Source of the DNA: an uncultured Ruegeria sp.
GTDB lineage: Bacteria > Pseudomonadota > Alphaproteobacteria > Rhodobacterales > Rhodobacteraceae
DNA length: 64,000 nucleotides
Direction of reading: 5' to 3'
Assembly: GCF_947500045.1 (NCBI RefSeq)
Contig: NZ_CANMQQ010000004.1
Location: forward strand, 243,128 to 307,127
The number at the start of each line of letters is the position of its first letter. Position 1 is the first letter of the stretch. Of the stretch, positions 1 through 64,000 are shown one piece after another. The position numbers and the translations under genes are program-made. A model generated the notes under the pieces. That model had not been told where the DNA came from, did no database searches, and saw only the letters and a program-made list of their open reading frames with translations.

Positions 1-588
1 CGCGCCAAAGGCCGGTCCAAACCAATCTCATTCGAAGTGATCATCGAATCCGCCGCCGGGTTGGCACATGTCGAAGAGATCGCGGCTTCATCCCCGCGCC
101 TGCAGGCCATGAGCCTTGGGGCTGCGGATTTTGCCGCGTCAATGGGGATGCAGACAACCGGCATCGGTGGCACGCAGGAAAACTACTATATGCTGCGTGA
201 GGGTGAGAAACACTGGTCCGATCCATGGCACTGGGCGCAGGCCGCTATTGTCGCCGCCTGCCGCACCCATGGCGTGCTGCCCGTGGACGGGCCGTTCGGC
301 GATTTCTCGGATGATGAGGGTTATATCGCGCAGGCCAAACGCTCGGCCACGCTGGGGATGGTGGGGAAATGGGCCATCCACCCCAAACAGATCGCGCTGG
401 CCAATCAGGTGTTTACGCCTTCGGATGAGGCCGTCTCTGAGGCACGCGAGATTCTGGCCGCGATGGAACAAGCAAAAGCCAACGGTGAAGGCGCAACAGT
501 TTACAAAGGGCGTCTGGTCGACATTGCCTCGATCAAGCAGGCCGAGGTCATTGTCGCGCAGGCTGAGCTGATCGCGGCGAGCAATTGA
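1..588 (+). CDS. HpcH/HpaI aldolase / citrate-lyase beta family enzyme, C-terminal part (most like L-malyl-CoA/beta-methylmalyl-CoA lyase); 5' end lies outside the window
   Basis: Frame 1 is open from base 1. The translated tail (GKWAIHPKQIALANQVFTP...) is typical of the CitE/malyl-CoA lyase family. A hairpin terminator follows. Confidence 0.7.
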   Translation, partial: RAKGRSKPISFEVIIESAAGLAHVEEIAASSPRLQAMSLGAADFAASMGMQTTGIGGTQENYYMLREGEKHWSDPWHWAQAAIVAACRTHGVLPVDGPFGDFSDDEGYIAQAKRSATLGMVGKWAIHPKQIALANQVFTPSDEAVSEAREILAAMEQAKANGEGATVYKGRLVDIASIKQAEVIVAQAELIAASN

Positions 589-593
589 CGCAC

Positions 594-628
594 CAATAAA
601 AAAAGGCGCTCACCCGAGCGCCTTTTCC
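594..628. terminator. Bidirectional rho-independent terminator between convergent genes
   Basis: A-run, stem GGCGCTC (605-611) / GAGCGCC (616-622) with a 4-nt loop, then TTTT. Confidence 0.75.
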
Positions 629-635
629 GATATGA

Positions 636-1214
636 TTAGCGGCCAAAGACCTCATTGGGTGTCCAGGTGATCCGCTCACCCTGTTTTCCTGATTTCATCA
701 TCAGACAGGCAGTGCCGTATTTTTGAAAGTACTTGATATTGAGAGGGTACCAGCCAGCCTTCGGCACCTCGACCTCAGTGCGCTGGTTGGCTTCGCAGCC
801 CTGACGGCCGTTCACATATCCGATCTGCTGCCCCCCGACCCACGCATCAATCCCATCGTTTGACCAGGTTTCAAGCTCGTAAATGCCGGGTGAATCAAAC
901 CGCATATATCCGGTGATTTCGGCGGCTACATTGAAGGCCTCATTGAAGGTCAGGACAGGATCGCCCTCGTTCGTGTCCCGGTAATCCAATCCCCGAAGGG
1001 GAGAGCCAGGCGTTGCCTTCCTTAGCAATTGCTTAACCTTGGCAAGATTTTGGATCTTGCGGGGCGGGTTACCTTCCCAGCTATACACTACATTTAAGCC
1101 CGCTTTTGGGCTTGGCTGAGGGTTTGCCGGCGTCAACTTCACAGGTGCTGCGGTGACAGCGCCAGCAAATACTGCCAAGGCGGCCACAAGCGCTCCGGTC
1201 CGAAAAAATGTCAT
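636..1214 (-). CDS. Secreted protein with a PA14-like domain
   Basis: N-terminal signal peptide (MTFFRTGALVAALAVFAGAVTA). The segment GYMRFDSPGIYELETWSNDGIDAWVGGQ resembles the PA14 core. Confidence 0.55.
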   Translation of the reverse strand: MTFFRTGALVAALAVFAGAVTAAPVKLTPANPQPSPKAGLNVVYSWEGNPPRKIQNLAKVKQLLRKATPGSPLRGLDYRDTNEGDPVLTFNEAFNVAAEITGYMRFDSPGIYELETWSNDGIDAWVGGQQIGYVNGRQGCEANQRTEVEVPKAGWYPLNIKYFQKYGTACLMMKSGKQGERITWTPNEVFGR

Positions 1215-1332
1215 GGTCTTCTCCCTGAATTCGCGCCCGCTTGGGGATCAAACCCTGCAGGCGACACTGTTACCATGACCTTAGGCCGTGAATTTTGGCC
1301 CCGCAAGATGGTTACAATTCACATTTTGACCA

Positions 1333-1785
1333 TCACGCGCGCGTATCCTTTGGCGACCCCATCACGACATATGAAGTGATCGAGGTCACATGTGGCAGCG
1401 TCCCCAATACTTCGGTGTGGAAGGTTTTATAGGATGGCAGATCCACGCACTCGACCCGCAAAAGGTACTCGATCGTTCCGGTGATGTTGTGGCATTCTAC
1501 CACTTCGGGTGCCCGCTGCAGGGCCCGTTCGAACCTTTCTTGCGCCACCTTGGTATGCTCACCCAAGCCAACGCCTATGTAGGCGACGAAGCCTATGCCC
1601 AGCGCGGTCGGGTCCAAAACGGCACGATAGCCGGATATAACCCCAGCACGCTCCAACTCTTGCACCCGACGCAAGCACGCCGAGGGCGACAGACCAACAC
1701 GATCAGCGAGATCGAGGTTGCTAATGCGGCCATCCTGCGAGAGCTCATGCAATATCTGTTGGTTTATTTCATCAATCTTCGCCAT
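1333..1785 (-). CDS. Lrp/AsnC family transcriptional regulator
   Basis: 150 aa with an N-terminal HTH (LDEINQQILHELSQDGRISNLDLADRVGLSPSACLRRV) and a C-terminal RAM-like domain. It is divergent from a LysE exporter, a classic pairing. Confidence 0.9.
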   Translation of the reverse strand: MAKIDEINQQILHELSQDGRISNLDLADRVGLSPSACLRRVQELERAGVISGYRAVLDPTALGIGFVAYIGVGLGEHTKVAQERFERALQRAPEVVECHNITGTIEYLLRVECVDLPSYKTFHTEVLGTLPHVTSITSYVVMGSPKDTRA

Positions 1786-1857
1786 TAGTTGCGAAACTAG
1801 CTCTGTTTTGCACGAAAACGCAATTTCATTTGCTTGTTTTGCCTAGAATATGCGGCC

Positions 1858-2454
1858 ATGACCTACGATATCCTGATTGCCCTGATCGTATTCGCCTTTG
1901 TTACTTCGATTACGCCGGGGCCGAACAACCTCATGCTGATGGCGTCCGGGGCAAATTTTGGCTTCCGACGGACCATACCACATATGCTGGGTATCGGGTT
2001 GGGCTTTACATTCATGGTCTTGCTGGTGGGATCCGGCCTTGTTCAGATTTTCGATCAGTTTCCAATCAGCTATTCGGTGCTCAAAGTCGTCTCCGTGATC
2101 TATCTGCTGTATCTGGCTTGGAAAATCGCCCATGCAGCGCCTGTGAAGGGGCAAAGTGCCATCGGTACACCGATGACATTCTTGCAAGCTGCTGCATTCC
2201 AGTGGGTGAACCCAAAGGCCTGGGCAATGGCGCTTACGGCAACGTCGGCTTACGCACCCGGGCAATCGCTTAATGCTATTATTCTTGTGGCGTTGGTGTT
2301 TGGTGCAATCAACCTGCCTTCGGTCAGTACGTGGACAGTTCTTGGACAGCAGATGGCGCGAGTCCTGACGAATCCGCGCCGTTTGTTGATATTCAACTGG
2401 ACTATGGCTGCGCTTCTTGTCGCCTCACTTTATCCAGTGCTTTGGCCGAATTAG
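1858..2454 (+). CDS. LysE/RhtB family amino-acid exporter
   Basis: Multi-TM protein whose N-terminus MTYDILIALIVFAFVTSITPGPNN carries the family PGPN motif. ATG at 1858 is preferred over TTG at 1834. Confidence 0.85.
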   Translation: MTYDILIALIVFAFVTSITPGPNNLMLMASGANFGFRRTIPHMLGIGLGFTFMVLLVGSGLVQIFDQFPISYSVLKVVSVIYLLYLAWKIAHAAPVKGQSAIGTPMTFLQAAAFQWVNPKAWAMALTATSAYAPGQSLNAIILVALVFGAINLPSVSTWTVLGQQMARVLTNPRRLLIFNWTMAALLVASLYPVLWPN

Positions 2455-2455
2455 A

Positions 2456-3289
2456 TCATTTGAGCGGCAGACAAATCTCAGTCAGCAAGTCCTCGGGGGC
2501 GGTTTGACGCGGATCGTTGAGATAAATTTCATAGCAGGGCTGATCCGCAGGCTCTTCGCCTGATTCGGGAAGCCAATTACCGAACAAGGTCTCATATGCG
2601 GCATGAATGCCGGAATACGGTCCCTTGTACGTCAGTACGGCCGTTTTACCCCCGGGAATGTTGAGGTGCTCCATCCCATCAGGGGTATCTGAGCCGCAAA
2701 ACTGCGCCCCTGCAAAGCTGCGCAATTTATCCTCGGGCACGTCATCGGGACTGTCGAGATAAAGCCCGATCATCGGGCCGACCTGTGGCCACAGCTTTCG
2801 GGATTCGCATAAGGCACCAAAGGCCTCAAAACTACGACCAATCTCAGCGTAGGCCCCTTTGTGCGGAAGTGCGACGACAGGGCGACAGGGTTCAGTTCGG
2901 GTTGTTATGGGATGCATAGGATATTCTCCGGTTCTGAATTTTGGATGGGCCGACAAAATCCGCCCCGCTTTTCGAAACGCGGCGGGGCTGCTGCCGTAGG
3001 CCTCGGAAAAGGCCCGCGCGAAAGATTTCAGATTTGGATAACCGATATCGGTCGCGATCCCCGCGACCGGCCTGTCCGATTGCACCAACCAACAGGCGGC
3101 TCGGTGCAGTCGTATCCGACGGGTGGCTTGCGCACAGGTCTCGCCCGTGATGGCGCGAAATACGCGATGCCAGTGAAACCGCGACATGGCCGCGACCTCG
3201 GCCAAAGCATCCAGCGACAGATCCCCGGCAGGGTGATCGTGGATGTAAGCCAATACGCGCAGCACGCGATCTTCATAGCTGGCAGCCAT
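2456..3289 (-). CDS. AraC family transcriptional regulator with a GyrI-like effector-binding domain
   Basis: An AraC HTH (SRFHWHRVFRAITGETCAQATRRIRL...) is followed by a GyrI-like C-terminus ending EICLPLK. ATG at 3289 has an AGGA-type RBS; the longer ORF to 3547 adds an Ala/Ser-rich junk extension. Confidence 0.85.
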   Translation of the reverse strand: MAASYEDRVLRVLAYIHDHPAGDLSLDALAEVAAMSRFHWHRVFRAITGETCAQATRRIRLHRAACWLVQSDRPVAGIATDIGYPNLKSFARAFSEAYGSSPAAFRKAGRILSAHPKFRTGEYPMHPITTRTEPCRPVVALPHKGAYAEIGRSFEAFGALCESRKLWPQVGPMIGLYLDSPDDVPEDKLRSFAGAQFCGSDTPDGMEHLNIPGGKTAVLTYKGPYSGIHAAYETLFGNWLPESGEEPADQPCYEIYLNDPRQTAPEDLLTEICLPLK

Positions 3290-3410
3290 CGGTATCCTTC
3301 CTTCTCTTTGCCTATCCGTGGTCGCATATTCCGCGACCACAAATCTTGCTGAGTTGCATCCGGGACAACCTTTGGTCATATAGCAGAGAACTTCCGCGTT
3401 GAGAGGCGTC

Positions 3411-4373
3411 ATGACCCAGTATCTGGATTTCGAAAAACCGCTGGCCGAGATCGAAGGCAAAGCTGAAGAGCTGCGTGCGCTGGCCCGCGCCAATGAAGAA
3501 ATGGATGTGGCCGAAGAAGCCGCAGCGCTGGATGCCAAGGCCGCCAAGCTGCTGGACGAACTTTATGCTGACCTTACACCTTGGCGGAAATGCCAGGTCG
3601 CGCGGCATCCTGAGCGCCCGCATTGTAATACCTACGTGGATGCGCTGTTTACCGAGTTCACGCCTTTGGCCGGTGATCGGAACTTTGCCGACGATCTGGC
3701 GGTGATTGGCGGTCTTGCGCGGTTCAACGACCAGCCTGTCATGGTGATTGGTCATGAAAAAGGCAGCGACACCAAATCGCGGATCGAGCGGAATTTCGGC
3801 ATGGCTCGCCCCGAGGGCTATCGCAAGGCCGTGCGCCTGATGGAAATGGCGGGCCGCTTTGGTCTGCCGGTGATCACGCTGATCGACACAGCCGGTGCCT
3901 ATCCCGGTAAGGGTGCTGAAGAGCGCGGCCAGTCTGAAGCTATCGCGCGCTCGACCGAGATGTGCCTTAAGATTGGCGTGCCTCTGGTCTCGGTTATCAT
4001 CGGCGAAGGTGGATCAGGCGGTGCCGTGGCGTTCGCAACTGCCAATCGCGTCGCGATGCTGGAGCATTCGGTTTATTCGGTGATTTCACCCGAAGGATGC
4101 GCCTCGATCCTCTGGAAGGATGCCGAAAAAATGCGAGAAGCAGCTGAGGCGCTGCGCCTGACGGCCCAAGATCTGCACAAACTGGGCGTCTGCGACCACA
4201 TTATTCCTGAACCCAAAGGCGGGGCGCATCGTGACCGCCCGGCAACGGTTGAAGCCGTGCGGTCTGCGATTGCCTCGATGCTGGAAGAGCTTCACGGCAA
4301 GGATGCGGCGGCCCTGATCAAGGACCGCCGTCAGAAGTTCCTGGATATCGGCTCAAAAGGGTTGGCGGCTTAA
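3411..4373 (+). CDS. accA: Acetyl-CoA carboxylase carboxyltransferase subunit alpha
   Basis: Starts [17 protein letters not shown] and contains [13 protein letters not shown] and [10 protein letters not shown], which are canonical AccA motifs. Confidence 0.93.
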
Positions 4374-4377
4374 CCCG

Positions 4378-5508
4378 TCAACCACCCAACCGCTGCAGCA
4401 ATGCCGCCGAAGGCTGGCCGGTCACCGACAGCCCGCTCGCGCGCTGATAGGCGCTGATCGCAGCCTCGGTATTCTTTCCGATCACCCCATCTGCACCCTG
4501 AGTGTCATAGCCCGCAGAAGTCAGACGGCGCTGCAGCTCTTTGCGGTCCTCCAGTGTCAACCCAGTGGCATCTGGCCCGAACGAGGCCTGAAACGGCGCC
4601 CCCCCGGCAATCCGGTCTGCAAGATGCCCGACGCCAATGGCATAGCTGTCCGAGTTGTTATAGCGTTTGATCACCTGGAAATTGCGGAACACAGCAATAC
4701 GTGGCCCGGGCGTCTGGGGTTGCAGCACAGCCACCGGAGTGCCAGAGACCGTACCGGCCTCGCCCCCCCAAGGTTGTCCGCGTACCCAACCGGCGCGCGC
4801 CAGATAGGCGGCCGTTGAAGCCAGAGAGTCCGCAGGATCTTCGGACCAGATATCGCGCCGTCCGTCGCCTGTGAAATCCACCGCATAGGCCAGATAAGAG
4901 GTCGGAATGAATTGCGTGTGGCCCATGGCTCCGGCCCAACTGCCGGTCATGTTGGCGGGTGTCGTGTCGCCCTCTTGAATAATCTTGAGCGCCGCCACCA
5001 GCTGCTTTTCAAAGAACGCCCCGCGCCGTCCGTCATAGGCCAGTGTTGAAGTCGCCGAGATCACCGGCACATCACCGCGCCGCGCGCCATACCGGCTTTC
5101 CAACCCCCAGACAGCAACGACAACTTCCTTGTCGACCCCGTACTGGGCTTCAATCTGCGACAAGGTACCCGCGTGCCGCACAAGCATCTGCTTGCCTGTA
5201 TCGATCCGCTCGTCCGAGGCAGCAATGGCCAGATAATCCTCAAGCGAGCGTTTGAACTCGACCTGATTGCGGTCGCGTTCGATCACTTCAGGCAGATATC
5301 CGGCCCCCTGAAAGGCGCGGTTTAAAGTGGTCTGGGAAATACCCTGCGATGCGGCCCGGCCTTTGAAACCGGCCACCCACGCATCCCATCCGGCATTCGG
5401 AACGGCACGCATCCGAGAAGCCGGGGTACTGGTGGGTGTACTGCCTGTGGAACAGGCGGCTAGCAGGGCTGACCCAAGCCCGACAGAAAAGGTTCTACGA
5501 TTGATCAT
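4378..5508 (-). CDS. Lytic murein transglycosylase (MltB family) with a C-terminal peptidoglycan-binding domain; probable lipoprotein
   Basis: Lipobox-like signal (MINRRTFSVGLGSALLAACS), the motif GLESRYG...GAMGHTQFIPTSY, and a C-terminal PG_binding_1-like repeat. Start set at ATG 5508. Confidence 0.85.
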   Translation of the reverse strand: MINRRTFSVGLGSALLAACSTGSTPTSTPASRMRAVPNAGWDAWVAGFKGRAASQGISQTTLNRAFQGAGYLPEVIERDRNQVEFKRSLEDYLAIAASDERIDTGKQMLVRHAGTLSQIEAQYGVDKEVVVAVWGLESRYGARRGDVPVISATSTLAYDGRRGAFFEKQLVAALKIIQEGDTTPANMTGSWAGAMGHTQFIPTSYLAYAVDFTGDGRRDIWSEDPADSLASTAAYLARAGWVRGQPWGGEAGTVSGTPVAVLQPQTPGPRIAVFRNFQVIKRYNNSDSYAIGVGHLADRIAGGAPFQASFGPDATGLTLEDRKELQRRLTSAGYDTQGADGVIGKNTEAAISAYQRASGLSVTGQPSAALLQRLGG

Positions 5509-5618
5509 GAGAAATCTGCTCTTATTGTGATTTGCAAACAGAATAGCCCAGCCCGACGGCTCAGACCAGAAGAGCGGCACTTGAATTCAACAAGCCAGAA
5601 AGATGGGCAACAAGCCGC

Positions 5619-6266
5619 TCAGGTCACCAGCAGCCGCAACCCCTGCGTCACGTCTGAGCGTACCGCCAACCGCAACCCTGGCTCATCCCCAGCTTTGAGT
5701 GCTGCAATGATCAGGCGGTGATAATGCGGCGGCTCAGTGCGCCGCAAACGGCCATAAAGTGCACGCATCGTCGGGCCCAGTTGCAGCCAGACGGTCTCAG
5801 CCATGGCCAGCATCGCCGGGGCTTGCGCGCGCAGATAAAGTGTGCGGTGAAACTCTAGATTTGAACGGATATATCCAACTGCATCGCGTTTCGTGACCAT
5901 CTCAGCCACGGTCATGTTGATGCTTTGCAACCGTTCAATCAGCGCCATATGCGCACGTGGCAGGGCGCGGCTGGCCAGTTCAACCTCAAGCAGCGCACGC
6001 AGCGCGGCCAGCTCTTCGATCCGGTCCCGGGTCAGCTCAGGTGTTGCTACGCGCCCCGAAGAGGACAGAGACAGCGCACCCTCTGCCGCCAGCCGCCGCA
6101 CAGCTTCGCGCGCCGGGGTCATCGACACGCCAAATTCTTTGCCGATACCGCGCAGAGTCAGAGCCTGCCCCGGCGCCATCTCGCCATGCATGATACGGGA
6201 TCTCAGGGCACGATACACGCGATCATGCGTGGCGGTGTGAGACTCGGCGGTGCGTGTGGTCAACAT
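5619..6266 (-). CDS. GntR family (FadR/FCD subfamily) transcriptional regulator
   Basis: Winged HTH (LRGIGKEFGVSMTPAREAVRRLAAEGAL) followed by a helical FCD-like C-terminal domain. Confidence 0.85.
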   Translation of the reverse strand: MLTTRTAESHTATHDRVYRALRSRIMHGEMAPGQALTLRGIGKEFGVSMTPAREAVRRLAAEGALSLSSSGRVATPELTRDRIEELAALRALLEVELASRALPRAHMALIERLQSINMTVAEMVTKRDAVGYIRSNLEFHRTLYLRAQAPAMLAMAETVWLQLGPTMRALYGRLRRTEPPHYHRLIIAALKAGDEPGLRLAVRSDVTQGLRLLVT

Positions 6267-6296
6267 GGGTTTATGTGATCACAAATCATCGCGACG

Positions 6297-6989
6297 TCAA
6301 GCAGCCGGGTCAAAGCGATAGCGGTGAAGCGCTGCCCCGTTGTCGCGCAGCCAGCGGCGGGGCTCTTTATACGGGCCAAAGATCCGTTCAACCTGCGTCC
6401 AGAAGGCAGGCGAGTGATTCATCTCGACCAAATGCGCCACCTCATGTGCGGCCACGTAGTGCAACACCTCTGGGGGCGCAAGGATCAGGCGCCATGAAAA
6501 CATCAACGCACCCGCAGAACTGCAGGACCCCCAGCGCGAGCGCGTATCGCGCAGCGTAATGCTGCTATACGGACGACCCAGCATCGCAGCATAGTCATCA
6601 CAAGCCCCGGTCAACCGATCACGGGCCAGTTCTTTGAGGAACCGCGCGAGCCGTCGCGCTTCTGCCCCGGATGGAACACCGATCTCGTCGCGGTGCAGCA
6701 GGACCCGTCGACCCTGGGCGGGAACGATTCGCCGCATTTTACCCTCGATTGAAATGGATTGGCCGAACTCTACAGTTTCCGCATCTGGTCGATCCTGAAG
6801 ATGACCGCGAATCCAATCCTCTTTCTGATGTGCAAAATCCAAGGCCTCGGTCTCGGCGACCCCTGTCGGATAGGTGAGTGTAACCCGCCCGTCCAGTTGA
6901 GAAATCCGCAAACTGATCCGTCGCGCCCGCGCAGATTTTCGCAACGTCAGCGGTACCGGGGGCGTTCCCGGCAATGCGTGTCGCCCCAT
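6297..6989 (-). CDS. M48-like/DUF45 (YgjP-like) metal-dependent hydrolase
   Basis: HEVAHLVEMNHSPAFW zinc-binding HExxH context typical of YgjP/DUF45. Confidence 0.8.
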   Translation of the reverse strand: MGRHALPGTPPVPLTLRKSARARRISLRISQLDGRVTLTYPTGVAETEALDFAHQKEDWIRGHLQDRPDAETVEFGQSISIEGKMRRIVPAQGRRVLLHRDEIGVPSGAEARRLARFLKELARDRLTGACDDYAAMLGRPYSSITLRDTRSRWGSCSSAGALMFSWRLILAPPEVLHYVAAHEVAHLVEMNHSPAFWTQVERIFGPYKEPRRWLRDNGAALHRYRFDPAA

Positions 6990-7089
6990 GGGTCGATCTC
7001 CTTAGCGCAAAGGCTTTGACAGTGCCCGCCGCTTGTGGCAGGTGACCTGAATCATCGATGAGATTCACCTGATATCAAGGGGATTTGAT

Positions 7090-7413
7090 ATGCCCAAGGA
7101 AGAATGGGGCGTAAAGCGTGTCTGCCCGACCACCGGCAAACGCTTTTATGACCTGAACAAGAACCCGATCGTCAGCCCCTATACCGGCGAGATCGTTGAA
7201 TTGGAAACCGGCAAGAGCCGGATGATCGCAGCAGACGCCGAAGACGCAGCATCGGTCAAAGCACGCGAGGCTTCGTCGGATGAAGAGATCGTTCTGGACG
7301 ATGACGATAGCGTAGATGTCGAACTGGACGACGATCTACTGGACGACGAAGACGACAGCGATAACGTGCCTCTGGACGATATCAAGGACATGTCGTCAGA
7401 AGACGAAAACTAA
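7090..7413 (+). CDS. TIGR02300 (FYDLN_acid) family protein with an acidic tail
   Basis: N-terminus KRVCPTTGKRFYDLNKNPIVSPYTG followed by an Asp/Glu-rich tail. Confidence 0.75.
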   Translation: MPKEEWGVKRVCPTTGKRFYDLNKNPIVSPYTGEIVELETGKSRMIAADAEDAASVKAREASSDEEIVLDDDDSVDVELDDDLLDDEDDSDNVPLDDIKDMSSEDEN

Positions 7414-7551
7414 TGGTTTCCGGGGCGGCTCGTGCCGCCTCGTCCAACCTGCGTTGCCGACGCGAACTTTTTCGCCGAATTCAATTTTAATACTTGAACT
7501 CGTGTGCGCCGTCTCATAAATGTCCGGCCACCGCTTCGGCGGTACCTGTAT

Positions 7552-7627
<76 letters not shown>

Positions 7628-7664
7628 AATCCTAACAGAACAACTAGATAGCAAGCATTAGAGC

Positions 7665-7688
7665 GGTGTGACACACAGGTGTGACACA
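7665..7688 (+). promoter_or_regulatory. Tandem 11-bp repeat GGTGTGACACA x2 (13-bp period); putative arm-type recombinase/regulator sites just upstream of int
   Basis: Copies at 7665-7675 and 7678-7688. A related pair with the same 13-bp period occurs at 16344-16366. Confidence 0.5.
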
Positions 7689-7690
7689 AA

Positions 7691-9436
7691 ATGAAGCTGC
7701 ATGCGTATCTCTCACTGTCCCGACATGGCATCTACTACTTTCGTTGGCCACTACCCGACACAAGACCAAAACCCCACACCAGACCAAACACCACACGTAA
7801 GACCCTTCGGGTGTCATTGCGTACGAGATGCCCTAAAGAGGCTGGAACTCTGGCACGGCGTCTTGCAGTGTGCGGCGACACAATAACAAGGCACATAGAA
7901 GTATCGGGCATGAACCACGGCGAACTGCGCACAAAGGTGCATGAGCACTTCACGGAAGTACTAAAGAAGGCAAAGGCACGTAGGGATGAACTCGGCCCCT
8001 ATTCCGAGCTAGAGAAGGAACGCATCGCCGACACCATCCGCCACCATGAAGCGGGCAATGAAGACTACTGGGACCTGCTTGGCAGAGACTACGCCCGCTC
8101 AGAACTTGATAAGTTTTGTAACGGCGCGGGGGTTGAGCAGCCCAAGACGCGCGAAGACGCCTTTCTGATTTTAGGTGAAATTAAGAAAGCTCAGTTGGCA
8201 CTGGCCAATGCTTTACTGGAACACGATAAGACTTTTGAGAAATACGATTTTGGCACGCAGCTCAGCACGCTTGTGAACGCCCCAGAGAGCGGTCAGCCTA
8301 GTTCCGGCACTGTCCCAGCTAAAGTTGCGAAGAAGCCCACAGACGCGCTTTCCAGTCCGCTCCTATCGATCCTGTTTGCTGAGAGAAAAGCTGAGGCGGA
8401 ACAGACGAGCCAATGGTCAGACAAGCTGCTGAACGACTATCAGGCTTGGACAGACCTCTTCATAGAGTTGCAAGGCGACCGTCCGGTTCTAGACTACAAA
8501 AAACCGGACGCACGCGACTTTAAGAATGTCCTGATCGAGCTTCCAAGCAACAGGAATAAACTACCGCAAACAATTGGCCTAACGCCTAAGGAAGCCATAC
8601 AAGCAGCTAAAGACCACGGTCTGCCAACGCTATCCGTAAGTACAGTCAACAAGGCCTTGGGAAGGCTGCAAGGAATATGGAATTGGGCGGACAAACAGTT
8701 GGACGAAGAGGTCGCAGACATCTTTGGACCGATGAAGATAGCTGACAACAACAACGCCAGAAACCAACATGACCCGTTTAGCAAAGAGCAACTGCAAGAC
8801 ATCTTCAACAGCCCACTGTACACCGGATGCAAGTCTAAGCGGTTCCGCAGTGAGGCGGGAGATACAGACCTGAGCGAAACCAGTTGGTATTGGCTTCCAC
8901 TACTGGGCCTATGGACAGGCGCACGACTAAATGAATTGTGCCAGTTGCGCGTTGACGACATTGACCAAGAAGAGGGCGTACCCCTAATTCGGATACAAGA
9001 AGGCGACGAAGACCAACGCGTCAAGTTCGGCAAAAGCAGACTTATTCCCATACACCCCGAGTTAGTCCGGCTTGGCTTCCTCCGCTTCGTACAGGCTCGG
9101 CGACAGACAGGCTACGAGCGGATATTCCCTGAACTAAAGTTGGGAGCGACAGGCTACTACTCAGATCAAGCCAGCAAAGACTTTAACCGCTACATCGACA
9201 GAATTGGCGCGAAGACGGCCAAGACCTCTTTCCACTCCTTCCGCCATAACTTCAAAGATGCTTGCCGTCATGCTGGTGTACAACCTGACATCAATGACAT
9301 CCTCTTGGGTCATGCGCTGCCCGGTATGGCGGGGCGCTATGGCGACGGCAGCGTACCTTTGCCGGTTCTGTACGAAGCCATCTGCAAAGTCGCGCACAGA
9401 GAGTTGTTTTTAGAGCACATCAAAGGGTATCGCTAA
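7691..9436 (+). CDS. int: Tyrosine-type site-specific integrase (long, 581 aa)
   Basis: C-terminal catalytic region has GARLNELCQL (Arg), HSFRHNFKDA (H-x-x-R), LLGH and GRYGDG (Tyr). The N-terminus GIYYFRWPLP is typical of island integrases. The gene abuts attL. Confidence 0.9.
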   Translation: MKLHAYLSLSRHGIYYFRWPLPDTRPKPHTRPNTTRKTLRVSLRTRCPKEAGTLARRLAVCGDTITRHIEVSGMNHGELRTKVHEHFTEVLKKAKARRDELGPYSELEKERIADTIRHHEAGNEDYWDLLGRDYARSELDKFCNGAGVEQPKTREDAFLILGEIKKAQLALANALLEHDKTFEKYDFGTQLSTLVNAPESGQPSSGTVPAKVAKKPTDALSSPLLSILFAERKAEAEQTSQWSDKLLNDYQAWTDLFIELQGDRPVLDYKKPDARDFKNVLIELPSNRNKLPQTIGLTPKEAIQAAKDHGLPTLSVSTVNKALGRLQGIWNWADKQLDEEVADIFGPMKIADNNNARNQHDPFSKEQLQDIFNSPLYTGCKSKRFRSEAGDTDLSETSWYWLPLLGLWTGARLNELCQLRVDDIDQEEGVPLIRIQEGDEDQRVKFGKSRLIPIHPELVRLGFLRFVQARRQTGYERIFPELKLGATGYYSDQASKDFNRYIDRIGAKTAKTSFHSFRHNFKDACRHAGVQPDINDILLGHALPGMAGRYGDGSVPLPVLYEAICKVAHRELFLEHIKGYR

Positions 9437-9463
9437 CTTGGGTGGTGGGGGGCCAATTGATGG

Positions 9464-10489
9464 ATGTCATTCCATATTGCATCCAGACGTAACATAGTGT
9501 TGTCACTGCTAAACAACTGGAAGACGAGGGAAGCAGTGGAATACGATGAAGCCACCGTTCGGTTCAATCAAATTTTCCATCCCGGACTGATGGAAGAAAA
9601 CATGGCTGTAGTCGCTGAGAACAAGAGGTTCGTTTACTACACGTCTGCCGATACTGCGATGAAGGTTCTGCGTAACCAAGAACTGTGGTTCAGAAACGCG
9701 ACGGCTATGAACGACTTCTCGGAGATATCATATGGACTACACTTAATCCGAGCCGTTTTCTCCGGGCCTGAAGGCCAAAGGTTCCGAGAGGCCGTTGAGG
9801 ACATTTTTCCGGGCACCATTGAAAAAGCCGACGAGCTTCTTGCCGGCTGGGAGCGTGACTGGCAGTTTGAAACGTACATCGCATGTGTTTCACTCCACAA
9901 TCCAGAAGAAGACAAGCGGGGGCGGCTTTCAATGTGGCGCGCCTACGGGGATACCGCGCTTGTCGTAAAAAACACGCCTTTGACCGCAATTACCGACCTG
10001 CTGGCCGTATACTCAATTCCAGTATTGTATTTATCCGAGGAAGACCTGACCGCACACCTTGCATTGATAACAAATGGTATTCTGATCAATCGGAAATACT
10101 TGCAGGGTTTAGGGCAGGAAAAACTGGTGGCCTACATTCACAATATGCTGTTTCGTTTCGCAATTGCGACGAAGCACCCTGGCTTCCGGGAAGAGAAGGA
10201 GTGGAGACTGTTCTATCGCCCAACAGAAGCGAAAAGTCCTGGTATGACCGAAGAGATTGTTGTCCTTAACGGCGTGCCCCAGAAAGTTTACAAGCTAAGA
10301 TTGGCGAACGACCCAGAGAATGGTTTGCATGGTGCAGACATTCCTTCACTTCTAGATCGAGTTATAGTTGGGCCTACAGAGTTTCCTTATGTAAGCCATG
10401 GTGCATTCGTAGAAGTGCTTGAGGGTTTAGGTGTTCCGGAAGCTCACTCGAAAGTCATCTTGTCCGACATTCCTCTCCGCGTCGGTTGA
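9464..10489 (+). CDS. DUF2971-like protein of unknown function
   Basis: FVYYTSADTAMKVLRNQELWFRNATAMNDFSEISYG matches the remembered DUF2971 N-terminal signature (HYTS...NDP.E). An alternative start exists at 9590. Confidence 0.6.
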   Translation: MSFHIASRRNIVLSLLNNWKTREAVEYDEATVRFNQIFHPGLMEENMAVVAENKRFVYYTSADTAMKVLRNQELWFRNATAMNDFSEISYGLHLIRAVFSGPEGQRFREAVEDIFPGTIEKADELLAGWERDWQFETYIACVSLHNPEEDKRGRLSMWRAYGDTALVVKNTPLTAITDLLAVYSIPVLYLSEEDLTAHLALITNGILINRKYLQGLGQEKLVAYIHNMLFRFAIATKHPGFREEKEWRLFYRPTEAKSPGMTEEIVVLNGVPQKVYKLRLANDPENGLHGADIPSLLDRVIVGPTEFPYVSHGAFVEVLEGLGVPEAHSKVILSDIPLRVG

Positions 10490-10654
10490 GCGGGCCGCTA
10501 GCAGTGAGTATATTTCATCGAATTTCCAAACTTCTGGCGAATTTTTTCGAGCCCGTATCTATCGTATTCTTTAGGCAAGTTCCCCCATAGGGCACGGCAA
10601 CTGACGCTTGATCGACTTAGGCGTGACTGGGATGTATCTCTAGGCCCTGCCCCA

Positions 10655-10749
10655 GAGACACGACTGACGCATACGCAAATTGTGTCTCACATATATTGAC
10701 TTTGCCTTTTGCGACAGTATGTGTCTCAATATCTAAAACCTTGAGAGAC
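10655..10749. promoter_or_regulatory. res-like recombination/operator region upstream of the serine recombinase
   Basis: Two inverted-repeat pairs of the half-site GTGTCTC: GAGACAC (10655-61) then 20 bp then GTGTCTC (10682-88), and GTGTCTC (10721-27) then 15 bp then GAGAGAC (10743-49). The region ends 10 bp before the ATG. Confidence 0.45.
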
Positions 10750-10759
10750 GGAACAGATC

Positions 10760-11320
10760 ATGCTTGTTGGCTATGCTAGGACTTCCACTTTGGATCAAAC
10801 GGCTGGGCTTGATGCTCAACTACGGGAACTGAAAAAGGCCGGGTGCGAGAAGGTATTCACCGAGCAGGTATCCTCAGTGGATGTGAGAGCGCGTGAGAAG
10901 CTCGCAGAAGCACTGAACTTCATCCGGGAAGGCGATCACCTAATAGTCACCAAACTGGACCGTCTGGCGCGCTCCATGGCTCACCTGATGGAAATCCGCA
11001 GCCAGCTTGATGTCGTTGGCGCACACTTAACGATCTTGGGGTTAAGTCTCGACACTTCTACGGCCCAAGGGAAGCTGATGTTGAACCTGTTGGGAAGCGT
11101 TGCCGAGTTTGAGCGTGAGATTATGCTGGAACGTCAGCGTGAAGGAATTGCCAAGGCCAAAGCCGCCGGAAAGTACAAGGGGCGCAAACCAACTGCGTTG
11201 GCAAAGTCGGACGAGGTACTTGCTCTGGCAGGTAAAGGCGTCGGTGCTACCAAGATCGCTAAACACCTCGAAATCAGCCGCGCATCGGTATACCGGATAC
11301 TCAATGCAGGCCAAAGCTGA
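10760..11320 (+). CDS. Small serine recombinase (resolvase/invertase family)
   Basis: MLVGYARTSTLDQ carries the catalytic Ser context. The protein also has LDRLARS, an E-helix (GSVAEFEREIMLERQREGI) and a C-terminal HTH (GATKIAKHLEISRASVYRIL). Confidence 0.92.
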   Translation: MLVGYARTSTLDQTAGLDAQLRELKKAGCEKVFTEQVSSVDVRAREKLAEALNFIREGDHLIVTKLDRLARSMAHLMEIRSQLDVVGAHLTILGLSLDTSTAQGKLMLNLLGSVAEFEREIMLERQREGIAKAKAAGKYKGRKPTALAKSDEVLALAGKGVGATKIAKHLEISRASVYRILNAGQS

Positions 11321-11473
11321 CCGCTGCTACCCCATTTGTTGGAGGACACGAGGGGTGTATATCCGTCCCTGAACAAATGTACGCTTGTGCCGGGTCATCT
11401 ATCTTCTTTGTAATTCATGTGCAAAAATGTGTATCTAGGCTTACCCCTCCCTCATTTGAGTAATAAACCGGTT

Positions 11474-11567
11474 AGACAGATGCAAAAAACGTCATCTGTC
11501 TGCCGCTGCACGGTTAGTTATAGATTGCATTTACCGAATGTGTGATCTGTCTGCCGCTGCACGGTTA
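11474..11567. repeat. Perfect 9-bp-stem hairpin plus a 2-copy tandem repeat (about 51-bp unit)
   Basis: Hairpin AGACAGATG (11474-82) / CATCTGTCT (11493-501). ATCTGTCTGCCGCTGCACGGTTA occurs exactly twice (11494-11516 and 11545-11567), each copy followed by a related ...TAT.AGATT tail. Confidence 0.8.
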
Positions 11568-11569
11568 TG

Positions 11570-11945
11570 TATTAGATTATACACAAGATTGAATACCAGT
11601 ATGTACCAATGCGGTATGATATACCTGATACGAACACATAGATTGTGAACATAGGTCACTATCATAGTTGATACACATAGTATGCCTACCGGGTGTATAT
11701 ACCGAGTATAATACTCCATGGTTAGTAGCTGGATAGTATACCCTAAATATATAAATAGATGTATATACATAGTAAATCTAATAATATGATGCATAGTATA
11801 TGAACACTTATTGTATATACCTAGTATAGCAAATAAATATCTATACACAGCACCTTGGTGCAAATCACCTGTATAGTTAGCAGTGGTAAACCACCCAATT
11901 GATATACTTGGTATATGCAATAGATGAGCAGATAGCTTATCTATC
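11570..11945. repeat. Extremely AT-rich non-coding block with many short related motifs
   Basis: One sampled row (11761-11820) has 13/60 G+C. The palindrome GTATATAC occurs at 11695, 11761 and 11813. The (C)ATAGTATA-type core occurs at about 11679, 11705, 11735, 11771, 11795 and 11823 (24-36 bp spacing). The block ends in the palindrome CAGATAG-cttat-CTATCTG (about 11929-11947). Confidence 0.7.
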
Positions 11946-12022
11946 TGTTTTAAATATCTTCCGGCCTGCCCGCATGAAAACTTGTAGGCTTAGCAAAAGC
12001 AAGACTAGGGAGCTGTATAGTG

Positions 12023-12238
12023 TTAACTGACTATGCCAGAAAGGACGAAGCAAAAGAGATAGGAGCCAATCGGATACTCGGGACTTCCAGAGCGTCCTGA
12101 TCTCAATTCCGGCAGAAGGAGCAAGTTACCCCAATCAATCGGCCTGCCTGCCCTAGTCCCTTTCGCGTAATTCCCCAATAAGTTTGACGGAATGGTCTTC
12201 AAGGCTCGATGGCCCTCGGCGTTCTGTATGTCACTCAT
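12023..12238 (-). CDS. Possible small protein (71 aa) translationally coupled to the GIY-YIG gene
   Basis: Its ATG overlaps the upstream stop (GATGAGTGA, 8-nt overlap). No recognisable motif, so coding status is uncertain. Confidence 0.3.
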   Translation of the reverse strand: MSDIQNAEGHRALKTIPSNLLGNYAKGTRAGRPIDWGNLLLLPELRSGRSGSPEYPIGSYLFCFVLSGIVS

Positions 12239-12854
12239 CCTCTTCGTCGTTGTCGTCTGCCTGATGTGTACTAAGCCGCTCTGACAGTGTTTGTCCGTCT
12301 AGCCCCCAGTATTGCCAACCGTTGACAGACTTCCACGTGTAACCCTCACGGTGCAGCAAGATCAGTGCAGCTTTACTGACACTCATCGGTTCGCCTTCGA
12401 ATAGTATCTTCTTCGGTGCCACGACTGTAGCAGTGATGCTGTCGTCGCCGGAATATGTAAGCACATCACCGACTTTCACACCTGCATTGTCGAACACATA
12501 GTTACGCTTCTTTGACACCGCTTTCGATAGGGCCTCGATGCCTGTGTCGTCCTCTGCGATATCATCCTTAGGTGTGACGTCTTTGCCGCCAGTCAATTTC
12601 ATGGCGGCAATCACGCGCTGTGGATCGATCTTAAAGAACTCGCGGTTTGGACGAGTACGATGGTCTGCGAAGGCCTGGTGTAGAAGTCTTTCTGCTTCAG
12701 CTTCATTCGGAACATCCACCGCATACACACAACGAAACGGTAAAGGAACGCTGGTATTGTCCAATTGCCGGAGCCGTTGAGTGAGGTCGATAGTCCTTCC
12801 GATCTTCACATAGCCGTCCAAAGCCGGATTAGTCAGCACATATACTATTGGCAC
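12231..12854 (-). CDS. GIY-YIG superfamily protein of the T5orf172/MUG113 type with an uncharacterised C-terminal domain
   Basis: IVYVLTNPALDGYVKIGRTIDLTQRLRQLDNTSVPLPFRCVYAV...EAERLLHQAFADHRTRPNREFFKI matches the T5orf172 pattern (Y.L......KIG.T....R...L......PF.........E..LH..F.....EFF). Confidence 0.75.
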   Translation of the reverse strand: MPIVYVLTNPALDGYVKIGRTIDLTQRLRQLDNTSVPLPFRCVYAVDVPNEAEAERLLHQAFADHRTRPNREFFKIDPQRVIAAMKLTGGKDVTPKDDIAEDDTGIEALSKAVSKKRNYVFDNAGVKVGDVLTYSGDDSITATVVAPKKILFEGEPMSVSKAALILLHREGYTWKSVNGWQYWGLDGQTLSERLSTHQADDNDEEDE

Positions 12855-12866
12855 CGTTGAGGCTCT

Positions 12867-13487
12867 CTATTTGTTTTGATTGCGCGCGACTTGCTTGGCT
12901 TCATATTGCTCCCAGACATTCATTCGTCCCTTTTGCCGAGCGTCAGCCAGCCACAACTTCTTTCTTGCATCAGGTAGTTCAAGCGCGCTGTACTTACCAC
13001 CTGAGAATTTAGGCCAATCTATTGCCATCCCGAGTTTGACCATTTCCGCAGACAGGTCGCGCCCATCTTCAAGGTAGCACTTTGCCACCGTACGACCGTG
13101 GGTATCCTCAGCAGTAACCACTGCCCTCACCTTTTGCCCCTTACAAAGGGATACCAAAGCCCACTTGGCCTTCTTGCCGTACGGGTGGTTAATCTCAGGT
13201 GCATCTACGCCAAACAAGCGCACTTGTGTTTTCTGTATTTTTATCGTGTCGCCGTCCACAACATATGCTGAGCCTTCCAGTACCTTTTCTTTGGGTTCTG
13301 CTACGGCACTGCCAGCATCGAAACGCGGGGGCTGCTGAACGACTTGCGGGCGGGATGCACCCAATCTCGGCTTCAAGTCCGAAGTTGTTTGATAGGTCGG
13401 CTTAGTGTTTCTGTCGGGCTGGCGTTTGCTAAGCATAACGAACAGCACAACTACCCCTACAATGATGAGCAGTATCAATACTTCCAC
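12867..13487 (-). CDS. Membrane-anchored staphylococcal-nuclease (SNase/thermonuclease)-like nuclease
   Basis: N-terminal TM helix (MEVLILLIIVGVVVLFVML) followed by KRQPDR. The SNase core is VVDGDTIKI...VRLFGVDAPE...HGRTVAKCYL...LSAEMVKLGMA. It lies 12 bp upstream of the GIY-YIG gene on the same strand. Confidence 0.8.
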   Translation of the reverse strand: MEVLILLIIVGVVVLFVMLSKRQPDRNTKPTYQTTSDLKPRLGASRPQVVQQPPRFDAGSAVAEPKEKVLEGSAYVVDGDTIKIQKTQVRLFGVDAPEINHPYGKKAKWALVSLCKGQKVRAVVTAEDTHGRTVAKCYLEDGRDLSAEMVKLGMAIDWPKFSGGKYSALELPDARKKLWLADARQKGRMNVWEQYEAKQVARNQNK

Positions 13488-13615
13488 AGGATCGGGCCTT
13501 GTTAATTGTTTAGTTCAAAACAAATGCACAGAAGTCCGCAAACACACTGCACGTTATGGTTGATACTGGTGTGAGTGAGAGGTTTTATCCAGTGGAAAAT
13601 GGCCTAAATCACGAC

Positions 13616-13647
13616 TTGAACATCCGCCTTGGACCCAAGGCATAACT
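13616..13647 (+). promoter_or_regulatory. Possible MerR/CueR-type promoter for the copper module
   Basis: TTGAAC (13616-21), a 19-20 bp spacer containing the dyad GCCTTGG-AC-CCAAGGC (13626-41), then a CATAACT -10-like element. The long spacer with a central dyad is the MerR-family architecture. Confidence 0.35.
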
Positions 13648-13714
13648 GGTCGCTACAAAATACCTCGTGTACCAACGTTGTAATGTGTCTTCCTCTGCAT
13701 TAGCGTCCCGAACC

Positions 13715-14080
13715 ATGGTCATAAGGCGATACTCCCGTGTTCTGCTAGTCAGCGTTCTGGTCATACTGACCGGGTTTGGCACCATTGCTCAGGCCCTATC
13801 AATTGGCTGCATCGGCCACCACTGTGAAGGCCAAATGCAATCGGCGACACACACTGTCGAAGCAATGAGCAGTGGCGATATCACAACCTCAACTACCCAC
13901 CATGACCCGGACAGTTCAGGAACCGGGGATTGTAATCCCGCTTTCTGTCAAGCAGTTGTATTGTTGTCCCAGAACCATGAAGCCGAGCAGGATCAACTAG
14001 ATATTGACCCCGAGTTCCAGAGTAGAGCCCAAGCCAAGCTGAATGAACCAGACAGCCCTTACAGGCCCCCTGACCTTTAA
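13715..14080 (+). CDS. Small exported/membrane-anchored Cys/His-containing protein of unknown function
   Basis: Hydrophobic N-terminus (RVLLVSVLVILTGFGTIAQA), His/Cys-rich stretches (CIGHHCEG, THHDPDSSGTGDCNPAFC), and first position in the copper cluster. The start is ambiguous (GTG 13667 or ATG 13715). Confidence 0.5.
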   Translation: MVIRRYSRVLLVSVLVILTGFGTIAQALSIGCIGHHCEGQMQSATHTVEAMSSGDITTSTTHHDPDSSGTGDCNPAFCQAVVLLSQNHEAEQDQLDIDPEFQSRAQAKLNEPDSPYRPPDL

Positions 14081-14176
14081 AGCAGCGTAAATCCTTGCGG
14101 ACGTAAGCGAACGGCACGTGCGGCTGTTCGCGATGTTTCGCAGCGTTACCAGCTTCCAGAATGTCAGGACTAATCC

Positions 14177-14608
14177 ATGAAAAAAAGATACCTACTAGTC
14201 GGCGTATGCACCGTCGCTGCCGTCGCCGCTTTCATAACTCTTCGGCCCGGTTCAATCGAAGAGGCCGCACCACAGGAACCACTTGAAGGCGATGCTATGG
14301 TCGCAATTCAGATGCCGCCCATCGAGGGTAATGCCGCAATCGGCCAGCGTGTCTTTGAGGTCTCCTGCGCCTCTTGCCACGGTGGCAATGCGGTCGGTGT
14401 AGAAGGCGCAGGACCGCCTCTGATCCACAAAATATACGAACCCAGCCACCATGCTGATGAAGCCTTTCAGAGAGCTGTTTCACAAGGTGTAAGAAGCCAC
14501 CATTGGCAGTTTGGCGACATGCCGCCCGTGGAAGGTCTGACGCGAGGTGACGTTGCTATGGTGATCGCGTACATTCGTGAAGTTCAACGTGCCAACGGGA
14601 TAAATTGA
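14177..14608 (+). CDS. Class I c-type cytochrome (exported)
   Basis: Signal peptide, CASCHG haem-binding motif, distal Met context (GDMPP), AGGA RBS. Confidence 0.85.
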   Translation: MKKRYLLVGVCTVAAVAAFITLRPGSIEEAAPQEPLEGDAMVAIQMPPIEGNAAIGQRVFEVSCASCHGGNAVGVEGAGPPLIHKIYEPSHHADEAFQRAVSQGVRSHHWQFGDMPPVEGLTRGDVAMVIAYIREVQRANGIN

Positions 14609-14618
14609 GGACAGCACC

Positions 14619-14960
14619 ATGAAAAAGTTCATAACGCTCGCACTCATGGCTGCTCTTCCCAGCGGCGTACTGGCGCATTCCAAGGTCGAAGAAACAACCC
14701 CTGCCGACGGAGTTACAATATCCACTGTGCCCGCTGAAATTGGCCTCAACTTCTCTAAGAGCATTCGGCTGACACTGATAGAAATGGCCCATGAAGAACA
14801 CTCGGCAATAAGCCTAGAATTGGGCGACCAGACAAGTTTTGGTCAGGAGTTCACGTTCCCACTTCCGAGCAATGGAACGGGCACCTATGTCATCGAATGG
14901 CGAGGCTTAGGTGAAGACGGCCATGCGATGCAGGGCGATTTTTCCTTTACCGTGGAATGA
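14619..14960 (+). CDS. copC: Copper resistance protein CopC
   Basis: Signal peptide ending in ...LAHSKVEETTPADG (mature N-terminal His). About 110 aa, and it overlaps copD by ATGA. Confidence 0.85.
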   Translation: MKKFITLALMAALPSGVLAHSKVEETTPADGVTISTVPAEIGLNFSKSIRLTLIEMAHEEHSAISLELGDQTSFGQEFTFPLPSNGTGTYVIEWRGLGEDGHAMQGDFSFTVE

Positions 14961-15829
14961 GCATGCCAGACATTTGGGGTATTGCCGCAGTTCTCGCAAA
15001 GCTAGGGCTCTACATCGGCTTTGCGGGCTCCACCGGGCTTATGATTGTTAGCTGCCTCTATTCCAGCTTTGTCGCACCGGTACACCGAGTGATGAAGCGC
15101 CAAGCTAGGGCCTTAGCGTGCTTTGCATTCGCCGCAACGGTAGTTGGCTTCATGCTTCGTGGAGCCGCCTTAACGGGCGGAGTTGACGGCATGGTAGACC
15201 CGGAGATGCTTGGTTTACTTTGGCAGACCCCCGTAGGCGACGTACTAGTTTTCCGGCTTGTCGGCGCTGCATTGATCCTTGTGGGATTATCTATTTCTCG
15301 ATTTGGCCACTGGATCGAGCTCGTGGGTGGTACATTGGCTATGTGGTCCTTTGTGCAGATAGGGCACGTGCCGGAACTAGAGAGTGTTGGCGTCCAACTC
15401 TTGCTCCTATTGCACCTGCTATGTGTAGCCTTCTGGGTCGGCATCTTTAGCCCGCTACGGAGTATGGCTCTAATGCCTGAACACCTGACTAATGCAGCTG
15501 AACTAGGGCATAGGTTTGGGCAAGCTGCTACATTGGTTGTGCCAACTTTAATCGTAGCAGGTCTCTGGATGGCTTGGTTGCTTGTTGGCAATCTCCATGG
15601 GCTCTTGTTCACTGGCTACGGGCAAGCACTGTTGTTTAAAGTGTTTCTTGTCTCGCTGCTGTTGATCCTCGCCGCTGCGAACAAGCTCCGATTTGTTCCG
15701 GCGATGCAAAGTGGAGATGCAATGGCCGCTCAACGCCTAGCCCGATCCATCGAGGTTGAGGCAATAGTCGTATTAGCGGTTCTGGCGACAACGGCGACAC
15801 TCACGAGCGTTCTAACGCTTCCGAATTGA
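14957..15829 (+). CDS. copD: Copper resistance protein CopD (inner membrane)
   Basis: 290-aa polytopic membrane protein, translationally coupled to copC. Confidence 0.8.
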   Translation: MSMPDIWGIAAVLAKLGLYIGFAGSTGLMIVSCLYSSFVAPVHRVMKRQARALACFAFAATVVGFMLRGAALTGGVDGMVDPEMLGLLWQTPVGDVLVFRLVGAALILVGLSISRFGHWIELVGGTLAMWSFVQIGHVPELESVGVQLLLLLHLLCVAFWVGIFSPLRSMALMPEHLTNAAELGHRFGQAATLVVPTLIVAGLWMAWLLVGNLHGLLFTGYGQALLFKVFLVSLLLILAAANKLRFVPAMQSGDAMAAQRLARSIEVEAIVVLAVLATTATLTSVLTLPN

Positions 15830-15844
15830 GGTAGATAGGTAGAG

Positions 15845-16279
15845 ATGAACAAACACCTTTGCGCGCTCGCTATATGCAGCATTGGCACTAGCGTCGCTGC
15901 AGATCATGAGTTGTTAGATAGAAACCTAGCGAATGGACAGGAACTCTACACAGAGCATTGTGCCTCATGCCATGGAGTTAATCTGGAAGGCCAACCCAAC
16001 TGGCAAACACCCAATGATGACGGAGTGTTACCTGCACCACCACACGACGTGACAGGGCACACATGGCACCATGATAACCAGCTACTGTTCGAGTACACCA
16101 AACTAGGTGGTGCAAACGCATTGGCAGCACGCGGTATTGAAGACTTCAACAGTGGCATGCCGGGCTTTGAGGGCACTTTGACTAACGAAGACATATGGGA
16201 CGTGCTGGCCTACATACGCTCCACTTGGCCCGACGATGTTCAGCAAATGCAGGCCAGTCGCAACCTTCCGCACCAGTAG
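15845..16279 (+). CDS. c-type cytochrome (exported)
   Basis: Signal peptide and a CASCHG motif. It is the last gene before attR. Confidence 0.85.
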   Translation: MNKHLCALAICSIGTSVAADHELLDRNLANGQELYTEHCASCHGVNLEGQPNWQTPNDDGVLPAPPHDVTGHTWHHDNQLLFEYTKLGGANALAARGIEDFNSGMPGFEGTLTNEDIWDVLAYIRSTWPDDVQQMQASRNLPHQ

Positions 16280-16343
16280 AAGACAGTAGTCTGGTGTAGG
16301 TGTGGGTATGCAGAGTTCGACGCAGCATGTTGCACACTTCAAA

Positions 16344-16366
16344 GTGTGACACTAAGGTGAGACACA
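16344..16366 (+). promoter_or_regulatory. Tandem GTGTGACAC / GTGAGACAC pair (13-bp period) near attR; putative arm-type sites
   Basis: Same motif, orientation and period as 7665-7688. GTGAGACACA (16357-66) is also the exact reverse complement of 10681-10690. Confidence 0.5.
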
Positions 16367-16426
16367 GTACAAACCAACACACTACAATAGTGTTTACTAT
16401 CAGTATATTAGGTGTTCGACGGCGTT

Positions 16427-16449
16427 TCCCCTAGGCTCCACCAAATCCT
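16427..16449 (+). repeat. attR core (displaced copy of the tRNA-Ala 3' end)
   Basis: Identical 23 bp to 7611-7633. Weaker similarity extends upstream (GGTGTTCGAC at 16411-20 versus GGGGTTCGAC in the tRNA). Confidence 0.85.
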
Positions 16450-16681
16450 CTCAGTGATCCGCTATCCATATTTGTTCCTGTTCGACAGAGGAAGCTACCT
16501 TTGGGTTCGAACCGGCCCATTTTTCAGATCTTAGAACACGAGAAAATCTCATGCCGAACCTCCAGCAAAGTTGAGAATTTTGGTTCAATGGCAGAACAAG
16601 ACGTGCGCATTTTTGTTGTCAGTAGTTCCGCTTGATGAGCTGAGTCGCTACGATAGTGAATGAGGCAACAGGCAGGTTAAC

Positions 16682-16987
16682 ATGATGCGCAGTGCAATCT
16701 TCTTACCCGTAGCGGCATTTTTCTTGGGCGCCTTTGTCCAAGCTGAACCTACGGCGGCGGCTTCTCTTGGACGATACGAGGTTTTTGGCGTTGAAGATGG
16801 GGGCATGCTGAAATTGCGTGCAGGGCCTGGAACAGGTTTCAACGTGATCGTGGGTCTTCCAAATGGAACCGCTTTGCGAGTTCACAGTTGCGAGCAGACC
16901 GGCGGCACACGTTGGTGCCGCGTGTCCTTGCAACGCGCACGTGGGCTAAAGGGATATGTCTCGTGGGCATATTTGCGAAAAGTCTGA
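16682..16987 (+). CDS. Secreted bacterial SH3-domain protein
   Basis: Signal peptide, and LKLRAGPGTGFNVIVGLPNGTALRV...WCRVSL...KGYVSWAYL is SH3b-like. Confidence 0.6.
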   Translation: MMRSAIFLPVAAFFLGAFVQAEPTAAASLGRYEVFGVEDGGMLKLRAGPGTGFNVIVGLPNGTALRVHSCEQTGGTRWCRVSLQRARGLKGYVSWAYLRKV

Positions 16988-17048
16988 CTTAATACTGGTT
17001 AGCGTCGCCGTTTTGGTCGCACCCACAAAATGACGACGCAACACCACC

Positions 17049-18734
17049 TCAGAACAACTGCAAATCCTTCGCACCGCTTTGAATTTCCGCAAAGTTCGGC
17101 ATGTTCTGGACAACCAAAGGTGCGTTTGGCGCGCCCGGCATTGCCACTGTTGGCTGGGCCGCCACCGCCTTGCCAAAGGCCGGTTTCTCCAACTCTCCTC
17201 GGATGTCGCGTAGCAACGTTTTATGATCCGGCATTGCCTTAAGTATATGCGCAAGGTCCACTTTTGCGCCCTTCCACCACTGGAACCAGATCGGTTTCTT
17301 CAACGGCCGGATACGATCTCGGATACCAGTGCCATAGCCTGTGTCATAGACCTGCTTGCCCAGAAGGACCGTCTGGTAGACGCGGAAATTAAATAGGGTT
17401 GCGAACTCGATATCGTGTTCCATCGGCAGGCGGTGTTGCCACAGCTCCAAGTTCTCGGCCAGCCGATCCGGTATCTTCATTTCGGTGCGCGCATCGATCC
17501 AGTATTGATCATCCGTTCGGTTGCCCAATCGGTAGTGCAGGCAGATGAAATCCAACACCTCATCATAGAGCTTGTTCATCTGCTGGTTATATCTGTTGCG
17601 CAGTGAAGGCTCGATATCTCGTGTGGGAAGATGCTCGGCGAACCAGCGTATCGCATGATCTATCATATGGATCGCGGTGCTTTCCAATGGCTCAATAAAC
17701 CCGCCTGAGAGCCCAATCGCCACACAGTTCTTGACCCACGCATTGCGCACGCGCCCGATGCGCATCGGAATGACGCGCGGCGTTAATCCCTTGCCGCTAT
17801 CACCCAACCATTCAAGGTATTCGTCTGCAGCCTGATCATCGGTGCGATGCGCGGACGAATACACATAGCCCGTTCCCACCCGGTTATAGAGCGGCACCCG
17901 CCATGTCCAACCTGCGCCAAGAGCGGTTGACCGTGTGACGCTTTCAATCTTCTCTGGATCAGGATGTTCGATCTGCAACGCCATGGCGCGATCGTTTGGC
18001 AGATATTCCGAATAGTCCATAAATGGCTCACCAAGAGCCTTGTTGATGATCAAACCCCGGAACCCTGTGCAATCTATGACCATCTCAATGTCATGACGGC
18101 CTTTGCGTTCCAGCATCAGATGGCTGACATTGCCCTGTTCATCCAACTCAACCGATTGCACCTCATCCTGGATATGCTCAACACCGCGCTTGGCGCAAAC
18201 CTTGGTTAGCATACCCGCGAACTTCACTGCATCCAGATGATAAGCATAGCCAAATCGTTGTTCAAATTCAGGCTGACCCAATTGCCGCGCGCCCTTACAC
18301 AGGCGGGCTAGATCGTCATGCGGCGAGATGGATTGCGTAAAATCCCGATCCCCGTTGCCGAATCGCAGGAAATACTCGGCGGCCTCCAACCCCTCCAACA
18401 TCTGGCCGTGGGCAAATGGATTTACATAATCGATGCGATTGCCCTTGGCGTCCTTGTTCCAATTGCAGAACTTCACACCTAGTTTGAATGAGGCGTTGGT
18501 CTCGCGGAAGAAATCCCGCTCTGAAATACCGGCCTGGCGGAGCGTAACAGGCATGCGTGGCACAGTGGCTTCGCCCACACCCACAGTCGAGATATTGGGG
18601 CTTTCGATCAGACATATACGCGGTCGATCCTTTGGCGCCGACGTGCGCGAAAACACCATATCCAGGATTAAAGCGGTCATCCATCCTGCTGTACCACCAC
18701 CTACGATGGTGATTTTACGCAAACGATTATTCAT
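17049..18734 (-). CDS. Flavin-dependent (tryptophan-type) halogenase family protein
   Basis: GGGTAGW FAD motif, GVGEATVP, FKLGVKF (conserved Lys context) and GWTWRVPL (the WxWxIP motif). Confidence 0.85.
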   Translation of the reverse strand: MNNRLRKITIVGGGTAGWMTALILDMVFSRTSAPKDRPRICLIESPNISTVGVGEATVPRMPVTLRQAGISERDFFRETNASFKLGVKFCNWNKDAKGNRIDYVNPFAHGQMLEGLEAAEYFLRFGNGDRDFTQSISPHDDLARLCKGARQLGQPEFEQRFGYAYHLDAVKFAGMLTKVCAKRGVEHIQDEVQSVELDEQGNVSHLMLERKGRHDIEMVIDCTGFRGLIINKALGEPFMDYSEYLPNDRAMALQIEHPDPEKIESVTRSTALGAGWTWRVPLYNRVGTGYVYSSAHRTDDQAADEYLEWLGDSGKGLTPRVIPMRIGRVRNAWVKNCVAIGLSGGFIEPLESTAIHMIDHAIRWFAEHLPTRDIEPSLRNRYNQQMNKLYDEVLDFICLHYRLGNRTDDQYWIDARTEMKIPDRLAENLELWQHRLPMEHDIEFATLFNFRVYQTVLLGKQVYDTGYGTGIRDRIRPLKKPIWFQWWKGAKVDLAHILKAMPDHKTLLRDIRGELEKPAFGKAVAAQPTVAMPGAPNAPLVVQNMPNFAEIQSGAKDLQLF

Positions 18735-18975
18735 GTTTCTCTGTCCCTGTTGGCTCGGGGGAATGTACCGCTGTTTCCTCTTTTTTTGAGGATTATCTAC
18801 CAGCGTTCCCTATTGGCTTAAGAGAAACATAACAGCTTTCCAGCGTTCAGCTAGAATTTATGACGCAACGAAGCTACATGCACGTCTGCATATCGATCAC
18901 ACAACCGCAAAACATTGTAGGGGCGCTCATAACGCTGCATCCTCGCCATTGATATTACTCACAAAAATTGAAGAC

Positions 18976-19043
18976 TTTCGCCCATAATATTGCGCGCCTT
19001 TTGCGCATAAGTTTGCACGATTTGCCCATAACATTGCGCTGTT
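18976..19043. repeat. Three tandem imperfect 22-23 bp repeats (consensus about TTTgCCCATAAnATTGCGC)
   Basis: TTTCGCCCATAATATTGCGCGCC / TTTTGCGCATAAGTTTGCACGA / TTTGCCCATAACATTGCGCTGT, located about 240-310 bp upstream of the halogenase start. Confidence 0.6.
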
Positions 19044-19292
19044 CGAGAAACGCGTTCAATTAATGGTAGTCACCGCACATCTTCTTCAACTAAAACCGGG
19101 CGCCTCTCAATCAAGAGTGCATTCTGATTGGAAATATTCAACCCTGATCATAGGGAAGCAGTTCACTCGCAGGCTTGTGTTAGAACCCGGCTTCAAGAAA
19201 GGGTATTGCTGTGCCCGCGAAGTGAGCGCGTCCAAATCGGCGCGCTCACTCTATTTGGTATTGCCTGTCACTACGGAGGCTAGAGCGATGTA

Positions 19293-20399
19293 TTACTCTG
19301 CGGCAACCGCTTCCTCTGCTAGTGCCGGGTAATCGGTGTACCCTTTTTCATTGCCGCCGTAGAGGGTAGTTGGATCGAGCTCATTCAGAGCGGCGCCTTT
19401 CTCCAACCGGTTGACAAGATCAGGGTTGGAAATAAACGGCCGGCCAAAGGCCACCAGATCGACGGCTCCGGTTTCAACCGCTTCAACCGCCATTTCCCGG
19501 TCATATGCGTTGTTGCCCATTTTCGCACCGTCAAACAATTCATAGAGCGCCTTCAGATCGCCACCTTCCGGAATATCGCGCGGGCCGCCGGTCTGTCCCT
19601 CCACGAGATGGAGATAGGCCAGCCCATAGCCATTCAGCAATTTGACCGCATGGGTGAATGTCGCCTGCGGGTCGCTGTCGGAGATGTTGTTGGCGTCCGA
19701 GAATGGGCTGAGGCGGACACCAACGCGGTCGGCGCCCCAGACATCGGCAACCACGTCCATGACCTCTTTCAGGAACCGTGCTCTATTCTCGACAGGACCG
19801 CCGTATTCGTCTTCACGCTTGTTGGATTCGTCCCGCAGGAACTGATCGATAAGGTATCCGTTGGCTGCGTGGACCTCGACACCGTCGAAACCGGCTTTCT
19901 TGGCGTTTTCCGCAGCCCTCCGGTAGTCGGCGACAATGCCAGCAATTTCTTCGATGCCCAGAGCCCGCGGCTCAGATGTTTCAACAAACTGCTCACCATC
20001 AAAGGTCTTGGCCTTAGCGCCAATTGCGGATGGTGCAACAGGGGCGCCACCATCCTGCTGCAAGCTGTAGTGCGAAATCCGGCCCACGTGCCAAAGCTGG
20101 ATTACAATCTTCCCGTCCTTGGCATGGACGGCCTCAGTCACTTTTTTCCAGCCGTCAACCTGTGCTTGTGAATAAATGCCCGGGGTCCAGGCATAGCCTT
20201 TGCCTTGAGGCGAGATTTGCGAAGCTTCCGTGATGATCAGACCAGCACCCGCCCGCTGTGCGTAGTATTTGGCCTGCAATTCATGGACGCTGTCATCCTC
20301 GGCTCTTGCCCGGTTGCGGGTCAGTGGCGCCATGACAATGCGGTTTTTCAGCTCGATTGCACCAGCTTTGATGCCGGAGAACAGTTTTTCATCAGCCAT
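19293..20399 (-). CDS. Old Yellow Enzyme family NADH:flavin oxidoreductase (alkene/N-ethylmaleimide reductase-like)
   Basis: PLTRNRA, HAANGYLIDQFL and GRPFISNPDL motifs. Confidence 0.9.
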   Translation of the reverse strand: MADEKLFSGIKAGAIELKNRIVMAPLTRNRARAEDDSVHELQAKYYAQRAGAGLIITEASQISPQGKGYAWTPGIYSQAQVDGWKKVTEAVHAKDGKIVIQLWHVGRISHYSLQQDGGAPVAPSAIGAKAKTFDGEQFVETSEPRALGIEEIAGIVADYRRAAENAKKAGFDGVEVHAANGYLIDQFLRDESNKREDEYGGPVENRARFLKEVMDVVADVWGADRVGVRLSPFSDANNISDSDPQATFTHAVKLLNGYGLAYLHLVEGQTGGPRDIPEGGDLKALYELFDGAKMGNNAYDREMAVEAVETGAVDLVAFGRPFISNPDLVNRLEKGAALNELDPTTLYGGNEKGYTDYPALAEEAVAAE

Positions 20400-20436
20400 T
20401 GCTGCTTCCTTCTTTCGTTTACTTCGTTCAGATATT

Positions 20437-20456
20437 TTTGGACTATTTGGTCCAAA
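20437..20456. promoter_or_regulatory. Palindromic operator upstream of the OYE gene (TTTGGAC-N6-GTCCAAA)
   Basis: TTTGGACTATTTGGTCCAAA. A 16/20-identical copy lies upstream of the adjacent TetR gene. Confidence 0.55.
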
Positions 20457-20521
20457 TTTAAGGTCGCGGTCTCTTGTTGGAACTTTTGTTACGTTTCATG
20501 CCCTTATTTTTAGGGGAGGAC

Positions 20522-21124
20522 TTAAGGCGAAATCACCAACCGGACTTGTTTCAGGGTTTGCGATATCTGCTCATCGGGAACGCCTGCCTTGCGTAGAGCC
20601 AGCGTGCCGATTGCAAGAGAGGCATAGGCGCGTGCCTTGTCGAGGGCCTGACCCGGATCTGAAGGCTCAAGCGCTCCCGCAATAATCTCGTCAATACTCT
20701 CCAAATGCTGTCGCCCGAGAGCCGCCACTTCATCATCATGCGGGGCAAGTTCCGTAAGGCAATTGATCAGCATGCAACCGTCACGACCGCCTTGCGGGTT
20801 CGCCAAAGCTTCCATTATCGCACCAACGGGGTCATTTCCGCCCGCATCTGCAACGTCACGCAGATTTTTCAAACCTCGCCTTGAATAGTGCCTGAGGGCT
20901 TTGTGAAATAAAGTCTGCTTGTTGACGAACGTTCCATAGAAGCTGGACCGGCTCAATCCCATGGCCTTGGTCAGATCATCCACAGATGCCGTCTCGTAGC
21001 CCTTGTGCCAAAAAACGCACAAGGCTTTTTCCAAAGCCTCAGCCTCGTCAAAGGCACGAGGTCTACCCGGACCTGCGGGTGATTTGATGTCGCCATTTGG
21101 GAGAGTTTTTTTGCTCATGCGCAT
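20522..21124 (-). CDS. TetR family transcriptional regulator (NemR-like context)
   Basis: TetR HTH (ALCVFWHKGYETASVDDLTKAMGLSRSSFYGTF), directly upstream of the OYE gene on the same strand. Confidence 0.85.
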   Translation of the reverse strand: MRMSKKTLPNGDIKSPAGPGRPRAFDEAEALEKALCVFWHKGYETASVDDLTKAMGLSRSSFYGTFVNKQTLFHKALRHYSRRGLKNLRDVADAGGNDPVGAIMEALANPQGGRDGCMLINCLTELAPHDDEVAALGRQHLESIDEIIAGALEPSDPGQALDKARAYASLAIGTLALRKAGVPDEQISQTLKQVRLVISP

Positions 21125-21126
21125 GA

Positions 21127-21144
21127 TTTGGAATGATTGGTCCA
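21127..21144. promoter_or_regulatory. Second copy of the TTTGGA...GGTCCA operator, upstream of the TetR gene
   Basis: TTTGGAATGATTGGTCCA. Confidence 0.5.
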
Positions 21145-21686
21145 GAAATTCAAGGCGGCGGTGAGAAATTTTTGGAATGGTCAGTCCGTATTGTGATCAG
21201 AGAAAGGAATTTAGGTCGGTAGAAATACAAAACCTCCCCGTCGCGCATGGTGTCACGCCAATCTTAGGATCGAACCATTTGTCTATTTGCGGGAGTGTCA
21301 GAAGAAGAGGATCGTGATCGTAGAAAGGAGAGGCCACCTTCGGCACTAGTTTCCAACAATGGACAGAGTGACTGGCGGCTTTGTCCAATGCGTTGATGTT
21401 GATCACTCACAAACCAGAGATTGGTTCGGTAGATCCATGGCCAATGCCCTCAACTTGTGAGGATTACTACCCCAATGTGTAACAAAGCCACGAATTCAGA
21501 ACTGGTTTTAGGAGCATCAGAACGGCGGGCCATCGTAAGCAAACCAACAATAATTTCAGCGCGCTAGATAAAAAAGCCAGATTAGCTGAAGTTTAATTTG
21601 CCCAATGTGAACTTCTTAACTTTGGCTAGAATATTTTTTTGGCAGTATCGTTTCATGAGTTGTTAGTGAGTTCAGTGAGTAAGTAG

Positions 21687-22106
21687 ATGTATTTGCACAA
21701 ATTCGAGGGACATTGTTGCGCGGTCAATGACATCCGGATGGATGATTTTGCGCGTGAGTATCCGTTGCTGGACGATGCCGGTGTACACGCACAATGGCAG
21801 AAGGGCTCCTGGCAGATCACGCGGATAGCCGACATCTGGACACGAACTGGGAAGGTACTTTCTTTGCCTTACAATGGGGCCAACGCCTATCCATCTTTCC
21901 AGTTTGCTGAGGATGGAACCCCGCTTCCTTTGATGGAAAAAGTGTTGAAAGCCCTGCCACGTGAAATGACCCCGTGGCAATGCGCGTTCTGGTTAACCTC
22001 ACCCAAATTGGAACTCGGAGGAGAAAGCCCAGCAAATCGCATTCCAACCGGCGATGACTGCATAGTCGATATCGCAGTCGAAGCTGGTGGTCTGATAGCA
22101 GTTTAG
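21687..22106 (+). CDS. Hypothetical protein with a DUF2384-like (Xre/MbcA/ParS antitoxin toxin-binding domain-like) C-terminus
   Basis: WQCAFWLTSPKLELGGESPANRI...IVDIAVEAG resembles the W..P...LGG.SP motif of that domain. The true start is uncertain. Confidence 0.4.
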   Translation: MYLHKFEGHCCAVNDIRMDDFAREYPLLDDAGVHAQWQKGSWQITRIADIWTRTGKVLSLPYNGANAYPSFQFAEDGTPLPLMEKVLKALPREMTPWQCAFWLTSPKLELGGESPANRIPTGDDCIVDIAVEAGGLIAV

Positions 22107-22435
22107 TGTTAGCTTTTGGTCACTCATACGTCGTACAGCATCTGGCAAAATCGTGTCTCTCCTGCTTTTTCTACCTCCGGCAGGAATAGCGAGATCAGGG
22201 CACTCAAATGTCCATTTTCTTCTGAGGGTTCAGTCGCAATACCAAGCAGTCCAACCATAGATATGATTGGCTAAAAGCATACTGAAATACGGGTCATATC
22301 TAGGTCTTCGCATATCGATACCCGTTGGAGAAAACCCCACCGACAAGTACAGCTGCTCCGCAAATATGTTATCTGCCGCTACGCGTAGCCGAAACTCAAC
22401 AAACTCGGTTTCTGCATATTTCTGTCAAACAGACT

Positions 22436-23206
22436 TCACCGTTCAAACACAGCCATCATCTGCCTGCGCAATCGCGCCAGATCCTCATCCACACTAGCGG
22501 CAGGATCGCACGCGAATGTTGGCAATGCCTCCACACGGATCGTCCCGCTGCGCGGTAAATGTTTGCCGCGTGGAAGTAGACTATCGCTGTCGTGGATGAC
22601 AATAGGGGTGATCGTACGGCCGGTTTCTCGGGCGACTAAGACAGCACCCGCTTTAAAGTCCCCTAGCGATTCTGTTTTGGCTCGGGTGCCTTCTGGGAAT
22701 AGCACGATGGAACAGCGGGCAGGCATTTCCCTGACAGCCTTTATCAGCGTATCCATGGCCGTTGAACCGGAGTCCCGGTTGATAGGGACGAGGCCCGCTC
22801 CATCAAAACCAGTGCGCAGGAGTTTGCTGTTCCAGAACTCTGCCTTCGCCGCGAAAGTGAACCATTTGGTGTCGGGCACCACATGCATAAGACAGAAGCC
22901 ATCAAGATGGCTACGGTGGTTGACCACGATGATGCTGTTGTTGTCGGCGGCGAGGGCATTCTTTTCCTCAGGACGCATCTCGACGCGGATGCTGAGGAGC
23001 CACAGCAGGCGTGAACATGACCGTTTCACAAGGCGCCAATACCAACCCCGAAACCCTCTGCGCCGAACGCAAAGAAGAGGGGCAAAGGCCACGAAGAGGA
23101 AATAAAACAGGCCGATAAGAACCAGTATAGCGCGCTTGATAAGGCGTATCGGCAAAGGGTCGATGGCGCGAGTGGCGCGGTCTTGTCCGTCAGGTGAAAG
23201 GGGCAT
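22436..23206 (-). CDS. PlsC/LPLAT-family acyltransferase (1-acyl-sn-glycerol-3-phosphate acyltransferase-like)
   Basis: NHRSHLDG (HX4D) and FPEGTR motifs, with an N-terminal TM segment. ATG 23206 has a GAGGA RBS; the longer ORF to 23314 is less likely. Confidence 0.8.
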   Translation of the reverse strand: MPLSPDGQDRATRAIDPLPIRLIKRAILVLIGLFYFLFVAFAPLLCVRRRGFRGWYWRLVKRSCSRLLWLLSIRVEMRPEEKNALAADNNSIIVVNHRSHLDGFCLMHVVPDTKWFTFAAKAEFWNSKLLRTGFDGAGLVPINRDSGSTAMDTLIKAVREMPARCSIVLFPEGTRAKTESLGDFKAGAVLVARETGRTITPIVIHDSDSLLPRGKHLPRSGTIRVEALPTFACDPAASVDEDLARLRRQMMAVFER

Positions 23207-23660
23207 GACGTCCTCTAATAGGGCCTGTGGCAGGTGCGTGAGCCGTGAATAAAGGCCACCGGAGATCCTCCGGCAGCGCTTTGACATGCGCAACTTGCGA
23301 AGGAAGACAGCCACCGCACACCTCTCTATCTGTCGAAGCCAGTATCAGATCAATGAGAAAAGACGGCGTAGGGGAATGTATCTTGGTGCTTCAGTGTGAC
23401 TTGAGTACCAACTGACCGGCCTTGGCATAGAATATCAGTAAGAGCCCTGAGCCGTCATTGCTGATCCAACAGAGTGCTGCGTACGCATTCGGCAGGTCTA
23501 CCCCCAAAGCGGACCTTAGGTAGCAAATTTTTGGTTAATCATGTTTCGGAGCGGTGCCCCAAAATGTTTCCGACTTTTGCTCTGTACTGTTGCGTTCGGC
23601 TTGGATCTCGTTGCAAATGCTGAGTGAAATTCGGCTTCATAATGCACGGATAGGGATAGA

Positions 23661-34983: not shown

Positions 34984-36077
34984 GCGCTCACGACCGAGCC
35001 CGCATCCCCGTCGGTGACAACCAGCGTTTGGGCCCGATCCCCCAGTTCCGCAAACAGCTCAGGCCCGGTGCCCGTCATCCAGGCCTGAGCGCCCAGTGCG
35101 CAGATCTCGTCATAAAGTGCGGCGCGCCGTCCGGCATCCAAATGCGCGGCCACCTCATCCAACAACACAATCGGAGGCGCGCCCACCAACCCGGCCAACG
35201 CCCGTGCATTCGACAGGATCAAGGACACCAGCAGCGCCTTCTGCTCGCCCGTTGAACAATCCTTGGCCGGAACGCCTTTGGCTGCAAAAACCCCATACAG
35301 GTCCGACCGATGCGGCCCTACCAGAGTACGCCCTGCAGCCAGATCCCGAAACCGGCTTTCGTTCAGCGCCTCGCGCAGATCGCCCGCTGTCTCTGGCATC
35401 GCGCCTTCAGTTTGCACCAGTTCCAGCTCTGCCGAAGGAAAAGCCGTTTCTGCCTGGTTTTGTGCCGCGCGCAGATGGTCCAGCGCAGCAAGGCGTGCGG
35501 TATGGATGCGGCTCCCCATTTCGGCCATCTGACCTTCCAATGCCGCATACCAATGGGCGTCCCGGACCTGCTCTTTCAACAGCCGGTTACGCTCGCGCAT
35601 TGCCTTTTCATACGTCAACGAGGCTTCAGCATGAGACGGATCAAAACTCAGCGTTATCCGGTCCAAGAACCGACGTCGCCCCTCGGCCCCCTCAATCCAC
35701 AATCGGTCCATTGAAGGGATCAGCCAGACCACCCGCGCCAGCTTGCCCAACTCGATCTGATTTGAAGCTTTGTCGTCAATCCGAACCTGACGCGCAGCCC
35801 CGTCTTCCGACCATGTTTCGATCTCATAATTCTGCCCCTGCACGTTCAACAGCCCGGACAGTTTCCAGCCCAGCGCCTCAGGGCGCCGGGTCATCTCGGC
35901 CGCACTTGCCCTCCGCATCCCGCGCCCGGGAGAGAACAGCGATACAGCCTCAAGAATATTGGTCTTTCCAGCCCCGTTCGGGCCGTGAATCGCAATCGGC
36001 CGCCCGTCCAAGGACAATTGCGCCAGCTTGTGAGACCGAAAATGCGAAACGGTAAGCTCGGTCAGGGCCAATCTCAT
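34980..36077 (-). CDS. recF: DNA replication and repair protein RecF
   Basis: Walker A GPNGAGKTNILEA, signature STGEQKALL, Walker B VLLDEV. Confidence 0.93.
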   Translation of the reverse strand: MRLALTELTVSHFRSHKLAQLSLDGRPIAIHGPNGAGKTNILEAVSLFSPGRGMRRASAAEMTRRPEALGWKLSGLLNVQGQNYEIETWSEDGAARQVRIDDKASNQIELGKLARVVWLIPSMDRLWIEGAEGRRRFLDRITLSFDPSHAEASLTYEKAMRERNRLLKEQVRDAHWYAALEGQMAEMGSRIHTARLAALDHLRAAQNQAETAFPSAELELVQTEGAMPETAGDLREALNESRFRDLAAGRTLVGPHRSDLYGVFAAKGVPAKDCSTGEQKALLVSLILSNARALAGLVGAPPIVLLDEVAAHLDAGRRAALYDEICALGAQAWMTGTGPELFAELGDRAQTLVVTDGDAGSVVSA

Positions 36078-36136
36078 GACCCCTCCCTTCTTCTTGTCAA
36101 AAATACGGTCGCCGAAGGCATCGCGCGTCAGCGCGA

Positions 36137-37258
36137 TCAGACGCGCATCGGCATGACAACATAAACCGCGCTCTGGTCATTGCCTTCCCGCATCAAAGTC
36201 GGGTCCCCTGCCGAGTTGAACATGAACACAGCATTTTCACGATCCACCTGAGACGCGATTTCAAGCAGGTACTTTGCGTTAAAGCCGATCTCAAGCCGTT
36301 CATCCCCGTACGCAACAGCAAGCTCTTCTTCTGCCGCACCGCTATCCGGCGCATTCACCGAAAGAACCAGCTTATCCGCATCCAGTTGCAGTTTCACCGC
36401 GCGGGACCGTTCCGACGAAACCGTCGCTACCCGATCCACGGCCTGTGCAAACTCGGCGGCGTCCACTTCCAGTTTGCGCGTATTTCCTTGCGGGATGACG
36501 CGGGTGTAATCCGGGAACGTCCCGTCGATTACCTTCGAGGTCAGCGTGATGTCGGGTGTCGCGAACCGCACCTTGGTTTCGCTGACGGATACAGCAATAT
36601 CCATCTCATCATCGTCCAGCAGTTTGCGCAGTTCGCCAACGGTCTTGCGCGGCACGATTACGCCGGGCATATCCGCCGCACCATCAGGCAAATCCGCATC
36701 AATGCGCGCCAAACGGTGCCCGTCGGTGGCCACGCAGCGCAGCACCTTGCCGCCCTCAGAGCCGTCCGCCACGTGCATGTAAACGCCGTTCAGATAATAC
36801 CGTGTCTCTTCAGTCGAAATCGCGAATTTCGATTTGTCGAACAACCGGCGCAGCAACGCCGCCGACGCGGTGAAATTCGAATGGTATTCTGAGGACGCCA
36901 TGACCGGGAAATCTTCTTTCGGCAGCGTTGCCAACGAAAAATTCGACCGGCCAGCTTCAACAGTCAGTCGCCCAGCCGCGCTGTCGGCGGTCAACGTCAC
37001 TAGCGCCCCGTCAGGGAGCTTGCGAACAATCTCGTGCAAGGTGGTGGCTGCAACGGTCGTCGCACCCGCCTTCTCAACCTGTGCCGGGGCTTTGTCGACA
37101 ACCTCGATATCCAGATCAGTCGCACGAAACTGCGCCTGATCCCCTTCGGCTTCGATCAGCACATTGGCCAGGATCGGAATGGTGTTGCGACGTTCCACAA
37201 CGGATTGGGCCTGCGAAACGGCCTTGAGAAGCGTGCCGCGTTCGATGCTGATCTTCAT
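36137..37258 (-). CDS. dnaN: DNA polymerase III subunit beta
   Basis: Starts MKISIERGTLLKAVSQAQSVVERRNTIPILANVLIEA and ends ...YVVMPMRV. Start set at ATG 37258. Confidence 0.95.
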   Translation of the reverse strand: MKISIERGTLLKAVSQAQSVVERRNTIPILANVLIEAEGDQAQFRATDLDIEVVDKAPAQVEKAGATTVAATTLHEIVRKLPDGALVTLTADSAAGRLTVEAGRSNFSLATLPKEDFPVMASSEYHSNFTASAALLRRLFDKSKFAISTEETRYYLNGVYMHVADGSEGGKVLRCVATDGHRLARIDADLPDGAADMPGVIVPRKTVGELRKLLDDDEMDIAVSVSETKVRFATPDITLTSKVIDGTFPDYTRVIPQGNTRKLEVDAAEFAQAVDRVATVSSERSRAVKLQLDADKLVLSVNAPDSGAAEEELAVAYGDERLEIGFNAKYLLEIASQVDRENAVFMFNSAGDPTLMREGNDQSAVYVVMPMRV

Positions 37259-37430
37259 ACCCTCAGTTCCTCTGACTTGAGTGCTACATGGGCGGGACTG
37301 GCAAGTTAGCGGTTCAGCCCTGAGGCACAAGGATTTTTTATGATTTTCTGGGTTGGTTTATTCGAACCGTCAAGGCCCGCAGGCCAACCCTTCGCCAGTT
37401 CGCCCGAAATCGTGGATTATTGCGCACATG

Positions 37431-37465
37431 AAAATGCCCCGGCCAGGCGGACACGGGGCATTTCT
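37431..37465 (-). terminator. Rho-independent terminator after dnaA
   Basis: Stem ATGCCCCG (37434-41) / CGGGGCAT (37454-61), flanked by A/T runs on both sides. Confidence 0.65.
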
Positions 37466-37479
37466 AAAGCAAACTTGGC

Positions 37480-38856
37480 TTAGGCTTCCAAGGCCCGGCG
37501 CAGCATCTCGACATCTTCTGCAATCTGACCATCGGTCAGTTTCAATTCTTCGATGCGTTTGACCCCATGCATGACCGTGGTGTGGTCACGCCCACCAAAG
37601 CGGCGGCCAATCTCAGGCAGGGACCGGCTGGTCAATTGCTTGCACAGATACATCGCCACCTGCCGCGGGCGGGCATAGGACCGCAGCCGCTTTGGGCCAA
37701 TGATGTCGCTGAGGCGAATGTTGTAGTATTCCGAGACTTTGCGCTGGATCTCTTCGACGGTGATCTTACGCTCGGACGCACGCAGCACATCGGCCAGACA
37801 ATCCTGCGTCAGCTCCATGTCGATCTCGCGCCCGACTAGCGAGGCAAAGGCAAAGAGCCGGGTCAGCGCGCCTTCCAGCACACGCACGTTGGTCGAAATA
37901 CGATGAGCGAGGAATTCCAGAACCCCATCCGAGATTGTCAGATCAGGATAGGTGGAGCTATACTGCTGAACCTTGGTCTGTAGGATGCCCAGCCGCAGCT
38001 CGTAATCGGTGGGGTGCAGGTCAACCACAAGACCGCATTGCAGGCGCGATTTTACACGATCTTCAAGATCCTTGATCTCACCCGGTGCACGATCCGCCGA
38101 AATAATGATCTGTTTGTTTTGATCGACCAGAGCGTTGAAGGTATGAAAGAACTCTTCCTGCGTCGAATCCTTGCCTGCGATAAACTGCACGTCATCCACC
38201 ATCAGAACGTCAACCGAACGGAACAGGTGCTTGAAATCCATCATGCGGCGTTCCCGCAGGGCCTGCACGAAGCGGTACATGAATTGTTCTGCCGACAGAT
38301 AAAGCACGTTCAACTCGGGATGTTTGGTCTTCAACTCCCACGCAATCGCATGCATCAGGTGAGTCTTACCAAGACCAACACCACCATATAGAACCAAGGG
38401 ATTGAAGGTTACCGGCCCGCCTTCAGAAACACGGCGCGCAGCGGCATGGGCCAACTCGTTTGGCTTGCCGACAACGAAACTGTCAAATGTGAACCGCGCA
38501 TCCAGCGGCGCGGCCTGTAGCGCGTCAAGCGCATCATGTTTTGCTTCGGTCATAACAGGCTGTGTCGCAATCTGGGGTTTTGGCGCCTCGGTCTGCGCAG
38601 GACGCGCCGGAGAATTGGCTGCGGTGCGGAAGGCCAGGCGTTTTACAGGTTCACCAGCGGTGTTCAATTCATAAAGAATAAGGTCGGCAAAATTCTGACT
38701 TACGTAGTTGCCCATAAAGTTGGTTGGCACAGAAAATACCGCCACCCCGTCCTGCAACTCCTGAAACTCCAAAGGTTCGATCCAGGTCGTGAAGTTGTTC
38801 TTTCCAACAGCCTTCATCAACTTGTTCCGCAGTTGTCCCCATTTCTCTTGTGTCAT
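37480..38856 (-). CDS. dnaA: Chromosomal replication initiator protein DnaA
   Basis: Walker A GGVGLGKTHL, box VII and sensor motifs, and C-terminal DNA-binding RFGGRDHTTVMHG. ATG 38856 is preferred. Confidence 0.95.
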   Translation of the reverse strand: MTQEKWGQLRNKLMKAVGKNNFTTWIEPLEFQELQDGVAVFSVPTNFMGNYVSQNFADLILYELNTAGEPVKRLAFRTAANSPARPAQTEAPKPQIATQPVMTEAKHDALDALQAAPLDARFTFDSFVVGKPNELAHAAARRVSEGGPVTFNPLVLYGGVGLGKTHLMHAIAWELKTKHPELNVLYLSAEQFMYRFVQALRERRMMDFKHLFRSVDVLMVDDVQFIAGKDSTQEEFFHTFNALVDQNKQIIISADRAPGEIKDLEDRVKSRLQCGLVVDLHPTDYELRLGILQTKVQQYSSTYPDLTISDGVLEFLAHRISTNVRVLEGALTRLFAFASLVGREIDMELTQDCLADVLRASERKITVEEIQRKVSEYYNIRLSDIIGPKRLRSYARPRQVAMYLCKQLTSRSLPEIGRRFGGRDHTTVMHGVKRIEELKLTDGQIAEDVEMLRRALEA

Positions 38857-39331
38857 TCGGCGCCTCACGCATCCCATTCTTTATTGGCCTGACGGCCTTA
38901 TCAAAAATAGTCCGGTTCCCCGGTTGTATTGCGTCCACCCACAAGGATACCCTGCGCCCGATCCCAGAATCTGGCGGGTACTATAAGATCAGCGCAATCC
39001 GAAACCATGTTGTCCCATGGCCGGAACGACCCAGAAAACCGGGTGGCGCGTCACAATCCAATTTTTCGACAGGGCCAAGATCATCGGAAAATCCGAGACC
39101 ATGAGCAGATCGTCGATCCGACCGAAGCCGGCTTTCGAACATTCGCCCCTGAACCCTGCTGATGCCCGTCAGTCAGATCTCAGGAACAGCCTGTCCCCCC
39201 AAGCGAGTGAATCGCTGACTAAGTCGTAGCAAGAGCCCAAGGGTTCGGGCAACGAAACTCTGATATTGACTCGGGGTTCTGGCCGAAAGAATCTCTCGGG
39301 TTCGTGAAGGCGCGGCTTTCCGGCAACAATG

Positions 39332-39362
39332 AAAAAGGCGCCGCAGTACGCGACGCCTTTTT
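39332..39362 (-). terminator. Rho-independent terminator after rpsT
   Basis: AAAAAGGCG...CGCCTTTTT hairpin 35 nt downstream of the rpsT stop, with a T-run on the minus strand. Confidence 0.7.
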
Positions 39363-39396
39363 AGCAAATCAACGCTTGACGCGTTTTCCCGAAGAA

Positions 39397-39660
39397 TCAG
39401 CCCAGCGCTTTGACGCGCGCCGACAGGCGCGACATTTTGCGAGACGCTGTGTTCTTGTGGAAGACACCCTTGGTGACGCCGCGCATCAACTCAGGCTGAG
39501 CGGCGCGCAGGGCTGCGGTGGCCGCGTCCTTGTCACCGGATTCGATTGCTTCTTCAACTTTGCGCAGATAGGTGCGAATGCGCGAACGACGTGCTTTGTT
39601 AACAGCGAAGCGCTTTTCGTTCTGACGCGCGCGTTTTTTTGCCTGGGGCGAGTTAGCCAT
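39397..39660 (-). CDS. rpsT: 30S ribosomal protein S20
   Basis: [30 protein letters not shown]. Confidence 0.93.
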
Positions 39661-39840
39661 GTGTCTCTGACCTTTGTTCGGTACGTTTATCTAGGGTTGC
39701 GCGCCACGGGATTATCCGCACCAGATCGAGATCACGAATGTGAATCGGGCCAGAGCGGGCCGCACGCGCATGTATGACGGCGGTCTCTAACTAAGTTTTC
39801 GGACTTTGCCAAGCTGATTCTCGCATTCGGTTCGCGGCAC

Positions 39841-39867
39841 GAAAAAGGGCGGGACTTGCCCGCCCAT
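39841..39867 (-). terminator. Rho-independent terminator after the enoyl-CoA hydratase gene
   Basis: The minus strand reads GGGCGGGC-AAGT-CCCGCCC followed by TTTTTC. Confidence 0.8.
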
Positions 39868-39887
39868 CTTACGACACGTTTCGCGCT

Positions 39888-40664
39888 TTACTTGTCGCGG
39901 AATTGCGCCGCGCGTTTTTCCAGAAATGCCGCCATGCCTTCTTTCTGGTCTTCCGTCGCAAACATCGAATGGAAAACCCGGCGCTCAAACAGCATGCCTT
40001 CGCTCAGCGGCAACTCGTAGCTGCGGTTCACAGCTTCTTTGGCCGCGATCGCCGTGATCTGTGATTTCTCAGCAATCTTCTGCGCTGCACTTGTTGCTTC
40101 TTCGATCAGCTTTTTGGCTGGCACAACCCGGCTGACCAGTCCGGCACGCTCAGCTTCTTCGGCGTCCATGAACCGACCTGTCAGGTTCATGTCCATCGAT
40201 TTGGACTTTCCGACAAAGCGGGTCAGGCGCTGGCTGCCACCCAGCCCGGCAATGACACCCAGATTGATCTCGGGTTGGCCAAACTTGGCCGTATCAGCGG
40301 CGATAATAAAATCGCACAGCATCGCCAGTTCACACCCACCGCCCAGCGCGTATCCGCAAACAGCAGCGATGATCGGTTTGCGAATGGCCGTGATCCGGTC
40401 ATTTGCATCCGCAAACAGGTTGATGTTGAACACATCGACATAAGTCATCTCGGACATCTCTTTGATGTCCGCGCCCGCAGCAAAAGCCTTGTCCGAGCCG
40501 GTGATGACGATGCAACGCACCTTGTCATTGCCGTCCGCATCTTCCAGCGCGTCGCACAATTCACCCAGCAATTGGGTGTTCAGTGCATTCATCGCGTCGG
40601 GTCTATTGAGCTTGATAAGGGCGACGTGGTCTTCGATTTCGACGATGATCGTCTCAAAAGCCAT
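39888..40664 (-). CDS. Enoyl-CoA hydratase (crotonase family)
   Basis: [21 protein letters not shown] and [12 protein letters not shown] motifs. Confidence 0.9.
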
Positions 40665-40730
40665 GAGGTGTAAGCTTCCGGTTGTTCCGTTCAGATACGA
40701 TTCCTTATCACGCGGTTTCGCTGGATCAAG

Positions 40731-41582
40731 CTATCTTTGGCATTGCGCACAATAGAAGGATGAGCGACCGGACTGGGTGATTCTCTTGATTTCACCGCCA
40801 CACCCTTCGGTCCTGCAGGGCTCGCCCTCGCGTCCGTAGACATCAAAGCTGTGCTGAAAATACCCAAGTTCTCCATCGGCTTGGCGGAAATCGCGCAGGG
40901 ATGAACCACCCGCCTCAATGGCCTCTTGCAACACCTGCCGAATGATCGGCACCAGCGCGGCGATACGCGGCACAGAAATCTGCCCGGCTTTGCGACGTGG
41001 CGACACCTTGCCGCGATAAAGAGCCTCGCAGACATAGATATTTCCCAAACCGGCAACGATTCCCTGATCCAAAAGCGCCGATTTGACCGGGGTGTTCTTA
41101 CCTTTGAACGCATCGATCAGGTGCTGCTCGTGAAAATCATTGCCCAGTGGTTCAGGCCCAAGAACCGTCAGCAGCTTGTGATCTTCAGCCGTTGCTGTCG
41201 ACAACAGGTCCATCGCCCCGAATCGGCGCGGGTCGTTGAACGTGATGCGCGCGCCATTGGCCATGTGAAAGATGACGTGGTCGTGTTTTTGCTTCGCTGG
41301 ATGGTCATGCACGAATTGACCCAGCGGATCACCCGAGACCGTCATCCGTCCGGACATGCCCAGGTGAATCAGCAACGTCTCACCACTGCTCAAATCGGCA
41401 AGGATGTATTTCGACCTCCGTCGCAGCCGGTCTACCCGCTGTCCCGTCAGACGCTTTGCCATGCGATCCGGGAACGGCCAGCGTAAATCGGGTCGATTCA
41501 CTTCCGCCCGCTCGATCACTACGCCCTCCATCGCTGGACACAGGCCGCGTCTTACTGTCTCGACCTCGGGCAATTCGGGCAT
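40731..41582 (-). CDS. mutM: Formamidopyrimidine-DNA glycosylase
   Basis: N-terminus [14 protein letters not shown] and a C-terminal zinc finger [27 protein letters not shown]. Start verified at 41582. Confidence 0.92.
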
Positions 41583-41668
41583 TACATGGCTCCTATTCCA
41601 AAGGGCCGCATTGTGCCCACCTCTTATGGCCTTATAACAGAGGCGAAATTCGACGAACGGCAAGGCAA

Positions 41669-42421
41669 ATGTCCGATAACAGTGACAAGACCACTCATTT
41701 TGGGTTCGAAACCGTACGCGAGGCCGATAAGGCCGGGCGTGTGCAGGGCGTGTTCAATTCGGTCGCCTCAAAATATGACGTGATGAATGATGTCATGTCG
41801 ATGGGCATTCACCGGGTCTGGAAGGATGTGATGATGGATTGGCTCGCCCCGCGTCCCGGCCAGCGGCTACTGGACGTCGCTGGCGGCACAGGGGACATTT
41901 CATTCCGGTTTCTCAAGCGCGCAGGTCACGGCCACGCCACTGTTCTGGATCTGACCGAACCGATGCTGGTCGAAGGACGCCAACGCGCCGAGGCGGACCA
42001 GATGTCCGACAGCCTGAACTGGGTGGTGGGTGATGCAATGTCTCTACCGTTCGAGGATAACACCTTCGACGTCTACACCATCTCGTTCGGCATCCGGAAC
42101 GTGACCCGCCCGCAAGAGGCCCTGAATGAGGCCTTTCGCGTGCTGAAACCCGGCGGCCGCCTGATGGTGCTGGAATTCAGCCAGTTGCCCAATGACGGGC
42201 TGCAAAAGCTGTATGACCTCTACAGCTTCAACGTCATCCCCCGCATGGGAAAGCTGATCGCCAATGATTACGACAGTTATCAGTACCTGGTCGAATCGAT
42301 CCGCAATTTTCCTGATCAAGAGACATTCCTGAATATGGTCCGGACCGCTGGGTTCGAAAACGCCAAGTATCGCAACTTGAGCATGGGCATTGCCGCATTG
42401 CATTCCGGCTGGAAAATCTAG
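41669..42421 (+). CDS. ubiE: Ubiquinone/menaquinone biosynthesis C-methyltransferase UbiE
   Basis: THFGFETV...[25 protein letters not shown]...[10 protein letters not shown]. Confidence 0.92.
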
Positions 42422-43951
42422 ATGCGCGGCCCTCATAACATCATTCGCCTGATCCGCACAGGCGCCACTTTGGAACGCACTGGCGCAATGAATGTCGTAC
42501 TGGACGCGTTCGAGGCCCCCCGTGCGCTGCGCATCCTGGCGCATACGCTGGGCAAACCCTTCCAGTGGTTGGGGTATAAGGGCGATCCCGACATGCCACC
42601 CGCGACTCGTGCCCTGACGGCGCTTGGTCCGGCCTATATCAAGTTTGGACAGATCCTTTCGACCCGTCCCGACGTGGTCGGGGACGAATTGGCCGAACAG
42701 CTGCGCGTGCTGCAAGACAAATTGCCTCCATTCTCCAAGGCCGAGGCCATAGCAGAAGTCGAAAAGGAATTGGGCCAGCCCGTCTCCGAGATGTTCAGTG
42801 AGTTCAGCGAGCCCATCGCCGCTGCGTCGATCGCTCAGGTCCACAAGGCCAAGCTGGTCAGCACCCAGGAAGATGTTGCGGTCAAAGTTCTGCGCCCGGG
42901 CATCGAACGTGCCTTCCGCAAGGACGTTGACGCCTTCTATTTTGCCGCCCGAATCGTCGATCTGTTCGCACCTGGCGCGCGCCGCCTGCGCCCCATGGAG
43001 GTGATTGAGCATTTCGACGGAGTCGTCCGAGGAGAGCTTGACCTGCGCCTCGAAAGCGCCGCTGCCTCGGAATATGCCGCCAACACCAAGGACGATGCCG
43101 GATTCTGGTTGCCACCCGTGGTGTGGTCCCTTTCCGCGCGCCGGGTGATGACGCTCAGCTGGGCCGATGGCATCCCGCTGGGCGACAATACCGCCTTGGA
43201 TGCTGCAGGGCACAACCGCAGCGATCTGGCGGAACGCGTCCTGCGGTTGTTTCTGCTGCACGCCCTGCGTGATGGCTATTTCCATGCTGACATGCACCAG
43301 GGCAACCTCAAGGTTGCCGCGAACGGGGACATCATCGCCTATGATTACGGCATCATGGGCCATATCGACGAATACACACGCCGGGTCTATGCCGAGATTC
43401 TCTTTGGCTTCATCCGCCGCGATTACAAGCGCGTGGCCGAAGTACATTTCGAGGCAGGGTATGTTCCTGCCAATCAGGACGTGGACGAATTCGCCCGCGC
43501 CCTGCGCGCGGTGGGCGAGCCGATCTTCGGCATGGATGCCGCCCATATTTCAATGGGTCGGCTTCTGAGTTACCTTTTCGAAGTCACCGAACGCTTTGGT
43601 ATGGAGACCCGGACAGAACTTATCCTTCTGCAACGCACAATGGTGGTCGTGGAAGGCGTCGCCCGATCACTTGACGATCACATGAATATCTGGGAAGTCG
43701 CCCGCCCCGTCGTCGAGGACTATATCAAGCAGTCCATAGGCCCCCGCGCGGCCTTGCGGGACTTCGGCAAGACGGCCATGGTATTGGCCCGTTTTGGCCC
43801 ACGCCTGCCAACACTTGTCGAAAACGCCCTAATGGCGCAAACCGGGAAAGATGATCAACAGACATCCGGCAAAATTGCCATGCTGCTGCCTGCCGCCATT
43901 GGTGCTGCCGCCGGAATAGCAGCCACTCTTGCCGCTATGACGTTCGGCTGA
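42422..43951 (+). CDS. ubiB: Ubiquinone biosynthesis regulatory kinase-like protein UbiB (ABC1/ADCK family)
   Basis: LGPAYIKFGQILSTRPDVVG, AAASIAQVHKA and FHADMHQGNL motifs. The start abuts the ubiE stop. Confidence 0.92.
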   Translation: MRGPHNIIRLIRTGATLERTGAMNVVLDAFEAPRALRILAHTLGKPFQWLGYKGDPDMPPATRALTALGPAYIKFGQILSTRPDVVGDELAEQLRVLQDKLPPFSKAEAIAEVEKELGQPVSEMFSEFSEPIAAASIAQVHKAKLVSTQEDVAVKVLRPGIERAFRKDVDAFYFAARIVDLFAPGARRLRPMEVIEHFDGVVRGELDLRLESAAASEYAANTKDDAGFWLPPVVWSLSARRVMTLSWADGIPLGDNTALDAAGHNRSDLAERVLRLFLLHALRDGYFHADMHQGNLKVAANGDIIAYDYGIMGHIDEYTRRVYAEILFGFIRRDYKRVAEVHFEAGYVPANQDVDEFARALRAVGEPIFGMDAAHISMGRLLSYLFEVTERFGMETRTELILLQRTMVVVEGVARSLDDHMNIWEVARPVVEDYIKQSIGPRAALRDFGKTAMVLARFGPRLPTLVENALMAQTGKDDQQTSGKIAMLLPAAIGAAAGIAATLAAMTFG

Positions 43952-44046
43952 CGTCAATCCGCCTGCTTCATCTGGCTTTAAATATCTTCGGGGGGATCGC
44001 GCCAAAAGCGCGATGGGGGGCAGACAGCCCCCCTACAAGGTTTCAA

Positions 44047-45222
44047 TCAGAGCCGCTCGATGGCAATGGCAATCCCCTGTCCGCCCCCTATACACATGGT
44101 AATCAGCGCCTTGGACCCGCCGATGCGCTCCAGCTCGTACAGTGCTTTTAAGGTTATGATTGCCCCGGTTGCCCCGACGGGATGCCCCAGAGCTATTGCG
44201 CCGCCATTCGGATTGACCTTGGTTGCGTCCAAGCCAAGCTCTTGATTTACGGCCAGCGCCTGCGCAGCAAAGGCCTCATTGCTTTCGATCACATCGAAAT
44301 CAGCCGCTGACAATCCGGTCTTCTTGAACAGGTTCTGCACCGCCGGAACCGGCCCGATCCCCATGACCTCTGGGCGCACGCCAGCATGGGCATATCCCAA
44401 AATCTGCGCCTTTGGCTTCAATCCGGCCTTTTCTGCCGCGTCTGCCGTCGCCAAGACCATCGCCGCAGCCCCGTCGTTGATACCCGAAGCATTGCCCGCC
44501 GTGACGCGCCCGTCTTTCTTAAACACCGCGCGAAGGCCAGCCAGCGCTTTTGCGGTTGTGGCCTTTGGATGCTCATCCACTTTGAAGTCGACCATCTCGC
44601 GTTTGATCTTTACCTGCACAGGCACGATCTGGCTTTCGAAGTATCCGGCTTCGATCGCTGCCGCCGCTCGTGTCTGGCTGCTCATCGCAAACGCATCCAT
44701 CTGCTCACGGCTGATCTGATGTTCGTCGGCCACATTCTCAGCCGTCACGCCCATATGACCGGTTCCGAACGGGCAATTCAGCGCGCCCAGCATCATGTCG
44801 AGCGAGGTGACATCACCCATCTTAGCCCCCCATCTAGCCTGCGGCACGATATAGGGGCTGCGCGACATGCTCTCGGCGCCCCCGGCGATGGCGAAGTCAG
44901 CATCCCCCAGCATCAGGGATTGCATTGCCGACACGATCGCCTGCGCACCCGATCCACATAAACGGTTCACGTTCATCGCCGGTGTCCCGTTCGGAATCCC
45001 CGCTTGCATCGCGGCAACGCGCGAAAGGTACATGTCGCGCGGCTCGGTGTTAATCACATGACCGAACACCACGTGCCCGATCTGCCCACCCTCGACACCC
45101 GACCGTTCAAGCGCGGCTTCGGTTGCGACGGTTGCCAGATCAATCGGCGCGGTCGAGGCCAGCGCACCACCAAATGTACCGATGGCCGTACGCGCACCAT
45201 CCAGAATAACGATATCGGTCAT
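44047..45222 (-). CDS. Acetyl-CoA C-acetyltransferase (thiolase II)
   Basis: VNRLCGSG (active-site Cys), NEAFAAQ, and GHPVGATG...CIGGGQG. Confidence 0.93.
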   Translation of the reverse strand: MTDIVILDGARTAIGTFGGALASTAPIDLATVATEAALERSGVEGGQIGHVVFGHVINTEPRDMYLSRVAAMQAGIPNGTPAMNVNRLCGSGAQAIVSAMQSLMLGDADFAIAGGAESMSRSPYIVPQARWGAKMGDVTSLDMMLGALNCPFGTGHMGVTAENVADEHQISREQMDAFAMSSQTRAAAAIEAGYFESQIVPVQVKIKREMVDFKVDEHPKATTAKALAGLRAVFKKDGRVTAGNASGINDGAAAMVLATADAAEKAGLKPKAQILGYAHAGVRPEVMGIGPVPAVQNLFKKTGLSAADFDVIESNEAFAAQALAVNQELGLDATKVNPNGGAIALGHPVGATGAIITLKALYELERIGGSKALITMCIGGGQGIAIAIERL

Positions 45223-45339
45223 GGATCACTCCTCCTGAGGTTGGCGGCAGTATGCACTCGCAGAAACCCTCTGTCGCCTGAGACGTCCCGTCACAGACGG
45301 AATTGACAATTGCATGTACAACACGCATGAAATTCCGTC

Positions 45340-45903
45340 ATGACGGACAAAACGGACGATATCCTGACACGCCTCCCCGCACGCCTGAAAGAGGCGCGCC
45401 GGGCCCAAGGCCTGTCCCTTGAAGCGGTCGCGAACCTCAGTGGTGTATCGCGCTCCATGGTCAGCCAGATCGAGCGGGGTGAAAGCAGCCCCACAATCTC
45501 GACCTTGTGGAATCTGACGCGCGCTCTGCAGGTGGATTTTGCCGGGTTGTTGGAGGACTCCAAAACTGCTGACCAGATTGAAGTCCTTAGAAACTCCGAG
45601 GTGCCCAGCATCGACAACATGGGCGAACGCTGCCGAATCCGCATCCTTTCTCCACCGGAAGAGGCTGGCGGCCACGAGGTTTATGATATCCAGCTCGATC
45701 AGGGCGGTGCCCTGAACAGCCAACCGCATGCGCGCGGTGCACAGGAACAGTTGACTGTGTTGGAAGGTGCGGTGCGTGTCACCTCCGGCACGGCTGTGTC
45801 CGAGTTGAGACAAGGGGACACCGCCCGGTACGCCGCTGACGTGGTACATTCCATTTCTGCCAGAGCCCCGGCACGGGTCTTCCTGATCGTGAAAAACGCT
45901 TAA
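45340..45903 (+). CDS. XRE-family HTH / cupin-domain transcriptional regulator
   Basis: N-terminal HTH ([41 protein letters not shown]) and a C-terminal cupin-like beta region. Confidence 0.85.
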
Positions 45904-46012
45904 GTTCGGCGATATTCCGCCTTCACGGAAATTTTTCCGTAATTCTGTAAATCCCCTATTTGGGAATTTCATCCGTTATGTTAGATACGCGACTCAGAGC
46001 AAGGAGATCGCC

Positions 46013-47197
46013 ATGGCAGATGCATTCCTGTCCCACATCACGGACACCCTGGAGCAGATCGAATCCGAAGGTCTGTATAAACGCGAACGCATGATCACCT
46101 CGCCTCAGGGCGGTGAAATCACGGTCGGCGGACGCCGGGTCATAAACCTGTGTGCTAACAACTATCTGGGTCTTGCGGATCACCCTGCCCTGATCGATGC
46201 AGCCAAGAACGCGATGGAACCCAAAGGGTTCGGTATGGCCTCGGTTCGTTTTATCTGCGGCACACAGGATATTCACCGCAAGCTTGAGCAGCGCCTGGCC
46301 AAGTTCCTGAACAAAGACGATTCCATTCTGTTTGCAGCCTGTTTCGATGCCAATGGCGGGTTGTTTGAACCATTGCTCGGACCAGAAGACGCCATCATCT
46401 CGGACAGCTTGAATCATGCCTCGATCATCGACGGGGTGCGGCTGTGCAAGGCCAAGCGCTATCGTTACATGAACAACGACATGAACGACCTCGAAGTCTG
46501 GTTGAAACAGGCGCGTGAGGACGGTGCGCGACACATCATGATCGCGACCGATGGCGTATTCTCGATGGATGGCTATCTGGCCAACCTGCCGAAAATCCGC
46601 GAACTGGCCGACAAATATGACGCCGTTGTCATGGTCGATGATTGTCATGCCACAGGTTTCATGGGGCCGAACGGCGCGGGCACACCGGATCATTTCGGAG
46701 TTGATGTGGACATTCTGACGGGGACCTTGGGCAAAGCACTTGGGGGGGCAATCGGCGGCTATATCGCCGGGCCGCAGCCAGTGATCGACCTGCTGCGGCA
46801 GCGGGCGCGGCCCTATCTGTTTTCAAACTCGCTGCCGCCCTCTATCGTCGCTGCAGGTCTGGAAGCGATCCGCCTGGTCGAAGCCGGTGACATGCTGCGC
46901 GCACAACTGTTCGGCAATGCTAAATACTGGCGGGAAGGGTTAGAGAAACTGGGTTTCGACCTGCTGCCCGGTGAACATCCGATCATACCGGTGATGCTGG
47001 GTGAGGCTACATTGGCCCAAGAGATGGCATCCCGGCTGTTTGATGAGGGCGTCTATGTTTCCGGTTTCTTCTTCCCGGTTGTGCCGCGTGGTCAGGCAAG
47101 GATCAGAACGCAGATGAATGCAGCCCTGAGCAAGGAAGAACTGGACCGGGCGCTGGCAGCCTTTGGCAAAGTTGGTAAAGAACTGGGGATAATCTGA
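46013..47197 (+). CDS. kbl: Glycine C-acetyltransferase (2-amino-3-ketobutyrate CoA ligase)
   Basis: [10 protein letters not shown], a PLP-lysine context (TLGKALGG), and overlap of one base with tdh. Confidence 0.92.
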
Positions 47198-48240
47198 TGC
47201 GCGCGAACACGATGAAAGCGCTTGAAAAGTCCAAGCCCCAGGAAGGGCTTTGGATGGTTCAGGCCCCTGTACCCGAGATTGGCCCGGACGAGGTTCTGAT
47301 CCGTATCAACAAGACCGGCATCTGCGGCACGGATATCCATATTTGGAACTGGGATGACTGGGCTGCGGCAACGGTACCTGTTCCGATGATCACCGGCCAC
47401 GAGTTCGCTGGTGAAATCGTCGAGATTGGGCGAAATGTAGCCGGGTTCGAGATCGGACAGCGATGTTCTGGCGAAGGGCATCTGATCGGAACGGACAGCC
47501 GCCAGAGCCGTGCAGGCAAGTTCCATCTGGACCCAGGCACGCGCGGCATCGGAGTAAATGAACAAGGGGCGTTTGCGGAATATCTGAAGCTGCCCGCTTT
47601 CAACGTCGTTCCGCTGCCGGATGACATCCCGGATGAGATCGGAGCGATCCTCGACCCGCTGGGCAATGCCGTGCACACGGCGCTGAGTTTCGACCTGCTG
47701 GGCGAGGATGTCCTGATCACAGGTGCAGGCCCGATCGGCATCATGGCGGCCGCAGTCGCACGCCATGCCGGGGCGAGAAATGTGGTGATAACTGACATCA
47801 ATGCCGAACGGCTGAAACTGGCAGAACATGTAGCCCCATCGATACGCACGGTGGATGTCACAAAAGAAGAGTTGCCCGATGTCATCACCGAACTGGGGAT
47901 GAAAGAAGGCTTTGACGTGGGTCTGGAGATGTCGGGCTCGCAGGCCGCTTTGGATCAGATGGTCGAAGCGCTGGTCATGGGCGGCAAGATCGCACTGTTG
48001 GGCATCCCGCCCGGTCAGTCCCCCGTCGACTGGAGCCGCATTGTCTTCAAAGCCATCACCATCAAGGGTGTCTACGGCCGAGAAATGTTCGAGACCTGGT
48101 ACAAGATGATCGCCATGCTGCAGAACGGTTTGGACGTCAGCCGCGTGATCACACATCAGTTTGGCGTTGACGATTTTGCCGAAGGGTTTTCAGCGATGAA
48201 ATCGGGCCTGTCAGGAAAGGTTGTTCTGGACTGGACCTGA
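47197..48240 (+). CDS. tdh: L-threonine 3-dehydrogenase
   Basis: Zn-ADH motifs ([31 protein letters not shown]) and the kbl-tdh pairing. Confidence 0.92.
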
Positions 48241-48303
48241 TTTGCTGGAAAATTGCAAAACTGGCCTCTAAACAGGGTGCAAGCGACCTACCGGAGGACC
48301 AAG

Positions 48304-49185
48304 ATGGGCAGCAAAAAAGATGACCGATTGCTGGAACGTGGGATCGAGGACACTCTGGTCACCGATTTCGCTGAGAAGCATCGCAAGAGCTATGGTGATT
48401 TTCTTCAACTGAAAACTCTGCTTAACCTGCAAGAAACTTTTCAGGACCCGGCACAACCTGACGAGATGTTGTTCATCATCATCCATCAGGTCAGTGAATT
48501 GTGGCTGAAACTGATGCATCATCAGCTCCTCGAGGTACGTCGCTTCCTGCAGGCAGACGACTTTGGCCCGGCAATGAAAAACCTCGACCGGATCAAGGCG
48601 ATCCAGCGGCAGTTGATTACGGCGTGGGAAACCCTGTTGACGATGACACCTGCCGACTACATGACCTTTCGGCATGCACTTGGAAACTCATCAGGGTTCC
48701 AAAGCTATGGCTATCGACAGATCGAATTCATCTTTGGGAACAAGGATGCCTCGACGCTCAAGGTACACGCTCATGACCCTGAGGTCATGGAAATGCTGAA
48801 CGCGGCACTCACCAAACCATCGCTGTATGATGAAGTGCTGCATATGCTGGCCCGGCAAGGTTTTGATGTACCACAAGACCTGATCGAACGAGATTACGCC
48901 CAGCCTTATTCTGGCGATCCGCGCATTGTCAAAATCTGGGTCGAAGTCTTCCGCAATCCCGAAAAATACTGGGATCTCTATGCGCTGGCTGAAAAGTTGA
49001 TGGATGTGGAATCCCTGTTCCAGCGCTGGCGGTTCGACCATGCAACAGCCGTGGAACGCGTGATCGGGATGCAGCCTGGCACCGGTGGTTCCAGCGGAGT
49101 TGCCTTCTTGCGTAAAGCCCTTGAGCTACGGTTCTTCCACGATCTCTATGATATGCGGACGAAACTGATTTACGCCGAGGACTAA
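48304..49185 (+). CDS. kynA: Tryptophan 2,3-dioxygenase
   Basis: YGDFLQLKTLLNLQ, IIIHQVSELWLKL, and GTGGSSGVAFL. ATG 48304 is preferred over TTG 48253. Confidence 0.9.
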   Translation: MGSKKDDRLLERGIEDTLVTDFAEKHRKSYGDFLQLKTLLNLQETFQDPAQPDEMLFIIIHQVSELWLKLMHHQLLEVRRFLQADDFGPAMKNLDRIKAIQRQLITAWETLLTMTPADYMTFRHALGNSSGFQSYGYRQIEFIFGNKDASTLKVHAHDPEVMEMLNAALTKPSLYDEVLHMLARQGFDVPQDLIERDYAQPYSGDPRIVKIWVEVFRNPEKYWDLYALAEKLMDVESLFQRWRFDHATAVERVIGMQPGTGGSSGVAFLRKALELRFFHDLYDMRTKLIYAED

Positions 49186-49188
49186 GAC

Positions 49189-50016
49189 ATGCTGTATCGC
49201 GGCTTTACCCAGATCGAACTTGCGCAGGAATACTCTCCCAGCGCAATGGTCGGTGGTGATATAACACCCTATCTGACCAGTTATGCCACGCTGAGCGCGA
49301 AGGCGAGGGCTGAGCTGGAGGTGAAAGAAAACACCGCTTTTGGCGACACTCCGGGGCAGGTTCTGGATTTCTTTCCAGCGTCGCGTCCAAATGCGCCTTT
49401 GCATGTCTTCATCCACGGCGGCTACTGGCAGGCGCTCAGTCAGCGTGAATCGGCCCTGATGGCCCCGGCCTTGCATGAAAACGGGTACGCTTTTGCGACG
49501 CTGAACTATACGATTGCGCCCGAGGCACGGCTGGGCCAGATGGTCGAAGAATGCCGCAACGCACTTCTTTGGTTAGCGTCTCAGGCCGATACGCTGGGAT
49601 TCGACCCCTCGCACATCATCCTCTCTGGTCATAGTGCAGGCGCCCATCTGGCAGCGATGGTCATGGCGACGTCATCAGACCTTTTGGCTAAAGCTGGGTT
49701 GCGAATCCGCGATGTGATTCTGATCAGCGGTGTCTACGATCTAGAGCCGATCAGCCAAACACCGGTAAATGAACCATTGCAGCTGACGCCGGTTGAAATA
49801 CATGATCTTTCACCAATCCTTAATCTGCCCCTACCCGGCCCGCGGTATCATGTGACAGTGGCGGAAAGAGATACGGCTGAATTCATCCGCCAGAGCCGCA
49901 CCTTTGCCGAACTGCTGCGGAAGGCTGGTCACTCAGTCAGCTTTGATTTGCAGCAGGGCATGCATCATTTCGACATCATAATGCATGGATCAACCTTCGT
50001 ACCGCCCGCACATTGA
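49189..50016 (+). CDS. kynB: Alpha/beta-hydrolase arylformamidase (probable kynurenine formamidase)
   Basis: HGGYW oxyanion motif and the GHSAGAHL nucleophile elbow, immediately downstream of kynA. Confidence 0.65.
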   Translation: MLYRGFTQIELAQEYSPSAMVGGDITPYLTSYATLSAKARAELEVKENTAFGDTPGQVLDFFPASRPNAPLHVFIHGGYWQALSQRESALMAPALHENGYAFATLNYTIAPEARLGQMVEECRNALLWLASQADTLGFDPSHIILSGHSAGAHLAAMVMATSSDLLAKAGLRIRDVILISGVYDLEPISQTPVNEPLQLTPVEIHDLSPILNLPLPGPRYHVTVAERDTAEFIRQSRTFAELLRKAGHSVSFDLQQGMHHFDIIMHGSTFVPPAH

Positions 50017-50034
50017 CTGACCTCATTGCAAACG

Positions 50035-50066
50035 AAAAACAGCGGCTTAGACAAGCCGCTGTTTCC
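50035..50066. terminator. Bidirectional terminator between kynB and infB
   Basis: Stem CAGCGGCTT (50040-48) / AAGCCGCTG (50053-61), loop AGAC, with an A-run before and a T-run after. Confidence 0.8.
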
Positions 50067-50087
50067 TGTTTTAGTAGGCAAGGATGA

Positions 50088-52556
50088 TCAGTCCAGCGTG
50101 CGGGTCACTTCCTCGCGCTCGAAGATTTCGATCACGTCGCCTGCGCGGATATCGTCGTAGTTTTCGAACGCCATACCGCATTCCTGACCCGACTGAACCT
50201 CGGCGACCTCGTCCTTGAAGCGCTTGAGTGTCTTCAACGTGCCTTCGTGGATCACCACGTTGTCGCGCAGCAGGCGGACGCCCGCGGAACGACGTGCCAC
50301 GCCTTCGGTGACCAGACAGCCAGCAACCTTGCCGACACCGGTAACCTTGAAGACTTCGCGAATCTCGGCGTAGCCAATGAACTTCTCGCGGATCTCGGCG
50401 CTCAGCAGGCCTGAAGCGGCGGCTTTTACGTCATCCACAAGGTCATAGATTACCGAGTAATAACGGATCTCTACGCCCTTCTGGTTTGCGGTGTTCCGCG
50501 CTGACGTATTGGCACGAACGTTAAAGCCCAGGATCGGTGCGCCCGAGGCTTCGGCGAGGCCGACATCCGTTTCGGTGATCGCACCTACGCCCGAGTGCAA
50601 GACGCGTACACGCACTTCGTCGTTGCCGATCTTTTCCATCGCCTGAACGATGGCTTCGGCTGAACCTTGTACGTCCGCCTTCATCAGAATCGGAAGCTCG
50701 TTTACGTTTTCGTCTTCTTTGGCCTTCTGCATCAGCTGTTCAAGGGTTGTCGCAGCGCCAGCGGCGGCGCGCTTGTCCTTGGCGGCTTGCTCACGATAGG
50801 CGGCAATCTCACGCGCCTGCGCTTCGGTCTCGGTCACGTTCAGAACGTCGCCCGCTTCGGGCGTACCGTTCAGGCCAAGAACCTCAACGGGAACCGAGGG
50901 TCCGGCTTCCTTGACGCGGTCACCCTTGTCGTTGATCAGAGCACGAACCTTACCGTACTGCTCACCCACAACAAAGATATCACCCTGACGCAGCGTGCCG
51001 TTCTGAACCAGAACAGTAGCCACGGGGCCGCGACCCACATCCAGCTGTGCCTCGATCACGGCACCTTGGGCGGCGCGATCAGGGTTGGCTTTCAGCTCCA
51101 GAATCTCGGATTGCAGCGCGATGGCTTCCAACAGTTCATCCAGACCTTGACCCGTAATGGCCGAAACCTCGACGTCCTGAACCTCGCCCGACATCTTCTC
51201 GACGATAACTTCGTGCTGCAGCAGGTCGGTGCGGACCTTATCGGGGTTCGCATCCGGCTTGTCGACCTTGTTGATCGCCACGATCATTGGCACTTGGGCG
51301 GCCTTGGCGTGGTTGATCGCTTCGATCGTCTGCGGCATCACCGCATCGTCGGCGGCGACAACCAGAACTACGATATCCGTGACCTGAGCCCCGCGCGATC
51401 GCATCGAGGTAAAGGCCGCGTGGCCCGGTGTGTCCAGGAAGGTCAGCGTGGTGCCGCCATCGGTTTTCACCTGATAGGCGCCGATGTGCTGGGTAATACC
51501 CCCGGCTTCGCCAGCGACGACACGCGCGTCGCGGATTGCATCCAGCAGCGAGGTCTTGCCGTGGTCAACGTGACCCATGATGGTGATGACCGGTGGGCGT
51601 GACTGCAGTTCGTCATCGTTGTCTTCGACCTCTTTAATGACGTCTTCAACATCCGAATCAGACACGCGGGTGACCTTGTGACCAAATTCTTCGATGATCA
51701 ATTCGGCGGTATCTGCATCGATGGTCTGGTTCTGTGTGACCATCATGCCCATGTTCATCAACGACTTAACAACGTCAGCCACACGCTCGGCCATACGGTT
51801 GGCCAGTTCCGAGACCATGATGGCCTCGGGCAACTGTACGTCGCGGATCACCTTCTCCCGCTCGACCGGACCGCCCATGGCTTTCTGACGCGCACGCTCT
51901 TGCTTGCGCTTCATCGCAGCCATCGAGCGATGGCGATTGCCTTCGCCACCGGTGGCCTGACCCAGTGTCAGCTTGCCCGAACGGCGGTTGTCGTCGCGTC
52001 CCTTGCCACGGCCACGCTGTTCGCGTTCGCGATCCTGCTTGCGCGGGGCAGCTGCCGGGGCTGGTTTGCTGGCCGGGCTGCGTACGGGTTTGGGTTCTGC
52101 TGGCGCAGCGGCAGCACGTTGGGCCGTTTCTTCGGCCTCCTTGCGCTTGCGTTCTTCTTCTTCGGCCTTGGCTTTGGCCCGCTCTTCAGCCTCACGCTGT
52201 TCGCGTTCCTTGGCTTCCTGTTCGGCACGGCGGCGTGCGCGTTCTTCTTCACGCGCCTTTTCCTGTGCCTCACGGGCCGCGGCCTCATCGGCCTCACGGG
52301 CTTTGGCGGCCTGCAACGCTTTCATGCGGCGCGCCATTTCCGCATCGGAAATGCCCGCCGGACGACGCGAAGGATCACCCGAGGGTGTCGCACCACCACT
52401 TGGTTTGGTCGCGCCCGGCTTGGGTACGACCACGCGTTTGCGTTTGGTCTCCACCACGACATTCTTGGTACGTCCGTGGCTGAAACTCTGTTTCACATTT
52501 CCGGGGCGCGCCCCGCCACGAAGACCCAATGTCTTTTTGCCGTCACTATCGCTCAT
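50088..52556 (-). CDS. infB: Translation initiation factor IF-2
   Basis: Glu/Ala/Arg/Lys-rich N-terminal region, G-domain [12 protein letters not shown] and DTPGH, and NKVD. Confidence 0.96.
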
Positions 52557-52564
52557 TAAGCTTC

Positions 52565-53188
52565 TTACCCTTCCGCGCGGCCCTTGCCGCCGTCATCCGT
52601 TTCGCGCAAGCCACGCAGGCGCTGCGCTTCCTCTACAACACGTTTGGCGAGTCCGCCAGAGGCCAAGGCCGCATGAATCACGGTTTGGCGCCCAAATGCA
52701 GCCCCCAACTCGTCAGCGGTCAGCCAACCGATGTATTTTCCGAAGTGCGGCGTGCTGAGTTTCGACTTGCCGCGCCCCGATCCATCTGAGGCCTGAATCA
52801 GTACCTGAGCCTCTTCACGGTCCAGCCACGTCTTGACCTTTTCATAGCCCGCGACAGCGTCGCCGGACTTTCGCGCCAGACTGATCAGTTCGATCACCCG
52901 TCGCGTCATTTGTTTTTCGACCTCGCCCACCAGATCCTTTGACGCGGTCACCTGCGTCTTGAACCCGCGCGAGAACAACTTCTTGTTCACAGCCTTGTCC
53001 AACGCAGCGCGATCCGCCGCCACATAGACCCCGCGCCCCGGCAATTTTGCCGCGATATCGGGAAACACCTGACCGTCCGGCCCCGTCACAAAGCGGATCA
53101 AGCCATATTTAGGCTGAACCTCGCCCGTGGCGATGCACTTGCGTTCGGGGCCTTCCGACCGATCCTTATGGACGCCACCGCGACCCAT
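52565..53188 (-). CDS. YlxR (DUF448)/L7Ae-like RNA-binding protein of the nusA-infB operon
   Basis: RKCIATGEV...LIRFV...GRGVYV motif, positioned between nusA and infB. Start set at ATG 53188, downstream of the nusA stop. Confidence 0.8.
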
Positions 53189-53210
53189 GTGCGCCACCCG
53201 AGGCCTGAGA

Positions 53211-54824
53211 TCAGGCCTCGGCCTCCTCTTCAACGGTTTCACCGTCTTCTTCGGCCTGCTCCAGCTCGGCCGGATCAACCCAGCCCAACATGATGCGTGC
53301 GGTCATGACCATATCCTGTGCTTCTTCCAGCGTGACGCCGAAGGGCTCCAGAACACCATCGTCCTTGATGCGCTCACCATCGACTGTCGTCCAGCCACCG
53401 GCCAATTCCCAGTCAGCGCAGGTTGCAAAGTCTTCCAGCGTCTTCACATCATCTTTGGCAAGCGCTTCCACCATCTGGGGTGTCAGGCCTTCGAATTCAA
53501 TAAGACTGTCCTCAACGCCCAGAGCCCGCGCAGCATCCAGCGCTGCCTTGGCCTGTGCTTCCAGGAACTCGCGGGCACGGGTCTGCAGTTCCTGCGCAGT
53601 ACCTTCGTCTACACCATCGATCACCAGCAGCTCGTCAATCTCGACATAGGCCACCTCTTCGAGGTTGGTGAACCCTTCAGAGACCAGCAACTGGGCAAAG
53701 AACTCGTCCAGATCGAGTGTTTCCATGAACAGATTGGTCCGGGCTTCGAATTCCTTCTGACGGCGGGCCGATTCTTCGGCTTCGGTCATGATATCGATGT
53801 CCAGATTGGTCAACTGGCTGGCCAGTCGCACGTTCTGACCACGGCGACCGATTGCAAGGCTCAGTTGTTCCTCGGGCACCACGACTTCGATCTTGCCAGC
53901 TTCTTCGTCCAGAACGACCTTGGAAACCTCAGCGGGCTGCAGCGCATTCACCAGGAAGGTCGGCTGATCTTCGTTCCACGGGATGATGTCGATCTTTTCA
54001 CCCTGAAGTTCGTTCACAACGGCCTGCACGCGGCTGCCGCGCATACCAACGCAGGCACCGACGGGATCGATGGACCCATCATAGGAGATCACAGCAATCT
54101 TGGCGCGCGAACCGGGGTCGCGGGCGACGGCCTTAACTTCAATAATGCCATCGTAGATTTCCGGCACTTCCATCTTGAACAGCTCAGCCATGAATTCCGG
54201 CGCGGTGCGCGACAGGAATATCTGGTGGCCACGAACCTCTCGGCGAACTTCCTTGATGTATGCGCGCACACGATCATTCGGGCGATAGCTTTCGCGGCCG
54301 ATCTTGTCGTTGCGGCGCAGAACGGCCTCGGCACCGCCCAGATCGACGATGACATTGCCAAATTCTTCGCGCTTGACCGCACCGTTAATGATGGTACCGG
54401 CACGATCCTTGAAGTCTTCGTACTGGCGATCACGCTCGGCTTCGCGGACCTTTTGCAGGATCACCTGCTTGGCCGACTGCGCAGCGATCCGGCCCATTTC
54501 AACCGGCGGCACTTCTTCGACATAAACGTTACCGACTTCGGGCGCTTCCAAGTATTGCTTGGCCTGCTCAACGGTCATTTCCGCCTGATAATTCTCAAGC
54601 TCTTCATCCTCAACCACAGTACGAACGCGCGTGAAGGTCGCCTTGCCGGTCTTGCGGTCAATGCTGACGCGGATGTCCATCTCGGCGCCGTAGCGGCTCT
54701 TGGCGGCACGGGCGAGCGATTCCTCCATCGCTTCGACAACCAGACCGGGGTCGATCATCTTTTCGCGGGCCACGGCCTCGGCGGTCTGCAGCAGCTCCAG
54801 CTGGTTGGCTGAGGTGATTGCCAT
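53211..54824 (-). CDS. nusA: Transcription termination/antitermination factor NusA
   Basis: S1 and KH domains ([14 protein letters not shown]) and a C-terminal acidic repeat region. Confidence 0.95.
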
Positions 54825-55414
54825 CAGTTCGTCTCCTCTTCGGACCCTTCGGTCTCAATCTCGTCGAAAGCGTTTTCGTTCAGGGCACCGGCGTCTTTGC
54901 GCTGGCGCAGCATTTCCTTGATCAGTTCATCGGTCAGGACCAGCTTGGCGTCGCTCAGCCAGTCAAATTGCAGACCGATTGTGATCGTCTCATCTCCCTC
55001 GGGGATGTTGATCAGAACTTCATCCCCCTCAATCCCGGCCAGTTCGCCCTTGAACCGACGGCGACCATCGATCAATTCGGCGGTCTCGATCTTGGCCTCA
55101 TAGCCCTCGAACATCTCAAAATCCTTGAGACGGGTCAGCGGGCGGTCGATCCCGGGGCTGGACACTTCCAGCGCGTAGGCATCAAGGATCGGGTCCTCGA
55201 CATCCAGCGTGGCGCTGACTGCATTGGAAATCTCGGCGCAATCGTCCACTTCGATTCCACCGTCAGGCTTGTCGGCCATGATCTGCAGTGTGGTCATCTT
55301 GCCGCTCATCAGGCGAATGCGCACAAGTTCATACCCCAGGTCCTCGATCACGGGGGTGATGATCTCGGCCAGTCGCCGGTCGATGGCAGCTTTTGCTATC
55401 AGGTCGTTTGTCAT
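54824..55414 (-). CDS. rimP: Ribosome maturation factor RimP
   Basis: [10 protein letters not shown]...[12 protein letters not shown], with a 1-nt overlap with the nusA start. Confidence 0.9.
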
Positions 55415-55441
55415 CAGGTTCTCTACCCTTCAATCGGGCAC

Positions 55442-55463
55442 AAAAAAACGGGCGCGCGGCCCG
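55442..55463 (-). terminator. Rho-independent terminator separating the pip/SBP-like unit from the rimP operon
   Basis: The minus strand reads CGGGC-CGCGC-GCCCG followed by TTTTTTT. Confidence 0.8.
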
Positions 55464-55573
55464 TCGAAATTTCCGGTGGAGCCTCGGACCAGAAGTCCAA
55501 CGCGCCGCTGTTGCAAATGCATATACGCAGGAGTTTCCGAGTCTGCAACCCCCAGCGAAATTCGTGAACGGAT

Positions 55574-56395
55574 TTACGCCAGCCACCACCGTTCGGCGAT
55601 GCGGCCATCATCAAGCGGATGGCCCGCACCGATCTGTCGTGGCATCCCCACATGGGGGGCTACGGCCAGTGCCATATCTGCTTCATCCGGGTGAAAACGT
55701 AGCCTGCGATGGCCCTTCAGTTCACCACGCGCTGGCAGGGCCGCGATGTCCACATAGCCATCACGCAGCGCCTCGGCGCGCACACGAGCGTCGGGAATCA
55801 CAATGATTTCCACCGCATCAGCCCAACCTGCGGAACCGGTCTTGTAATGGCCAGCAACCTTGCGCCCCAGAAAATGGCGCCCATCCTCGGCCCGCTCAAC
55901 TTGAAAACACCCGGTGCCATTGGCCGTGTGCAAAGGTGTCACATCCTGCCCTTCGCGCGTAATAACAAACCGATTATCTGCCAACACGAAAGGGAGCCCC
56001 GGATCGGCCTCGGCCAATTCCAATTGAACCGTGTCGGGTGACAAGGCCTCGGCCCGTCCCAACCCGTTCAGAACTGCCACCACATCGGCAACATCCAGTG
56101 TCGCGCCATCGTGGAAGCGCACATCGCAGCGCAAAACAAACCGCCAGACACGGGCTTCTGCATCGGTTTGCCAGCCTGTCGCCAGCTCTCCGCGCAAGGT
56201 GCCGTCGGGCGCGATTTCGGTTAGGGTATCGAACACAGCGCCGCGGGCCACCTGCTCAAGACTGTTATCCCGTGGCACTGCCAGCCTTAGCGTTCCACCC
56301 GATTTCGGCGTGTCCGCCAATGAGGCCCCCGTCGCCGCCAGCAGCGCGGCAGCAGCACCCGAGGCGAATAACGCACGGCGGTCGATCCGCGTCAT
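55574..56395 (-). CDS. Half-length family-5 (peptide/nickel type) substrate-binding-protein-like protein with a Tat signal
   Basis: RRALFASGAAAALLAATGASLA twin-arginine signal and a GGTLRLAV...LATGWQ...VRFHDG SBP_bac_5 start. The protein is only 273 aa. Its start overlaps the pip stop (ATGA). Confidence 0.6.
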   Translation of the reverse strand: MTRIDRRALFASGAAAALLAATGASLADTPKSGGTLRLAVPRDNSLEQVARGAVFDTLTEIAPDGTLRGELATGWQTDAEARVWRFVLRCDVRFHDGATLDVADVVAVLNGLGRAEALSPDTVQLELAEADPGLPFVLADNRFVITREGQDVTPLHTANGTGCFQVERAEDGRHFLGRKVAGHYKTGSAGWADAVEIIVIPDARVRAEALRDGYVDIAALPARGELKGHRRLRFHPDEADMALAVAPHVGMPRQIGAGHPLDDGRIAERWWLA

Positions 56396-57369
56396 GATAC
56401 CCCCTCGGCCACGAGGTCCATGATACGGACCAACTCGGCACTAATTCCGGGTTCTGACAACGCGTGGCCCGCGTGACGGACCATCTTCAACTCGGCATTG
56501 GGCCAGCGTTCGGCAAGGCTCCACGCCGCGTGGGGTGGGCAAATCATGTCATAGCGCCCCTGAACGATATGCCCGGGGATATGCGCGATTCGGTCCATTT
56601 GATCCAGAATTTGCCCGTCCTTCTCAAGGAAGGCTTTATTGATGAAATAGTGATTCTCAAGTCGCGCAAAAGTGCGCGCATATTCACCCGGACTTTCACC
56701 GACCGAGCCGTTGGTATGGATCGAGGCCAGCGCGTTCTCCCAATGGGACCAGGCACGCGCGTACAGAATCTCGGTCGCGCGATCACCAGAGAAAAGGCGT
56801 TTGTTATAGGCCGCAATTGGATCTTGGAGATCGGCCTCAGGCAGCAAAGAGGTGAATTTCGCCCATTGCTCAGGCCAGAAACGCCCGGCGCCGCCGCCAT
56901 AGAACCAGTCCAGCTCGGCCTGCGTTGCCAGAAACACGCCGCGCAGCACCAGACGGTTGACCCGATCCGGATGCGTCTGTGCGTAGATCAACGCCAGAGT
57001 CGCCCCCCAGCTGCCACCAAACGCAATCCAATCCTCAATCTCGAACAATTCGCGCAGCCGTTCGATATCGGCCACTAAATGCCATGTTGTGTTCCCGTCA
57101 ACCGACGCCGTGGGCCGCGACCGGCCACATCCCCGCTGATCGAACAGAATCATTCGATACGCGGTAGGATCGAAATACCGCCGCATTGCCGGGCTGCATC
57201 CACCGCCGGGACCCCCGTGCAGAATCACCACGGGAATGCCATCGGGATTGCCGCATTGCTCCACATAGATACGGTGCCCATCGCCCATATCGACCATGCG
57301 CTGATCAAAAGGATCGATCGGCGGGTACAGATATTGAACTGCGCGCTTTTGGTCCGGGTACTTGTCCAT
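56392..57369 (-). CDS. pip: Prolyl aminopeptidase (proline iminopeptidase)
   Basis: HGGPGGG, DQRGCGRS, and the GGSWGATLAL nucleophile elbow. Confidence 0.9.
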   Translation of the reverse strand: MDKYPDQKRAVQYLYPPIDPFDQRMVDMGDGHRIYVEQCGNPDGIPVVILHGGPGGGCSPAMRRYFDPTAYRMILFDQRGCGRSRPTASVDGNTTWHLVADIERLRELFEIEDWIAFGGSWGATLALIYAQTHPDRVNRLVLRGVFLATQAELDWFYGGGAGRFWPEQWAKFTSLLPEADLQDPIAAYNKRLFSGDRATEILYARAWSHWENALASIHTNGSVGESPGEYARTFARLENHYFINKAFLEKDGQILDQMDRIAHIPGHIVQGRYDMICPPHAAWSLAERWPNAELKMVRHAGHALSEPGISAELVRIMDLVAEGVS

Positions 57370-57417
57370 TATGGCCCTATATAGTCCTTAAGCGTAAAAG
57401 AGCACACGGAGACAGGA

Positions 57418-58173
57418 ATGCAAGCGCATCCGAACACGGTTGACCCGTCCGAGATCGCAAAATTTGAGGCGATGGCGGCGGAATGGTGGGATCCCCATGG
57501 GAAATTCAAACCCCTGCACTTGCTGAATCCGTGCCGTTTGGATTATATCACACAGCAGATTGCGGGCGAATTTGACCGTGATCTGAAGGTTCCGCGCCCA
57601 TTCGAAGGCCTGCGCCTGCTGGATATCGGCTGTGGTGGAGGGTTGCTAAGCGAACCGATGGCGCGCCTTGGCGCTGAGGTTGTTGGGGCAGACGCCGCCG
57701 AGGGCAACCTGCCTGTCGCCCGCATCCATGCTGAACAATCGGGGTTGGAAATCGACTATCGCCACACCACAGCCGAGGCCATGGCTGCCGCAGGCGAACA
57801 GTTCGACGTGGTTTTAAACATGGAAGTGGTCGAACATGTTGCCGACCCGCTCAGCTTTCTGACCGCCACCCAGCAATTGCTGAAACCCGGCGGGCTAGAG
57901 GTTTGTTCGACCCTCAACCGAAACCCGAAATCCTATGCCATGGCGATTTTCGGGGCCGAGGTCGTCATGCGCTGGCTGCCGCGCGGCACGCATGAATGGA
58001 ACAAGTTCATCACCCCCGATGAGCTGTTCGACCTGCTGCGTCAGGCCGGTCTGGACCCGGTGGACCGCAAAGGGTTTGTATTCAATCCGATCCTGTGGAG
58101 CTGGTCGATCTCGGACCGGGATCTGAGCGTGAACTATGTGACCGCGAGTGTGAAGTCGGGACCCAGCCAGTAG
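57418..58173 (+). CDS. ubiG: Ubiquinone biosynthesis O-methyltransferase UbiG
   Basis: [23 protein letters not shown] and [20 protein letters not shown]. Confidence 0.92.
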
Positions 58174-58201
58174 CGCAATTCTGTAAAAGGAAAACCTATT
58201 G

Positions 58202-64000: not shown

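What the first reader, a model, noticed from the sequence alone, without database searches (positions are those of the whole stretch)
12023..13487. Operon of a membrane-tethered SNase-like nuclease, a T5orf172/GIY-YIG protein and a coupled small ORF: a candidate defence or toxin module
- Seen directly: two tightly spaced minus-strand genes (12-bp gap), plus a third 71-aa ORF whose ATG overlaps the stop of the second gene.
- Gene 1 has one N-terminal TM helix followed by KRQPDR. The positive-inside rule therefore places the staphylococcal-nuclease domain in the cytoplasm.
- Gene 2 has the T5orf172/MUG113 flavour of the GIY-YIG fold plus an unrecognised roughly 100-aa C-terminal domain.
- Established: both folds are nucleases or nucleic-acid-binding modules recurrent in phage-host conflict loci.
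- Inference: a cytoplasm-facing, membrane-anchored non-specific nuclease needs regulation or immunity.
- Pairing it with a second nuclease-like protein on a mobile island, next to a peculiar repeat block, fits an abortive-infection or toxin-immunity system that I cannot match to a named system.
Basis: partly seen in the sequence, partly recalled or inferred. Interest (0 to 1): 0.65.

Follow-up and report, generated by a model that had tools for sequence, protein, structure and literature searches.

The report
Two nuclease genes on tRNA island
A small mobile island in a marine Ruegeria-type bacterium carries two closely spaced nuclease genes: a membrane-tethered staphylococcal-type nuclease, and a GIY-YIG/T5orf172 nuclease from an untested candidate anti-phage family. 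The two families almost never occur together elsewhere and the proposed third gene is not real, so this is a local pairing of two stand-alone genes, not a new multi-part system.

Summary
The two minus-strand genes are real, 12 bp apart, and both under purifying selection. The 71-aa third ORF is not a gene.

- **Gene 1 (12867-13487).** An SNase-fold nuclease with all catalytic and Ca2+-binding residues. It has an N-terminal TM helix and a very basic linker. This pattern is conserved across the 120 listed homologues and predicts a cytoplasm-facing domain.
- **Gene 2 (12231-12854).** It matches the PADLOC candidate family PDC-S57 over its full length (E 1.7e-70). Its "unrecognised" C-terminal domain is a divergent RAMA DNA-binding domain followed by an acidic tail. 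The T5orf172+RAMA fusion was already described in 2016.
- **Setting.** The pair is conserved cargo of a family of tRNA-Ala-associated integrative islands, here 7611-16454. It recurs with the same 12-bp spacing in Ruegeria meonggei, Roseovarius albus and one metagenome contig.
- **Co-occurrence.** Outside this lineage the families do not pair. None of 59 SNase loci has the T5orf172 gene, and none of 41 T5orf172 loci has an adjacent SNase. Neither family has a conserved partner or immunity gene.

Best reading: two independent stand-alone nucleases, at most one of them a plausible defence gene, sharing one small island operon. It is not a toxin-immunity or obligate two-gene system. Interest is modest.

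The parts
13488..13601 (-). Conserved upstream region of the operon (probable promoter and 5' UTR, with AAGG about 10 nt before the GTG start).
   Evidence: DNA homology to all four related loci begins at 13591-13601. Conserved blocks CACTGGATAAAAC, ATCAAC, TTTTGAAC and TTTACAAGG appear in a 5-way alignment. No promoter was called by the consensus scan.
12867..13487 (-). Gene 1: membrane-tethered SNase-family nuclease, 206 aa. TM helix at residues 2-20 (nt 13428-13484). Basic disordered linker at residues 21-68 (nt 13284-13427). SNase domain at residues 69-170 (nt 12978-13283). C-terminal helices at residues 171-206 (nt 12870-12977).
   Evidence: Pfam SNase E 1.8e-14. AF2 model has pLDDT 81, with helix 2-20 and residues 22-45 disordered. 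Foldseek top hits are all staphylococcal nuclease, E about 1e-7. D80, R90, D95, E98 and R132 align to SNase D21, R35, D40, E43 and R87 and are invariant in 22 homologues.
12855..12866 (-). 12-bp intergenic spacer containing GAGAG (probable ribosome-binding site of gene 2). No terminator lies between the genes.
   Evidence: Sequence. The same 12-bp gap occurs in L001, L003/L005 and L006. The terminator scan found nothing here.
12231..12854 (-). Gene 2: T5orf172 (GIY-YIG superfamily) nuclease plus RAMA-like DNA-binding domain plus acidic tail, 207 aa. A member of PADLOC PDC-S57. T5orf172 domain at residues 3-86 (nt 12597-12848). Low-confidence linker at residues 87-114 (nt 12513-12596). RAMA-like domain at about residues 115-197 (nt 12264-12512). 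Acidic tail ADDNDEEDE at residues 198-207 (nt 12234-12263).
   Evidence: Pfam. PADLOC PDLC05041 E 1.7e-70, profile positions 7-208 of 212. The C-terminal domain finds 475 representatives, often in tandem copies or fused to T5orf172, TIR, AIPR or GmrSD_N+HNH. The matched regions of P0241 and P0245 hit Pfam RAMA. Foldseek hits include CcrM 6pbd, Slx1 and the MPND-DNA complex 7ydw. Family invariants include Y5, G19, R27 and E72.
12023..12238 (-). ORF3 (71 aa): a chance ORF in non-coding DNA downstream of the operon. It is not part of the module.
   Evidence: Substitutions by codon position are 5/6/4, and the R. meonggei copy has an in-frame stop. It is absent from L001 and L006. No family match was found.
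7611..16454 (.). The 8.8-kb integrative island that carries the operon. attL lies in the tRNA-Ala 3' end (7611-7638) and attR at 16427-16454. It contains an integrase (7691-9436), a DUF2971 protein (9464-10489), a serine resolvase (10760-11320), an AT-rich repeat block (about 11490-11935), and a cytochrome c/CopC/CopD cluster (14177-16279).
   Evidence: tRNA. Direct repeat D4. Pfam on neighbours. Repeats. The island's right end (16344-16449) lies just upstream of the SNase gene in L005, L006 and L052, and about 1.5 kb upstream in L001.

Best explanation
The locus is a two-gene operon of two independent, stand-alone nucleases. Together they are the recurring cargo of a family of small tRNA-Ala-associated integrative islands in Ruegeria and Roseovarius.

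**Gene 2** is a T5orf172 (GIY-YIG superfamily) endonuclease joined to a RAMA DNA-binding domain and an acidic tail.
- It belongs to the PADLOC single-gene candidate family PDC-S57.
- It most likely acts alone as a restriction-like DNA endonuclease. RAMA would hold duplex DNA and the GIY-YIG-type site would cut it (inferred).

**Gene 1** is an active-site-intact, Ca2+-type staphylococcal-nuclease homologue.
- A single N-terminal helix anchors it in the inner membrane.
- By the positive-inside rule, the catalytic domain sits on a roughly 50-residue basic tether on the cytoplasmic side (inferred).
- No immunity partner exists. Its activity is therefore probably limited by membrane confinement and by low cytoplasmic Ca2+ (inferred).

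The two genes are co-expressed in this island lineage, but neither needs the other. ORF3 is not a gene.
For: **Shown**
- Domain and fold assignments for both proteins, with catalytic residues conserved in gene 1 and candidate GIY-YIG residues invariant in gene 2.
- Gene 2 matches PDC-S57 over its full length, E 1.7e-70.
- The RAMA link rests on relatives that hit PF18755 and on fold matches to CcrM and MPND. T5orf172-RAMA fusions were described by Iyer et al. 2016.
- T5orf172 nuclease activity has been shown experimentally for ICP1 Odn.
- The pair recurs with an identical 12-bp spacer in 4 loci with different flanks.
- dS is similar and large for both genes (0.67-1.13), with low dN/dS.

**Independence of the two genes**
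- None of 59 SNase loci with room downstream carries a T5orf172 homologue.
- None of 41 T5orf172 loci with room upstream carries an adjacent SNase.
- L052 has the same island type at the same tRNA-Ala site, with the SNase but no T5orf172 gene.
- Neighbours of the SNase family fall into 82 different Pfam families, with no conserved partner.
- T5orf172-RAMA relatives sit beside rplM-rpsI, in other mobile elements, or beside type I/III R-M genes.

**Topology**
- Charge statistics over the 120 listed homologues, with signal-peptide controls.
Against: - No activity, topology or phenotype has been measured for either protein. PDC-S57 is one of 145 explicitly untested candidates.
- The operon architecture has been kept through dS of about 1 in this lineage. 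That could mean cooperation rather than mere co-carriage.
- The direct Pfam RAMA score for the window protein itself is below reporting level.
- Characterised SNase homologues are extracytoplasmic, for example S. aureus Nuc2, shown by PhoA fusion. Two invariant cysteines, C115 and C137, could indicate a periplasmic disulfide.
- Very strong constraint on gene 2 (dN/dS 0.02-0.04) and its position after rplM-rpsI in five genomes are not typical of fast-evolving defence genes.
Confidence: 0.55

Rival explanations
1. The two genes form an obligate two-nuclease defence or abortive-infection system. The T5orf172-RAMA protein would sense or nick invading DNA. The membrane-tethered SNase would be the executioner, for example activated by Ca2+ influx.
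For: - Conserved operon with an identical 12-bp spacer in four loci with different flanks.
- Co-divergence to dS of about 0.7-1.1 with purifying selection on both genes.
- Location on an integrase-bearing island.
- Gene 2 is a defence candidate.
Against: - The families do not co-occur outside this lineage: 0 of 59 and 0 of 41 loci.
- A sister island keeps the SNase without T5orf172.
- PDC-S57 is defined as a single-gene candidate.
- The SNase has no convincing match to a PADLOC defence model. The only hit is a weak one, E 1.6e-5, to an SNc+LTD model.
Confidence: 0.15
2. Gene 1 is an ordinary extracytoplasmic nuclease anchored by a signal-anchor. It would serve extracellular DNA scavenging or act as a plasmid/ICE-type 'ParB/Nuc' nuclease, and would have nothing to do with gene 2.
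For: - Characterised SNase homologues act outside the cytoplasm. Nuc2 is a type II anchored enzyme.
- SNase-superfamily genes occur on at least 5000 plasmids, 78% of them conjugative.
- The Ca2+-dependent chemistry suits seawater.
- Two cysteines are invariant.
- SNase neighbours are mostly ordinary metabolic genes.
Against: - The N-terminus has no positive n-region and no AXA-type cleavage site.
- 107 of 110 homologues have at least 2 K/R right after the helix, and the linker carries +6.4 net charge. This should block translocation.
- Plasmid SNases that are exported look quite different, with classical signal peptides.
Confidence: 0.15
3. The genes serve the mobile element rather than the host. 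Gene 2 would be a selfish, free-standing homing-type endonuclease that spreads by cutting empty sites. Gene 1 would be an element-maintenance nuclease like the RP4 ParB nuclease that accompanies a resolvase.
For: - T5orf172 genes are typical free-standing homing-type endonucleases at recombination boundaries in phages (papers listed).
- Homology between loci breaks exactly at the gene 2 stop codon.
- Gene 2 relatives sit about 160 bp after the conserved rplM-rpsI genes in five genomes.
- Close SNase relatives occur on a 4.8-kb plasmid and beside a resolvase in a Tn3-family element.
- A resolvase lies about 900 bp from gene 2.
Against: - The resolvase is convergent, not co-operonic, and is absent from the other four loci.
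- No close relatives were found in viral contigs or phage genomes.
- No target site or empty-site comparison was made.
- That RP4 ParB is SNase-like is recalled from memory. The record could not be fetched.
Confidence: 0.12
4. It is a toxin-immunity or toxin-antitoxin module, with ORF3 (or gene 2) neutralising the SNase.
For: The ORFs are tightly packed and overlap, and a potentially toxic nuclease is present.
Against: - ORF3 is not under coding selection, is interrupted in R. meonggei, and is absent in two loci.
- The SNase occurs without gene 2 in all 59 other loci examined and in L052.
- No neighbour is conserved.
Confidence: 0.03

Closest known systems
PADLOC PDC-S57 (single-gene 'phage defence candidate', Payne et al. 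2024 preprint)
   Same: Gene 2 matches model PDLC05041 over the full length (E 1.7e-70), and three other PDC-S57 models more weakly. Distant relatives lie beside type I/III R-M genes, which fits the guilt-by-embedding origin of PDC families.
   Different: PDC-S57 is untested. Here the gene is downstream of an SNase gene on a tRNA island, and is not embedded in an R-M, BREX or DISARM system.
RAMA-domain restriction-type nucleases (Iyer, Zhang & Aravind 2016); RAMA domains of CcrM and MPND
   Same: The T5orf172+RAMA fusion is explicitly listed in that paper. The model matches CcrM 6pbd and the MPND-DNA complex 7ydw. As in MPND, an acidic stretch follows the domain, and there it inhibits DNA binding.
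   Different: The window protein does not reach the Pfam RAMA model directly, so it is a divergent subfamily. Preference for m6A is unproven even for MPND, and no methyltransferase is adjacent here.
ICP1 Odn (Gp88), a T5orf172-domain nuclease with proven activity
   Same: It has the same catalytic domain family. The catalytic Arg and Glu needed in Odn (E180A is inactive) have invariant counterparts in this family, candidates R27 and E72.
   Different: Odn is phage-encoded and uses a RepA_N-like domain for sequence-specific targeting of a satellite origin. Here the DNA-binding module is RAMA and the gene is bacterial.
Staphylococcus aureus Nuc2 (membrane-anchored SNase)
   Same: An SNase catalytic domain is held on the cytoplasmic membrane by a single N-terminal helix.
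   Different: Nuc2 is a type II signal-anchor protein with the enzyme outside the cell, shown by PhoA fusion. This family's charge distribution predicts the opposite orientation, and it has a long basic linker.
Plasmid-borne thermonuclease-family genes (annotated ParB/NucH; RP4 ParB nuclease, the latter from memory)
   Same: They are SNase-superfamily genes carried by mobile elements. At least 5000 plasmids have one. One relative is divergent from a resolvase in a Tn3-family element.
   Different: Enterobacterial examples have cleavable-type signal peptides and are at most 39% identical over the core. In the window the resolvase is not in the same operon.

Membership tests
SNase (PF00565, staphylococcal nuclease homologues) | Profile match above the curated cut-off | tested here: met
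   54.5 bits against a cut-off of 21.
SNase (PF00565, staphylococcal nuclease homologues) | OB-fold SNase structure | tested here: met
   AF2 pLDDT is about 90 over residues 70-170. The 50 listed Foldseek PDB hits are all staphylococcal nuclease, E about 1e-7, probability 1.00.
SNase (PF00565, staphylococcal nuclease homologues) | Ca2+ ligands and catalytic residues (D21, D40, E43, R35, R87 in S. aureus numbering) | tested here: met
   D80, D95, E98, R90 and R132 align to them and are invariant in 22 homologues.
SNase (PF00565, staphylococcal nuclease homologues) | Ca2+-dependent DNA/RNA hydrolysis | not testable with these tools
   This needs an enzyme assay.
T5orf172 / GIY-YIG superfamily | Profile match above the curated cut-off | tested here: met
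   T5orf172 scores 62.8 bits against 20 and MUG113 scores 61.1 against 22.3. The generic GIY-YIG model scores only 15.5, below its cut-off of 22.6.
T5orf172 / GIY-YIG superfamily | Catalytic Arg and Glu retained | tested here: inconclusive
   R27 and E72 (plus Y5, Y15, G19) are invariant or nearly so in 17 homologues. The fold matches the Slx1 GIY-YIG domain. No residue-level alignment to a characterised enzyme was made.
RAMA (PF18755) | Profile match to the Pfam model | tested here: inconclusive
   The window protein gives no hit at E<=1, and only 1 of 31 domain relatives hits. Regions of P0241 (36.9 bits against a cut-off of 35.2) and P0245 (34.6 bits) that match this domain do hit RAMA. P0068, 65% identical, carries a precomputed PF18755 hit.
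RAMA (PF18755) | Fold shared with the solved RAMA domains (CcrM, MPND) | tested here: met
   Foldseek hits CcrM 6pbd at rank 1 (probability 0.99) and MPND 7ydw (probability 0.97, TM-score normalised to target 0.59). Both are RAMA structures. Overall model confidence is moderate (pLDDT 70), but 80-90 in this domain.
PADLOC PDC-S57 | Full-length match to the family HMM (single-gene candidate, no partner required) | tested here: met
   PDLC05041 E 1.7e-70, profile positions 7-208 of 212.
PADLOC PDC-S57 | Demonstrated anti-phage activity | not testable with these tools
   The 145 PDC systems are described as untested. No paper mentions PDC-S57.
Multi-gene defence system (SNase + T5orf172) | The genes co-occur across unrelated lineages | tested here: not met
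   0 of 59 SNase loci and 0 of 41 T5orf172 loci show the pairing. It is confined to one island lineage.
Toxin-antitoxin / toxin-immunity pair | A conserved adjacent cognate neutralising gene | tested here: not met
   ORF3 is not coding and is absent in L001 and L006. No neighbour of the SNase family is conserved.
RP4/RK2-type par region (resolvase + SNase-like ParB in one operon) | The nuclease is co-operonic with a serine resolvase and res site | tested here: not met
   The resolvase at 10760-11320 is convergent and about 900 bp from the operon's end. It is absent from L001, L005, L006 and L052. The definition of the family is from memory.
Nuc2-type surface-attached SNase | Type II orientation (N-in, catalytic domain outside) | tested here: not met
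   In silico only. There is no K/R before the helix in 102 of 110 homologues, and a mean of 4.4 K/R in the 15 residues after it. An experimental test is still needed.

The most novel reading that the evidence does not exclude
The SNase family is a previously undescribed class of cytoplasm-facing, membrane-tethered, Ca2+-gated nucleases. They would be harmless at resting cytoplasmic Ca2+ and fire when the membrane is breached or DNA enters: phage injection, holins, GTA uptake or conjugation. That would explain why no immunity gene is needed. In this island lineage the SNase would have been coupled to a RAMA-guided GIY-YIG nuclease to form a two-tier anti-invader cassette.
Probability: 0.12. Interest if true: 0.65.

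Novelty: new member of a known kind. Interest (0 to 1): 0.3.

Why it matters
- **Annotation.** The work settles what the locus is. It removes a phantom gene, names the 'unknown' domain (RAMA), places gene 2 in a catalogued but untested defence-candidate family, and defines the 8.8-kb island that carries it.
- **The more interesting residue.** This is the SNase family, with over 2000 members detected, mostly marine Rhodobacterales. Its conserved reversed charge pattern predicts a non-specific nuclease on the cytoplasmic face of the membrane with no immunity partner.
- **If confirmed.** It would raise the question of how cells tolerate such an enzyme, and whether Ca2+ or membrane confinement gates it.
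- **A ready test case.** The island lineage offers natural variants for testing PDC-S57: the pair, the SNase alone in L052, and gene 2 relatives alone in other genomes.

Tried and rejected
- Megablast of the region against plasmids and complete E. coli genomes found no match.
- Viral-contig scans for both proteins found no relatives. Phage GenBank hits to gene 2 are all below 60% identity, 46% or less among those listed, and mostly cover the T5orf172 domain only.
- NCBIfam gave only sub-threshold SNase hits and nothing for gene 2.
- PADLOC on eight neighbouring proteins of the window gave no hits. The island is therefore not a recognisable multi-system defence island.
- Rfam (E<=0.1) over 7000-17000 found only the tRNA.
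- The promoter/terminator scan found nothing above shuffle expectation.
- Literature searches for 'PDC-S57', for 'EcnA' nuclease, for SNase+anti-phage+transmembrane, and for RP4 ParB returned nothing usable.
- The RP4/RK2 record BN000925 is not in the collection, so the ParB comparison could not be made.
- A profile of the C-terminal domain found no solved structure by sequence. The RAMA assignment rests on transitive and fold evidence.
- A conserved partner for the SNase family was sought by clustering neighbours. Only a minority fabA/fabB/fabI neighbourhood emerged. PADLOC on 113 nearest neighbours gave a few scattered hits (MADS, AriA, PD-T4-3, AbiLi) and no pattern.
- ORF3 as antitoxin was rejected.
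- A link to the adjacent resolvase and repeat block was rejected as part of the module, because it is absent from the other loci.
Full report
**Observation**

The window contains two minus-strand ORFs at 12867-13487 (206 aa, GTG) and 12231-12854 (207 aa, GTG). They are separated by 12 bp that include GAGAG. A third ORF at 12023-12238 (71 aa) overlaps the end of gene 2 by 8 nt.

Pfam gives SNase for gene 1 (54.5 bits, cut-off 21). For gene 2 it gives T5orf172 and MUG113 (62.8 and 61.1 bits). ORF3 has no match in Pfam, PADLOC or NCBIfam. The closest homologues of both proteins come from Ruegeria and other marine Rhodobacterales.

**ORF3 is not a gene**

The whole stretch 13601-11795 aligns without gaps to Ruegeria meonggei at 95.7% identity. 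Differences by codon position are:
- SNase: 7/3/22.
- Gene 2: 0/0/10, with identical protein.
- ORF3: 5/6/4, with 10 of 71 residues changed.

The R. meonggei copy of ORF3 has an in-frame stop at codon 46. In two other loci that carry both real genes (metagenome contig L001 and Roseovarius albus L006), DNA homology to the window stops exactly at the gene 2 stop codon, 12231. tblastn finds no ORF3 there.

**Gene 1**

AlphaFold2, run on a 22-sequence alignment, gives the following:
- an N-terminal helix at residues 2-20;
- a disordered stretch at residues 22-45;
- a confident SNase OB-fold at residues 69-170, followed by two helices.

All listed Foldseek PDB hits are staphylococcal nuclease. A profile alignment puts D80, R90, D95, E98 and R132 on S. 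aureus D21, R35, D40, E43 and R87. These columns are invariant in the family. The enzyme is therefore predicted to be an active, Ca2+-type nuclease.

- 110 of the 120 have the hydrophobic segment.
- 102 of those have no K/R before it. The N-terminus is typically just Met-Glu.
- 107 have at least two K/R in the 15 residues after it (mean 4.4).
- The roughly 50-residue linker is rich in R, P and K, with mean net charge +6.4.

As a control, SNase-superfamily genes from enterobacterial plasmids start with classical signal peptides, MINIRMTKLAIFPLAVFLLTTPLTSIA and MIKYIFALTLLLSGSVCA. The positive-inside rule therefore predicts N-out/C-in, with a cytoplasm-facing nuclease. This is the opposite of the experimentally established type II orientation of S. 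aureus Nuc2. It remains a prediction. Two invariant cysteines (C115, C137) leave a periplasmic disulfide conceivable.

**Gene 2**

PADLOC model PDLC05041 (PDC-S57) matches over its full length with E 1.7e-70. PDC systems are 145 untested candidates derived by 'guilt-by-embedding' in known defence systems. No paper mentions PDC-S57.

The roughly 100-aa C-terminal region was searched alone against 1.84 billion representatives. It finds 475 proteins at E<=0.001. In them the domain occurs singly or in tandem (up to 5 copies). Besides T5orf172, it is fused to TIR, AIPR, GmrSD_N+HNH and HAD domains.

Two links tie this domain to RAMA:
- The matched regions of P0241 and P0245 hit Pfam RAMA (36.9 and 34.6 bits; cut-off 35.2).
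- The AF2 model (pLDDT 70 overall, 80-90 in this domain) matches CcrM 6pbd, Slx1 (for the GIY-YIG half) and the MPND-DNA complex 7ydw. CcrM and MPND are the two solved RAMA domains. Both contact the DNA backbone without base specificity.

The direct Pfam hit on the window protein is absent, so this is a divergent RAMA subfamily. Iyer et al. already listed T5orf172-RAMA fusions among restriction-type nucleases.

The family ends in an acidic tail (ADDNDEEDE here). In MPND an acidic region next to RAMA inhibits DNA binding. Autoinhibition here is an inference. T5orf172 nuclease activity, dependent on a conserved Glu, has been shown for phage ICP1 Odn. R27 and E72 are invariant here.

**Do the two genes belong together?**

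They recur as a pair, with the same 12-bp spacer, in three other places:
- R. meonggei, where the SNase is 96% identical and gene 2 100%.
- Metagenome contig L001, at 84% and 95%.
- Roseovarius albus L006, at 69% and 96%.

Each has different flanking genes. For window-L001 and window-L006, dS is 0.67-0.94 for the SNase and 0.82-1.13 for gene 2. dN/dS is 0.09-0.21 and 0.00-0.04 respectively. So the linkage is old and both genes are functional.

Outside this lineage the pairing disappears:
- 45 further loci (L007-L051) from other genomes carry gene 2 relatives at 29-72% identity. 41 of them have at least 700 bp upstream, and none has an adjacent SNase. One has a distant SNase-superfamily ORF 4.6 kb away.
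- 83 loci carry SNase relatives at 52-81% identity. 59 of them have at least 700 bp downstream, and none has a gene 2 relative.

The SNase family has no conserved neighbour. Nearest neighbours fall into 82 Pfam families, mostly metabolic. There is a minority fabA/fabB context, 3 integrases and 2 plasmid Rep proteins. PADLOC gives only scattered hits among 113 neighbours.

Gene 2 relatives occur in several settings:
- about 160 bp downstream of rplM-rpsI in five Rhodobacterales;
- in another element with DUF6641 and a small tyrosine recombinase in four genomes;
- beside type I or type III R-M genes in four of ten distant loci sampled.

**The island**

The 3' end of tRNA-Ala (7611-7638) is repeated at 16427-16454. 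This bounds an 8.8-kb island. In order it contains:
- an integrase with DUF6538 and Phage_integrase domains;
- a DUF2971 protein;
- a serine resolvase;
- an AT-rich repeat block;
- gene 2 and gene 1;
- a cytochrome c/CopC/CopD cluster.

The island's right-end sequence (16344-16449) lies about 200-230 bp upstream of the SNase promoter region in R. meonggei, R. albus and Ruegeria sp. L052, and about 1.5 kb upstream in L001. Integrase fragments lie just beyond gene 2 in L001 and L006. The copper cluster and the DUF2971/resolvase/repeat segment therefore appear to be additions in the window, or losses elsewhere.

L052 sits at the same YgjP/tRNA-Ala site and has the SNase but no gene 2. Thus the SNase, usually together with gene 2, is the recurring cargo of this island family.

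**Interpretation**

The best-supported reading (confidence about 0.55) is two independent stand-alone nucleases sharing a small island operon. Gene 2 is a PDC-S57-type, RAMA-guided GIY-YIG endonuclease, plausibly restriction-like. Gene 1 is a membrane-tethered SNase that probably faces the cytoplasm. No immunity gene exists for it in any context. It must therefore be self-limited, possibly by membrane confinement and by the low cytoplasmic Ca2+ that SNase chemistry requires (inference).

The rivals are:
- an obligate two-nuclease defence system (0.15);
- an ordinary extracytoplasmic nuclease unrelated to gene 2 (0.15);
- selfish or element-maintenance roles, meaning a homing-type endonuclease plus a ParB-like nuclease (0.12);
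- a toxin-antitoxin module (0.03).

**Novelty**

- Gene 2 is a new member of a catalogued candidate family with a previously described architecture.
- Gene 1 is one of more than 2000 detected relatives, usually annotated 'thermonuclease family protein'. A 96%-identical copy is already public.
- The pair is a local combination.
- The one unusual feature is the conserved inverted-topology signature of the SNase family. No description of it turned up in the literature searches.

Interest is modest at 0.3.

Noticed in passing
window 7611-7638 and 16427-16454: A 23-nt exact (28-nt, 93%) direct repeat of the tRNA-Ala 3' end bounds an 8.8-kb integrative island. The integrase (DUF6538 + Phage_integrase, 581 aa) lies at 7691-9436.
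   Followed up: yes
window 11490-11935: An AT-rich block lies between the resolvase and gene 2. It holds a 31-nt direct repeat (11491-11521 and 11542-11572), three or four copies of TGTATATACCnAGTA, and several inverted repeats. The segment 11795-12022, which includes the block's gene-2-proximal part (11795-11935), is 99.6% identical to R. meonggei, although the neighbouring SNase gene differs by 5%, so the region is a recombination mosaic. Its function (res or other binding sites, or an origin) is unknown.
   Followed up: partly
L009, L010, L011, L013, L015 (about 160 bp after rpsI): In five Rhodobacterales genomes the T5orf172-RAMA gene sits immediately downstream of the ribosomal protein genes rplM-rpsI. 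This is an odd, conserved position for a supposed defence gene and is reminiscent of free-standing homing endonuclease insertion.
   Followed up: partly
L001 1-221 and 3409-3942; L052 4547-4695, 5854-5963, 8281-10597: Related islands are decayed or tandemly arrayed. L001 has a second att plus island start next to the island end, and a truncated 184-aa integrase. L052 has integrase fragments, an IS (rve) insertion, and the SNase without gene 2 at the same tRNA-Ala/YgjP site.
   Followed up: partly
window 23661-26189 (+): An 842-aa protein with leucine-rich repeats and a TIR domain lies outside the island. It has an NLR/TIR-like immune architecture but no PADLOC match.
   Followed up: no
window 9464-10489 (+): A DUF2971 protein is encoded directly after the integrase. 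It has no PADLOC hit and its function is unknown.
   Followed up: no
L135 (Paracoccus ferrooxidans pFER1, 4.8 kb) and L136 (Shinella plasmid): A 75%-identical SNase core is one of six genes on a tiny plasmid, next to BrnT/BrnA. Another relative is divergent from a resolvase inside a Tn3-family element. SNase-superfamily genes hit at least 5000 plasmids, 78% of them conjugative.
   Followed up: partly
window 13667-14080 (+) and 14177-16279: Divergent from the SNase gene is a 137-aa ORF with an N-terminal hydrophobic segment and no family match. It is followed by a cytochrome c/CopC/CopD/cytochrome c cluster. This segment is absent from the related islands, so it looks like a later insertion.
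   Followed up: partly
window 17049-18734 (-): A tryptophan-halogenase-family gene (E 7e-131) lies just outside the island.
   Followed up: no
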